Positions 1 through 64,000 of a stretch of 64,000 nt of DNA are shown in pieces. Under the pieces are notes generated by a model. The model saw only the letters and a program-made list of their open reading frames with translations, searched no databases and was not told the origin of the DNA. Within the stretch, counting starts at the first letter, position 1; each line of letters opens with the position of its first letter. The DNA comes from Stegostoma tigrinum (lineage: Eukaryota), in assembly GCF_030684315.1 (NCBI RefSeq), contig NC_081359.1, positions 97,360,925-97,424,924 of the forward strand, written 5' to 3'. The position numbers were made by a program, and so were the translations under genes.

Positions 1-42
1 ATTTTATGATGTACTATTCTGTATTCTGATTTACATACAAAC

Positions 43-355
43 CATAGAACATAGAACATTACAGCACAGTACAGGCCATTCAGCCCTCGATGTTGTGCCG
101 ACCTGTCATACCGATCTCAAGCCCATCTAACCTACACTATTCCATGTACGTCCATATGCTTGTCCAATGACGACTTAAATGTACCTAAAGTTGGCAAATC
201 TATTACCATTGCAGGCAAAGCGTTCCATTCCCTTACTACTCTGAGTAAATAAACTACCTCTGACATCTGTCCTATATCATTCACCCCTCAATTTAAAGTA
301 TGCCCCCTCGTGCTCACCATCACCATCCTAGGAAAAAGGCTCTCCCTATCCACCC
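43..355 (-). mobile_element. CR1/HER1-type LINE 3' end
   Basis: (catagaa)n tail followed by the typical 3' UTR and last ORF2 codons. Similar ends occur at 63647-63845 and 27865-28118. Confidence 0.8.
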
Positions 356-554
356 GTCTTAATGAACTTACGAACACGTTCAGGAATGAAACTTATTTGT
401 AACCCAGGACTACCTGCACTAAGAACTAAAATTTCAAGAATTAGCTAAAAAGATTGTTCCTGTAATAATAAAATCCAAACAGTATTCCTTGTTTTGAGTG
501 TGCATTTCAAAAGCAATTGAAATTAATTCACTCCAAGTTGTACATTATTCCATC

Positions 555-845
555 ACTCCAGCACTGATGCTCAGTAACAGCAATGTGTGCATGTACAAGA
601 TGCACTACAAATTCAAAGATCCTCCATGCCTTCCAAATTCACTACCACTTCCATCTGGAAAGACAAGGACAGCAGATACACGGACCATGTCCTTCAACTT
701 CCCCTCCAAGCCACTCACCATCCTGACTTGGAAGTATAACTCTACTCCTTCACTGTCAATATCCTGAAATTCCCTCCTTAACAGTATTGTGGAACTTGCT
801 ACAGGATACAGATTGCAGCAGTTCAAGATGGCGGTTCATCACCCT
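555..845 (+). mobile_element. Degraded LINE 3' fragment (CR1/L2 group)
   Basis: The block ttcccctccaagccactcaccatcctgacttggaa...gcagcagttcaag recurs at 36810-37170 (+) and 35090-35660 (-). Confidence 0.65.
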
Positions 846-1009
846 CTTTCTTTTATGCTTCTCCCATGAGATTATGTGGCAGTGCATATAACCATCAGAG
901 TGAGGTACTGAGTCAATTCCACTATGTGAAGGAATGGATTTCATTCGAGTTTTCACATTCATTTGAACAGTCAGACAAGACACATAAAGGGTATTTCACT
1001 GAATTATAC

Positions 1010-1153
1010 CTGTGCAAAGTGGTCCCGTTTCAAATACAGCTGGTTGTGAAAGAATCTGTCTCAATTTATCCTGGTGCATGAGCAAGGCTCGGGCTGCCTT
1101 CAGTATGTACAGTCTCAGCTGCTGACATCTTAACAAGTATAAATCCACTTGAT
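1010..1153 (-). CDS. HERC2: HERC2 coding exon (144 nt)
   Basis: aatcag|(D)QVDLYLLRCQQLRLYILKAARALLMHQDKLRQILSQPAVFETGPLCT g|gtataa. Confidence 0.95.
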
Positions 1154-2674
1154 CTGATTGGAGGGACAGAAGGAAGGAAAACATACATTTATATTAATTC
1201 AAGAATACAGTTTCACTACAAAAATCAGTTTGATTGGGAAACAGCACAACCAAAACATTTTAGGAAACTATGAAAACGCCTCATGTTAAAAAATATAAAT
1301 AAATGATGCACAAACATTTTAAATATCACATACTCAGGTCCTGTGCAGTACAGGAAGAAATTCTAAGCGGATTCAATCTTCAATGTTATGAGAGGAGAGC
1401 ATTCAAGTCAAAAGTGCACAAAGGTGGTGTTCTCTTGTTAGTTCAGTACAGTTTCAGAAGCAATTATACCGAAAAACTAATGCAAATTTACATTTTAATG
1501 TACAGTACACTTCAGTGACTGATTCAGAAATCACAAGTGCTTAAGAACAATCAAAAACTAAATTACTGAGCAACTTCAATTGTATTTACTCGACTTGTAT
1601 GTTGTCACACATCTTGTACATAGCTTTCTAACTAATCTTGTAGCTTCCAGTTGGAATGAGAGTAATGATGATCTGAAGTGGTCGAAAAAATCTTTACCAG
1701 GATGCAAAATACTTCAGAGGGTGGGCAAATTAACCCAGGAAACTTTAATTGCAGAGAAGACGAATCAAAGAAAAAAGTCACCCCTGTAAGTAGAATGCTA
1801 ATAGACACTGTGGTGAAGGAATCAACGAGGAGGAAGAAGCCTTTTCATAGGAGCTGGGGTTCTTGTACCAGGTCAACGCTCACAGGTCATTATGAACCAC
1901 AGTGGGCTCCACCAGCTCCTACATCACTCAGGTACAGCACCTTGCCTGGCCCAGCACATCTATTTTAATTAGTTAGTTCTTAATTTGATTTTCTAATTTT
2001 TGTCTAAGTTTTGTCCTGTTTTGTACCCTTTGACAAAGGCATTCAAATAAGAATTCCCTGAAAATCAGGGTGGAATCTCTAACATTAGGCTGCATAGATT
2101 CAAGAGCCAGAATGTGGAAAAAAACGTAGTGGATACTACTGAAATGAACACAGTGTCAGTTGCCAAATCGAGATCTGAGATCCAATTATAAAAGGTAGTA
2201 AATGGCTGGTTTTAACTGTATAATTGCAATGAAAATGCATAACTGTGACAAGATCAGCCTATATAAGGTAAGTTCAGGGAATGGCCTGTTATATTTAGAT
2301 ATATGTCAGCGATTTTGAAAGAAATGCTTGTTAACTGATATCTGTGGTTTTGTGCCAAGCTAAATACTATGGTGCCTAGTAAATGAATGTTTTCCTTCAA
2401 TGTTATGCCTTTAAGTTTCAAGCAGGGCTGACAGTTATGGAAGAAATTGTCTAATTCTACTTCTGAGTGCAACTACATCAATAAAAGATGTAGGTGCAAT
2501 TGTTGCTACATGAATGTATCATAAAATGAATGAGTCAGTGAGATAACAAATGGAACCCTTAAAATCAGAAAAGTAGCACCACTGAAAATCTTATCAAGAA
2601 ATTTCTCTGTTGTAAAGTGCTCTTTGGTCTCTACTCTATTTCACAACAAAAACTGAAGCTCATATTTTAATTAC

Positions 2675-2810
2675 CTGTGAGGCTTTGGCTAGATTTCTTC
2701 ATTTTGCGCTTTTCAAGTTTGCTCCCCGCTAGATTCACCAATTGAGCCCAGACTGACAGCATTAGGTCAGCAAATGGCAAGTTGTTAATACTGAAGGAAG
2801 TCATTGGAAG
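2675..2810 (-). CDS. HERC2: HERC2 coding exon (136 nt)
   Basis: tttcag|LPMTSFSINNLPFADLMLSVWAQLVNLAGSKLEKRKMKKSSQSLT g|gtaatt. Confidence 0.95.
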
Positions 2811-2931
2811 CTGAAATTAAACATTAAACCATTATAAGGATTTAGATTATGGATTGAACAATCAGGCAAAACACTGTTCGTCTGCTGATATGTTTGGGCA
2901 GGGACAGGAGCTCAGCAATCATATCACCTAC

Positions 2932-3162
2932 CGGTTGTAACTCACTCAAAGGACAAACTCTGTACATTCGCATATCATGGAATTGTACAGTAATTTTTCC
3001 CTTAGGGGTAATACGAGCCACTGTCCCCTCTCCGAACTCTTCATGTGTCACCTGACCACCCAACCTCAGGCGTCCATCTACTCCACCAATCACAGCCAGT
3101 ACTGCCATCAATCCACTAATCTCTGGATTATCTGAATCTGGGAAGCAATCTTCCAAGACTGT
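2932..3162 (-). CDS. HERC2: HERC2 coding exon (231 nt)
   Basis: ttgcag|TVLEDCFPDSDNPEISGLMAVLAVIGGVDGRLRLGGQV...VCPLSELQP|gtaggt. Confidence 0.95.
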
Positions 3163-3959
3163 CTGCAAGGATTAAAAAAAGGAGACGATGGTTTTAGGCA
3201 CACAAAGATATTTTGTTGTTTAATACATAAATCCATCCAAATATTCTCAAGCTCAATCACAATGGCCTTCTTAAGTATAAGCAATTGCCTGGCATTGAGT
3301 CAGCCAACAATAAACCCCTTTGCAATCCATGTTAGTCCCAGCCACAGAATCCAGTGCAAGCAATACTTGGTTTGAAAAGTTCTCAAAATAAACATGCAAA
3401 ATTTCAAAAACAAAAGCACACAGGTTTCACACTTCTTCCAACAAAACAGCAGCTAACTGGCATCAATGTGGCCTTCTACAGGAAAAGGTTTCAAAGATCT
3501 TCACATTGAAGAAATTTCACAAAGTATTGTGAGGGGAAATCATAGCAACATAAGATTAAAACAAATGAATTGGAACAAGATTGGCACCAGATTGGCACCA
3601 TACAGAAACTTATGGAGTCACAATAAGGTGGCAGAATTCAGAACTTTCTAAATCTTGATCTCATTCTTCAAAAATGACAAACAATTACATCAAAGTATCA
3701 AGGCAATAGAAACTGAGCAATAAAGCCCCTCAATGCTCAAGTAAACGCTGTGGGAGGCAACTACTTTTTTTTCCAGAGAATTCAAATTTCAAGAAGTTCA
3801 AAAGCCACCATGAAACAAGTCTATTTTTGACAAAACACATCTTCCGAAAAGAGGAACCAATACCATTCCAAATGTAGCTCTCATTCTTAAGCTGCAGAAT
3901 GAAGTTTGAGCAATTTCCAACAAATATTAAATCACAAGAATAACCCTGCGCATTTTAAA

Positions 3960-4400
3960 AAGCAAATAAAGCAGTACTACATGCAACGGGTAGACCACAC
4001 TGTCTGCATGCCCAGAACAAGACTCACCAAATAAGTGGTCTACTCTGCAATGGCAAGCTATCAGGAGGACAGCAGAAGAAAAACAAGGACCCTCTGAAAG
4101 CCTCCATGAACAAATGCAACATCCCCACAAAGGGGGGAATCTCTTTCCCGAGAGCAGGTAAACCAGAGAAAAAGCACTTGCAAAGATGCCAAACACTTGA
4201 AGCGTCACTGAGCAGAGCAAGAAGAGGCCAAGTACAAGCCACCAGAACTGTGCTGAGAACCCAGAGTGTTCCATCCAGCCACCTCCTCAAACATCACAAG
4301 ATCCACTTGTGGCTGAGTCTGCAGCTCCTGAATTGGGCTATTTAACCACAGCAGAACCCAAACTCCCCACTTCCCCAGTGGAAGCAAATCATTCTCAACA
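3960..4400 (+). mobile_element. Degraded RTE-clade LINE 3' end
   Basis: Translates to GGQQKKNKDPLKASMNKCNIP and a terminal C..C...IGLFNHSRT-like motif typical of RTE ORF C-termini. Confidence 0.6.
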
Positions 4401-4435
4401 TGAGGGACAGGCAAAGAATGCAACATTATACTTAC

Positions 4436-4632
4436 TGCCTCTGGCACTTTATCACTCATGATTTCACTGATGCAATTCAGCTGAGAATTGATGTAGTCAT
4501 TGATAAGTCCATTCCACTGATTCAGAGTGTGAAGAGTTCGCAACAGTGCAACGATTTCCTCTGCTAGTGTGCTACTGTGGGTGGCAGTCAGAGAAGCTGG
4601 AGGTCTAGCTTTTCTTCTTCTCAACATTCCAT
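4436..4632 (-). CDS. HERC2: HERC2 coding exon (197 nt)
   Basis: ttacag|(D)GMLRRRKARPPASLTATHSSTLAEEIVALLRTLH...DKVPEA|gtaagt. Confidence 0.95.
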
Positions 4633-4742
4633 CTGTAAGCACAAGAAGCCGCCGCTTTAATCATATATTTATTTTTAAAATATTATGGACTTATCAAATA
4701 ATATGGGAAGAAATACATCTACCAGTCATAAAGGGCGCTCAC

Positions 4743-4890
4743 CTCTTAAGAGTGGAAGGTCACTTGAACAGGTGCTCAGAAGGCTACCCAAAAACACAAA
4801 TAACTTTTCAACAAGGAACTTCATGTCTTTTGACCGCTCATCTCTGTCCCAGGAAGGAAGAACTGCTTGCAGCAAACGCAGCGCTAAGAT
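4743..4890 (-). CDS. HERC2: HERC2 coding exon (148 nt)
   Basis: tgttag|ILALRLLQAVLPSWDRDERSKDMKFLVEKLFVFLGSLLSTCSSDLPLLR g|gtgagc. Confidence 0.95.
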
Positions 4891-5559
4891 CTAACACAAA
4901 TTAAAAAGCAAACGTCCATGTTCACAGAAGTATTACAGCAACCCAAACCTGATCAACCTCTCATGTGAAAGTTATTACACACTGCTTTTTTTTTAAATCT
5001 TGCATTCAGTTTGAATCCAATCTGCTATCCTTCCCTCATATGCCTTAATCTTTACCGAAGCTCTGCATGACTGCCAACACTTTGACAAGGGCACAGCTAA
5101 GCTTTAGAGATGGTGCAACGCCAGAAATCCCAGGAGGTCTCAGCAGCGGTCAATACTTCCACCTGTGGCAAGTGGGAGAACAAGACGATGGATGCCATAA
5201 GGACACAGTACATTGGTAATGGGTTGAGTTTGAGAAGATAGTGAGTTTTTTTTCACCCCCCCACACACTTGGGCTTGCACAGAAAAATTCTCCATGAAAC
5301 TTGCCAAAATTGACACTTAGCTGTTTTCTGATATAATTTAGTCCCATCATTCCAGAGGTGAAAAATGAAAATGCTCCCTTTGTCAATGTTAACATTTTCC
5401 TTTGATTAGCATAAAGTACTGTAACCATGTGACTTGGAAGGGGGAAAAAAATAAAGGATACTTCAGATAAATGCTATAGCAGATTATTTTAACAGTGTCT
5501 CAAACACATCTCGCCTTTGGTTTCTTTGAACAAAAAAAATGCACAACAGGAGTTCTCAC

Positions 5560-5744
5560 CTGTCGCTGCAGAGACACAGCAGTGAATGACTGTTGTCCTT
5601 CAACAATTTTGGTCAGCAAGCTGATCCACTGAGATGAACTCAGAGTACTACACATTCGAGGAGTAATTGCTACACTTCTAATGAAACCCAGGGTACACCA
5701 GCTCCTGTGTTGCTCTCTGGATACAACTTTGTTTATAGAAGAAA
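5560..5744 (-). CDS. HERC2: HERC2 coding exon (185 nt)
   Basis: ttctag|(V)SSINKVVSREQHRSWCTLGFIRS...AVSLQRQ|gtgaga. Confidence 0.95.
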
Positions 5745-7408
5745 CTAGAAACAACAGACAAATGTTCATCTCACCAAACAACATTTTTATTTCTACAGTA
5801 GCTCAAGTGCAAGGGCAACAAGAGTAAAATATTCTAATCAGTTGAGCAGAAGTCAGTCACAGGAATAAAACCAGCCATTCCAACATTTCAATACTATCAG
5901 CAACAATACATATTCAGTTTGAAGTCAGTGTCCAAGTAGTTTCTTATGTCAAATGACTTGTTGCAAGATTCTTGACATATAATGTTACTTGGAGGGTTTA
6001 AGTTTTGAAAAACTGTGGAAAAATCGGACTATTCCAAGCTATGGAAAAACTTCTTTGAAGTAAATAATTGAATAATTGAAAGTAATTAGTTCACTATGGA
6101 CATTAAAGATTTTACTTTTGGCAAGGTTTCCTACAAATCACATGACTGGTGATAATCATTTGCTTTGCTGCAGGTTCTTGCTAGAGCTGTTTTTGAAGAC
6201 TTGAAGAGGTTCCAGTTTGCTTCAGTTGGAGCAAAACCTGCGAACAGCAACCGGAACTGGAAGGTTTTTGAAGAAAAAGCTCTCACATTTTGGAAAAGAA
6301 AACCCTCTTGTTGAATTCAGGGTGAAACTACTTGCTATTTTGAAAAAGAGTGACTGAAGAAGCATCAAGATTGTAGTTCTTGAATTAGCCAAACTTCAAG
6401 GACAAACATGCACGACTTGACCACATGCCAGAACCGAGTAAGAGTCTGGCATATTTTCAGCTTTATCCTTTTGTCTTCAAAAATAACCCCTTCACACACT
6501 AACTTTAAGAAAAAGCCAAAAGAGGCCATCTCTGCAGAGAAATATATGACTTTCCCTTTTGAAGTGACAGCATTTGCGTGCATTTTGGGAACATTTAGAA
6601 GGGTAGGCTTTTATACTTCCGTATCATTACTGAATAAATTGAGTTTTGAGAATATACCAATAATTTTGTGAACTAAGAAACCAGGTTGCCAGATCTTATT
6701 TAAAACCTGATGTCAATAAGGTACTTAATTTATTACCTTGATAACTGGATAAACTATTTTTGTTTCATGTTGAAGCCATGAAGCAGTGGAGTAAGAGCAC
6801 TGGTACAGTCCTTCAGCCTCAGTGGTAACAAAGTCAATGTCTTAATGACTGAAAATTTCATACTGCTCAGTAAAATTAAATTTTTACCAACCTCGAAGCA
6901 TCAGGACATAAAATCTCTCTCCCCTATTGTAAGGAAGAATGGTCTTAACTTGGGGCTAAAATACTTGATTTAATGACGATCTAAAGGGTCAGATTAGAGG
7001 TGTAAATTGTAAATAGTGGGAGAAGAGTTCTCTCAGCTGCTTCAAAAGGATCGTGATTGGGAGGATTATACTTTTAACTGGGAAATGAGGTTTCATTCAG
7101 AATTTCTACACAAGCCCAAAAGTTAGTATGTATTTACTCGATAATCACAGTATACCGTCAGTGAGAAATTGCCTGGCTTTAATTTCATTACAGTAGGCAC
7201 TGCTGAATAGAAGTTAGGGACTAAAATACAACATCACACCTGCGGTTCTACAACTGTCATATCATTAAAAGAAAAACAAAACACATCAGCTCTTCATAAC
7301 ATTAATGTGTTCACCCTCGGCCACTGATAAATACCAACGTACTTGTTCTCCAGAACATTGTCACTCGCTAAATATTGTTTTATGGTTTTTCTAAAAAAAT
7401 TCAATTAC

Positions 7409-7591
7409 CAGTTTTATCTGATGCCCCACTCTCCACAAGCATTCTCAAAAGACCACATAAAGTTTTGGTAGCTTCATTTTGGACTAGGTCTGAGTGAATT
7501 CCAGCAGAAAGTGACAATGTTTGCAGAAGATTAACTGTTCCCAACAACAGCATCACAGTTGGATGTGTGTTCTTCTCAATGGGTTCTGCTT
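7409..7591 (-). CDS. HERC2: HERC2 coding exon (183 nt)
   Basis: acacag|(E)AEPIEKNTHPT...EATKTLCGLLRMLVESGASDKT g|gtaatt. Confidence 0.95.
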
Positions 7592-7949
7592 CTGTGTACA
7601 AAACAGCATCACAAGAAAACGTGATTAGATTTTTAGTTTCTAGATGCAAGAATCTTTTCTTTAACAATCATTCAAAATGTGAAGGAAGCCCAGAAAGCTG
7701 GCAATTGAAGAACACCCAGTACAAGTCCTAAATGGTATGCTGTTTTTATTTTGAGATAGTGCAGGAAAAACTGGAAGACAAATTTACAAGATTATCAGAA
7801 CATGTGTTCTGATAATAAAGCACTATAAATTGATTAAATATACCTTTCAACTGAATTTTGAAGACCTCCACTAACACAAAACTCCTTCAATTTCCAATGA
7901 AACTAAACTCTATAATCAAACTGTTAAATAGGCTTTAAAAATATCACAA

Positions 7950-8985
7950 GCACAGAAATATTGAAGATAGAAGCGGGAGTAGGCCATTCAACTCCTCAAG
8001 CCTATTCTGCCTTTCAGTAAAATCATGGCAGATTATCAAGCCCAGTACCCTGATGCTACCCTTCTTCCATATTCCTTGATCCATTGAGCCACAAGACATT
8101 TATCCACTTCTTTCTTGAAAACAATGTTTTGGCCTCAACTACTTTCTGCCGTAGCGAATTCCACAGGCTCAGCACCTTCTGGGTGAAGAAACCTCTCCGC
8201 TCAGTCCTGAAAGATTCACCGCTTAAAAGTATGACCCCTGGTTCTGGACTTTCCCACCACCAGGAACATCCTTCTTGCCTCTGACATCTCAGCCCATTAG
8301 AATTTTATTACTTTTCTGTGACATCCCCCCGCTTCCATACTTCTAAACTCCTGTGAATACAATCTAATCAACTCAACCTCTCATCACACATCAGTCCTGC
8401 CATTCCAGGAATCAATCTGGTAAACCATCACCACACTCTCGACAGCAAAAGCATCCTTCCTCAGGTAAGGAGGCCAAAACTGCAAACAACATTTCTGATA
8501 TGAATTTACAAATGTCCTGTACAATTACAGCAAGACATTCTTGTTCCTGCGCTTGAATCCTCTCATTATGAAAGCCAACATAGTTTGCTTCATTACTGTA
8601 TATCTCACCTGCACATTTACATGCAGCAACTGGTTCACAATGACAACTCGGTCTCATTGAACATTCCCCTCTGTCAACTTACAGCCATTCAAATAATAAC
8701 CTGCCTCCCTGTTTATGCTACCAAAAGTAGATAACCTCACATTTATCCACATTATACCACGTTTACCCACTCACTCAGACTGTCCAAATCTCACTGCCAC
8801 ATCTCTGCATTCCCCTCACAGCTCACTCTTCCATCCAGCTTTGTCACATCTGCAAATTTTGACATCCAACATTTAGTTCCCTCATTTAAATTGTTAACAT
8901 ATTGTAAATAGCTGGGGTCCAAGTAGCAGACCCGCGGTCTCCCACGAGTCATTGTCTGCCATTCAGAAAAAGACCCAATTATTCC
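7950..8985 (-). mobile_element. CR1 LINE, 5'-truncated and degraded
   Basis: RT remnant YVNNLNEGTKCWMSKFADVTKLDG plus a CR1-type 3' UTR. Confidence 0.85.
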
Positions 8986-9081
8986 TAAACAAAAACAGAA
9001 ATTGCTGAAAAAGCTCAGCAGGTCTGGCAGCACCTGTGAAGAGAAATCAGAGTTAACGCTTCGGGTCCCGTGACCCTGCCT
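8986..9081 (-). mobile_element. PLE terminal fragment, family C (degenerate HHR)
   Basis: Reverse complement of the 10825-10920 unit. Confidence 0.65.
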
Positions 9082-9336
9082 CTATGTTTCTCTGTCGTAA
9101 CTCCATGTTGGCTGCATCCGATTCTACCAGTGATTTGAGTGCGCTGCTATAAAATCTTTGACAATGAACTGCAGCGTCTTAAGCACTTGATCAACATGCT
9201 CAGGTTACCTCACAGATTAGTCTGAAAAATATCTGTTGTTGTAGTGTCCAGTACAGTTTCCCGCTTAAAATAAACACCAACGTTGAAATCCTTTTTCATT
9301 GAAATGAAATCTTAACTCAAAAATTTTATTACAAAC

Positions 9337-9529
9337 CAGAATCGTCCTCTGTGTCAGAGTCTTCAGTGGCTGGCTGTGTAGCAGGTGGTGGTTCAGCTAA
9401 TTTCAGATCATACTTTCCTTCTTTTCCCATTCTATAGGAGTTAGTGCTACCAGTATCCCACTGAACCCTGATCCAGCCGTCATCCCCCAATTCACCAATT
9501 ACACGGCCTAATCCTGGAGGTGGTCCATC
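9337..9529 (-). CDS. HERC2: HERC2 coding exon (193 nt), MIB/HERC2 domain
   Basis: ttttag|[47 protein letters not shown]...EDSDTEDDS g|gtttgt. Confidence 0.96.
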
Positions 9530-9889
9530 CTAAAAAGTACATACGTTAAAAGTAACAAAATTAAAAGGCTAGAAACCAAACAGATACATTTGTATTAGCT
9601 CAAACTGCATTCTTTTCATATTTAAATATAAAATGTAAAAGAAAATAGATGAAATTGAGGTGCTTGGGTCAGATAAAGATAGATTGTTGGCAACAAAGGG
9701 TTCGCTGCATTCTCCTGCGTGCAGGATTGTTCTGCACACAAGAAGCGGTTTACAGTTTAGGTTGATATTATCTCAGGTATGACATTAGGCCAAGTCTCAA
9801 CTTGTAGAACTGATTGCAACCAAGGGGATTGTCTAGAACAAAGGTATACACAAAATCTCCCAAGTTGTTTATTCCAACTTTAGTAGAAT

Positions 9890-11720
9890 ATTAACAACAG
9901 CCCACATTAGAGGAAGTGGTGCTGGAGGTCTTAAAAAAGGCAGATAAATCGCCAGGACTTGATCAATTGTATCCCAGGATGCTATGGTAAGTTAGGGAAG
10001 AAATCATGGAGCCCCCTAGCAGAAATATTACATCATCTATAACCACAGATGAGGTATCAGAGGACTGAAGAGTAGCCAATGTTGTGCCTTTGTGTAAGGA
10101 AGGCTGTAAGGAGAAGCCTGGGAGTTACAGAGCCGAGAGTCTGACATCAGTAGTGGATAAGTTGTTGGAGGGGATTCTCAGAAATACAATTTACAAGCAT
10201 TTGGAGAGGCAAGGATTGATTAGAGATAGTGCGAGGGAGATCACATCTCAAATTTGATAGAGTTTTTGAGGACATAACCAAAAATATTGATGAGAGCAGA
10301 GCAGGTGACATTGTCTACACGGACTTGAGTAAAGTCTCTGAGGAGAATCTGCACGGTAGCCTAATTGCTAAATTAAGACATATGGGATTCACAGAGTTTG
10401 TCAACCGGACACAAAATTGGTTTGATGGTAGGAGACAAAGGATGGAAGTGGAGGGTGGTTTTTCCAACTGGAGGCCTGTGACCAGCAGCGTGCTGTGGGG
10501 ATTGCTGCTGGGTCCATTTTTGTTTGTCATTTATACAAACGATTTGGATGGCATCATAGGAGGGATGGTTAATAAGTTTGCAAATGACACTAAAATTGGT
10601 GGTATAGTCAACAGTGAAGGTGGTCATCCAAGATTACGAAGGGAACTTCATCAATTTAGCCGAAGAGTTGAGGATTGGCAGATGGAGTTTAATTTGGATA
10701 AATGAGGTATTGTAATTTGGTAAAACAAGCAAGGGCAGACCTGAGGGAGTTAGTTGCAATATTGTCGAACAGAAAAACCGAGGAAAATTGGTGATATAGG
10801 AAGGGTCATTGGAATTCATTCATTTTGAGGAAGGGTCACCGGACCTGAAACGTTAACTCTGCTTTCTCTTTCACAGATGCTGCCAGACCTGCTGAGATTT
10901 TCCAGCAACTTTGTTTTTGCTCCACAGAACCTAGGAATTCAGGTGCATAGTTAAAAGTTTCACAGACAGACAAGGTGATTCAGGAGGAATTTAGCATGCT
11001 TGCTTTCATTGCTCAAGCTATTCAGATAAGGAATTGGGATGTCATGTTGAGTTGTACAGCATGTTGGTGAAAACATTTCTGCAGTACTGTAAACAGTTCT
11101 TGTTCCTGTAGCAGAGCAACATCATTATTAAATTGGAGTGGGTTTGGAAACGATTTACCAGAATGTGGCGAGGACTGAAGGGTATGAGGTTTAAGAATAG
11201 GCTAGATCGGATAGAACTTTTTTCACTAGAGTATAGGAGTTTGAGGGGTGGCCTGATAGAGGTTTATAAAATCAAAAGGGGCAGAGATCAGATGAATAGC
11301 AAAGGTCTTTTTCCTAGGGTTTTACCCTAAGACCGTAAGACATAGGAGTGAAAGTGAGGCCATCGAGTGCACTCCGCGATTTAATCATGGCTGATGGGCA
11401 TTTCAACGCCACTCCCCTGCACTCTCCCCGTAGCCCCGTTTTCTTGAACTTCCAAACTAGAGGGCGTGTTTTTAGGGTGCAAGGAGAAAGATTTAAAAGG
11501 GGCAACTTTTCCCACACAGAGGGTGGTTCATATACGGAATGAACTGCCAGAGGAAGTGATAGATGCACGTACAGTTACAACATTTAAAAGGCATCAGGAT
11601 GGGTACATGATTAGGAGAAATTGTGGGGGTTATGGGCCAACAGGACTAGTTTACTTTGGGAAACTTGGTCGGCATGAGAGAGTTAGGCCGAAGGGTCTGT
11701 TTCCATGCTGTGTGGCTATG
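9890..11720 (+). mobile_element. CR1 LINE ORF2 RT region to 3' end, with nested inserts
   Basis: SSVLWGLLLGPFLFVIYTNDLD...KFANDTKIGG and later CR1 C-terminal motifs. Interrupted at ~10785-10923 and ~11328-11440. Confidence 0.9.
10825..10920 (+). mobile_element. PLE terminal fragment, family C, with HHR-like core
   Basis: tTGAGGA-a-GGGTC-accg-GACCT-GAAACGTT. PLE origin is inferred from the HHR layout and similarity to family B; no family C ORF is seen here. Confidence 0.65.
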
Positions 11721-12398
11721 ATATTCGTTGTCCAGTACCGTGACCTCCAGGTACCTCACACCAGGAATTAATATAGTGTCTCTTCATAACACTCTTAAAA
11801 CTGAAACATGGACACCATCTGTAAAAGCACAATCATGAGGAAATTGTTTTTATTTTAAAAAAGACAGCATGAATCTAAGTTGTGCTTTCCCTATAAACAG
11901 CTGCACTGAATAACAGCAAAGTTACACTGTGACCAGAATTATATTCTGAGCCGAGTTCTGCTAACCTTGAACATGTAGGTAGTTGGAAAAGTAAAAATTG
12001 CATCAAAACATGGTAATAATATTTATAAAATGTTAAGGAGGTTAAATTTTAAAGCACTCTTCGAAAGCTTGATTTTACACCATGTAGCATTAAGTCCAGA
12101 TATTGCAACTGCTAATGTTTCGGTCACATTGAGATTTGACAGCAAAGCTAAATAATAATCTTTGCGTATAAATCAGAATGGCGCAGAGTAGAAATATAGA
12201 ATCCAATGCCACTGGTAAATGCAGCTAATTAAAATAATATTTACAAACAGGATAGATTGCTGAACTAGGAATACTCGTGCTCCAACTTCTTTCTCAGCTT
12301 CTCCCGAACAGAAGTGGCCCTTCAAAACAGGTAAATACTGTCCTAGGCATTTTTTAAAAATTTTTTTAGAATAGACAGATATCAGTTTACTGTAATAC

Positions 12399-12586
12399 CT
12401 GATCTCCCCATTTCCAGTCTACACCCCTCATCACTCTAGTCCCAATTTTCATCATTGCTGCCAGCTCTGGACCAGAGACAGGCAGCGGAGCTGGTGTGGT
12501 TTCCTTTCTTGATTCCTCTAAAACAGTGGCTGAGGCTCCATGAAGAGAGGCACCAATATCATCCTCACCACTATCGGAAGCAGGGC
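12399..12586 (-). CDS. HERC2: HERC2 coding exon (188 nt), start of MIB/HERC2 domain
   Basis: cttcag|(G)PASDSGEDD...[26 protein letters not shown]|gtatta. Confidence 0.96.
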
Positions 12587-13539
12587 CTGAAGGACAAAAA
12601 AAAAGTTGCAAAAAAATCAAGTTCTGAACTTTGCAAAAGTAATACGAAACTTTCCAGGAGGCAAAGAATCACATCTAAACAAATTCTTACAAATTTTTCA
12701 ACTATAAACTAAGTATGTTGAACTTCAATATGGCCCACACTGTTCTTTAAAAATCCTTGTCCAAATGATTAAGTGCTGACAATTAAAGTACACAGATACT
12801 GTTTCTTTGAAAATATACTTCTTTCCTTGTAGCTGAGTTAAGGTTCCCTCATGGCTGTGATTCACTCTTAAGCATTTTTTTATTTGCACCCTCAATCTTT
12901 GTTGAGGGAGCTACGGGCATTGAGGAGAAAACTCCAAGCAAACTACGTCACTGAAAAATCAACAAAGCTCAAGTAAAAATAAAGAAGGACGTTTGCACAT
13001 AAGTGTGGACTATATAAAAAATTAAGCAAAACCAAATCCAAATGACATCAAAGTTAAGCAGGACATAAAAATGCGGGACAAGAGTAGGACATTGAGCCCT
13101 CAAACCTGTTGTTCTGAAATTAACTGAGATCATGACAATCTGCCTAGGTTCTATTATTACTTATTAGCCCTACTCAACAAAAACACATCAATCTCAGTTC
13201 ACTAAGCCTCAACGGCTTGAGTTTTCAATATCTGCACTTTATCATTTATGAAAAGATAATCACATTATATTTAGACATCCAGAAGAGAAAAATCAACCCT
13301 GAACTAGCAGCACCTCAATTAGTTCTGATCCTCATCACAAATTCAGTAAAGCTAATATAAAATGCAGGTGTAGACAGTTGGGGTGTCCTTCCATGCCAAC
13401 ATAAATTCTGTTCCTTATCCACCTATTCCATCCCTCATCTTGACCACTGTCTGAGTTTGAACTGGGTAGTTCAATAAGTTTATTGTTCTATTACACAGGG
13501 ATATTCCAAAGCCAAGATCTCCAGCATCCACTTTTGCAA

Positions 13540-14050
13540 AATTTCCTGTCTCATTCATCAGTTGCTGGGACCCACATTATGTCTTAGACACAGCTATCCC
13601 AATATTCCTCCAACCAGCCTGCATAAACTTGAGCTCATCCAAGCATCTCCTGCCTACATCCTAACTTACACCAAGTCTCATGTAATGGAGCTTGCTAACC
13701 TACATTGGTTCCTGGTTCCATAATGCTCAGTTTAAAGAATCTTATTCTAGTTATCAAATTATTTCAAGGTCTCAGCCCTCCCCATCTCAATAGCTACTTA
13801 TAGCCAAACAACCATTGTAAGATCTCTGTATTCCTTCAATTTTATCACTGTACCATTGGTAATTCTGTTTTCAACTGCTTAGGGCCAAAGGCTCTATGAA
13901 CCTTCACTAAGCCTCTGTCTCTTCCCCCTAAGATACTATTTAAAAGCTAGCCTCACCAGTCAAAACATTTCCTTCCATAGATTGTCACTTTGATTGAACT
14001 CGTGAGATGTGCCTTAGGGCAATTACTGTCTTAGAGTCACTATACAAATG
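13540..14050 (+). mobile_element. Degraded L2-type LINE 3' region
   Basis: cataaacttgagctcatccaa (HKLELIQ) ... acattggttcctggt (HWFLV), followed by an L2-like 3' end. Confidence 0.6.
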
Positions 14051-14116
14051 TTGTGGTTGTTCTGATTCCGATTCAGTACTTTTAATGTGATGTAAAATAG
14101 TCCAAAAACTGTTATG

Positions 14117-14249
14117 TCTCTCTGATGAAGGGTCTAGTCCTGAAACGTCAGCTTTTGTGCTCCTGAGATGCTGCTTGGCCTGCTGCGTTCATCCAGCTTC
14201 ACACTTTATTATCTTGGATTCTCCAGCATCTGCAGTTCCCATTATCACA
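14117..14249 (+). mobile_element. Solo PLE 3' terminus, family B, with minimal HHR
   Basis: Near-identical to 30016-30147: ctgatgaagggtctagtcctgaaacgtcagc...cagttcccattatc. Confidence 0.85.
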
Positions 14250-17200
14250 TATTATCTAAACTGATGTTTTTGCATTTTAAAAGCTTAGAGATGTCAACGT
14301 TTCACATCTAGAATGATGGGTGGTCTAGCAATCAGTTTTTCTTGCAGTACTTTACAATTGTTCAATTATTAAAAAGTCTAGTCCAGGCCAAACATTTTAG
14401 AAAGTTAGGAATGTGAATTGACAGCAGAGGCCATATCAGCTGCTTGTGCTGGAAATACCTGGTAACAAGATGCACCACATTTGAAATAAGCAACTGGCAA
14501 GTATAGAATTTTCAAAACGGGAGTTGATTAACAGAAGCATTTAACGAAGAAAATTAAATCAAAGTTGGAGATCTAGTATTCTATCAAGGTGGACATCATG
14601 TTGTGTACAAAAGAGACACAACATTTAAAAAGTACTAGTCCATAGCCCAGGCGATAAATGCTAAAATTATTCTGCATATGAAGTTTGAACCAGCACTGTT
14701 AGAAATTTCAACTGTGCAATGCTATAACAATGAGTTGAAAAGGGGAAACACTTGGGCAGTATTCCAGAATAAGATGCTGCACACAATTCAATCCATAAAA
14801 GTGTTCAAAATGGTCTATGACTAAGCTACAAGGAAATAAGTCTTGAAAGAATCAGTGCCTGGTGAGTCAGCCAATGGCTTATTCATTTCTATATGGAAAT
14901 ATAACGAAAGACCAACAAAAAAGGCTTGTACTGTGTTGTACTTATTTAAATAAAATCCTTCATTTAAGACTGAACTTTCAGGTGGCAATGAAAAAGTGAA
15001 GACCAATTTGTATGCTTTGTTTGATATTTTTTAAAAAGTCTGTAGTGGCACAGATTAACACAGTAATATTCTTACAATAGTTTAAAGATCAGCTGCTAAA
15101 TTCCTCTTACATCATAGCCTGTTTGAAAAAGAATGTAGCAGCATGGTGCTATTTAAAAGAAATACAAAAATTAGACATTAGTGCAAATTTTCTTCGAATC
15201 CGCCAAGGAAAGATTTTTGAAATCATGTAATGCAAGAATGATTTAATGAAGGTACCAGAGGAAGCTTGTTGAAAGAATCACTGTGCTATAGAAAGTTAAA
15301 ATCAATGAAAGAGGACCCTTCAGAAATGATGCATTTCCTAACATGCACATTGTTCCCTTCAACAATCATAACTCGCACAAATGGCTTCTTCGCACACTGA
15401 AAGAAAATGAACAGGCTCTAACAATTAAATATATTTTAATTACCAAGAGAACAGGAAAATCCACAAACTTATTGTAAACAATCATACTAATGTCCCAGCA
15501 TTGATCAAAACTAGGTTCTCACCCAGTGATACCATTTCCCTCACCACAGCCTCCAAGCCAGATTATTCTTCCCATCCTTTATCCTACTGAAGCAGCGTGT
15601 CATTCAATCTGAAGTCACTTCTTGGCCCCTTTATTTCAATGGCTCCTAATCATGTTTGACCCTCCTCATTTTAAATCATTTAGCACTCTCCTAGCTGTCT
15701 CTGGGGTATCTAATTTTTTGCTTTCCCTCAGCCTGCACACCAAGTGACTCCTTACCCAAGCCAATTCCAATCTTCACCTTCTCATGTCAAACTTTACCAC
15801 CCTCACAGACTCAGGCATTTCTCCCACCCCTATTTGTGGGCCATTCTCCCTTCCCTATTTGTGGTCCATTCCCTTGACCTCCCCAACACTCTTCAGATCA
15901 CTTGCTCATGTCCTTCCAGACAAAGCCCTCACTTATGCACCCTTAAGCGGTTTTTAAGTCGAAACTGCCCAGCTGTTGACCCTTCATTTGCCATAATGCA
16001 GTTGAAGCTGGAGTAGACATGTAGAATGGAAGCAATTTTAGTGAGATTAAACATACTACCAACTGGCTTAATCATTGTTACACCCTGACATTTCACACTT
16101 GTAACTTTGCTCAACCTTAATTGTTTTCCATTCCTGTCATTTCCCCCAGACAGACCACAGCTTTGTTCCTTTAAGGCAAAGGGACATACTTAAGTAGTTG
16201 CCACACAATTAGATTCATCATTTCATTGCCAGATACAAGTCAATGTCAGCTAGTGCAAATGGTCCAAACTGGTCCTCTGCAAAAACCACTGACTATTCTG
16301 TCATCACGCCTTGAGGCAAAGATAACCGTAGGGCTCTTTCCCCAAGTACCAAATGCCTCCTGGGACATTGTCATCAAAGCCTTAAGCATCACAATGCTTT
16401 TTCGTCGCCAGGCATCTTTCCATACTAAACCTGAATCACCACAGTTTCTTAAATTTCTTCAATTCCTACTTTCCAGCCCTTTTTTCCCCCAAGTTAGCGT
16501 TGCCATCGCAACCGACTCACTGCTCCCGCAACTACCTTCCATGAAATTAACAGTTATCCATCCTGCTTCCTAGGAGTTATGACAGGTATAAGTTTTTTCT
16601 TCACCTCAATAACTCTCCTTGCCTTTCAAATCCATTGTAACCATACTTCTGCAAACAAAAATCTGCACATTGACTTTCCATTGACATTCCATCTAACATC
16701 CCTTTCATTCCCCAGGTTCTTGAACATTGTCATTTTCCAGTTCTACTCTAACACACTGGTGAAATTCCACTGTTGAATTTTCATCTCTTTCAGTGCAGTC
16801 CAAAACAAAGTAATAAATTGCATCAGTCTAACCAGGGTACTTCTCTTCTCCCCAAATTTGGTACACCATTTTCCTCCAAAGCATCTCCTTTTAGCTAGTT
16901 CCACAACTTGGGACTGTCTGGGTTTATTTCTATTTTACCTTACTCAAGTAAAATTCCAGCAATTACTTATCCCTTCATCATCTCTCTCGACAATTCTCCT
17001 CATACTGTGCTGTCAAACTACTTGACATATCCCTGGATTTTAACTTTTCCCATTTGGAAGGCACAAGTAGTTGACTTTGGTCTTCATTTTAAATTCTGCT
17101 TTCCTGTAACTAATTCCATTGTTTCCTCAGTTAATACATCATAATGCACGAGAGTTTGTGCTGTAAGAGGTGTGTTTAACCCAGAGGCAAATCTCACCTC

Positions 17201-17859
17201 CATGCCTTCTCTCCTTTCATACTTTCACCTCTACTATCAGCCTGTCTGCAAATAAAGACAATGTCTCCATCAATGGAGCAACAGGAAGAGAAATGACTGT
17301 TGGAGACGATCTGGCTACATTCCCAAACACTACAAAAAGTAGTGCATCTAAGTAAATGCAGTCACACTGGACAAGGAGGGCTGCTGCAGTTAAATGGTAC
17401 AATCAACACTGAAAGTGCCCACTCAATGGAATCAGTACAGAAGACAGAACGACTTGAGAGTTCTGAGGGGTGAGTTACCACGCTAAAATAAGAAATTAGA
17501 TTAAAAGGTATGAAGATAGTTAGGCAATGGAAATGATTTTAAAAATTAATTCATAATTCATGACGATTAGATATAAAATACGATAAAGTGGTCTAGCGAT
17601 GGAAAAACAAAAGATTGTAGTTCACACATGTTTAAAAAGAAGCAATTTTTTTGCCATAAAGATTAGTGAGACAGAGGATCAGAGCAGTTTTAAAATACAA
17701 AGGGACAACAGGATAGGAGAGCAAATTAACTAGATGTAAAAACAGATGGTAAAAGCTGGAGTAGATACGTAAAATGGAAGCAATTTTAGTGAGATTAAAC
17801 ATGGGTTCCTATGAGATACAGGCTGGAGAAATGATGATGAGAAATATCAGTATTAATTT

Positions 17860-19415
17860 TGTGACAAGACAAAACATTCTGGAATTCACAGGCAACCATA
17901 AAGTCTGGAGCAAATGAAGAATTTAAAAGACATACGTAAAAAATTCTTCCTGGAGAAATTAAGGGATGAAAAGGACAAGAGGCTTGCATCCTAGGTTTTA
18001 AAAATGATGGCAACAAAGTTTTGATCTTATCCAATTCTATGATCCAGAATGATACCAGTGAAATGGAAGGAGAAAAACTACCAGCCCACTGTTCAAGAAA
18101 GCAGGGACAGAAAACAAGAACGAACGATAAGTCATTTAATGTCATCAGTTTCAGGGAAAATGCTCCAACCTATCAATGTTGGATAACAGGGAATTCACTT
18201 AGGGATTTGCTGTATGATTGCACAGCATCAATCCAGGTTTAAGGAAGGAAAGAAATATTTGCCAAATCTGCTGATGTTTCTTTTTAAGAAAACATGGTGA
18301 ATAATAGGGTGGATGAAGTTAAACTGGTGGATTTCCAAAAAACATTTGAAAAAGGTGCTGCATAAGAAGTTACTGCATAAAATTTAGGGTTCATGGGACA
18401 CGGGTAACGTACTAAGATTGGTCAATGGACAGAAAACAGAGTAGGAATATTAACTTGGCAGTACCTGTGGGGTATCGCAGAGTCAGATATGATTGTAATT
18501 AATAACTTAGATGATGGGTAAAAGGGGATTGATTATCCATGTTTGCTGATAATATACAAACAGGTAGGACAGTAAACAGAAGCGAATGTGTAAAGACTGC
18601 AAAAGAACCTATGCAAGTTTAGTTGAGCAGGTAAGAACATGACAGATACAATGCAGTGTGGAAAAAGGTAAGCTGGTAAGAAACTAGAAAAGCAGATTAA
18701 ATGCTGACAGGCTGGGATACATTGCTATTCAAAGGGGTTTCGGTTTCCATGTACACAAATAATAGTTAAGACACAGGTACAGCAAACAATTAGGAAAGAA
18801 ATATTTTGTCATCCATTGTTGCAGAAGTCTTGGAATAAAAGAATAAAGAAATGTTGCTGCACTTGTGTTGGGCCTGAGTGAAACCACAGCTGGTGCAATA
18901 TTCACAATAGGTTCCACATCTAAGGGAGGATATACTTGCCATAGAGGGAATGCAAGAAAGATTCACCAGAGAAATTCTTGGGATGAGAAAATTATCCTAT
19001 TAGAAGGGATGGAGCTACATTCCACATTTAGAAGAAAGATGATTGCATTTAAGCACTTTAAATTATTAAAGAGGTTTGACAGGATAGATGCTGTGAAGGT
19101 CTTCCCCTTAGTTTGGGAAGTTTAAAATTAAGGATTACAGTCACAACATAAGGCATTAGCATTTAGGACACAGATGTGAAAGAAATGCTTTGATTCAAAA
19201 AGGTTCCTGGGAATTCTTTGTTCTAAAGCAAAGTGAATGCTAATTTGTTGGTACACTTAAATAGATTGACACTTCTTATAAATACTAAAAAGGCATCAAA
19301 AAAGATATGGGGATAGTGTAGTAAGGTGCAGATGAAATAGAAAATTAGCCACAATTTTATTGAATGGCAGAGTAGGGTTAGGGCTCAAAAGAGTCAAACG
19401 GCCAAAGTGCTTCTA
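17860..19415 (+). mobile_element. Old degraded CR1 LINE
   Basis: Remnants such as gatttccaaaaa..tttgaa, atgtttgctgataat and LLKRFDRIDAVKVFPLVWE, plus a CR1 3' UTR. Confidence 0.7.
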
Positions 19416-19764
19416 ATTATGAGGCTGGGGGTATAAAGTGCATTAAAAAAGTTCCAGTTGTATCATGCTGTTTTAAGATCAGTGACAAGGATGTGCATAA
19501 GATTATACACAAAAATAAATGTTCAAAATTGCATTTAAGCACAGACACAGAAAGCACATGTCTTTTTATCCAAATGTTTCCATAATTCCTAAGGTGCACA
19601 CTTACCGCATGCGCACAACACAGCCCCACCTTTAAATCTGTTTCTTTCCAATTTTGATATGGACGGTCCTGTTCCTGAAAGTACAAATCGCTTCTTTGAA
19701 TTATAAACTGGTATTGAGGTAGCTTTTGGATGGCATCATTTATTATTCCTTGCACTTATGTATG

Positions 19765-19788
19765 TATATATATATATATATATATATA
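19765..19788. repeat. (TA)12 microsatellite
   Basis: Read directly. Confidence 0.95.
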
Positions 19789-21386
19789 GTAAGGGAAAGC
19801 GATGCTAATCCTCAAAAGGAGAATTGTTAATTCCAACAATCTCTACACACTAAAAAAAAACTTGTATCAAATGTAGTTAAAGATGAACAACTGGCAGTTT
19901 TGAAATTTCAATAAAGCCAGAAGATAACAAAAGCAAATTACTTTGAAAATTTTCTGTAAAAATTGGACAGCAGCATTTAAATTTAAGGAGTTATGACAAT
20001 ATTTAGAAAAGAGTCTAATTTTTGAAAAATTGTAACTTGATAGAGTAAGTCCTAAACAAATTACGTGATTGTTATAAGCTATATAAGCACCAATATTTAT
20101 AGTGTCCTAAATCCATCTTATGAAAAGGCGTATCTGTTTCCCAATCCAGATTGTGCAGCGAAATAAAATTAATCTAATAAAAACGGTTCAATTTTCAGAA
20201 TAATGGAGCCCACTTTGTGTCCAAACTGTCAGACGGAAAGAAAAAGATATTGCAAAGGCTAAGGCTAAAACAAAATAAAGCAAATTAAAAAATTAAGAAA
20301 ACTGAACACGGCAGGACGGTACATTTTTAACCTCACTAAATCCTAACTAAAATAAGAAATTGCACAGTATGATTGCAGATTTTGAACTTCACTTAGGTAT
20401 TTCCCACTTTTCCCGCAATTCCATTTTAAGCTTCACGAGATAGTTTGCACTCTGCCTACGGCACAAAGACTTCCACCAATGAAGCCACAAAGAAGAGTGA
20501 CTGTCACAATGTCGTAGTATCCCAAATCTGCCTTCTAGACTTCACCACAGCAACAAGCTAACAGTACTAACTCCTCAATGGCTCTCACCATCACATTTGC
20601 CATGTTTTGCTCTCCCACAATAATGTAACCCTAATGATAAATCCCATGTTTTTCATGGTTCTTTTTGTGTGGGCCCTAAAGGTTCCATTTATTGCCATAA
20701 GCTATTCTTAAAGCCAATCTAATGCCACTGTCAAGAATTACTTTTTAACGACTAACCAATAGCTATCTCTTATAGGTGGGTGAGTGGGTGAGGAGTTGAA
20801 AGTGCAATGGAAGTAGGTGGTTCCCTTTCGTGGGAAAGTGGCTCTCAGGTAATATGGACAATGTAGAAAAAGGTTTGAAATTACTTTGATGACAAAACAA
20901 GCAACAAAAAAGCAGGTTATAAACAATTGAGACAGTAAAAGGACAAATCTTTAATTAGACAACAAGATAAAACTGGACATGCTGTACAGTGCAGTTGATG
21001 CATGACAGATTAAAAATAAAACGGTATTAGGGCATGGGAGCGTAAAGGGATTACCTATCATGGAGCAGAGTTACCATGTGATATTTCTCTGTGGGATAAT
21101 TTTAAGATTCACTTTGAATTCAAAGATTAACTGCAGAATTTCAAGTTACTAGATGTTCATACAATAGTGGAAAACATTTAACTTAAGCTACTTTGATTGC
21201 CCTATTCTAACTGACCCAATCATACGATGTAAAATTTTACAACTTGCACGAAATTAAGCAATTACTTCAATGGTCTTCACTTGCATAACTCTCACCAATA
21301 TAGAGAAGTTATAGAAGACTATTTTAGTATGATCAAAACAGAATAAAAATTCAGATTTCATACACGAGCATTTACTTTTCACTGAC

Positions 21387-21578
21387 CTATTAGTCGCAGA
21401 ACTGTTTGCGTCAACGCAAGCAAACCAGAGTTTAACAAAAGGCTTAGACTGTTGGCTCCATGCTGAAGTGTCAGCATATTTATCATGATGAGTAGGAAGC
21501 GAGCTTGTGGAATGGTACCAAGACTTGGTGCTGAAGGATTCTCATTCGTTACAGTATGCAGAGAGACGGACTGCATGC
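21387..21578 (-). CDS. HERC2: HERC2 coding exon (192 nt)
   Basis: ttttag|(G)MQSVSLHTVTNENPSAPSLGTIPQARFLL...TQTVLRLI g|gtcagt. Confidence 0.95.
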
Positions 21579-22807
21579 CTAAAACGGTGATGTTTACAAT
21601 TAGTAATATTTCTTTCAAGCAATTTGCAATTAGTAATTAGTAATTCCTTTATCCCAAACTGAAACTAATCCTGCCTTCAAAAATGGTCAGGTCACTAGGA
21701 TCCATTGAAAATAATTAATTCTCTTGAAAGAACTAGGTGTAGAAGGTCTTAGGTTGCATTACAACAGTAACTTTTTCAGCTTACAAAACATTTACTGTGT
21801 AGGGACAATCAACAATTGCTTCAACTCATAAGAATGTGGAATCATTTTTTTTTGCTGTCTAAGGCTCCATGAATTTGCTCTGCCGTTGCCTTTTTTCTGC
21901 AAATTCTGAGATACTGCTGGGAAATGCAAGATTTGATATTTGAACTTACAGATAAAACATCTTGCAACAGATAAAATTTGTGTAGTGCACTGTAAATCAT
22001 ATTGCAACATGTGAATGCTGCAGTTTAGACAATGACTCGACAAGGTGCATCAAGATTTAACCTTGCGTTCACAAGTAAGTACGACTTACCTACCTGACTA
22101 TTACATTTTCAAACATATACATGACCAGGATTCCTTTTCTTCTGCCCTGACTGTTTTGAGGGTGGCATTGACTTAACAGCAATTGTGCCACAGTTCTGTT
22201 CTCCCCAACACAGGCATGCATACTGCCCTCATGTTCTGACTTGTTCTGTCTTTCTACAAATAAACTAGTTTCTGTCTTCATGTGTGATATGATACCTTGT
22301 TATTTCATAACAGCACTTTTTTCCTCTCTTCTATCTTTATTTTTGAAGTACTGAACTGTTCACCTGTTTTCGTTTTGAAAGCTTCAATTGATATATGAAA
22401 TCAGATTTCCAGAAAACATCATACCACTCTCAATTTTAGTTTTGAGTTCCACATCTCCCCTTCTTAACACACAAAATATAGAAATGCATATCACACTTAA
22501 AACTATACATGATTCTATCCCCATCAGAATCCAAGTTACTAACAATAACAAAACAAACAACATTCCATTATTAGCCAGTCATAGAAATTTCAATGAGATT
22601 TTAGTGCATTTAATAATTTATGGAACAGCATTAGGGAAATATTTCGTTTGGACAGTCAGTGCCGACACAGCATGTCGACCACTGTAACCATCTTCTGGTT
22701 CTGTGAATAGCATCATCGCTTTCACCAAAGCAACGATTAATGGTCCATACTACCGAACGTAACAATTCACAAGTACCTTACGTCAATCAAAAATACCATC
22801 ATCTTAC

Positions 22808-22959
22808 CTAGACCATCAAATCTACCTTGTGCATCCAATAGCATAGTTCGAATGTTCTGAATAGCCCAGGCATAAAGCTTTCCAAAAGTAACTTCCAGTA
22901 ACATACGGTTAAATGGCGGTATGAGATCCACATCCTTCAGGCAGTCTGAAACAGGTTCA
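22808..22959 (-). CDS. HERC2: HERC2 coding exon (152 nt)
   Basis: gtttag|(G)EPVSDCLKDVDLIPPFNRMLLEVTFGKLYAWAIQNIRTMLLDAQGRFDGL g|gtaaga. Confidence 0.95.
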
Positions 22960-23054
22960 CTAAACAGAGGATTTTCATTTCAGTATGAAGGCAGAACATG
23001 AGTTAAATCCAACACGGAAAAAAACTTTATCTTTTAAAAATCACTTTTTTTAAA

Positions 23055-23290
23055 AAATTCATTTTGTGGAATGTGGATGTCGTTGGCTGGTCAGCTTTTA
23101 TTGCCCATCCCTAGTTGACCTTGGGAACGTGGTGGTGAGCTGCCTTCTTGAATGGCTGCAATCCACCTCTGAGTTGACCCACAATGCCATTAGGGAGGGA
23201 ATTCCTGGATTTTGATCTATCTACAGTGAACGAATGGCGATATATTTTGAAGCCAGGATAGTGAGTGACTCAGAGGGAAAATTGAAGCCA
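23055..23290 (-). mobile_element. LINE/Deu-SINE-shared 3' tail fragment
   Basis: ttattgcccatccctagttg...ggtggtgagctgccttcttgaa is the reverse complement of the tail at 37075-37165. Confidence 0.65.
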
Positions 23291-23661
23291 ACACGCAGTC
23301 AAAAAAACCAACAGTCTGGATTCCGAGGTCAGCAGCAAAACAATGTCACTTGCCACTGACCTAGGGGAAAGCTGGATGCAGCAAATTCCGCAGCACAGAC
23401 TTCTCCTTACATTAAGTTAGTGACTAGCATCTCAAGAAATCCAGTAACCATGATGGGATCAAGCAGGATTGGCAATCACAATGAAGTATTCTTAAAGATC
23501 ACAAACATGGAATTACACACTATTAAATCTCTTCATATCAATTTTTTTTCCTCAAAAGCAGACATTGACATTAATGATCACAAATTACACAGAGGGCTGA
23601 AGTAGAAACCAAAACAGCATAATTTTCTTTTAAATCAAATGTGGAATTTCTTACCATAATG

Positions 23662-23887
23662 AAGTAAAGTTAAAGTTGCCATAGTCCTACCGGACCACAG
23701 GGCTGCTCTCATTAGTGAGACAGCAAGCGGTGGTAAAACCTGAAGGACACCACAACACAGACAAGGGAAGAGATCGAGACGGAGAGTCCTGCACAGTAAC
23801 CTCAACCTGTGTGAGAAGTGGAACTCACGGTGTTGGTGTTGCTCTGCTTTACAAACCAACTATTCAGCCAACCGAGCTAAACAACCC
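23662..23887 (-). mobile_element. tRNA-derived SINE
   Basis: Minus-strand head gggttgttTAGCTCGGTTGG (A box) ... GAGTTCCACTTC (degenerate B box), with an (actt)-like tail. Confidence 0.65.
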
Positions 23888-24281
23888 TCCATAAAGCCAT
23901 ATATTGGCCATTCACCAAACATCAAATTTTCGAGCTAAAGATGCTGTTTATCAACTTAGCATGCTGTTAAAAATTCAGTTATTCAACAAGGTACAACTTT
24001 GTCAAGGGTTTCCACACTTAACTAGAACATACAGGATCAAGACACTGCTGTCAGTCTCGGATGAGTAAACAATAGTGATCAATTTTGTCATCATTACCAG
24101 CCCAAAATCCATACAGTTCCGAAGAATGAGAAGTGAGCTTGCTGAAACCTAATGCAAGATACTGAGGGGACTTGACACAGTCGATGTAAAGATGTCCCTC
24201 CCTCACCGCCTCCACTAACAACACATCAAGATGAAACTAAAACTGGATGTGAGATTGCTCACTGAGCTGGAAGGTTAGTTT

Positions 24282-24321
24282 TCAGACGTTTCGTCACCAT
24301 TCTAGGTAACATCATCAGTGA
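24282..24321 (-). ncRNA. Minimal hammerhead ribozyme motif, family A (sense to HERC2)
   Basis: Reverse complement of 26854-26893. Confidence 0.8.
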
Positions 24322-26853
24322 GCCTCCGATGAAGCACTGGTGTTATGTCCCGCTTCCTATTTATCTGTTTAGGTTTCCGTGGGTTGGTGATTTCATTTCC
24401 TGTTCCTTTTCTCAGAGGATGGTAGTGTGATTTGGAGCAAATGTGTTTGTTGATGGAGTTTCGGTTGGAATGCCATGCTTCTAGGAATTCTCGTGAGTCT
24501 CTCTGTTTGGCTTGTCCTAGGATGGATGTGTTGTCCCAATCAAAGTGGTGTCCTTCCTCATCTGTATGTAAGGATACTAGTGATAGTGGGTCATGTCGTT
24601 TTGTGGCTAGTTGATGTTCATGTATCCTGGTGGCTAGCTTTCTGCCTGTTTGTCCAATGTAGTGTTTGTCACAGTTCTTGCAAGGTATTTTGTAGATAAC
24701 GTTCGTTTTGCTTGTTGTCTGTATAGGGTCTTTTAAGTTCGTTAGCTGCTGTTTTAGTGCATGGGTGAGTTTTTGGGCTACCCTGATGCCAAGTGGTCCG
24801 AGTAGTCTGGCAGTCATTTCGGAAATGTCTTTGATGTAGGGGAGGGTGGTTCTGGTTTCTGGACCCGTTTTGTCTGTTTCTTTTGGTTTGTTGCTGAGAA
24901 ATTGGCGACTGTGTTCATTGGGTACCCGTTCTTTTTGAATACGCTGTATGGGTGATTTTCCTCTGCTCTGCGTAGTTCCTCTGTGCTGCAGTGTGTGGTG
25001 GCTCGTTGGAATAATGTTCTAATGCAGCTTCGTTTGTGGGTGTTGGGATGGTTGTTCCTGTAGTTCAGTATTTGGTCCGTATGTGTTGTTTTCCTGTAGA
25101 CGCTGGTTTGAAGTTCCCCATTGACTGTTCGCTCTGCAGTGACATCTAGGAATGGCAGTTTATTGTTGTTTTCCTCCTCTTTTGTGAATGTTATGCCAGT
25201 AAGGGTATTATTGATGGTCTTGAAGGTTTCCTCTAATTTGTTTTGTTTAGTGATGACAAAAAGGTGTCATCCACATAGTCTCGGCATTACTGCTTCTGCT
25301 AAGAACCCTGATATCGGAGACCCCATGGGTGTACTGTTGGTTTGTCTGTAGGTTTTGTTATTGAAAGTGAAGTGGGTGGTGAGGCATAGGTCCACTAGCT
25401 TGATGATGTTGTCCTTGCTGATGAGGTTGGTGGTGTCTGGTGTGTGTGTCTTTGGTTCTTCTAATAGTGTAGTCAGTGTTTCTTTGGCCAGGTTGATGTT
25501 GATGGACGTGAACAGGGCTGTTACGTCAAAGGAAACCATTATTTCATCCTCTTCTATCTTGGCATCTTTGGTGTTCGGGAATTCTTGGGTGGAGTGAATG
25601 GAGAGGCGTGAGACTTCTACTAGGTGTTTTAGTCTTTGGTATATTTCCTTGGATAATCTGTAGGTTGGTGTTCCAGGTAGCGAGACTATGGGTATGAGGG
25701 GGTGCTCCTGGTTTGTGAATTTTTGGTAGTCCGTAGAAGTGTGGTGTGTTGGATCCATCTGTTTTCATTTTTTGGAACTCTCTCGTTTAATTCTCCAGAC
25801 ATTTGAAGTTTTGAAGCAGTAATGCAGAGACTCAAACAAACAGCTCTGCCAATCATCCATCCCAAACTTTGGGTCCGCTATGTGGATGACACCTTTGTCA
25901 TCACTAAACAAAACAAATTAGAGGAAACCTTCAAGACCATCAATAATACCCTTTACTGGCATAACATTCACAAAAGAGGAGGAAAACAACAATAAACTGC
26001 CATTCCTAGATGTCACTGCAGAGCGAACAGTCAATGGGGAACTTCAAACCAGCGTCTACAGGAAAACAACACATACGGACCAAATACTGAACTACAGGAG
26101 CAACCATCCCAACACCCACAAACGAAGCTGTATTAGAACATTATTCCAACGAGCCACCACACACTGCAGCACAGAGGAACTACGCAGAGCAGAGGAAAAT
26201 CACCTATACAGCGTATTCAAAAAGAATGGGTACCCTATGAACACAGTCCGCCGATTTCTCAGCAACAAACCCAAACAAACAGAAAAAACAGGCCCAGAAA
26301 CCAGAACCACCCTCCCCTACATCAAAGACATTTCCGAAATGACTGCCAGACTACTCGGACCACTTGGCATCAGGGTAGCCCAAAAACCCACCCACGCACT
26401 AAAACAGCAGCTCACGAACTTAAAAGACCCTATACAGACAACAAGCAAAACGAACGTTATCTACAAAATACCTTGCAAGAATTGTGACAAACACTACATT
26501 GGACAAACAGGCAGAAAGCTAGCCACCAGGATACATGAACATCAACTAGGCACAAAACGACATGACCCACTATCACTAGTATCCTTACATACAGATGAGG
26601 AAGGACACCACTTTGATTGGGACAACACATCCATCCTAGGACAAGCCAAACAGCCACACACGAGAATTCCTAGACGCATGGCATTCCAACCGAAACTCCA
26701 TCAACAAACACATTTGCTCCAAATCACACTACCATCCTCTGAGAAAAGGAACAGGAAATGAAATCACCAATGCAGGAAATGGCATCACCAACCCAAGGAA
26801 ACCTAAACAGATAAATAGGAAGCGGGACATAACACCAGTGCTTCAGCGGAGGC

Positions 26854-26893
26854 TCACTGATGATGTTACCTAGAATGGTGACGAAACGTCTGA
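26854..26893 (+). ncRNA. Minimal type-I hammerhead ribozyme motif, family A
   Basis: tca-CTGATGA-t-GTTACC-tagaat-GGTGAC-GAAA-cg-TC-tga: intact core, 6-bp stem II, palindromic ACGU stem III, 3-bp stem I. Confidence 0.8.
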
Positions 26894-27864
26894 AAACTAA
26901 CCTTCCAGCTCAGCGAGCAATCTCACATCCAGAACCTCAACCTGAGGTACAAATCTTCTCAAAACTAGAACTAAAGAACAGTTTAAAAATAAGGGGTTTC
27001 CCATTTAAAATAGATGAGAATTTTTTCTCTCAGTGACATAAGTTTTTGAAATTCTCGAACACACAGAGCAATGGAGGCAATATCAATGAACGCTTTTAGG
27101 GCAGACACTGAAATAGATTTTTACCAAAGAAATCATTGGTTATTTAGGGTAGACAGGAATATGGAGTTGAGGTGACAATCAGCCAGGACCTCTTGACAGG
27201 TGAAACAGGCTAGATGAACTCAGTGGCCTGCACGCCTGCTCCCAATTTGTAAAAATCTAGGCCATTAATTCTGCTTATGTTTCAAGCAGCAATTTTTTTT
27301 CAAAGATAAGATTTATGTCTTTAAAAATTAGTTTCAATCTGACAAGATTGGTTTGAATAAGTAGTCATTCAGCCACAGAAAAAGAGCCTTTGATCCAACC
27401 ATCCAAAATGAATCACTTCACACTTTTCCGGGTTGAATTCCATCTGCCACTTCTTTGCCCAGCTCTTCATCCTGTCAATGTCCACTGCAACTTACAACTG
27501 CCCTCCATACTATCCACAACTCCAACAACCTTCATGTCATAGGCTAATTTACTAACCGATCCTTCCACTTCCCCATCCAAGTCATTTATAAAGATCACAA
27601 AAAGCCGAGGTCCCAGGACAAATCCCTGCAGAACAGCACTGGTCAACAAGTTCCAGATTGAATACTTTCCATCTACTACCACCCTCTGTCTAATATCGGA
27701 CTGCCAATTCAGTATCCAGACAGCTAAATTCCCTGAATCCCTTGCCACCTTACTTTCTGAATTAGCCTATTATGGGGAACTTAATCAAATGTCTTGCTAA
27801 AATCCATACATACCACATCCACTGCTCTACCTTCAATGTCTTTTGTCACATCCTCAAAGAATTC

Positions 27865-28118
27865 TCGAGGGGTCATAGTTTTAAGCTGGTTGGAGGAAAG
27901 TATAGAGGGGATGTCAGAAGCGGGTTCTTTACACAGAGTTGTGAGAGCATGGAATGCTTTGCCAGCAGCAGTTGTGGAAGCAAGGTCATTGGGGTCATTT
28001 AAGAGACTGCTGGACATGCGTATGGTCACAGAAATTTGAGGGTGCATACATGAGGATCAATGGTCGACACAACATCGTGGGCTGAAGGGCCTGTTCTGTG
28101 CGGTACTGTTCTATGTTC
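27865..28118 (+). mobile_element. CR1/HER1-type LINE 3' end nested in opposite-strand CR1
   Basis: RGHSFKLVGGKYRGDVRSGFFTQ and a gttctatgttct tail. It splits the host sequence aaagaattc|aataaggcttg. Confidence 0.85.
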
Positions 28119-28208
28119 TTCAATAAGGCTTGTGAGGCATGACCTGTCTCAGCCTGCTCCTGCCCCACCGAACTCATCTCCACCTATCTGGACTCCATTT
28201 TCTCCCCT

Positions 28209-29795
28209 TTGGTCCAGGAACTCCCCACCTATGTCCATGACACCACCCACGCCCTCCACCTCCTCCAGGACTTCCAATTCCCTGGCCCCCAACACCTCAT
28301 ATTCACCATGGACGTCCAGTCCCTGTACACCTGCATTCCGCATGGAGATGGCCTCAAGGCCCTCCGCTTCTTCCTGTCCCGCAGGCCCGACCAGGCCCCC
28401 TCCACCGACACTCTCATCCGCCTAGCGGAACTCGTCCTCACACTCAACAACTTCTCTTTTGACTCCTCCCACTTCCTACAGACTAAGGGGGTGGCCATGG
28501 GCACCCGCATGGGCCCCAGCTATGCCTGCCTCTTTGTAGGTTACGTGGAACAGTCCATCTTCCGCACCTACACAGGCCCCAAACCCCACCTCTTCCTCCG
28601 GTACATTGATGACTGTATCGGCGCCGCCTCTTGCTCCCCAGAGGAGCTCGAACAGTTCATCCACTTCACCAACACCTTCCACCCCAACCTTCAGTTCACC
28701 TGGGCCATCTCCAGCACATCCCTCACCTTCCGGGACCTCTCAGTCTCCATCTCAGGCAACCAGCTTGTAACTGATGTCCATTTCAAGCCCACCGACTCCC
28801 ACAGCTACCTAGAATACACCTCCTCCCACCCACCCTCCTGCAAAAATTCCATCCCCTATTCCCAATTCCTCCGCCTCCGCCACATCTGCTCCCACGATAA
28901 GACATTCCACTCCCGCACATCCCAGATGTCCAAGTTCTTTAAGGACCGCAACTTCCCCCCCACGGTGATTGAGAACGCCCTTGACCGCGTCTCCCGCATT
29001 TCCCGCGACACATCCCTCACACCCCGCCCCCGCCACAACCGCCCCAAGAGGATCCCCCTCGTTCTCACACACCACCCTACCAACCTCCGGATACAACGCA
29101 TTATCCTCCGACACTTCCGCCATTTACAATCCGACCCCACCACCCAAGACATTTTTCCATCCCATCCCCTGTCTGCTTTCCGGAGAGACCACTCTCTCCG
29201 TGACTCCCTTGTTCGCTCCACACTGCCCTCCAACCCCACCACACCCGGCACCTTCCCCTGCAACCGCAGGAAATGCTACACTTGTCCCCACACCTCCTCC
29301 CTCACCCCTATCCCAGGCCCCAAGATGACATTCCACATTAAGCAGAGGTTCACCTGCACATCTGCCAATGTGGTATACTGCATCCACTGTACCCGGTGCG
29401 GCTTTCTCTACATTGGGGAAACCAAGCGGAGGCTTGGGGACCGCTTTGCAGAACACCTCCGCTCAGTTCGCAACAAACAACTGCACCTCCCAGTCGCAAA
29501 CCATTTCCACTCCCCCTCCCATTCTCTTGATGACATGTCCATCATGGGCCTCCTGCACTGCCACAATGATGCCACCCGAAGGTTGCAGGAACAGCAACTC
29601 ATATTCCGCCTGGGAACCCTGCAGCCATATGGTATCAATGTGGACTTCACCAGTTTCAAAATCTCCCCTTCCCCCACTGCATCCCTAAACCAGCCCAGTT
29701 CATCCCCTCCCCCCACTGCACCACACAACCAGCCCAGCTCTTCCCCCCCACCCACTGCATCCCAAAACCAGTCCAACCTGTCTCTGCCTCCCTAA
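28209..29795 (+). CDS. PLE RT + GIY-YIG endonuclease ORF (528 aa; frame is open from ~28149; true N-terminus missing)
   Basis: ORF track plus the motifs above. The TTG start is not a real initiator. Confidence 0.85.
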   Translation: MVQELPTYVHDTTHALHLLQDFQFPGPQHLIFTMDVQSLYTCIPHGDGLKALRFFLSRRPDQAPSTDTLIRLAELVLTLNNFSFDSSHFLQTKGVAMGTRMGPSYACLFVGYVEQSIFRTYTGPKPHLFLRYIDDCIGAASCSPEELEQFIHFTNTFHPNLQFTWAISSTSLTFRDLSVSISGNQLVTDVHFKPTDSHSYLEYTSSHPPSCKNSIPYSQFLRLRHICSHDKTFHSRTSQMSKFFKDRNFPPTVIENALDRVSRISRDTSLTPRPRHNRPKRIPLVLTHHPTNLRIQRIILRHFRHLQSDPTTQDIFPSHPLSAFRRDHSLRDSLVRSTLPSNPTTPGTFPCNRRKCYTCPHTSSLTPIPGPKMTFHIKQRFTCTSANVVYCIHCTRCGFLYIGETKRRLGDRFAEHLRSVRNKQLHLPVANHFHSPSHSLDDMSIMGLLHCHNDATRRLQEQQLIFRLGTLQPYGINVDFTSFKISPSPTASLNQPSSSPPPTAPHNQPSSSPPPTASQNQSNLSLPP

Positions 29796-30017
29796 CCGGT
29801 TCTTCCTCTCACCCATCCCTTCCTCCCACCCCAAGCCGCACCCCCAGCTACCTACTAACCTCATCCCACCTGCTTGACCTGTCCGTCTTCCCTGGACTGA
29901 CCTATCCCCTCCCTACCTCCCCACCCACACCTTCTCCACCTATCTTCTTTACTCTCCAACTTCGGTCCGCCTCCCCCTCTCTCCCTATTTATTCCAGTTC
30001 CCTCCCCCCATCCCCCT

Positions 30018-30049
30018 CTCTGATGAAGGGTCTAGGCCCGAAACGTCAG
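30018..30049 (+). ncRNA. Minimal hammerhead ribozyme motif, family B
   Basis: ct-CTGATGA-a-GGGT-ctag-GCCC-GAAA-cg-TC-ag. Confidence 0.75.
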
Positions 30050-31889
30050 CTTTTGTGCTCCTGAGATGCTGCTTGGCCTGCTGTGTTCATCCAGCCTCAC
30101 ATTTTATTATCTTGGAATCTCCAGCATCTGCAGTTCCCATTATCTCTCCTCACATAGCCATGTTGGCTATTTCCAATCGAACTGTGCTTTTCCAAATAAT
30201 AATAAATGCTATCTTTCAGAATCCTCTTCAATAATTTGCCAATCATAGAAGACAGACTTACTGGTCTGTATTTCCCAGATTATCCCTGTTCCCTTTCTTG
30301 AACAACAGAATAAAATTTGCAACCATTCAATCATCTGGTGGATAGTGAGGATGCTAAGATCATTGCCAAAGGCGCAATCTCTTCCCTCACTTCCCGCAGT
30401 AACCTTGAGTATATCCCATCTGGCCCAGGGGACTTTTCTTTTCTCACGTTTTTCAAAATTTCTAGCACATCCTCCTTCCTAACGTCAACCTGTTTGAGTC
30501 AATCAGCCTCTTTCACGCTGTCCTCTCAAACGTCAAGGTCCCTCTCACTGGTGAAATTGGAAGCAAAGTGTTCATTAAGGACATCCCCTACCACCTCCAA
30601 CCTCGGACAAAAATTCCCTCCCATATCCCTGATCGGCCCTGCCCTCACTCTGACCGTCCTCTTATTCCTCATGCATGTATAGAGCACCTTGGGGTTTTTC
30701 TTAATCCTAACCACCAAGGCTTTTTCATGTCCCCTTCTTGCTCTACTCAGTCCATTCTTCAGTTCTTTCCTGGCTATCTTGAAACCCTCTACAGCCCTGC
30801 CCAATCCACGCTTCCTCAGCCTTAAGTAAGCTTCCTTCTTCCTTGCATTTAGCCAGAGTGAACTCTATCTGCCATTTTCCAGCCCAGAGGCCCATTTGAT
30901 CAAGATCTCTTTGTAATCTTAGAAAACCTTCTTTACTCTCTACAATGCCACCAATTTTGATGTCATCCACAAACTTACTGTCTTCTATATTCTCATCCAA
31001 ATCATTTATATAAAATGACAAACAAGAGGATGCAGAACACCACTGGTCACAGGCTTCTAGTCTGACATGCCATTATTCCATCTCCTGCCATTAAGCGAAT
31101 TATGTACTTATTGGCAAGCTCACCCTGAATCCCAGGTGACCTAAATTTACTAATTAATCTGTCATGTGGAACCTTGTCCAGTTTCTCTTTACAACCTTTC
31201 TTAAACAAAGGTACAACATCAGCCACCCTCCTGTCATCAGGCACCTCACCAGTAGTTATAGTTAATGCAAATATTTCTGCAAGGGATCTTGTAATCTCCT
31301 CCCTGACATCACACAACATTCTGGGATGTATTCTTTAAGGCCTCCCAAACTTCCTCTTCTGTAATGTGAACGGTTTTTAAAACATCAAAGTTTATTTTTC
31401 TGCATTCTCTAGACTATTTCTTTCTCCACTGCAAAAACTGAAAATATTCATTTAGTATCTCTCCCATCTGCTTGGGTTCAACACAAAGATGACCTTGCTG
31501 ATCATTAAGAGGCCCAACCCACTATCTAGTTACCTTCTTGCACTTAACGTATTTGTAGAATCTCTTGGATTATCTTTAACCTTATCGGCCAATGCTATCT
31601 CATATCCCATCATAGCCTTCCTGATTTCTCTCTTAAGAATGCCCCGACACTCCATGTTGATTAAGAGATTCAATTGAACCAAGTTATCTACATCTTTTAA
31701 AAAATTCTTTTATTCCTGACTGGAACCTCAATATCTTTGTTCATCCACTGTTCCTTCATCTTACCAGCCTTACCCTTCACTCTAATAGGAACAAAATGCC
31801 TCTGAACTCTCATCACACTCCAACACCTCCTATTTGTCAGATGTCCTTTCACCTAACAGTCTACTCCAATCAACTTTTAAAGCTGTTTC

Positions 31890-32724
31890 AGAGATTGTAG
31901 GAACTGCAAATGCTAGAGAATCTGAGATAACAAGGTGTACAGCTGGATGAACAGAGCAGGCAAAGCAGCAGAGGAGAAAGAAGCTGACATTTCAGACCCA
32001 GACTCTCCTTCAGAAATGGGGGAGGGGCAGGGGATTCTGAAATAAATAGGGAGAGGGGAGGCAGTGGATAGAAGATGGATAAAGAAGAACATAGGTAGAG
32101 AGGAGGCAGACAGGTCAAAGGAGTGGGGGTACAGCCAGTAAAGGAGAGAGTGTAGGTGGGGAGTTAGGGAGGGGATAGGTCAGTCCAGGACGACAGACAG
32201 GTCAAGGGGGTGGGATGAGGTTAGTAGGTAGGAGATGAGGGTGGGGCTTGAGGTGGGAAGAGGGGATAGATGGGAGGAAGGACAGGTTAAGGAGGTGGGA
32301 ACAAGCTGGGCTGGTTTTGGGATGTGGTTGGGGGAGTGGATATTTTGAGGCTTGTGAAGTCCACACTGTTACCATTGGGCTGCAGGGTTCCCAAGCTGAA
32401 TAGAAGATGCTGTTCCTGCAACCTTTGGGTGGCATCGTTGTGGCACAGGAGGTGGTCCAGGATGGGCATGTCAAAGGAGTTGAAATGGTTCGTGACTGGG
32501 AGGTACAGTTGTTTGTTGCGAACTTCTTTGATTTGTCTGTCTCCTCTCCACCTATCTTCTCCTCTATCCATCTTCTATCCGCCTCCTCCTCTCTCCCTAT
32601 TTATTTCAGAATCCCCTTCCCCTCCCTCATTTCTGTAGGAGGATCTAGGCCTGAAATATCAGCTTTCCTGCTTCTCTGATGCTGCTTGGTCTGCCGTGTT
32701 CATCCAGCTTTACACCTTGTCATC
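31890..32724. mobile_element. Family B PLE, inverted pair of 3' fragments
   Basis: Minus arm 31890-~32525 (RNKQLYLPVTNHFNS...RLQEQHLLFSLGTLQP) and plus arm ~32526-32724. Flanked by tcaactttt at 31870-31878 and 32725-32733. Confidence 0.85.
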
Positions 32725-33988
32725 TCAACTTTTGAACGTTCTTGTCTCATACCATTGAAATTTGCCAAACTCCAATTAAATAATGTAACTTTTATGGAAG
32801 GCTTTCGTTCTTCCATAAGCATTTTGAAATTAACAAGAATTATGATTGCTAGACCAATGTGTTCTCACACTTAATTCAGTCACCTGCCCTGCCTTATTGC
32901 ACAAATGGTGGTCTAATTTAAATAATCTTTTCTAGTGGGAGCATCCACATATTGATAGACAAAACTTTAAGCACATTTGACCAGTTCTTCACCATCCAAA
33001 CCTTTAACACTACGGTAGTCCCAGTCAATGTTTAGAAAATTAAAATCCCCCATTACTACTACATTATTATGCTTACATATCTCTGCATATTTGTCAGTCA
33101 ATTTCTCTTACAATTGGGGGGTCGAAAGTACAATCTCAAAGTGATCTTTCCTTTATTTGTAATTTCTACCCATATATTTTCACTAGACAATTTTTCAAAA
33201 CTATCTTCCCTAGTTACAGCAATAACATATTCCTTAATCAAAAAACTCCAGCCCCCTTCCTTTCTCGCCACCTTTTCTATACTTCCTCCAGCATCAAAAA
33301 CCAGGAACACTGAGCTGCCAGTCTTGGCCATCTCTCAAACAAGTTTTTGTAATAGCTATGACGTCCCAATCCCGTGTTCTTATACATGCCGAGTTCAGCC
33401 TTACTTGTAAGGCCGCTTGCATTGAAATAAACGCAATTTAGTTCTTCAGAGTTATTACATACTCTGATTTTCTCTTTCTTTTCTAATTGTTGCTCTCATG
33501 TTCAGAATCTACTCCAATCCTTCCATTTACACTGCTACTCAGAATTCCTCCACTTGCCTTCTCCATCAGTATAACGTCTCCCTTAATCAAATGAACAAAT
33601 CACCCAGCTAAGATATTGGTTCCTTTCCAGTTTAAGTTAGACCCATCCTTTTTGGGCAGGTCTTTTCCATCCTAAAAGACATTCCAGTTGTCCCTGAACA
33701 ATACACCAGCTCTTTAGCAATTGATTTATGTTCTTTAACTTTTTGCTCCTTTCCTCATTTCAGTTTGGCATTGGAAGTAAGCCAGAAATTACTAATTCTA
33801 AAGGTCTTACTTTTTAAATGTTTTCATAACTTCTTAAATTCACTCTATACTGCTTTAATCCTTTGCATAAAAATGTCTTTTCTACCAATGTATACAATAA
33901 CTTCTGGCTTCTCAATCTCACCCTAAGCAACATGCTTGAAATGTTTAGAAACATCTTTAATCCTAGCACCAGGAAAGCAACAAACCAT

Positions 33989-34209
33989 GATAATAAAGTG
34001 TGAAGCTGGATGAACACAGCAGGCCAAGCAGCATCTCAGGAGCACAAAAGCTGATGTTTCGGGCCTAGACCCTTCATCAGAGACCCTCTGAAAAAGGGTC
34101 TAGGCCCGAAACGTCAGCTTTTGTGCTCCTGAGATGCTGCTTGGCCTGCTGTGTTCATCCAGCTTCACATTTTATTATCTTGGATTCTCCAGCATCTCCA
34201 TTATCACTG
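33989..34209. mobile_element. Miniature fold-back PLE derivative, family B, 14-bp TSD
   Basis: Arms 33989-~34083 and ~34087-34179. TSD aagcaacaaaccat at 33975-33988 and 34210-34223. Confidence 0.9.
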
Positions 34210-34372
34210 AAGCAACAAACCATCCTAAGTTTACACGCAGTGCCACATATTTTAGATAAAGAACAACAGAAAACCTGCAGCTGAAATCACAGATCTACTA
34301 AGTTATCATGGTACAGCGGGAGCTTTCTGCCATTGGAAGACATTTCCATTGATCAGAGCCTCTAATAGCAGA

Positions 34373-34410
34373 GATGAAATTATTCACTAGCGATGAAATT
34401 ATTCACTAGC
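34373..34410. repeat. Perfect 19-bp tandem duplication
   Basis: gatgaaattattcactagc x2. Confidence 0.95.
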
Positions 34411-34539
34411 AATACTGAAGGTACCAACTTAACTCCAAAACCCCATGGATATCCAAACCGCATATACTGTGGGCATGCGGTTTTAGGAGTGCACAGGTGA
34501 GAAACTATTTAAAATAAATTTAAAAGTAAGTATTTTTAC

Positions 34540-34676
34540 CCTATATTTATCCCCTCAGGGATGAGTCTTTGCCAACCACATAACATGCCATATTGCACTG
34601 ATGGAAGCAAAAAACTTTTTGATACCAGTTTAAGCATTGTGTCAATTCCTTCCAATCGAACTTCAGCTCTCTCCAG
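34540..34676 (-). CDS. HERC2: HERC2 coding exon (137 nt)
   Basis: ttgcag|LERAEVRLEGIDTMLKLVSKSFLLPSVQYGMLCGWQRLIPEGINI gg|gtaaaa. Confidence 0.95.
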
Positions 34677-34788
34677 CTGCAAAAGCAAGCAACACATTAG
34701 TAAGTACTTGGAACGTTGAGGAATTCCAACAGTAAAATAAAATTTCGCAATACTGGAATCCTGCATTCAGTGGGAAACTCTATCTTAC

Positions 34789-34962
34789 CTGTTTTAAGAG
34801 ACACTTTCGCATTTTCTCCACATCAATTGGCTCTTCTTTCAAGGCGAAGTCAAGTATATTTGCCATTAATGCCGATTGCGGCCAAGAACCCTGAACATTA
34901 TGTTTCAGCCACTTGTATCTGTGAACACTTGCTACAGAAGAAAGGAGGGGTTGCCACTTGTC
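34789..34962 (-). CDS. HERC2: HERC2 coding exon (174 nt)
   Basis: atccag|DKWQPLLSSVASVHRYKWLK...DVEKMRKCLLKQ|gtaaga. Confidence 0.95.
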
Positions 34963-35089
34963 CTGGATCACAGCACAGAATAAAGCACATAAACTAGAAT
35001 TGGTATTTTGTTTGAGAACTATAGTGCAACATTTCAAAAGCACACAAGTTTGTTGGCAGACAAAACGTTTTCCTTTCTTTTTTTAAATT

Positions 35090-35660
35090 TATTCATGGGT
35101 TGTGTTGAATGCTAGCTAGATCAGCTTTTATTGCTCTTCGGGTGATGGCTGTAAGCTGTCTTCTAGAACTGCTGCAGTCTATTTCGTGTAGGTACGCCCA
35201 TGATGCCGCAACAGATGATTTTGACGCAACACTAAAGGAGCTGCAATATAGTTCCAAGTCATGATGGTGAATGGCTTGAAAGGGAACTTGCAGCAAGGAG
35301 TGTTTCCACGTATCTGCTGCCCTTGTCTTTATGACAATAGTGGTCCTGAATTTGGAAGGTATTGTCGAAGTAGCCTTCAGGAATTTCTGCGGTCCATCTT
35401 GTAAATGAAATAAACTGCCGCGAGGCGAAGTGAATGTTGTGGATGAAGTATCGATCAAATGGGCTGTTTTGGCCAGGATGACCTCAAGCTTCTATGTTAT
35501 TGGAGCAGCAATAATCCAGGAAAGTTGAGTATTCGATCACTGCGTTTTGCTGCTGGATTTCTCACTTCTGACCTGCTGTTGCAACCTCAATATCTTTTCT
35601 GTTCAATAATAACCCCAGATTATTGGTAGTAAGCGATTCAGTTATGCCATGAACTTAATT
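35090..35660 (-). mobile_element. Degraded LINE 3' region (same family as 555-845)
   Basis: ttccaagtcatgatggtgaatggcttgaagggaacttgc is the reverse complement of the shared block. Confidence 0.65.
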
Positions 35661-35669
35661 GTTGCAGTA

Positions 35670-36760
35670 CAGTTACAACACTGGAGCCTGCCCACCATTC
35701 AATACAATAACTCCTGATCAAACACCAATTCCTTTCACTTATCCTATCCGCGTAACACAAGATGCCTCTAGTAATCAGAAATCTGTCAAAGTCTACCTTG
35801 AATGTATTCAACAACTAAGCCTCATAGCCTCTGAAAGGAAATTCCAATGGTTCACAACCCTCAAACGATTTCTCCTCATCTCAGACCTAAGTGGCTGTAG
35901 ACTCCCCACCCAGCAGGAACATCTTACATGTATCGACCCTGTCTATCCCTTTAAATATTTTGCACATTTCAAGGAGATCAACCCTCATTCTTCACAACTC
36001 CAGCACAAGCAGGCCCAGTTTGTCCAATATAACAAAGTGTGGAGCTGGATGAACACAGCAGGCCAAGCAGCATCTTAGGAGCACAGAAGCTGACGTTGAG
36101 CCTAGACCTTACATCAGATTTAGCCCTGAAACATCAGCTTTCCTGCTCCTACAACGCTGCTTGGCCTGCTGTGTTCATCCAGCTCCACACTTTGTTATCT
36201 CAGATTCCCCAGCGTCTGCAGTTCCAATTATCTCTGATACAATTTTAACTCCAGTTTGTCCAATCACTCTTCATAGGACAGCTATGCCATCCCACAAGTT
36301 TGATAAAGTTTCATTGCACTCCTTCTTTGGCAAATCATCTTGAATGAGATATGAAGGTCAAAACTACACTCATTACTTAGAGTCATACAGCACAGAAACA
36401 GACCCTTTGGTCCAAGTAGACCACACCGACCAGGTTCCCAAACCAAATTAGTCCCACTTGTCAGTGTTTGGCCTGTATTGCTGTAAACCTTTCCCATTCA
36501 TGAACTTATCCAAATGCCTTTTAAATGCTGTAACTGTACCTGCATCCACCACTTCCTCTGGCTGTTCATTCCACATATGAAACACCCAGTGTGAAAAAGT
36601 TGCCCTAGGTTATTTTTAAAATCTTTTTCTTCTCACCTTAAAAACACACCCACCAGTTTTGAACTCCCCACTCTAGGGAAACAGCCTTTGCTTTTCACCT
36701 TATCTATGCCACTCACGATTTTATAAACCTTTACAAGGTCACCCCTCAACATTACTTTTT
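35670..36760 (-). mobile_element. CR1 3' fragments (two copies) with nested mini-PLE
   Basis: The second copy starts at ~36380 (gagtcatacagcacagaaacagacccttt). CR1 C-terminal motifs are present. Confidence 0.7.
36029..36250. mobile_element. Miniature fold-back PLE derivative, family B, 14-bp TSD
   Basis: TSD ccagtttgtccaat at 36015-36028 and 36251-36264. Confidence 0.9.
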
Positions 36761-36809
36761 TAATGGTTTTGTTACATTCCAATCTTTTTATACGCCCGAT
36801 CAATTTGTA

Positions 36810-37170
36810 CTACATATACAACCATTCACTTCCTCTCCCACCATCTACAAGCTACCCTGAAGAAATTCACTATGGCTTCTTAGACAGTGCTTTCCAAACC
36901 AATGACTATCTGGAAGGACAGGGGCAGCAAATATACAGGAGCACCACTATCTGTAAGTCTCCCTCCACGCCAAGCTCACTTGGCAATATGTCACCATTTC
37001 TTCAGTGTCATTGGATCAAAATATTGGAACTCCTTCAATAATGGGTCTACTGATACTAAATAGGCTGCAGCAGTTCGAAGTGGCAGCTCACAATCACCTT
37101 CTCAAGGGCAATTAGGGATGGACAATAAAAGCTGGTCCAGTTAACAAAGCCAACACCCCATGAATGAGTA
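36810..37170 (+). mobile_element. Degraded LINE 3' end (same family as 555-845)
   Basis: Ends with ctcaagggcaattagggatggacaataaa...cccatgaatgagtaaa. Confidence 0.65.
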
Positions 37171-37432
37171 AAATACATTACGCAAAAGAATCAATCCTTA
37201 TTAACACTGAAGTAAATTTCCAGAACAATTAAATTTCCAACATTTGTTTCCATCAATTCCAGGCCCACAACGTTTCAATAGTCCACAAACAATGTAAGAT
37301 AGAGGGACAGAATTAGGCCATTTGGCTCACTGAAGTCTGCTCTACCATTTGATCACGGATGATGTAACGACAACCTTGAATGTTTATCACCTACGACTAT
37401 ACAGAACATTAGAATCTTTGTCACAAACTTAC

Positions 37433-37566
37433 CTTTGATTTCACTGGTAAGACTTTTTTATCCACACCTTCAGGGCTAAGAGACACAACGCAGGAATCTT
37501 CTACATCACTCTCACTGTTGTCATTCTTGGATTCTTCCACATCAGCAGATTCAGACTTCTTTGGAA
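37433..37566 (-). CDS. HERC2: HERC2 coding exon (134 nt)
   Basis: ttgtag|(V)PKKSESADVEESKNDNSESDVEDSCVVSLSPEGVDKKVLPVKSK|gtaagt. Divergent acidic linker, but phases fit both neighbours. Confidence 0.9.
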
Positions 37567-37959
37567 CTACAAAGAATCACCACACAGTCAGCACTATCAA
37601 CAGGCTAAGGAAACCATAGATGATATACCAAAGAAACCAACACTTCTTTTGAGAAAAAAAAACAGAAAAAGCCACAGGCAACATGACATTTAGTAAGAAA
37701 CTGAGGTGCATAAGCACATGACAGAAATTCAGAAAAGAACACAGGAATTGGAATAAACAAACACACTGCAGAACAACGATACTCACTTTGTTTTTAAATT
37801 GCAGGGAACATCATAACTTTCAAATACAAAATTACTGCATAACTAAATTAACAACATCCATTATCATACAGATATGTATACAACTAAAAATCTTGAATCT
37901 CATTTCAATGGCAGAATCACAGGAAAGTGATTTCACTCATGATTCAATACAATGCAATA

Positions 37960-38975
37960 GAGCACAGGGACAGGTCCTTTGGCCCACCAAGCCTGTCATG
38001 ATTTCTAACCCTTATTTAGGCCCACTACTCATTGCCTGCACTCCATTTCTATCCCTTTGTTCGCCTCCCATTCATGCGTCTTTTAAGTTACACCTTAAAT
38101 GTTGCTCATGTGTCAGCTGCCACCACCTCCACTGGCAGTGCATTCCAGGCACCCACCACCTTCTGTGCGTAAAATTTTCCCTGCACTTCTCCCCATGAAC
38201 CTTTTGTAGTTGACCTTTCCATCCTTGGGAAAATGCCTCTGACTACCCACCTCATCAATGCCTCTCAGAATTTTTAGACCTCTATCAGGCTGTCTCTCAG
38301 CGTCTGGTTTTCCAGCAAAAACAATTTGAGTTTATCCGAGGTCTCCTCATAGCCAAAACCCTCCAGACCAGGCAACATCCTGATAGACCTTCTCTACCCC
38401 CTCTCCAAAGCAACCACGTCCTTCTGCTAGCATGGCAACCAGAAGGGCACACAACATTCTAAATCTGGCCTAACTAAAGTTTTATACAGCTGTAATGTAA
38501 CTTACCAACTTTTCTATTTGATGCCATGCCAGCGAAGTTGAGCAGGCTGCAGGCCTTCTTGACTACCTTATCCACCTATGTTGCCACTTTGTGATTGGTG
38601 GACCTGAACACCCAGATCCCTCTGTATGTCAATGCTCCTAAGGGTTCTGCCATTTATTGCACAATTCACACCAGAATTTGATCTTCCAAAACACATGACC
38701 TTGCATTTGTTCAGATTAAACTCCATCTGACAGTTCTTGGCCCAAATCTGCATTCTATACCCCACTGTATTCTTTGACAATGTTCCTGAATATCTGCGAC
38801 TAAGCCAATTTCCATGTCTTTGGCAAATTTACTAAGCAGACAATCTACATTCTCCTCCAGATCATTTATATACATTACAAACAGCAAAGGTCCCAGCAGT
38901 GGTCCCTACAGAACACGACTAGTTACTGATGCCCTTTCCAAAAAAAGCACCCTTCCACTCCTGACTTCTATGGCC
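37960..38975 (-). mobile_element. CR1 LINE RT-to-3' fragment
   Basis: WAKNCQMEFNLNKCKVMCFGRSN...QRDLGVQVH. Confidence 0.85.
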
Positions 38976-39721
38976 TCGATGGAGGTAGGATATCAGAACC
39001 TTAGTCTCAACTGACAGGATTAATACTCAGAAAACTTCTGCTTGTCTAGTCTAAATACATGAGGCCTGCTCACTTGTACATCCTAGCCTGTCAACTAAGA
39101 TGCGCTATTACCTGCATCATTAGAAAAACCTACAACTGAATAACTGATTGTATTTGCTTCATAGTCAGGGATAAGTTGAAGTTGAATGACAAAATAAAGT
39201 CAGTGCTAATTGAACAACCTAATTCTGTTAATCATGCAATTTTCACAGCATCCCATCCACTTTTATACGAAACAAGATTTACACAGAGAAGTCAGCATTC
39301 AGATCTCGTTATTAGCAATTTTGACCAGCTAAAGAGTTGAAAGATTAATAGTTTGAACTTGAGGACCATATAAATTGTTGAAAATGTTCAAGTTTAAAGC
39401 GAATATAAACAAAGATTATTGCTAGTAGGTTGATTCCTTCAAAAAGGAGAACGCAATCAAATTTTGCTTCCAAAACTTATTTTAACAGCTTCAAAAGTCA
39501 CATGTCACCAAGTTATCGTCCAACAGGTTTCTTTGGAATCACACAAGCTTTTGGAGCACAGCCCTTAAGATTTCCGTGTTTCATAGATGTAAATAACAAA
39601 CATGGTACAAAATAGCATGCACACATTTTATTTACATCATATGTGCACTTCACACAAGTCATTTTTGTCGGTGCACATACTTTGTTCTACCATCTTAAAC
39701 ATAAAAACAATTTTTGTGTAC

Positions 39722-39917
39722 CTCTCATTCTCCTTCTTTCACGGATGATTTTCTGGGTAATTTTCTTCCACCGAGGCGAGGAGCCTAGCAGTTTTAACTT
39801 AGACATTATAGAAATGTCATTACTGACAGCCGGCCGCAGCTCATTGAACAAAAATCTCAGACGTTCAATTACTGGTGCACACACTTCTTTGTAGGAACGT
39901 CCTTGCTCTTGGTGAGT
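39722..39917 (-). CDS. HERC2: HERC2 coding exon (196 nt)
   Basis: ccttag|THQEQGRSYKEVCAPVIERLRFLFNELRPAV...KIIRERRRMR g|gtacac. Confidence 0.95.
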
Positions 39918-40046
39918 CTAAGGTTTAGAAAATAAAGGTTTAAGCTAATTTGCAAAAAAATAACACTGCAAAGAGAATGACACCTTAAAAGTAGCATGTG
40001 AAATAGAAATGACGTTGCTCAGAAGTCTATAAAATATCCTCTTCAC

Positions 40047-40174
40047 CTTTATTAAAGAACACTTGGCTTGATACACCACCCGACAAACATCACCCACCAA
40101 CTTAGGCAAGACTCTGAGCTTTCCTTGATCGACTCCTAACGCATTTTGGTTGATAATAGATAAAGCTGCATGGC
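40047..40174 (-). CDS. HERC2: HERC2 coding exon (128 nt)
   Basis: attcag|(G)HAALSIINQNALGVDQGKLRVLPKLVGDVCRVVYQAKCSLIK|gtgaag. Confidence 0.95.
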
Positions 40175-40368
40175 CTGAATAAAATTTACATGGAGAAAAA
40201 GAAATGCACACATTAGACTTAGGTCAAAGATTGAACTGAAATTCCAAGACAAAACTTTGTTTAATGTCTGTGACAGCAAATTGCCAAGATTAGTAACTTC
40301 AGAGTCACAGGGAAGTATGATCCTCTATCCATGTCAATGCTCTATCTAGCATTCTCTTAAAGAATCAA

Positions 40369-40581
40369 CTAAAATCAAAATACCACAGATGTTCGTAATC
40401 TGATATAAACAAAGAAGGCTTGAGAAACTCAACATGTCTGGCAGTATCCATGAAGAAACAGAATTAACATTTCACGGAGGATATACTCTTCGATGTTCTG
40501 AACTTTAAATATCAACTCTGCTTCTCTCTCCACAGATGCTGCCAGGCATGTGGAGCTTCTCAAGCAGTCTCAGAGTTGGTG
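40369..40581. mobile_element. Older miniature fold-back element, family C-like, 14-bp TSD
   Basis: TSD tcttaaagaatcaa at 40355-40368 and 40582-40595. Inverted arms gcttgagaaactcaacatgtctggcag / ctgccaggcatgtggagcttctcaagc. Confidence 0.8.
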
Positions 40582-41750
40582 TCTTAAAGAATCAATCCAG
40601 TTCAACAGCAATCTGGTCTGCTATGAAGTATGCACCATTCAAGTCAAATTCACTGCACAATAATCAAATATTCAAAATCTAGCCATAATCTAGTTTATCG
40701 ATTTTGTCAACCCCTGCATTTGCAATTACTTTTCCCCTTTTTCTTCCCTTTTGGCAAGCTCCAGACTGACAGCACTTGAATAATATGCTCATAGAAGGTT
40801 CAGAATTCACGACAGCCCTCTCCAAAAAAAACCATTCCTCCTTCTTTTCCTTTGTACACAACAACCCCATTGTGTGACCATCAAAATCAGAACACCATTT
40901 TGTTTAGCCTATCATGTATTGAAACAATAATTTGATTATCGCACTTTTGTTGAGAGGACAATAGATTTCAGTATCTTTGTAATGGACTCTATTGTATTTG
41001 TGCATATCAAGTGCAGCCAGATGTTAAAACTGTTGATACCAATCATATTGGTATCACCAGACAGAGATTAAGAAGCACCCATTGCTATTGTAATGTAATT
41101 CTTATTAAGATCAGTCTGGGTGGGGAAGGAGAAGCCGGAAACAAAGAAGAAAGATGCTTTTAAAATCAAAAAAAGAGTGAAAATGTTGAACTTCCTTTCA
41201 AATTAGCTTTATCATCTTGTCCAGTAAATCAATTTTCCTAGCAGCATCAGTGGTGCCACGTTATGATCTTTTTGTCCTAGAATTAGGCACTATCAAGTGT
41301 TAATGAGTACTCATATGAAAACTAAATAAATTTAAGTAGTTAAAGTTTAAAGAAATTTAAATTTTGTCTACCAATTCATGCAAAATTTAAGTTCAATTCA
41401 ACACTGCAGAGGGGAACTAAAAATAGCTTACCAATGACACAGACAACAGAACAATAGCGAACAATGCACAAGATAGAAGAATAATGGACGCAGAACAAAT
41501 TCAGTGAGAAAATTCGGAGCAAGAGGACAAGTAGAAAAAAACTACTTCAATAACTTATTAGTGACAGAGAGCTAACAACATGGGAAGAAAATTAGAACAT
41601 CAGATCTACCCAAATCACAAGAGATTGCTGGCATCTGCAAAAACAACTCTTGAATTACCTTTTTAAGCTCATCAAAAATTTAAAATACACAAGTCAGTTT
41701 ATTGAAACTAAAGTCATTTTTAGTGTTTGAGATTTGGCAAAGTGTCCAAC

Positions 41751-41883
41751 CTAAATCCTGGTGCTTCAGGAGACAGCACAAGAGTAACCGCCCTACGTCT
41801 TCCACAGGATGCTCTGGAGGGAAAGTGATTGGTGTTGTCAGATGACACTGCTTGCAATAGCGTTCTATTTGGCACAAGAAATC
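41751..41883 (-). CDS. HERC2: HERC2 coding exon (133 nt)
   Basis: tggcag|DFLCQIERYCKQCHLTTPITFPPEHPVEDVGRLLLCCLLKHQDL g|gttgga. Confidence 0.95.
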
Positions 41884-42787
41884 CTGCCAATGGAACATAA
41901 ATGAGTCAATATAAACAAAATAATATGGGAACTGCAACCTCAAAGAAAAAGATGCTTAAACAAGTAACAGAATTTCATTACTAATTAGTCAAATTCTGCA
42001 GAGTTATTCACAGAAAATAACAATCTACTCAATATTACTTTTCTATATAATTTAGTTTAGCAAACAAATAGAGATTATACAACTATTTTGAAAAGAGTAA
42101 AATTGAATTTTCAACTTCTATACTGTAAGCCACGATACTTGGGCTCTCATTGAAAAGATGGAGAAGTTGAACACATGCTTTTAATGAATAAGCACTTCAG
42201 TAACAGATGAACAAAGACAGACAAGATTATGCAATCAAATGCTAGTCAAAATACTCAGCTCAGGACTAAGCAGGACACCTGCTATCAATAACTGCCCTTT
42301 AGAATCACTATTTCAAGTTTGCTCAATGATCCAATGGATAATCTACAGAGCCATTTTACTTTAAGTCAAAAATTAATAACAACTTGAGAAAGCCAATGAA
42401 AAAGGATCAACAGCAACCACCTCCATCAGATCAGTTGACAATTGGATGTTTTCTAGTTAGAAAAGAGAGTGTCCCCAAACATGCAAGTACACCAGCAAGC
42501 AGGGATCCTCGGCTTGTTTTCCCTCAAGACAACACCTAGATTGACTGGGCCATGTGAACCAAATGGATGATCATCAATTCCCCAGATACATGTAAGCCTA
42601 CTATCAGCACAAGATCAACAATTCATCTATACGTGTAAGGAAAGAAGGTCTGCAAACAAGACTTGTAGTCGATTGGGATCAAAGTTAATGCCTGGGAATG
42701 CCGGAAAACAGGTAGCCAGGAAGGGGGAGCACAGAAAAAGCAGAAGTCAAAAGAAATGAACCAATCGTTAAAAAAACCTGCTGAAAG

Positions 42788-42986
42788 AAGACAGAATGAA
42801 CTGTCGATGCTGGAGTCAGAGTAAATACAGTGTGGAGCTGGAGGAACACAGCCGGCCAGGCAGCAGAGGAGCAGCAAAGTTGACATCTCAGGTTAGACCC
42901 TTCTTTAGAGGGTCCCGACTCAAAATGTCGACTTTCCTACTCATCTGATGTTGCCTGGCCTGGGTGTTCCTCCAGCTCCACACTGT
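42788..42986. mobile_element. Miniature fold-back PLE derivative, family B-related, 12-bp TSD
   Basis: TSD acctgctgaaag at 42776-42787 and 42987-42998. Arms acagtgtggagctggaggaacac / gtgttcctccagctccacactgt. Confidence 0.88.
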
Positions 42987-43429
42987 ACCTGCTGAAAGGA
43001 AATAACATTAGTCAACCTCAGGGCAATATTATTCATCAGTGTCAGCTGTGGAAGGCACTGCCACTCTCAATTTGCTTCCGACAGATAAAACAGAATGCTC
43101 AATCCAGAAGTGACACCACCCTGCACACTGCCCATTATCTCCTGAGATGGGTGGATGCCATCACAATCAAAACTGATGAGGCTTGGGTATCATGCTGTCC
43201 TGTAATGTTCGCTAGTTCACAAGTCAAGTTTTCTTTTGTTTCACGTAAAAGAGCACACAGAGCTGCAAATGCTGCAAGAAGGTTGAGAAAAGGATGAAAG
43301 CAGCAGCAGCAAAGTGAGCTTCTTAAAGGGGTGAGATGAAGAAAGAAATGGATCATTCTGCCAATGCTAAATAAGATACCAATGGGGAGAAATGTAAAAC
43401 TTTCATAAATGTATTGGGTGATATTATTA

Positions 43430-43830
43430 GTTAGAGGTACAGTAGCCTTGCCTTGTTTTACTGGACTAAGGATCCAAAGGTCTGAACTAATGATCTGGAC
43501 ACTGGTTCAAACACCCATCACATCGCCTGAGAATTCAAACAGAATTAAACAAAAATGTCAGCATCAATAATGCTGAACATGAAACGACCAGACTTTCAGA
43601 AGAAAAAACCCTGCTTTGGTAATGTCATTTACAGAAGAAAATGTGGCATTCTCGTCTCATCTGGTCCCAGTGACAGCCCAAACCTACAGCATGATTGACT
43701 CTCAAATACCTTCCAAAATAGTCAAGATTGTATTCAAGAAGGTGGTTTGCCCATGACTTTTCAAAGGCAATTAGAGATAGCCCACAAATGCTGGTCTTGC
43801 CAACAATGCTCACATCCCAGGATTGAATCT
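43430..43830 (+). mobile_element. Deu-SINE-like (SacSINE1-type) SINE, degraded
   Basis: tRNA-like head actggacta...GGTTCAAACAC and the LINE-shared tail ggcaattagagat...ctcacatccc. Confidence 0.6.
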
Positions 43831-44769
43831 AAGAATTATGCAAAGGCGTATTGAGCTGACTGAAATCAGCGAAGACCATGTTAAGTGTTGCACTGCACAT
43901 TGATCCAATTTAAAATGGCATAGCCTAATGTTTCTTACCAAGCCATGTCTGATCAAATATTTACAAGCTTGGTCTTTGGAGACAGATGCTGAAAGAACAT
44001 GCAAAAGGTATTAGCATCCAGTCTGGTCATAAGATCTTAATTAGATATTTGGGTTAGAGTGCAAGTCAACTCCCATGTAAGCAATATATTCATAGCAATT
44101 AGAGCAAATTATATTACTGAATATATGAAGACAACCACAGCAGATACCTGTTCATATAAAGTATCCACGTGTTTGTAAGTGACTTTTATTGTCACAACAA
44201 ACTGGAATTTCCATTTGATACCTACCCAGATAACAACGCCTGTGTGGATTTGACTGATTTACACACATCTTAGACCAAAATCCCTGATCTTTTTCTTCAT
44301 TTCTAAAGTAAACTTAGCAAAGCAAAATCCATCCACATCCACAGATACGTACGATGCATTGATTCCACTTATGACGAACACACATGAACATTACACGCAG
44401 AATTTTAGGCACAATAGCATTCACAGTCACAACTGCAACAAGCAGCCATAAATTAAAGACTTCATCAGGTCAGTTTCTCATACTGATTTTAAATTCAGAT
44501 TAAATGAGCTCAAATTCAGTCAACCACTCTTGGCACACAAGGTTTGCAACCAACAGTCAACTGAAACTGTTGATTGGTCCTCACCTCCCAGCCACCACAG
44601 TTTTGCAATTTGCACTGCAGCCTCCTTCTGTCCAAGTAAGAATTCTAGTGCAAATTTGGTGTAAAAAACTTACAAGCTTTAACACGAGCTTTAATCCAGA
44701 ATAACCATTTTAAGTCTTAGATAAAAGTAGCAACAAGCAGTGCTTCATTTTACCTGATGAAACACATAC

Positions 44770-44978
44770 CTTTACATTGTAATCTTGAATGTTGTTGTCT
44801 GCAATAGCCTGTAGGAACGGTTGAGTGTGATCACCTTGTGTTAAATTCCGTACATAACGTTTGGTTTTGTCTGGAGTTGTAGTGGAGCTGCAATGATCTT
44901 CATCTTTCTCCTCATTATAGCTGTAATGAATCTGGCTTGTCTGCAAACCACCGGAGAAAAGGGAAGATTGCAGCCATT
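44770..44978 (-). CDS. HERC2: HERC2 coding exon (209 nt)
   Basis: taccag|(K)WLQSSLFSGGLQTSQIHYSYNEEKDEDHCSS...AIADNNIQDYNVK|gtatgt. Confidence 0.95.
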
Positions 44979-45341
44979 CTGGTAAATATAGAAATTGTGT
45001 TAATTCTACAAACAACTGTATTGTTTGGATATTACTAAAATAGCTTAATAAAATTCAAGATTTCTTTTCAAGTGGTAATGCAAACTTGAATGTTAAATCT
45101 TGCTCAATTTTCAATAAGAACTCAAATTGTCATTGCTTGTCGTCTCTTTTTGCAAGCCTCAAGTTCACATACCATACTAATTAGCGTAACAGCAATCACA
45201 GATGCTGCAAGTCAACCTCAACGTAGCTCCACATTTAGCAGGAAACACCACTCAAACAAGGCAAGAAGAATGCCCTTACAGTTCAACTGATCATTGGTTC
45301 TCCACCACCTATTTCCTTTTCTACTTAAACACAAATAGGTC

Positions 45342-46074
45342 TAAAGTTATGACAGATCTGCAGCTCGGGTTGTGGATGAGATTATTGACTTGCTTACCGA
45401 GCTGGTTTGTTTTTCTTCAGACATTTCGTCACCATGCTAGGTGACATCAGTGGAGCCTCCGACACAGCAGTGCTGTTCTACTCTGCTTGGAATTATTACT
45501 GTCTAGTCCTTTATGGTGAATACTGTCATTTCCAGCTTTGATCTGTAGGGGTTTGTATATGGGGTCCAATTCTATGTGTTTGTTGATTGAAGTATAGTGG
45601 AGAACCATGCCTCTAGGAATTCCTGTTCATGCCTATGTTTGGCTTGGGCTACTATGGTTACCTTTACCCAGTTAGACTGATGGCCTTCATTGTCTGAATG
45701 TACTCAATGTAGCAGGAAAACGGCACAACAAATTCTCCTTAATGCTGGTACATTCAGACAATGAAGGCCATCAATTTAACTGGGACAAGGTAGCTGTAGT
45801 AGGCCAAGTCGAACATAGACATGCACGGGAATTCCTAGAGGCATGGTTCTCCACCCAAAATTCAAACAACAAACAAATAGAATTGGACCTCATACACAAA
45901 CCCATACAGATGAAAACCAGGAATGACACTGCTCACCACAACAGGCCAGAGTGTATAAATTCCGAGCGGAGTAGAATAACGTCACTTCATCGGAAGTTGC
46001 ACTGATGATATCACCTGGCACGGTGACAGAACTTCTGAACACAAACAAGCCAGCTCAGTGAGCAAGTCGACAGC
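45342..46074. mobile_element. Family A-related PLE, inverted pair of 3' fragments
   Basis: Minus arm to ~45705. The plus arm encodes HSDNEGHQFNWDKV...AREFLEAWFS and has a degenerate HHR ctgatgatatcacctggcacggtgac. Flanked by cacaaatag at 45330-45338 and 46075-46083. Confidence 0.85.
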
Positions 46075-46341
46075 CACAAATAGTGTCACCCATTCAAATC
46101 ACCAAAAAACATTATAAAGTATGTACTGAAATACAATCTGCTAAAAAACCTAGCTTCAATAAAGTTAGAAGTCTTGAATTGCTAAGCTTGTGCAACTCAG
46201 ACAGAATGTGAGCAAATCTCCCAACAAAGGAGATGTTAACAATAACTGGGTGAAATTGTTTTTCAAATTTTTGATTTAAAACATTGGCAAAAGTATTACA
46301 AAAATAAAGGTTTTTGTATATTGCTTTATCAGCATACTAAC

Positions 46342-46492
46342 TGGCACATTCGACCTCTAGAGATGACAAAGGAGTACTCATTCCCAAATATGATGCATGT
46401 AATCCTAGGAGGAGACCAAGATTCCGTTCTGTGTCGATCAGAGGTGAAGATAAACTACCAAGGTCCGGTGTGGTTACTACTTCCTGATCTGG
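46342..46492 (-). CDS. HERC2: HERC2 coding exon (151 nt)
   Basis: ttatag|PDQEVVTTPDLGSLSSPLIDTERNLGLLLGLHASYLGMSTPLSSLEVECA a|gttagt. Confidence 0.95.
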
Positions 46493-46564
46493 CTATAATG
46501 GAAAAACAAGGAAAGAGAAATTAAAAGGCTATTAATTAGATTTTAAAAACCTTAGTCTGATGCA

Positions 46565-46789
46565 AAACAAAACTGCAAATGCTGGAGATCTAGAACGAAA
46601 AAAAAATAAAGTTGCTAAGAAAACTGAGCAGGTCCAGCAGTATCTGTGGAGAAAAAGCAAAGTTAATGTTTCAACTCCTATGACCCTTCTGAAAGGCAGT
46701 TCAAGCACTGTAAAAGTTAAATGTGTTTTCTCTCCACAGTTGCTGCCAGACCTGGTGGGCTTCTCCAACAATTTCTGTTTTGACTCGAG
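46565..46789. mobile_element. Miniature fold-back element, family C-like, 13-bp TSD (1 mismatch)
   Basis: ttagtctgatgca at 46552-46564 and ttagtctaatgca at 46790-46802. Confidence 0.8.
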
Positions 46790-46961
46790 TTAGTCTAATG
46801 CATGTTAGAAATTTTGTTATTTCAGAAAAATAAACACAATGTGCTATTTGTTATTTTTCTTTTTTAAAAGAAGTGCTTTAACCAGAAATCAAAGGCAAAT
46901 AACCTATTCATTAAACACAATGGAGCAGATCTCAGCACAGCTTTATGAAATATTTTGGTAC

Positions 46962-47065
46962 CTCCATATATTGGCCAACACAAAATGCTTGCATTGACTC
47001 TCTTGTATCTTCAAACTGGAGGGCAGCTTCCAATGCAACCACTGGGTCTTCTCCAGCAAACTGAG
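46962..47065 (-). CDS. HERC2: HERC2 coding exon (104 nt), end of cytochrome-b5-like domain
   Basis: ttgcag|(A)QFAGEDPVVALEAALQFEDTRESMQAFCVGQYME|gtacca. Confidence 0.95.
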
Positions 47066-48399
47066 CTGCAAGCAACAATACCATGCTATCATCACCATTT
47101 AAAACAAAGAAGCATTCTACAAGCAAGAAGTATGCTTGTAAAGTATCAATCCAAACAGTGTTGTATGGATTAACAAAATGTCTTTTCTCCTCTGTGCAAA
47201 GTCATTTTCAGTGGGGAAATGGGAATACTCTATTTATTTTGTCAGCTTCTTCATGATTGGGATCAATTATGCTATTTTTAATCTTAAATAACACACAATT
47301 AAGACACATTTTGAGCACTTTTTCCGCTTCAAGGGCTCAATCTCAAGAACAAATTTCCTTTAATAACAAACTCCCTTACTCCCTACTTCTATTTATGTGC
47401 AACTGTACATACCAGTTATGTGTCTCTACCTAAAAAACAGAATCCTTTGACTCAACAAAACAAACATGGAACCGTGGCAGGCAGATCTCATTACATGCGT
47501 TCAAAATTCCTATACTTACATGCCCAAAAGCAGGCAAGTAATCTGGTCGACATGTAAATTAAACTGTATCTGTCCCAGGTAAAAATGAAAAGAAAAAATG
47601 TCAATAGTGGTACATATATAAAATTGGCCAAAAATTTGTATGTACTTGAATTTATGAATCATAAGTGGTTTACTCTTTGCACTTTTTAAAAAAAAACTGG
47701 ACGAGGGTGAATATGAATTGCTGTTAAAATGCAACTACACGGGTAGAGTGTATTAGAACACTCTTCTGTCATAACTTGGATTAACTGATGGAAAAACTGT
47801 TCCTCTTCTTTGTATCACAATGTCACAAGTGCCAGAATTCGAATGCACTTTTGGGATTATACTTCACATTGTAAACAAAACAGCAGTATGACTACTGTCA
47901 AAATTGGCATGGCAATAACTCATCCAAACTTTGCAAAATCATCCCAAAGTAATAGTTCTCATCGGCTGTTGGTGCCTAACACCTTGCTTGTCTAAACAAA
48001 ACTGAAGCAATCCCCATGCAGCCAATCAATATCTCAGTCGGGCACAAAAGTAAACTAAAATTTTCTCTTTGCCCTTTGACAACCATAGGAAGCTTTGCAG
48101 TGCAAAATACTAGTATATTGCATCCTGGATAAAATTCTTTGTAGATTTCTTATTAATTGTCAATGGTATCAAAAACTGGCACTGTAACCAGGCTTAACCT
48201 TTGAACACCACTAACATTGATATAACCAGAAAGTCCGAGTAATGCCCTATAAACTACACTCATTTTGAAAATCTCTACCAATTCTCTACTGAAAATGGCC
48301 AAAGACAGACAGGAATCATAATGCAACACTACTTGTAGCTATATGCATAAAATAGGTTGGCTATTAATGGCAAGGACCTAGGCCATGGCCAAGGCCCTA

Positions 48400-50675
48400 G
48401 GAAATGAAGCAGGTCCAAGTGGAGTACATTAGAGTAGGGGAGCATTTGGGGAATAATGATCACAATATTAAGGTTCAATATTAAGATGGAAAATAATAAT
48501 ACAAAAAAAAATGAATATCAGTCTAGGATTAAGATCCCAGACCGGAAAAGGACAGAATTTGGGAGTCTAAAAAGTTGAGCTGGAACAGAATGATTTGAAA
48601 TGCATTTTGGTAGATAAAACAGTGGATGAGAAATGGAAGGCTTTCAAAAGAGAAAACAATAGGGTGCAAATGGGACCACGCTGTATGACTATGTCTCAAA
48701 GCTAGATACATACCCATGAGAAATAAATACAGGTTATTCAAAGCTACAGTACCCTGGGTAACTAAGGATATTTATTAAAAAAAAAACAGAAGAAAAAAGG
48801 GAGGCTTACAATGCATACTGGAATAATAGCAGCAATAGAAATCAGGAAGAATATGTCAAACGCACAAGAGGCTGAGACGAGAGTAAGGAAAGCTAAGATG
48901 AAACATGTGGAAAGTAAAGCAGGCTGCATTAAAACAAATAGTAAGATGTTCTTTAAACATATTAATAGTAAAAAGTGAAGGATAGAGTGGAGGCAAAAAG
49001 GGACAAGCAAGGCAAACACCTCATTGAAGCAAAGAATTATGGCAGAGGTACTAAATGAGTACTTTGCTTCTGTCGTTACCAAATTAGAAAATGGTGACAA
49101 TGGCCTATTGAAAGTGTGGGTGTTGAATGACTGAGCAGCACAATGATAAATAAAGAAGAGGTGCTAAAAAGGCTGGTAGCACTCCAGGTAAAGAAGTCAC
49201 CAGGCCTGGATGAATCCTAGATTGCTGAGAGGGGTAAAGCAGCAAATTACAGAGCAGTTGACAAAAACTTTCCAGGCCTCTCTGAAGACAGGATTAGTCC
49301 TAGGGGATTGGAGAATTGCAAATGTGACACCAGTGATTAGAAAAGGAGCAAAGGGTAACCCACAAAACACTGGCTAGATGTCAGTAGTGGGAAAACTGAT
49401 GGAGACTATGATATGGGATAAGGGAAATAAACACTTATTTTTCTCTAAGTTAACACTTGAGAGTAAACATGGCTTTGTCAAGGGCAGATCATGTCTGACA
49501 AATTTGACTAAGTTCTTTGACAAGGCAACACACAGAGGAGGATAGCCCTGTGGATGTTGCATATCGTACTTTGAAAGAACATTTGATTTGGTGCCACACG
49601 GCAGGTTGGTTAGCAAATTAGAAATGCTTGGGTTGATTGGTTCTTAGCAACATGGATTAGAAGTTGGCTAAAAGATAGCAAACAGAGGGTAGATATAGAT
49701 GGGCATTTCTCAATTGGAGAGGAGTTGGAAGTTGTGCTCCTCCGTGATCGGTGCTGGGACCCTTGCTTTTTCTGACTTAAGAAAGTATTTGGGTGTTAGG
49801 AACAAAATAAGTCTAGTGAATTGTGAGCATGACACTGTGCGACTTTGGAGGGACACTGACATATTGGCAAACGGGCAGACACCTGGCAGCTGAATTTCTG
49901 TGCCAAGAAATGTGAAACACTGCATTTTGGTAGAAGAAACACAGAGGGACAATACAGGCTCAATGGTTCAACCTTGAAGAGGTACTGGAGCACAGGGACC
50001 TCAAGGTACACGTGAATAATTTTCTGAATGTGGCCAGGCAAGTTGAAAAAGTTGCTAAAAAGTTTCATAGGATTCCTGGGTTTATAAATCAAGACATGGA
50101 GAATAAAAGCAAGGGAGTGATGCTCCACCTCTACAAATGAATGGTCAAATCATATTTGGAATATCGTGTTCACTTTTGGGCACCTTATTTAGAGATGAAG
50201 GCCTAGCGTGAATGCAAAGGAGATTTACTAGAAGGATACCCAGAATGCGGGATTTTAGTTGAAAGAACGATTATAGAAATTGGACTCATTCTTTGGAGCA
50301 AAGATTGAGAGGTGACCTTACTGGCGTGTTCAAAGTTATGAACAATTTTGACAAGGTAAAAGAAGGATATTCTGTTTCCACTCGTTAGTATGTCAGTAAC
50401 CAGGGATCACAATTTCAAAGACTGTCCGCAAGACAGTTAAGAATGAGAGGAGGAGAAACTGCTCTTCTCAGTTATGATTTAGAACGCGCTGCCGGAGGGA
50501 CTGATGGAGGTAGATTCCATAGCTGATTTTTTTTTAAAACCTCCTTTCTTTTGAAGTGATGAATTTAGAGACGACAGAGGTAGAGGTGAAGAATAGGACT
50601 AACTGTGTTGCTCATTCAGAATTCAGTACAGACATGATTGGTCGAATGGCTTCCTTCTGTATTGTAAATTCTATA
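48400..50675 (+). mobile_element. Degraded CR1 LINE ORF2
   Basis: gaggtactaaatgagtactttgc (EVLNEYF), catggctttgtcaagggcagatcatgtctgacaaat (HGFVKGRSCLTN) and a CR1 3' end. Confidence 0.85.
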
Positions 50676-51553
50676 ACGTGTTACACTGGTGTTTTCAGTT
50701 GGGTTGAAGACATGTTAAGGTTTAATGAACAATGTCACACACAACAATTTTGGGGGAATGATCTGCACCTAAGAACATCCTAACTTTTTCACTGCATGGC
50801 TTAGGAAGTAGTTATAGTTCAAAGTCAAGGAGAACAGTCAATTTAATGGTTTCAACTGATGAAGTGTTAACAGTTGCGGTCCTACTAAGGACAGATCTCT
50901 CAGGACAGATATCCAGTATATGAATGATGGTCTGACTTGAATGGCCACAGTCACAATTGGAGACATTCCTCATGTTTCAGACAAGTGGCCACATCTTCAT
51001 CAGCCCAACCTCAAGTGACTGAGGCTTGTCAAGAGTCTGGGGCTCCCATAGGTCAGTAACCAGGCAGAGTTAGTGATGTCTGCAGCCAATCAAGTAGAAC
51101 ATCATTAAGAAGGAAGGGCATCTTCAGTTAATGAGAGAGGTATGTTCTAGTGGGATCCATGAGATTTCAAACAGGTCCATGATTGCTTTTCTGTTGAAAT
51201 TCCATGTCAATGGGAGCCCTGACAGATATTAGCCTTCTTCAAAGGCAATATTTCCCAACAGACATTAAGAGATTCAAACAGTGTAAGCACAGGAAGACAC
51301 TCAAGCCATGTTGTTCTTGTACTGGTCAGGAAAAATAATCATAACACTATCATATTTGAGTAGCAGCTTTGAACCAGCTTGAGGAATACTACTTCACCAT
51401 TTATATTGCAGAATGGATCAGATCAGTTTGTTAACATCAATTAGAATCCTAAATTTTGTGTACAAATCAATGTCTAACTTGTCCAGGGGAAACAGCACTT
51501 TTTATTCAACGCACACTCCAAAGTTATAGTAAAAGAAATCTACAAAAACCTTA

Positions 51554-51829
51554 ATAACAAGATGTGGAGCTCAATGCATACAGCTAGCCAAGCAGCATCT
51601 CAGGAGCAGGAAAGCTGCCGTTTCAGGCCTAGCCCCCTCATCAGAAATGGGGGAGGGGGAAGAGTGTTCTGAAATAAATACGGAGAGAGGGGGAGGCGGA
51701 GAGATCCCCAGAGGTTTGTCCAGAAGGTGGAGGGTAACTTCTTCAGGTTAGATATCTTTAGAAGAGGCTTCGCAGTGGGGTTAAAGTTGTATCAGAGATA
51801 ATAGGAACTGCAGATGCTGCAGAATCCGA
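51554..51829 (-). mobile_element. Short family B PLE derivative with permuted order (tail segment first, HHR terminus last)
   Basis: The minus strand begins tcggattctgcagcatctgcagttcc and ends gctccacatcttgttat. These two strings are contiguous in other copies. Confidence 0.75.
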
Positions 51830-52090
51830 CCCTGACTGATTTCAATTAAGTTAGGATTCTTTTCAACAGCAAAATATACACTGGGCTTTAAAAACTGTAT
51901 AGTTAATATTTTTGCAATAGTGGCAGCATTCAAGGTTTGTATTTAAGGGTTTATGTTGGGAGGCATTAGCCAAGAACAGGGAAATGGGGATTGTGGGTTG
52001 CAGTATGGCTCAGTTAAGTCAGAGTCAAGTACCATGTCACATTGACTTTAATCAGTGAAATTCCTTTGGAAACATGATAAATAATCTCAC

Positions 52091-52261
52091 CAAGAATGCT
52101 GCTCCCGCTCAATGACTGTGTCTGGAAATCTTTGATGTCATACACCTTTGCATCAATTACAGTCCAAAAGCCACCATCTTTATTATGGTTCTCAAGATCA
52201 GCTTTTCGAATTAGGGTAACCTCCTCATTGTTCCGTGAGCTCTGATTTGTGAAGAATGCTC
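52091..52261 (-). CDS. HERC2: HERC2 coding exon (171 nt), start of cytochrome-b5-like domain
   Basis: ttgcag|(G)AFFTNQSSRNNEEVTLIRKADLENHNKDGGFWTVIDAKVYDIKDFQTQSLSGSSIL g|gtgaga. Confidence 0.95.
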
Positions 52262-52654
52262 CTGCAAAGCCACAATTTTTTTTTTAAAAGAATTAAGCAA
52301 TCTCGACTATACTTTCAAATTAAATGACAGATTTAAAATTAACTCCAGTTCAAGTTTTCTTTTTTATGCAGTAACAGTCTGTGATAAGACAAGTGACCCA
52401 TCTCAGCAGGGACCCAGAGCAACTTGCCTTGACTACTTCTCACCATTTCTACATGGTTCAGCAGATCTTTATTCTTCTATTGTCTAGTTTGCTTTGCAAC
52501 GTCATTGTGTGGTGAAGCTAGATTCACTCAGACAGCACTTGCGTATAAACCTTCAATGATGATATTATGTTTGGTTCTTTTCTGAACCACTTCAAATTGT
52601 TTCTAAGGAAAATTTGCAAGTTATTTCTTGCAAACTATCTGTAAATTGACATAC

Positions 52655-52840
52655 CCATTATTCCAGGCCATGCTAAATCATCATTATCATCCCTCTCTTT
52701 GCCAGGTGCCAGTTGGTTAAACCTGTCTAAATGTTCTAGCAATCCAGCCAGCAGAGGAATAGCCCCAGCCTCCTGCATCAGTCCAGCATTTTTAGTGAGA
52801 AGCAGGACAACACAAACCACCAGTTCAGGAAGCAGGACTC
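52655..52840 (-). CDS. HERC2: HERC2 coding exon (186 nt)
   Basis: ttgtag|(G)VLLPELVVCVVLLLTKNAGLMQEAG...LAWPGIM g|gtatgt. Confidence 0.95.
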
Positions 52841-53303
52841 CTACAACAAAACAAAAACAGAACAGAACATTATAACCTCCCAGAACTGTCCTTAGTACGT
52901 CACCAACAATTCACTCATCAAAAGAGGAAATTTTGTAATTAGCAAGAAATTACTTCTGTTTAAATGCTGCCCATGTTTAATTTTAAGTTCATTTTTGCCT
53001 CACCAACTTCAAAGATTTTTTACAATTAGAAATCAGAGGACAAAATTGAAAATAAAAGAGCAGAAAACAGCACCAAACATCAGATCTTGGGAACGTCAGG
53101 CAACATCTCTATTTTTGTTCAGTATAGTTATCAGAAAGTATTTTTGACTGCTCAGTCAGAAATATAAATGTGAATCAATTGACAGTTGACCATGAAAAAA
53201 AGTAAACATGTTTGTGAGTGTAAACCCAGCACTGCAAAAAAATACTTAAGTGGAATAATCAGAGAGAATGAGAACTAGTATAATAATCTGGCACCTGAAA
53301 ACC

Positions 53304-54949
53304 AGAGATAATAAAGTGTAGAGCTGGATGAACACAGCAGGCCGAGCAGCATCTTAGGGGCACAAATGCTAACATTTCAGGCCTAGATCCTTCATCAGAA
53401 ATGGGGAAGGGGGAAGAGGGTTCTGAAACAAATAGGGAGAGACGGGAAGCAGATCGAAGATTGATAGAGGAGAATTTAGGTGGAGAGGAGACAGACAAGT
53501 TAAAGAGGTGGGGATGGAACCAGTAGAGGTGAGTGTAGGTGGGAAGGCAGGGAGGGGATAGGTCAGTCCGGGGAGAATGGACAGGTCAAGGGGGTGGGAT
53601 TAAGTTAGTAAGAAGTAAATTGGGGTGCGGCTTGAGGTGGGAGGAGGGGATAGGTGAGAGGAAGAACAGGTTAGGGAGGCAGGGACAAGCTGGGCTGGTT
53701 TTGGGATGCAGTAGGGGAGGGAAGATTTTGAAGCTTGTGAAACCTACATTGATACCATTGAAGCAGAACATAGGTTGCTGTTCCTGCAACCTTCAGGTGG
53801 CATCGTTGTGGCACTGCAGGAGGCCCAGGATGGACATGTCGTCTGAGGAATGGGAGGGGGAGTTGAAATGGTTCACGACTGGGAGATGCAGTTGTTTATT
53901 GCAAACCGAGCGTAGGTGTTCTGCAAAGCAGTCCCCAAGCCTCTGCTTGGTTTCCCCGATGTAGAGGAGGCCACAACGGTTACAGCGGATGCAGTATACC
54001 ACATTGGCGGATGTGCAGGTGAACATCTGCTTGATGTGGAAAGTCATCTTGGGGCCTGGGGTGGGGGTTAAGGCAGAGGTATGGGGGCAAGTGTAGCACT
54101 TCCTGCGATTGCAGGGGAAAGTGCTGGGTGTGGTGGGGTTGGAGGGGATGGTGGAGTGGACAAGGGAGTCATGGAGAGAGTGGTCCCTCCACAAAGCAGA
54201 CAAGGATGGGGAGGAAAAATGTCTTTGGTGGTGGGGTCGGATTGCAGATAGCAGAAGTGTCGGAGGAAGATGCATTGGATCTGGAGGTTGGTCGGGTGGT
54301 ACGTGAGGACAAGGGGGATTCTCTTTTGGTAGTTATTGCGGTGAGGGGGCATGAGGGATAAGTTGCGGGAAATGTGGGAGACACAGTCAAGGGCGTTCTC
54401 GACCACTGCGGGAGAGAAGTTGCGGCCCTTGAAACAAAAAGAGGACATCTGAGATGTACGGGAGTGGAATGCCTCATCCTGGGAGCAGGTGTGGCAGAGG
54501 TGAAAGAATTGGGAATAGGGAATGGCACTTTTGCAGAAAGGTGGGTGGGAGGAGGTGTATTCTAGGTAGCTGTGGGAGTCGGTGGGCTTGAAATGGATAT
54601 CGGTTTCTAGGTGGTTGCCCGAGATGGAGACAGAGAGGTCCAGGAAGGTGAGGGATGTGTTGGAGATGGTCCAGGTGAACTTGGAGGTTGGTGTGGAAGA
54701 TGTCGGTGAAGTGGATGAACTGCTCGAGCTCCTCCTGGGAGCACGAGGCGGCGCTAATACAGTCATCAACGTAAAGGAGGAAGAGGTGGGGTTTGGGAGT
54801 CAGTGTAGATACGGAAAAGGGATTGTTCCACCTAACCTACAAAGAGGCAGCCATAGTTTGGGCCCATGCAGATGCCCATGATACCCCCTTTGTCTGTGGG
54901 AAGTGGGGGGAATCAAAAGAGAAGTTGTTGAGGGTGAAGTTGAGTTCTC
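53304..54949 (-). mobile_element. Family B (Neptune-type) PLE, 5'-truncated and frameshifted, with TSD
   Basis: Homologous to 28146-30147 (CNRRKCYTC, LYIGETK). TSD tctggcacctgaaaacc (53287-53303) / tctgatacctgaaaacc (54950-54966), 15/17 match. Confidence 0.92.
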
Positions 54950-55864
54950 TCTGATACCTGAAAACCTGAATGGCTTAAAAAGACATTTATTTGAATATGC
55001 AAGACCAAACTGAGAAAATACTGACAATCAATACAATTAGTAGCATGGTACAAATCTCTTGGGCATGGGTTTTTTATTCACTTTGCTGCTTTGTCTAATT
55101 GCAAAAAATATAGTTCAGGATACAGGTTTTTGCATCAATTTATTGAAAAAGGTGTTGAACCAAACTACATAAGTATGAAATAGATGATGAGAAGATAAGT
55201 GGAATACTTGTAAGTATTTATTTTATATTTCCATTAAATTGTAGATTGGTTAATGCAGAGGAGACCAGTGTGTCACGTCCACATCAGCTCTCTTCAAAAG
55301 AAACTCTCTTGATACTCTCATTCCCTGTTCTGACAGCACAGCTCTGCACCTCTCTCCAAGCAAGTATCCAATTCTTTTTTGAAAGCCCTGGTAAGTATGT
55401 GCCTCACCACATTCTCAGGTAGTGTTTTTCCACTTGGTGCAAAAATATTTTGTCATTCTGCTGCTGGTTCTTTTGTAAATCACCTTATTTAGATGCCCAT
55501 TCACCAACAGGAACGCATTCGGCCAGAATTTCCATGGAGTCAGGAGTATTCCAGACACCCTTAAAACCAGCAAGGTGGGGCCCAGCTACAGAAGTCCCAT
55601 CCCCATTCCCAACAGTTCACATTTTCATCAGCTGGGGAAAGGCGCCAGAACTTGGAGTGTATATTAGGGAAAGCTCTCTCATCTGGACTATTTGTAGATC
55701 TGACTGTCATTCCAGAAATAGCCTCAACAAGCAGTATTCTCTCAGGCTTCATGGTGGAAACAAATGCTTGAGAAGACTGGTAGAAGGTAGAACTGTCCAA
55801 CTCTAATAACATGTTTGACATCCTTTCAAATACGTAATCCCCTACATCAACATTGTACTCCTAG

Positions 55865-56450
55865 TCTTAGGTTTAAATGTCAGGGGAAGGATTTAAAAAA
55901 GGGCTTGAGGGGTAACTTTTTATTTTAAACAGAGGGTGCTGCATGCATGGAACGAGCTGTCAGAGGTGGAAGGGATGGGTACAATTAGATTAGGTTAGAT
56001 TCCCTACAGTGTGGAAACAGGCCCTTTGGCCCAACAAATCCACACCGCCCCTTGAAGCATCCCACCCAGACCCATCCCCTATAACCCACATATCCCTGAA
56101 CACTACAGGCAATTTAGCATGGCCGATCCGCCTAGCCTGCACCTAGACTGTGGGAGGAAACCGGAGCACCCGGAGGAAACCCACGCAGACATGGGAGAAT
56201 GTGCAAACTCCACACAGACTGGAATCGAACCTGGGTCGCTGGCGCTGTGAGGCTGCAGTGCTAACCACGAGCCACCATGCTGCCCTCATTTAAAACGCAT
56301 TTGGATAGGTTTATGAATAGGAAGGGTATGAGGGTATCGTCCAAATGCTGGCTAATGGGACTAGGGCAGTTTACCATGTCTGGTTGGCGCAAATGAGTTG
56401 TCCAAAGGATCTGTTTCCATGCTGAGAGACTGTGGCACTTAATCGTATGT
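55865..56450 (+). mobile_element. CR1 3' end split by a SINE
   Basis: acagagggtg...tggaacgagctg...acaatt|SINE|tcatttaaaacgcatttggatagg. Confidence 0.8.
55985..56285 (-). mobile_element. HE1-type V-SINE (tRNA-derived), apparently full length
   Basis: A box TGGCTCGTGG, B box GGTTCGATTCC, V-domain gtgggtttcctccgggtgctccggtttcctccca, CR1-derived 3' end and (aatct)n-like tail. Confidence 0.9.
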
Positions 56451-57454
56451 ACAGAATGCATCAATGTATCAAAAAGGGTTTTATCATTAAGTGTTTTTTC
56501 TCATGTAGTGAAGATACAAAGAGAACCTCAGTTTATTTTTCTCAGTGTATCTCCCAAGGTCTACACATGATAGCACAGTAGGTGAAACAAAACAAAACTG
56601 CTGTCCACACTGGATGTTAGTATCAATCCCTGCAGTCCTAATACAAAGATGTCAAGGTGGGCCACTTTCTTTTGGAGGACTGATTGATACAATTGTATCT
56701 TTTAAGTCCATTTCACATATACATACAGACCCACAAAGGACAACAGATTTCATTCCATCAAGGACATGGCGGTGAGGAATCAGTTGAGCTTTTACAAAAA
56801 ATACAACAGCTTCAATCATCACTGGCAGTGACAATTGAGACACAGTAACTGATGACTAACACAGGAGCCAGACTGTCTGAAGGGGGCACTAACAGAAGAA
56901 AGGAGAAACAAAAAGCTCAGCTGGCAGGATTGAGGACAAAGGTCAACAAGAGAACAGAGATCAATAAACCTTGCACCTTTTCAGCCCAATGTCTTCATTA
57001 GCAGCAAATGCACAGAGACCGAAGTGGGGTTACTGAGCCATGCTATCATGTCACAACCCAACACCTTTTATTCAGAAGGATGCCAAGGTATTTATACTAA
57101 TATCAGTGTTCTACTTCCAGTTTTTTTTAAACATTGTAAGATTTGAACTCTCATTCTTTGAGTTTTCTGCATAAATCACAGAATTACTGACTTGTAACAC
57201 TACCTGCGCCTGGGTCAGAAGTAGGGTCACTATCACTGCACCACATGAACATCATGTTAGTTTGTTAGATTATTTTTTGTTCAAGAATTATATGACTGAT
57301 ACTGTAAATCAAGAAAAATGCTGGAAAATCCAACAGATTATGGAGAAACTATACATAAAAGACAAAACTGTAACAATTGTATTTTTCAGAAGAATGGAGA
57401 AAACACATCCAAAACACATCTTTTCCAAAAACTGCATCACTATAGAAGTGTTAC

Positions 57455-57610
57455 CTGTTAAATCTCCTTCAAGAATACGAGACACCTCTGCAAAATGTCT
57501 GTAACTGGTTGAAGCAATGGTGGTTGCCACCGGCAAAATGTCCCCTATGTGTGTACACAGGAGGGCAATATACTTTTTAAGCAATGAACCTACTCCCAAA
57601 AGCTCAGGAC
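57455..57610 (-). CDS. HERC2: HERC2 coding exon (156 nt)
   Basis: ttgcag|(S)PELLGVGSLLKKYIALLCTHIGDILPVA...ILEGDLT g|gtaaca. Confidence 0.95.
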
Positions 57611-58013
57611 CTGCAAAAATACAGAATGATAGTTACTACTTAGGCTAGTCACTGTCCAAGAATAACTACAAAAACTGGAAAAAGAAAAACACTCTTGCAA
57701 AAAGAAAGCATGAAATTTACCAATTTCAAAAGTATTGAACAAAATTAAAATATTTCATAATTTGAAGTAATTTCTATCATTTGTAACTATTCAACTGTGT
57801 AACAGAATTCTGTAATGTTCTCCGTGGTCCAACAGCAGAGTTGAGAAAAATACCATCACCTTCTTCAAACTAAATTAGACTTGAATCATTGCAGCTTTAA
57901 TGCAGATCCAACACCAACTCAAAGGTAATTTTCAATAAAGATAACGAGGTTTGCATCATATTAGTTGCTTATTAGCTGAACTAAGAAGAAAAGTTTATTA
58001 GAAATTCACTCAC

Positions 58014-58198
58014 TGTATCCATTGGTCTCATAACTGAAATTTACACCAGGATAAAGTTTGCTGATTAGCAGACGCTGAAATCGCAGCAACAAATCCAAAG
58101 AAGCTGACCTCTCCTGATTGAAGTGCTCATGGTCCAAAGAAGAAGAAATATGCCGTGTGACATCTTTCAATTTAGCAATGCTTTGTGATGCAATGTTT
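58014..58198 (-). CDS. HERC2: HERC2 coding exon (185 nt)
   Basis: ttaaag|(R)NIASQSIAKLKDV...ERSASLDLLLRFQRLLISKLYPG...GY a|gtgagt. Confidence 0.95.
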
Positions 58199-58399
58199 CT
58201 TTAAAAAATAAAAGATAAACAGTTGCATGTTTACTTTCTACAATGCTGACTGCTGGCTGGAAGCTAGATGTCTTCTATCATCTTACCAATAGTCACCATT
58301 CCCTCACAGGGTAGGGATTCACACAAAACATCACAGCTAAGCCCAATCCTTAATGCATTTGATAAACCTGTGAGATGCATTTAATATGGACAATTACAC

Positions 58400-58760
58400 A
58401 ATCTTACATTAATGTCTGATTCCTATCCAAGTGGGACCTCTTTAACCTGGCTCCATTCTGATCTATTTAACTCTGGCCAAACACTTAAAATGGCTATACT
58501 TCCTGCTTCTGCACTACTATAGTGTCCCCCAAGGTTTTATCCTTGAAACACTACTGTTTCTGATCTATATGCTGTCACTCAGCATCATCTGAAAGCAGTG
58601 GTAGGTTTCACATGAATCCAGATAGCGTCCAGCTCGCTCTCATTTCGACTTCTATCAAATCCCTGCACAAGACCTGTCCATCTATCACCACTCTGCTACC
58701 TGGCCAACATTGGCTCCAGATCAAGTAAAATCTCAATTTAAGAATCCGCAATATATTTTC
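58400..58760 (+). mobile_element. Degraded L2-type RT remnant
   Basis: gtgtcccccaaggttttatccttg..ctactgtttctgatctatatgctg resembles VPQGSILGPLLFLIYM. Confidence 0.55.
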
Positions 58761-58874
58761 AAATTAGAAGTAAAGGAATATGATCCAAGCTCATATTTCA
58801 TATTTCAGCTTACATAGGTCTCTACAAAAGTCACAGCAAAATAGGGAAATAATGAAACAGAATTTTACCAGTAC

Positions 58875-59053
58875 CTTAATAACTGCTGTACAAGTTGAAC
58901 AAGCGGTAAGCTCTGTTTCCCAGAAGACTCATATATGCCAGTATTAATAAGATCCTTATCCAGTGGTGTTCTGCTCCGATGGAGTGTTGAAGCATTCGCT
59001 TCTTGTTCATCTATCTCCTTCTCTTTTTGGGCTTCCTTCTTTGCTTCTATGTC
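58875..59053 (-). CDS. HERC2: HERC2 coding exon (179 nt)
   Basis: ctttag|DIEAKKEAQKEKEIDEQEANASTLHRSRTPLDKDLINTG...LVQQLL ag|gtactg. Confidence 0.95.
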
Positions 59054-59229
59054 CTAAAGCAAAAAATTATTCGGAAAAACACAGGCGTTGCCAATTTAAT
59101 GCTCACTGTCAATCATCCACAGAAACCCATCTGCTTGAATGTGTCAGTCAATTTACCACAATACCGAATATCTAAAACAAGAATATAACGTTGGAAATCG
59201 TCAGCAGATTGGAAAGCATTTGTAGAGCA

Positions 59230-59288
59230 AGAAACAAAGTTAACATTTCAGGTCTGGGTTGTCAACCTGAAATGTTAACTTTGTTTCT
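59230..59288. repeat. Perfect 24-bp inverted repeat with 11-nt loop (core of a degraded family C fold-back)
   Basis: agaaacaaagttaacatttcaggt / acctgaaatgttaactttgtttct. Confidence 0.9.
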
Positions 59289-60614
59289 CTCGCTTCCAAC
59301 AATGCCAGACTGTTGTTTCTATTCGAATTTGCAGTACACTTGATATTTTCATAGAATTAAGTACAGAAGAGGCTCTTCAGCCAATTGAGTCTGCACCGAA
59401 ACAAGCTAATTCTACACTAGTCCCACTTTCCAGCATTTACCCCCTTGCCTTAAATATTCCAACATTTCATGTGCTGATTCAAAAAAATTTTTTTAAAGGC
59501 TGTGAGGTTTCACATCACAATCTTCAAATCTCTTGTAAACCTCCTGCCTTTCACCTTAAAACTATGACGCCTTGTTATTCACACTTCCACTGGGTTGAGC
59601 AGCTGCGTTCTACTCGCTGTGTACATTCTCAATCTTTTATCCCTTTTATATGGTGAGAGGAAAATATATAAATACATTACATTAGAAAGTGTTCCCAATT
59701 CCAACCTCTCATCTGCACTTCCTTCACACAACACTCTCAATTACTCCATAGACTTCAATGAAACCCCAGGCCCCAAAACTCATCAAGGCTAACCATTACA
59801 CAGTAGCTATGTAGAGATACCTTTTGGCTGCTCCGCTATCTCCAACGCAGACTGCAAAATCCTTCCACCTACCGAGCTCCCAAAAAGAACATTCATGTTT
59901 CTTCACAAAATTACTCCAGGCATGGTTTGTCTAAACTTTGCGCAATGGTAGCAAGACAATTAGGGCCAAAATACCATTTACCTTCTCAATTGCTTATCGC
60001 ACCTACATGTTAACTGTTTTTCGTGTATACGGGCACCAAAATCTCTCTAAACATTCATGTTTCTCAGTCTCTCACCATTTAAAAATTATTCTGCTTTTCT
60101 GCCAAAATGAATAATATCACGTTTCTCCACACTATATGTCATCTACAACCTTCTAGCTCATTCGTTTGACCTCTTTATATCCCTTCACACCTTCCTCACA
60201 ACTTACTTTCTAACCAAACCTTCATCACTAACAGATTCTTAAGTCAGAAAAAAAACGGTTAAAGGCTGAGGCACCAGCACTATATCTTACAGCACTTAGT
60301 AACAGCCGGACAGTACTGGAAAAGAACACTCCTTCCCGTTAAAATATTGTGAAAAATCATTTGCTGCAGCAAATTTAAACAGGCTTACTTGAGAAACAGC
60401 ATCATGAGGTGTAGGTGGAAGAAGAATCGCATTGAAGTAAGAGACAACGTAAAGTGAGATAAGTAAACTGACTGATGTCTAAAGACAAGTTGAAGCAGGA
60501 GGTATGGGCTCACAACAAAAGTGATCCTAAACAAACCACTGAACTTCTTTAGATCATACATGCTACGGAGTAAAATTAAGCCATGATTAAAAATGTCACT
60601 TACTAATTGTACTC

Positions 60615-60814
60615 AAACAAAAACAGAAGTTGCTGAAAAGCTGAGCACATATGAAGAATCTGTGAAGAAAAAAATTCAGTTAACCTTTCGGGTGCAGTGG
60701 CACTTCCATTCTGAGGAAGGGTCACCGGACCCCAAACGTTAACTCTTGATTTTTTTTCCCCCCCACAGATGATGCCAGACCTGCTGAGCTTTTTTAGCAA
60801 CTTCTGTTTTTGTT
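60615..60814. mobile_element. Miniature fold-back element, family C
   Basis: Termini aacaaaaacagaagttgct / agcaacttctgtttttgtt. Core CTGAGGA-a-GGGTC-accg-GACCC-caaacgtt. Degraded TSD actaattgtact/actaattctagt. Confidence 0.8.
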
Positions 60815-60914
60815 CACTAATTCTAGTGTTTGGTTGTGTTAATTCATCTTTTAATCAGTTCCACAACAAGTTTCAAATTGAAAAACAAAAGAAAAAGGTC
60901 TTGCCCCATAGAAA

Positions 60915-61255
60915 TGCATTAATGGATGTTGACCTTGCCGGCAAGGTCAACATCCACTGTCCAGCCCAACTGGTGAATTGTCTGTCTGAATACAACTGCC
61001 GGTCCATTTCAGGGGAGCGCTCCTAAGAGTCAGCCACATTGCTGTGGATATGGAGTCACATAAGCAATACGGCAGATATCATCCTTAACGGGGCATTTAC
61101 GCACTATAGGGGTTTTCTCATAGTCATGGTCACCACTATTGATAATAGATTTACTTAATTGCTTGTGTTCAAATTCCACCAGATTACTATTTGAACTCTT
61201 GCCTCCTTTAAAGAGTCAATGGGGTCTACGAATTTCTAGTTTAGTAACAAACTCT
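60915..61255 (-). mobile_element. Deu-SINE-like (SacSINE1-type) SINE, degraded
   Basis: taagagtcagccacattgctgtgg..tggagtcaca and a head complementary to 43430-43540. Confidence 0.6.
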
Positions 61256-61341
61256 CAATGCAAACATACTACCCTAGATCAGAAAATAATTGAAAATATT
61301 ACTGAATACTGAAATACACTGTCTGAAAAGTTCACTTTTAC

Positions 61342-61466
61342 CTGGATTTCAGCTGTAATTGCAGCATTCAGTGCCGACTCTAAACCCCCATCTGCCATCA
61401 AACTGCTCACTAACAGGTCAATCATAAATCGACGGCCTGGACTTACATTCATTTCATTCCCTGAAA
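61342..61466 (-). CDS. HERC2: HERC2 coding exon (125 nt)
   Basis: attaag|(V)SGNEMNVSPGRRFMIDLLVSSLMADGGLESALNAAITAEIQ|gtaaaa. An in-frame alternative acceptor lies 6 nt downstream. Confidence 0.9.
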
Positions 61467-61799
61467 CTTAATGATCAATAAAATAAAATTAATGCTGAAT
61501 ATGCACAACACGGCTACATTTTTACATCTTTGCACAGTGGACTTAGTGGCGGCTAGATACTGGTCTTTCATGCACGGAAACTGAGTTAGACTAAAAGAAT
61601 AAATCTCACCAAAGTTTGGTACTAATTAGAAACATCCTCAGGTAGGGCATATGGTGCTTATCGAATTTGGAGTTAAAGTACCAGTTAAAAGTTAAATAAG
61701 TGAGGGTTTCACTCTTCTCAAAGACCTACTTCTTTGGAACAAGTCTGTTTCCCCTTTCCATGACCAACACAAGTCAGGAAAAAAAATTCCCAGCCTTAC

Positions 61800-62028
61800 C
61801 TGCATTAGGTAGCAAAGCTGAAAGGGCTCTGGCTCTTTCCTCTGCTGTGGGGAGCAACACAGACCATCCACTTTGCAACACAGCCTGTGCTGATGATTGA
61901 ACCGTATTGAGAACTCCAGCATTGCTGGCAAGAGTCACCACAGTCTGCTTCAAGCTATTCAATAGAACACCGCCTATGCCTAAACCAAGACATTCTGGGT
62001 CAACCTGATGGCTAATAGCAGCGTGAAG
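61800..62028 (-). CDS. HERC2: HERC2 coding exon (229 nt)
   Basis: ttctag|LHAAISHQVDPECLGLGIGGVLLNSLKQTVVTLASNAG...ALSALLPNA g|gtaagg. Confidence 0.95.
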
Positions 62029-62558
62029 CTAGAATAGAAAAGAGAAAGAAATAACATATTTGGACTTGTTCATACAAATTGAAATTACTGAAGAGAAAGA
62101 CATGTTGATATAGGGTTATGTATTGCACTAACCAGGACAAGTGCAAGAACACCAAATTTCAAAGCTTCATGACAATACTACAAGAGAAAACGGTGCTAAC
62201 TGATTGGAAAGCAGCATCTGCTCACTGTCTATATCAGTGGTATTTGCCATTGAAACAATACTGCTATCAATTCAAAAAGATGCTCTGCTGGCAATATAAT
62301 TAAGGAAATGTACCAATGTACATGTATGAATTTCATTGCCAGTGCTATATCAGCTACATTAGCTGTATAGCACATGGGTGAATGAATCAAACATGTTTCT
62401 TCAGTTCTTTGTTTTCAGCAGAGGACTAACACTCAACCATCATCTGATGTGATTCTTTGATTAGGCAGCACTGCTCAACAATCTTTGGTGCACTAATAGT
62501 TACACTGACAGCCATTTTAAAGCTAAGTAGTTGAGCTCAAAACATGGCTCATTTACTA

Positions 62559-62760
62559 GTGAGTTTTGAGTAGATTTGTAGCTCAGGTTGAGGTTCTGGA
62601 TGTAAGTTTGCTCGCTGAGCTGGGAGGTTCGTTTTCAGACGTTTCGTCACCATTCTAGGTAACATCATCAGTGAGCCTCCGACGAAGCGCTGGTGTTATG
62701 TCCCGCTTTCTATTTATCTGTTTAGGTTTCCTTGGGTTGGTGATGTCATTTCCTGCATTT
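62559..62760 (-). mobile_element. Solo family A PLE terminus with intact minimal HHR (62635-62674)
   Basis: Closely matches the reverse complement of 26770-26968, including the tail. Confidence 0.9.
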
Positions 62761-63646
62761 CAGACCATTCTGATGGGGATGTGTGTGTGGAGGAATTGCA
62801 TATCTACAGTAATTAGGCAGCAGTTAGGGCCAGATAAACTGGAATTGTTGAAGTGACAAAAAGAGTCAGAAGAGTCACAAATGTGGATGGAAAGAATCTG
62901 GTCAAGAGCAACAAATATAGTCAAGTATTAAGAAATAAGCTCAATGGGACAGGAAAAGGTTGATTCTTTGGGTACATCAGGACAGTTTTGGTTTGGATTT
63001 TGGGAAGAATGTAGACATGGCTGTATGCAGTTGGGGAGGCCTATAACATGGAAAACTGAAGAGAGGGAGGATCTTCAGAGGAAATGAAATCATGGTCAGT
63101 CCTCAAAATAAACGTTTTAATGCTCCGCAGTGTGATCATAGACCGGGGAGTTTCTGAGAACTGGCACTAAGCCTCGACAAGACTGAGGCTGGGATGCCAG
63201 GTAACAACAGCACCACCCTTCTTGGCAATTTTGATTTACAAAAGTCAGGGTTTGACTTGAGAGGAGAGTACAGGAAGTTCAGAGAGAGACGGATCAAACT
63301 GGTTGATGGAACTAGAAAAATCCAGGCAACTAATGTTACACCAACAGTTGCCAAAATAAACATATCAGAGGAAGGAGTCCAAATAGACAGGAAGAGCCAG
63401 AGATGGATGAGTGTCCATTGACCAGAAGGCTGCTCCTGCCTCTACAGATCCAGCTCCAAACGGTCAGTCTGAGACCTCTGTCTGTCTTCCACAAACTTAG
63501 GCTCAAATAGTCCACATCCACCACCACCACCTAGCTGAGCTTGTGCTCTCATTTACCACTTCGTCTTTTATCTCACTTTCCCACTTCAGACGTGTTGGCT
63601 TGAGTATCCACATGAGCCTGAGATAAGCTCACCATTGCAGAGGTGT

Positions 63647-63845
63647 AGAACATAGAACACAGAACATAGAAAAGTACAGCACAGTACAGGCCCTTTGGCC
63701 CACAATGTTGTGCCATGGATTGATCCTAATCCAAAAATAAAATAACCTAACCCACATTCCCCTCAATTCACTGCTGTCCATGTGCATGTCCAGCAGTCGC
63801 TTAAATGTCACCAATGACTCTGCTTCCACAACTACCACTGGCAAA
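63647..63845 (-). mobile_element. CR1/HER1-type LINE 3' end
   Basis: (agaacat)n tail and VVEAESLVTFKRLLDMHM. Confidence 0.85.
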
Positions 63846-64000
63846 TATGTGGAACATTCTTTGAGTCAGTCCTACTCAAGACCCTCCCAGAACTTTTGTC
63901 AGTACATACATGACCATGTCAGTGCCACTACTTGCTCTCATCTGGAACTGGACAATTGCGTGAATCTTGTCTCCAATTTTCATCCTTCTCTCACTTCACC

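Follow-up and report, generated by a model that had tools for sequence, protein, structure and literature searches.

The insertion at 33989–34209 of the window, the whole 64-kb stretch of Stegostoma tigrinum DNA analysed here, consists of two 3' ends of a Penelope-like element (PLE) enclosed in one target site duplication (TSD). It was formed anew, with a probability of about 0.6, by priming on both target strands with likely run-off at the mRNA 5' end. Formation anew, as opposed to copying as a unit, is highly probable, and two-ended priming is clearly favoured over snap-back; that run-off at the transcription start sets the size of the element has about an even chance of being correct.

Organization of the insertion, its target and its donor

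33975..33988, plus strand: target site duplication, left copy, 14 bp
33989..34083, minus strand: left arm, 3' terminus of family-B PLE, tail-less
34084..34085, unstranded: centre, short stem with a 3-nt loop, unlike the centres of the other six short elements
34086..34209, plus strand: right arm, 3' terminus of family-B PLE, tail included
34210..34223, plus strand: target site duplication, right copy, 14 bp
33650..33988, continuing at 34210 and above, minus strand: decayed LINE ORF1 esterase fragment, the target, divided by the insertion
28143..30148, plus strand: ORF-bearing family-B PLE, 5'-truncated, with RT, CX4CX2C linker, GIY-YIG, 3' UTR, hammerhead and tail
29986..29992, plus strand: TATA-like TATTTAT, candidate promoter

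The insert is 221 bp long and is composed of two head-to-head PLE 3' ends, as the initial annotation had proposed. Positions marked 'ref.' are those in the ORF-bearing family-B copy 28143–30148, to the 3' end of which both arms align: the left arm (33989–34083, minus strand) with 96.8% identity to ref. 30017–30111 and the right arm (34086–34200, plus strand) with 95.7% identity to ref. 30018–30132. The left arm runs from ref. ~30112 to position -3 relative to the hammerhead core, and the right arm extends through the tail towards ref. 30147; this tail starts at ~34180 and contains a short internal deletion. The arms are not symmetric, a point missed in the initial annotation, one of them carrying a tail beyond the end of its partner. 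The flanking direct repeat (33975–33988 and 34210–34223), also noticed earlier, is perfect over 14 bp (p ~0.001, 1500 random placements). The sequence 33989–34209 folds into one long stem (-186.5 kcal/mol, z -28.9). No ORF, and hence no ORF flanked by direct pLTRs, is present in the 221-bp element, and a poly(A) tract is absent from the insert.

The core motif of a minimal hammerhead is located at ref. 30020 in the 3' end of the donor and recurs in copies of the family, the predicted ribozyme cut falling after ref. 30047. The hammerhead assignment is based on this motif and on PMC4209133; the Rfam search of the 64-kb window returned no hammerhead and three weak unrelated matches. Arms of the family are thus ribozyme-bearing in the sense of the core motif, as had been claimed, but in the 33989 element both motifs are altered and neither was recognized by Rfam. 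In the left arm the GAAAC-GTC palindrome, which serves in dimer pairing, is altered at a CpG, and the right-arm core is altered at positions 7–8, with the loss of G8, which is required for hammerhead cleavage (PMC11167929). In a transcript of either strand the ribozyme motif would be buried in the 90-bp stem. The insert likely has neither ribozyme activity nor mobility.

The split LINE at 33650–33988 is presumably CR1, the name given in the initial annotation to the divided ORF1 motif. The ORF1 part of that assignment was upheld: the left flank, which on the minus strand reads MVCCFPGARIKDV, matches the LINE ORF1 esterase PDB 4C1B with E 0.0011; the last residues of the right flank are MVCCF. 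Between 1020 and 58999 the window has more than 20 exon matches to HERC2-like proteins, from a gene on the minus strand; the 33989 element is located in an intron of this gene, between exons 34539–34673 and 22806–22976. The introns of the HERC2-like gene hold most of the PLE insertions described in the window.

The donor copy 28143–30148 is itself one-armed and has no TSD. Its frame encodes 550 residues with matches to RVT_1 at E 2.5e-05 and to GIY-YIG at E 0.0017, neither reaching the Pfam curated cut-offs; the best named matches of the protein belong to Stegostoma tigrinum (94%) and to Rhincodon typus (88%). The frame contains a CX4CX2C linker and two cysteines within GIY-YIG (CNRRKCYTC, CIHCTRC). 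A CX2-5CxxC linker between RT and EN, together with two cysteines in GIY-YIG, is described for Neptune and Nematis PLEs (PMC8557442), and by its predicted protein sequence family B has the linker and cysteines of these clades.

Upstream of the hammerhead core lie two motifs which we take to be TATA-like and initiator-like. The former lies 34–36 nt upstream of the core in all five copies reaching it, in one of them with a single change; the latter, CATTT, lies at -4 in the four older of these copies. The heptamer ATTATCT occurs at both end points of family B, 30106–30112 and 30139–30145, 33 nt apart, and is a candidate common signal for two RT start sites. At 51554–51829 (minus strand), a partial tandem consists of a tail and ~95 nt of post-tail sequence, followed by a jump to a 3' UTR and a tail-less terminus. 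No TSD was found around it. This arrangement indicates that the PLE element continues beyond the tail; comparison of the post-tail sequence 51701–51793 with the N-terminus of the ORF gave peptide scores of at most 34.

Fold-backs and one-armed insertions in the window

36029..36250, unstranded: short family-B fold-back, 14-bp TSD, right-side tail
42788..42986, unstranded: short fold-back, related subfamily, TSD of 12 bp, left-side tail
40369..40581, unstranded: old family-C fold-back, 14-bp TSD, left-side tail
46565..46789, unstranded: family-C fold-back, 13-bp TSD (1 mismatch), left-side tail
60612..60815, unstranded: family-C fold-back with a weak TSD of 10 bp (1 mismatch), both arms tail-less
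59170..59330, unstranded: decayed family-C fold-back, edges uncertain, TSD not found
31882..32724, unstranded: long family-B fold-back, arms of ~640 bp (with tail) and ~200 bp, 12-bp TSD (1 mismatch)
53307..54955, unstranded: family B, tail-less arm of 1.64 kb plus ~8 nt matching the tail end, 14-bp TSD (1 mismatch)
24245..26961, unstranded: family-A fold-back of 2.7 kb, both arms ORF-bearing, right tail, 11-bp TSD (1 mismatch)
45339..46074, unstranded: fold-back of 0.74 kb related to family A, left tail, 9-bp TSD
14118..14246, plus strand: one-armed stub of family B, tail present, 5' end at -4 of the hammerhead core, TSD absent

Seven short fold-backs are present in the 64-kb window, and their centres are different in all seven. 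The recurrences listed in the initial annotation held for 36029, 40369, 42788 and 46565, all with TSDs of 12–14 bp; 60612 has a weaker TSD of 10 bp (p 0.015 under a narrow null and 0.17 under a wide one), and the copy at 59230 is two-armed with no TSD found. The proposed class of ~200–220 bp likewise describes the short copies, but the same design occurs with long, ORF-bearing arms: fold-backs in the window measure 199–2717 bp, and long arms reach 1.6 kb. TSDs of 12–14 bp are typical of most short copies, while the full range of lengths comprises 9, 10, 11, 12, 13 and 14 bp. In the family-A element 24245–26961 the arms are 95% identical over 1.06 kb, and the left arm has an internal deletion.

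The TSD is associated with the presence of two arms. With edges fixed to ±6 nt and partly placed from the TSDs themselves, a TSD was present in 10 of 11 two-armed and in none of six one-armed insertions (p <= 0.015 each; Fisher p 0.0006), so that inverted pairs with a TSD exceed chance adjacency, as had been predicted. A wider search from BLAST edges gave 8/11 against 0/6 at p <= 0.05, and if 53307, the second arm of which is a weak call of ~8 nt, is recounted as one-armed, the split becomes 9/10 against 1/7. A tail is present on one arm only in nine of the ten TSD-bounded two-armed elements, the exception, 60612, having none (binomial p 0.011).

In 36029, 24245 and 53307 each arm has sequence absent from its partner; neither arm was therefore copied from the other, unless the centre was later deleted. 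The arms of 36029 have TG and CC, respectively, at ref. 30054–30055, and since both alleles occur in other copies, two templates are indicated; such mixed-subfamily arms were found in one of four family-B/D fold-backs. The arms of 33989 differ at one weak discordant non-CpG site only, and those of 42788 are concordant in subfamily alleles. The right arm of 33989 and the ORF-bearing copy agree at all but 1 of 71 sites, and alleles of older arms recur in older long copies, which shows that the stubs follow autonomous lineages.

A perfect 34-bp palindrome at 60923–60956 is unrelated to PLE termini by BLAST. At 10800–10840 a short duplication of the ribozyme stem II region is located just upstream of the family-C stub 10821, which has a possible flanking 8-bp repeat (p 0.11). 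Pattern scans of viral contigs gave 0 and 0 matches. Those of metagenome contigs gave 0 and 1 match; the matching contig (L001) shares only 23 bp with the window and was rejected as a chance match.

Arm end points and the origin of the short elements

Among family-B/D arms, 7 of 12 5' ends are located at -4 to +13 of the hammerhead core and none at -5 to -53, a clustering with p <= 2e-5 under geometric truncation, with arms that are not independent. In this count the -87 values of 31882L, 31882R and 53307L, which are alignment breaks in low-complexity sequence, were treated as long arms, and the family-C arms 40369L/R, 46565R and 59230L/R were excluded as too decayed. The one-armed stubs 14118, 8987 and 10821 also end at the ribozyme-core boundary, while none of the five family-A arms in the window ends at its ribozyme.

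Contigs of four runs, two from the same species and two from related species, were aligned to 28143–30148, and the long, low-agreement loose ends were taken. Among the 24 of 7634 rows listed, loose ends in the two same-species runs were located at 30019 (698 and 715 contigs), 30112 (625 and 629) and 30147 (587 and 571), and in one of these runs also at 30095 (315 contigs); loose-end and joint counts are undercounts. Contig depth increases 3.6–3.8 fold at 30019 in both same-species runs, a jump that is not equivalent to copy number and is inflated by older subfamilies failing the 85% cut upstream. The ~30019 boundary lies 30–33 nt below the TATA-like motif, and the predicted ribozyme cut (after 30047) follows 28 nt further down; for this distance, cleavage by the ribozyme was rejected as the determinant of arm length. 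A splice acceptor was rejected as well, the nearest AG ending at 30028 and the loose ends entering unrelated flanks.

No dominant head-to-head centre was found among the 15 of 839 joints listed, the near-ribozyme joint 30027/30059 being represented by 2–3 contigs; this carries little weight because the joints are undercounted and near-perfect palindromes can break contigs. The strongest opposite-strand joints listed connect 30110–30112 with 30144–30147 (161 and 179 contigs, four rows), with contig sides of only 25–56 nt; they would arise by nested insertion at the end of an older copy or from fold-back concatemers or circles. Direct tandems of the short unit, with joints from 30144–30147 back to 30017–30025, are represented by 9–16 contigs per row and fit either a retrozyme-like arrangement or run-off followed by re-priming. 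One joint row links 30147 to 30048, adjoining the predicted ribozyme cut.

The arms correspond to the terminus of a PLE encoding RT and GIY-YIG, one stopping at the first end point and the other at the tail end. In the mechanism proposed, the PLE protein would nick both target strands 9–14 nt apart and extend both 3' ends, the stagger between the nicks giving the TSD. This step is modelled on TSD geometry and on in vitro work with an anole PLE, which cleaves and extends both strands, has two internal start sites flanking the tail, is predicted to act as a dimer and yields a product shortened by 5' truncation of the RNA (PMC11167929). Each target strand would prime one arm, one from each of the internal start sites, 33–35 nt apart, and the two arms may sometimes be templated by two different RNAs. 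The start sites used would belong to the 5' copy of the terminus and lie immediately 3' of the TATA-like candidate promoter; synthesis from there would stop at the RNA 5' end near ref. 30016–30019, each cDNA running off after ~95–130 bases. Transcription of PLEs is reported to begin within the upstream terminus (PMC6765202). The internal promoter of D. virilis Penelope is TATA-less (PMC2377424), which counts against the run-off reading, as do the family-A arms and the low peptide scores for a connection of the tail with the ORF start, and the promoter in the proposed mechanism is read from the motif itself. Joining of the non-complementary cDNA ends, involving little trimming or microhomology, and fill-in would then produce both the unique centre and the TSD. 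Priming on the 3' copy of the terminus would yield long arms, failure of one end would yield solos without TSD, and the product would be a dead insertion rather than a mobile unit. The central asymmetry could also have come from a later deletion in an unstable palindrome.

The element may instead have formed anew by snap-back, in which the cDNA folds near the ribozyme and is copied back, the endonuclease resolving the end and leaving the tail one-sided; self-priming has been proposed for PLEs (PMC3846280). This is unlikely. It agrees with the near-perfect short hairpin at the centre of 33989, with the constant origin of both arms of an element from the same family, including the diagnostic alleles common to the arms of 42788, and with the tailed arms of 31882, 42788 and 45339, each of which could contain its partner. 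Against it, neither arm contains its partner in 36029, 24245 and 53307, the arms of 36029 differ in subfamily alleles at two adjacent non-CpG sites, and solos ending at the identical place are left unexplained. Marginally less probable again is two-ended priming in which size is set by the ribozyme hairpin of the cDNA, ending synthesis or shielding the cDNA end from trimming at the hairpin base (ref. 30020), with no link to the transcription start. The 5' base of the hairpin (predicted span 30020–30049) does coincide with the contig boundary at 30019, and family C, the upstream sequence of which is absent from the window, ends at the same motif. Yet the hairpin (-11.4 kcal/mol, z -0.67) is no more stable than shuffled sequences, several ends lie 2–4 nt upstream of its base, and family A has the ribozyme without such ends in the window. 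Stalling at an RNA hairpin is, moreover, generally expected at its 3' side, here near 30049.

Doubtful, too, is a non-autonomous family, in which short masters, either stubs in the manner of SINEs and retrozymes or fold-backs in the manner of MITEs, are mobilized in trans by the PLE protein. In its favour, non-autonomous elements derived from PLEs are known (PMC8557442; bioRxiv 10.64898/2026.07.22.740005), the short unit is abundant in contigs, with sharp and shared boundaries, and the opposite-strand joints between tail end and first end, together with the direct tandems, fit concatemers or circles. The divergence of all seven short centres, the lack of a dominant centre joint among those listed and the agreement of stub alleles with autonomous lineages argue otherwise, and a copied fold-back is not expected to combine the one-tail rule with new centres. 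The suggestion of the initial annotation that these are a common minimal product of PLE integration, each formed independently, was thus favoured by the seven different centres, the size continuum up to 2.7 kb and arms that track the subfamilies of ORF-bearing copies; its other suggestion, a MITE-like mobile non-autonomous class, found no support for the elements as a whole and may apply to a minority. Such a mobile subset, a retro-MITE of two PLE ends mobilized by the PLE protein through a circular or concatemeric intermediate, marked by the opposite-strand joint of ref. 30144–30147 to 30110–30112, the bulk of copies being strong-stop-like run-off cDNAs, is as doubtful as the non-autonomous family; if true, tens of thousands of natural junctions in the bulk would mark where PLE transcription starts. 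Least probable by far are DNA-transposon MITEs or the chance neighbouring of two independent PLE ends. The size of ~200 bp, the inverted arms and the TSD look MITE-like, but the inverted repeat does not abut both TSDs, one arm having an unpaired tail, the TSD varies from 9 to 14 bp, the arms are retroelement ends, the seven short copies have no internal sequence in common, and among the 56 window ORFs scanned, of 88, none matched a transposase family. One TSD enclosing both arms would not result from two independent insertions, and for the 33989 element both of these readings are refuted by the identity of the arms, their ORF-bearing source and the enclosing TSD.

Relation to known systems and significance

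PLE insertions with an inverted 5'-truncated copy, a tail of 30–40 bp at one end and a TSD of 8–10 bp have been described (PMC3846280, PMC8557442, PMC2377424); the inverted copy with one-sided tail and TSD is therefore not a new class but already known for PLEs (PMC3846280, PMC8557442). Complex insertions of EN+ PLEs share with 33989 the head-to-head inverted copy, the tail of 30–40 bp at one end, the palindromic junction and, by its core motif, a putative ribozyme in the terminus, and with the fold-backs of the window the variable TSD of ~8–14 bp. They differ in that both copies in 33989 are only ~95–130 bp long and lack an ORF and a direct pLTR pair, and in that the 5' ends of the window arms cluster at one site, whereas the inverted copy is variable in size in the published accounts available. 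In the available text of the PLE papers compared, the restriction of TSDs to two-armed insertions, an element with arms of two subfamilies and the pile-up of arm 5' ends at one place were not described. The 33989 element is a minimal form of the known PLE insertion type, not a new class or a MITE family.

In twin priming of LINE-1, both target strands prime cDNA and an inversion within the TSD results, the twin primers copying different, non-overlapping parts of one poly(A) RNA. The 33989 element lacks this defining feature, both of its arms copying one segment from two adjacent start sites. MITEs are by definition small and have inverted arms and a TSD whose length is set by the transposase superfamily; elements of the 33989 type differ from them in asymmetric ends, variable TSDs, unique centres and retroelement origin.

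The anole Poseidon PAc shares two RT starts flanking the tail and the cutting and extension of both strands, and ribozyme cleavage is unnecessary there, as here (PMC11167929). PAc belongs to the Penelope/Poseidon clade, while family B has a Neptune/Nematis-type linker, and two-armed products or a run-off size class are not described in the main text on PAc (PMC11167929). Pairs of minimal hammerheads on opposite strands in Schistosoma, like the candidate hammerheads of 33989, lie close together and are ascribed to truncated PLEs; in the available text they are mentioned in one sentence, as 100–700 bp apart, without analysis of TSD, tail or junction (PMC4209133). Non-LTR retrozymes are likewise short non-coding derivatives of PLE pLTRs with type I hammerheads, but they are direct tandems with a ribozyme per unit, whereas 33989 is an inverted pair with one buried motif per strand (bioRxiv 10.64898/2026.07.22.740005). 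The word 'shark' is absent from the available text of that preprint (10.64898/2026.07.22.740005). Among the literature titles searched, a set with most subscription papers outside it, nothing was found on a ~200-bp size class in sharks, a run-off product or PLE twin priming.

According to PMC8557442, how PLEs integrate is still undefined; the minimal products hold both starts, both stops and the TSD in ~220 bp and bear on how the inverted copy and tail arise. The structure itself is known, and the value of these elements is as a test of mechanism through the fixed boundary, the one-tail rule and the TSD rule. The short products are abundant, with seven in the window, and genome-wide they would allow two-ended priming to be compared with snap-back, and a strong-stop-like run-off step to be tested, without new bench work. 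For annotation, tools based on terminal inverted repeats would likely label these fold-backs MITEs. In the host, fold-backs in the HERC2 introns would form ~90-bp double-stranded RNA in the pre-mRNA, and any effect of the 33989 element on the host would be as such intronic double-stranded RNA.
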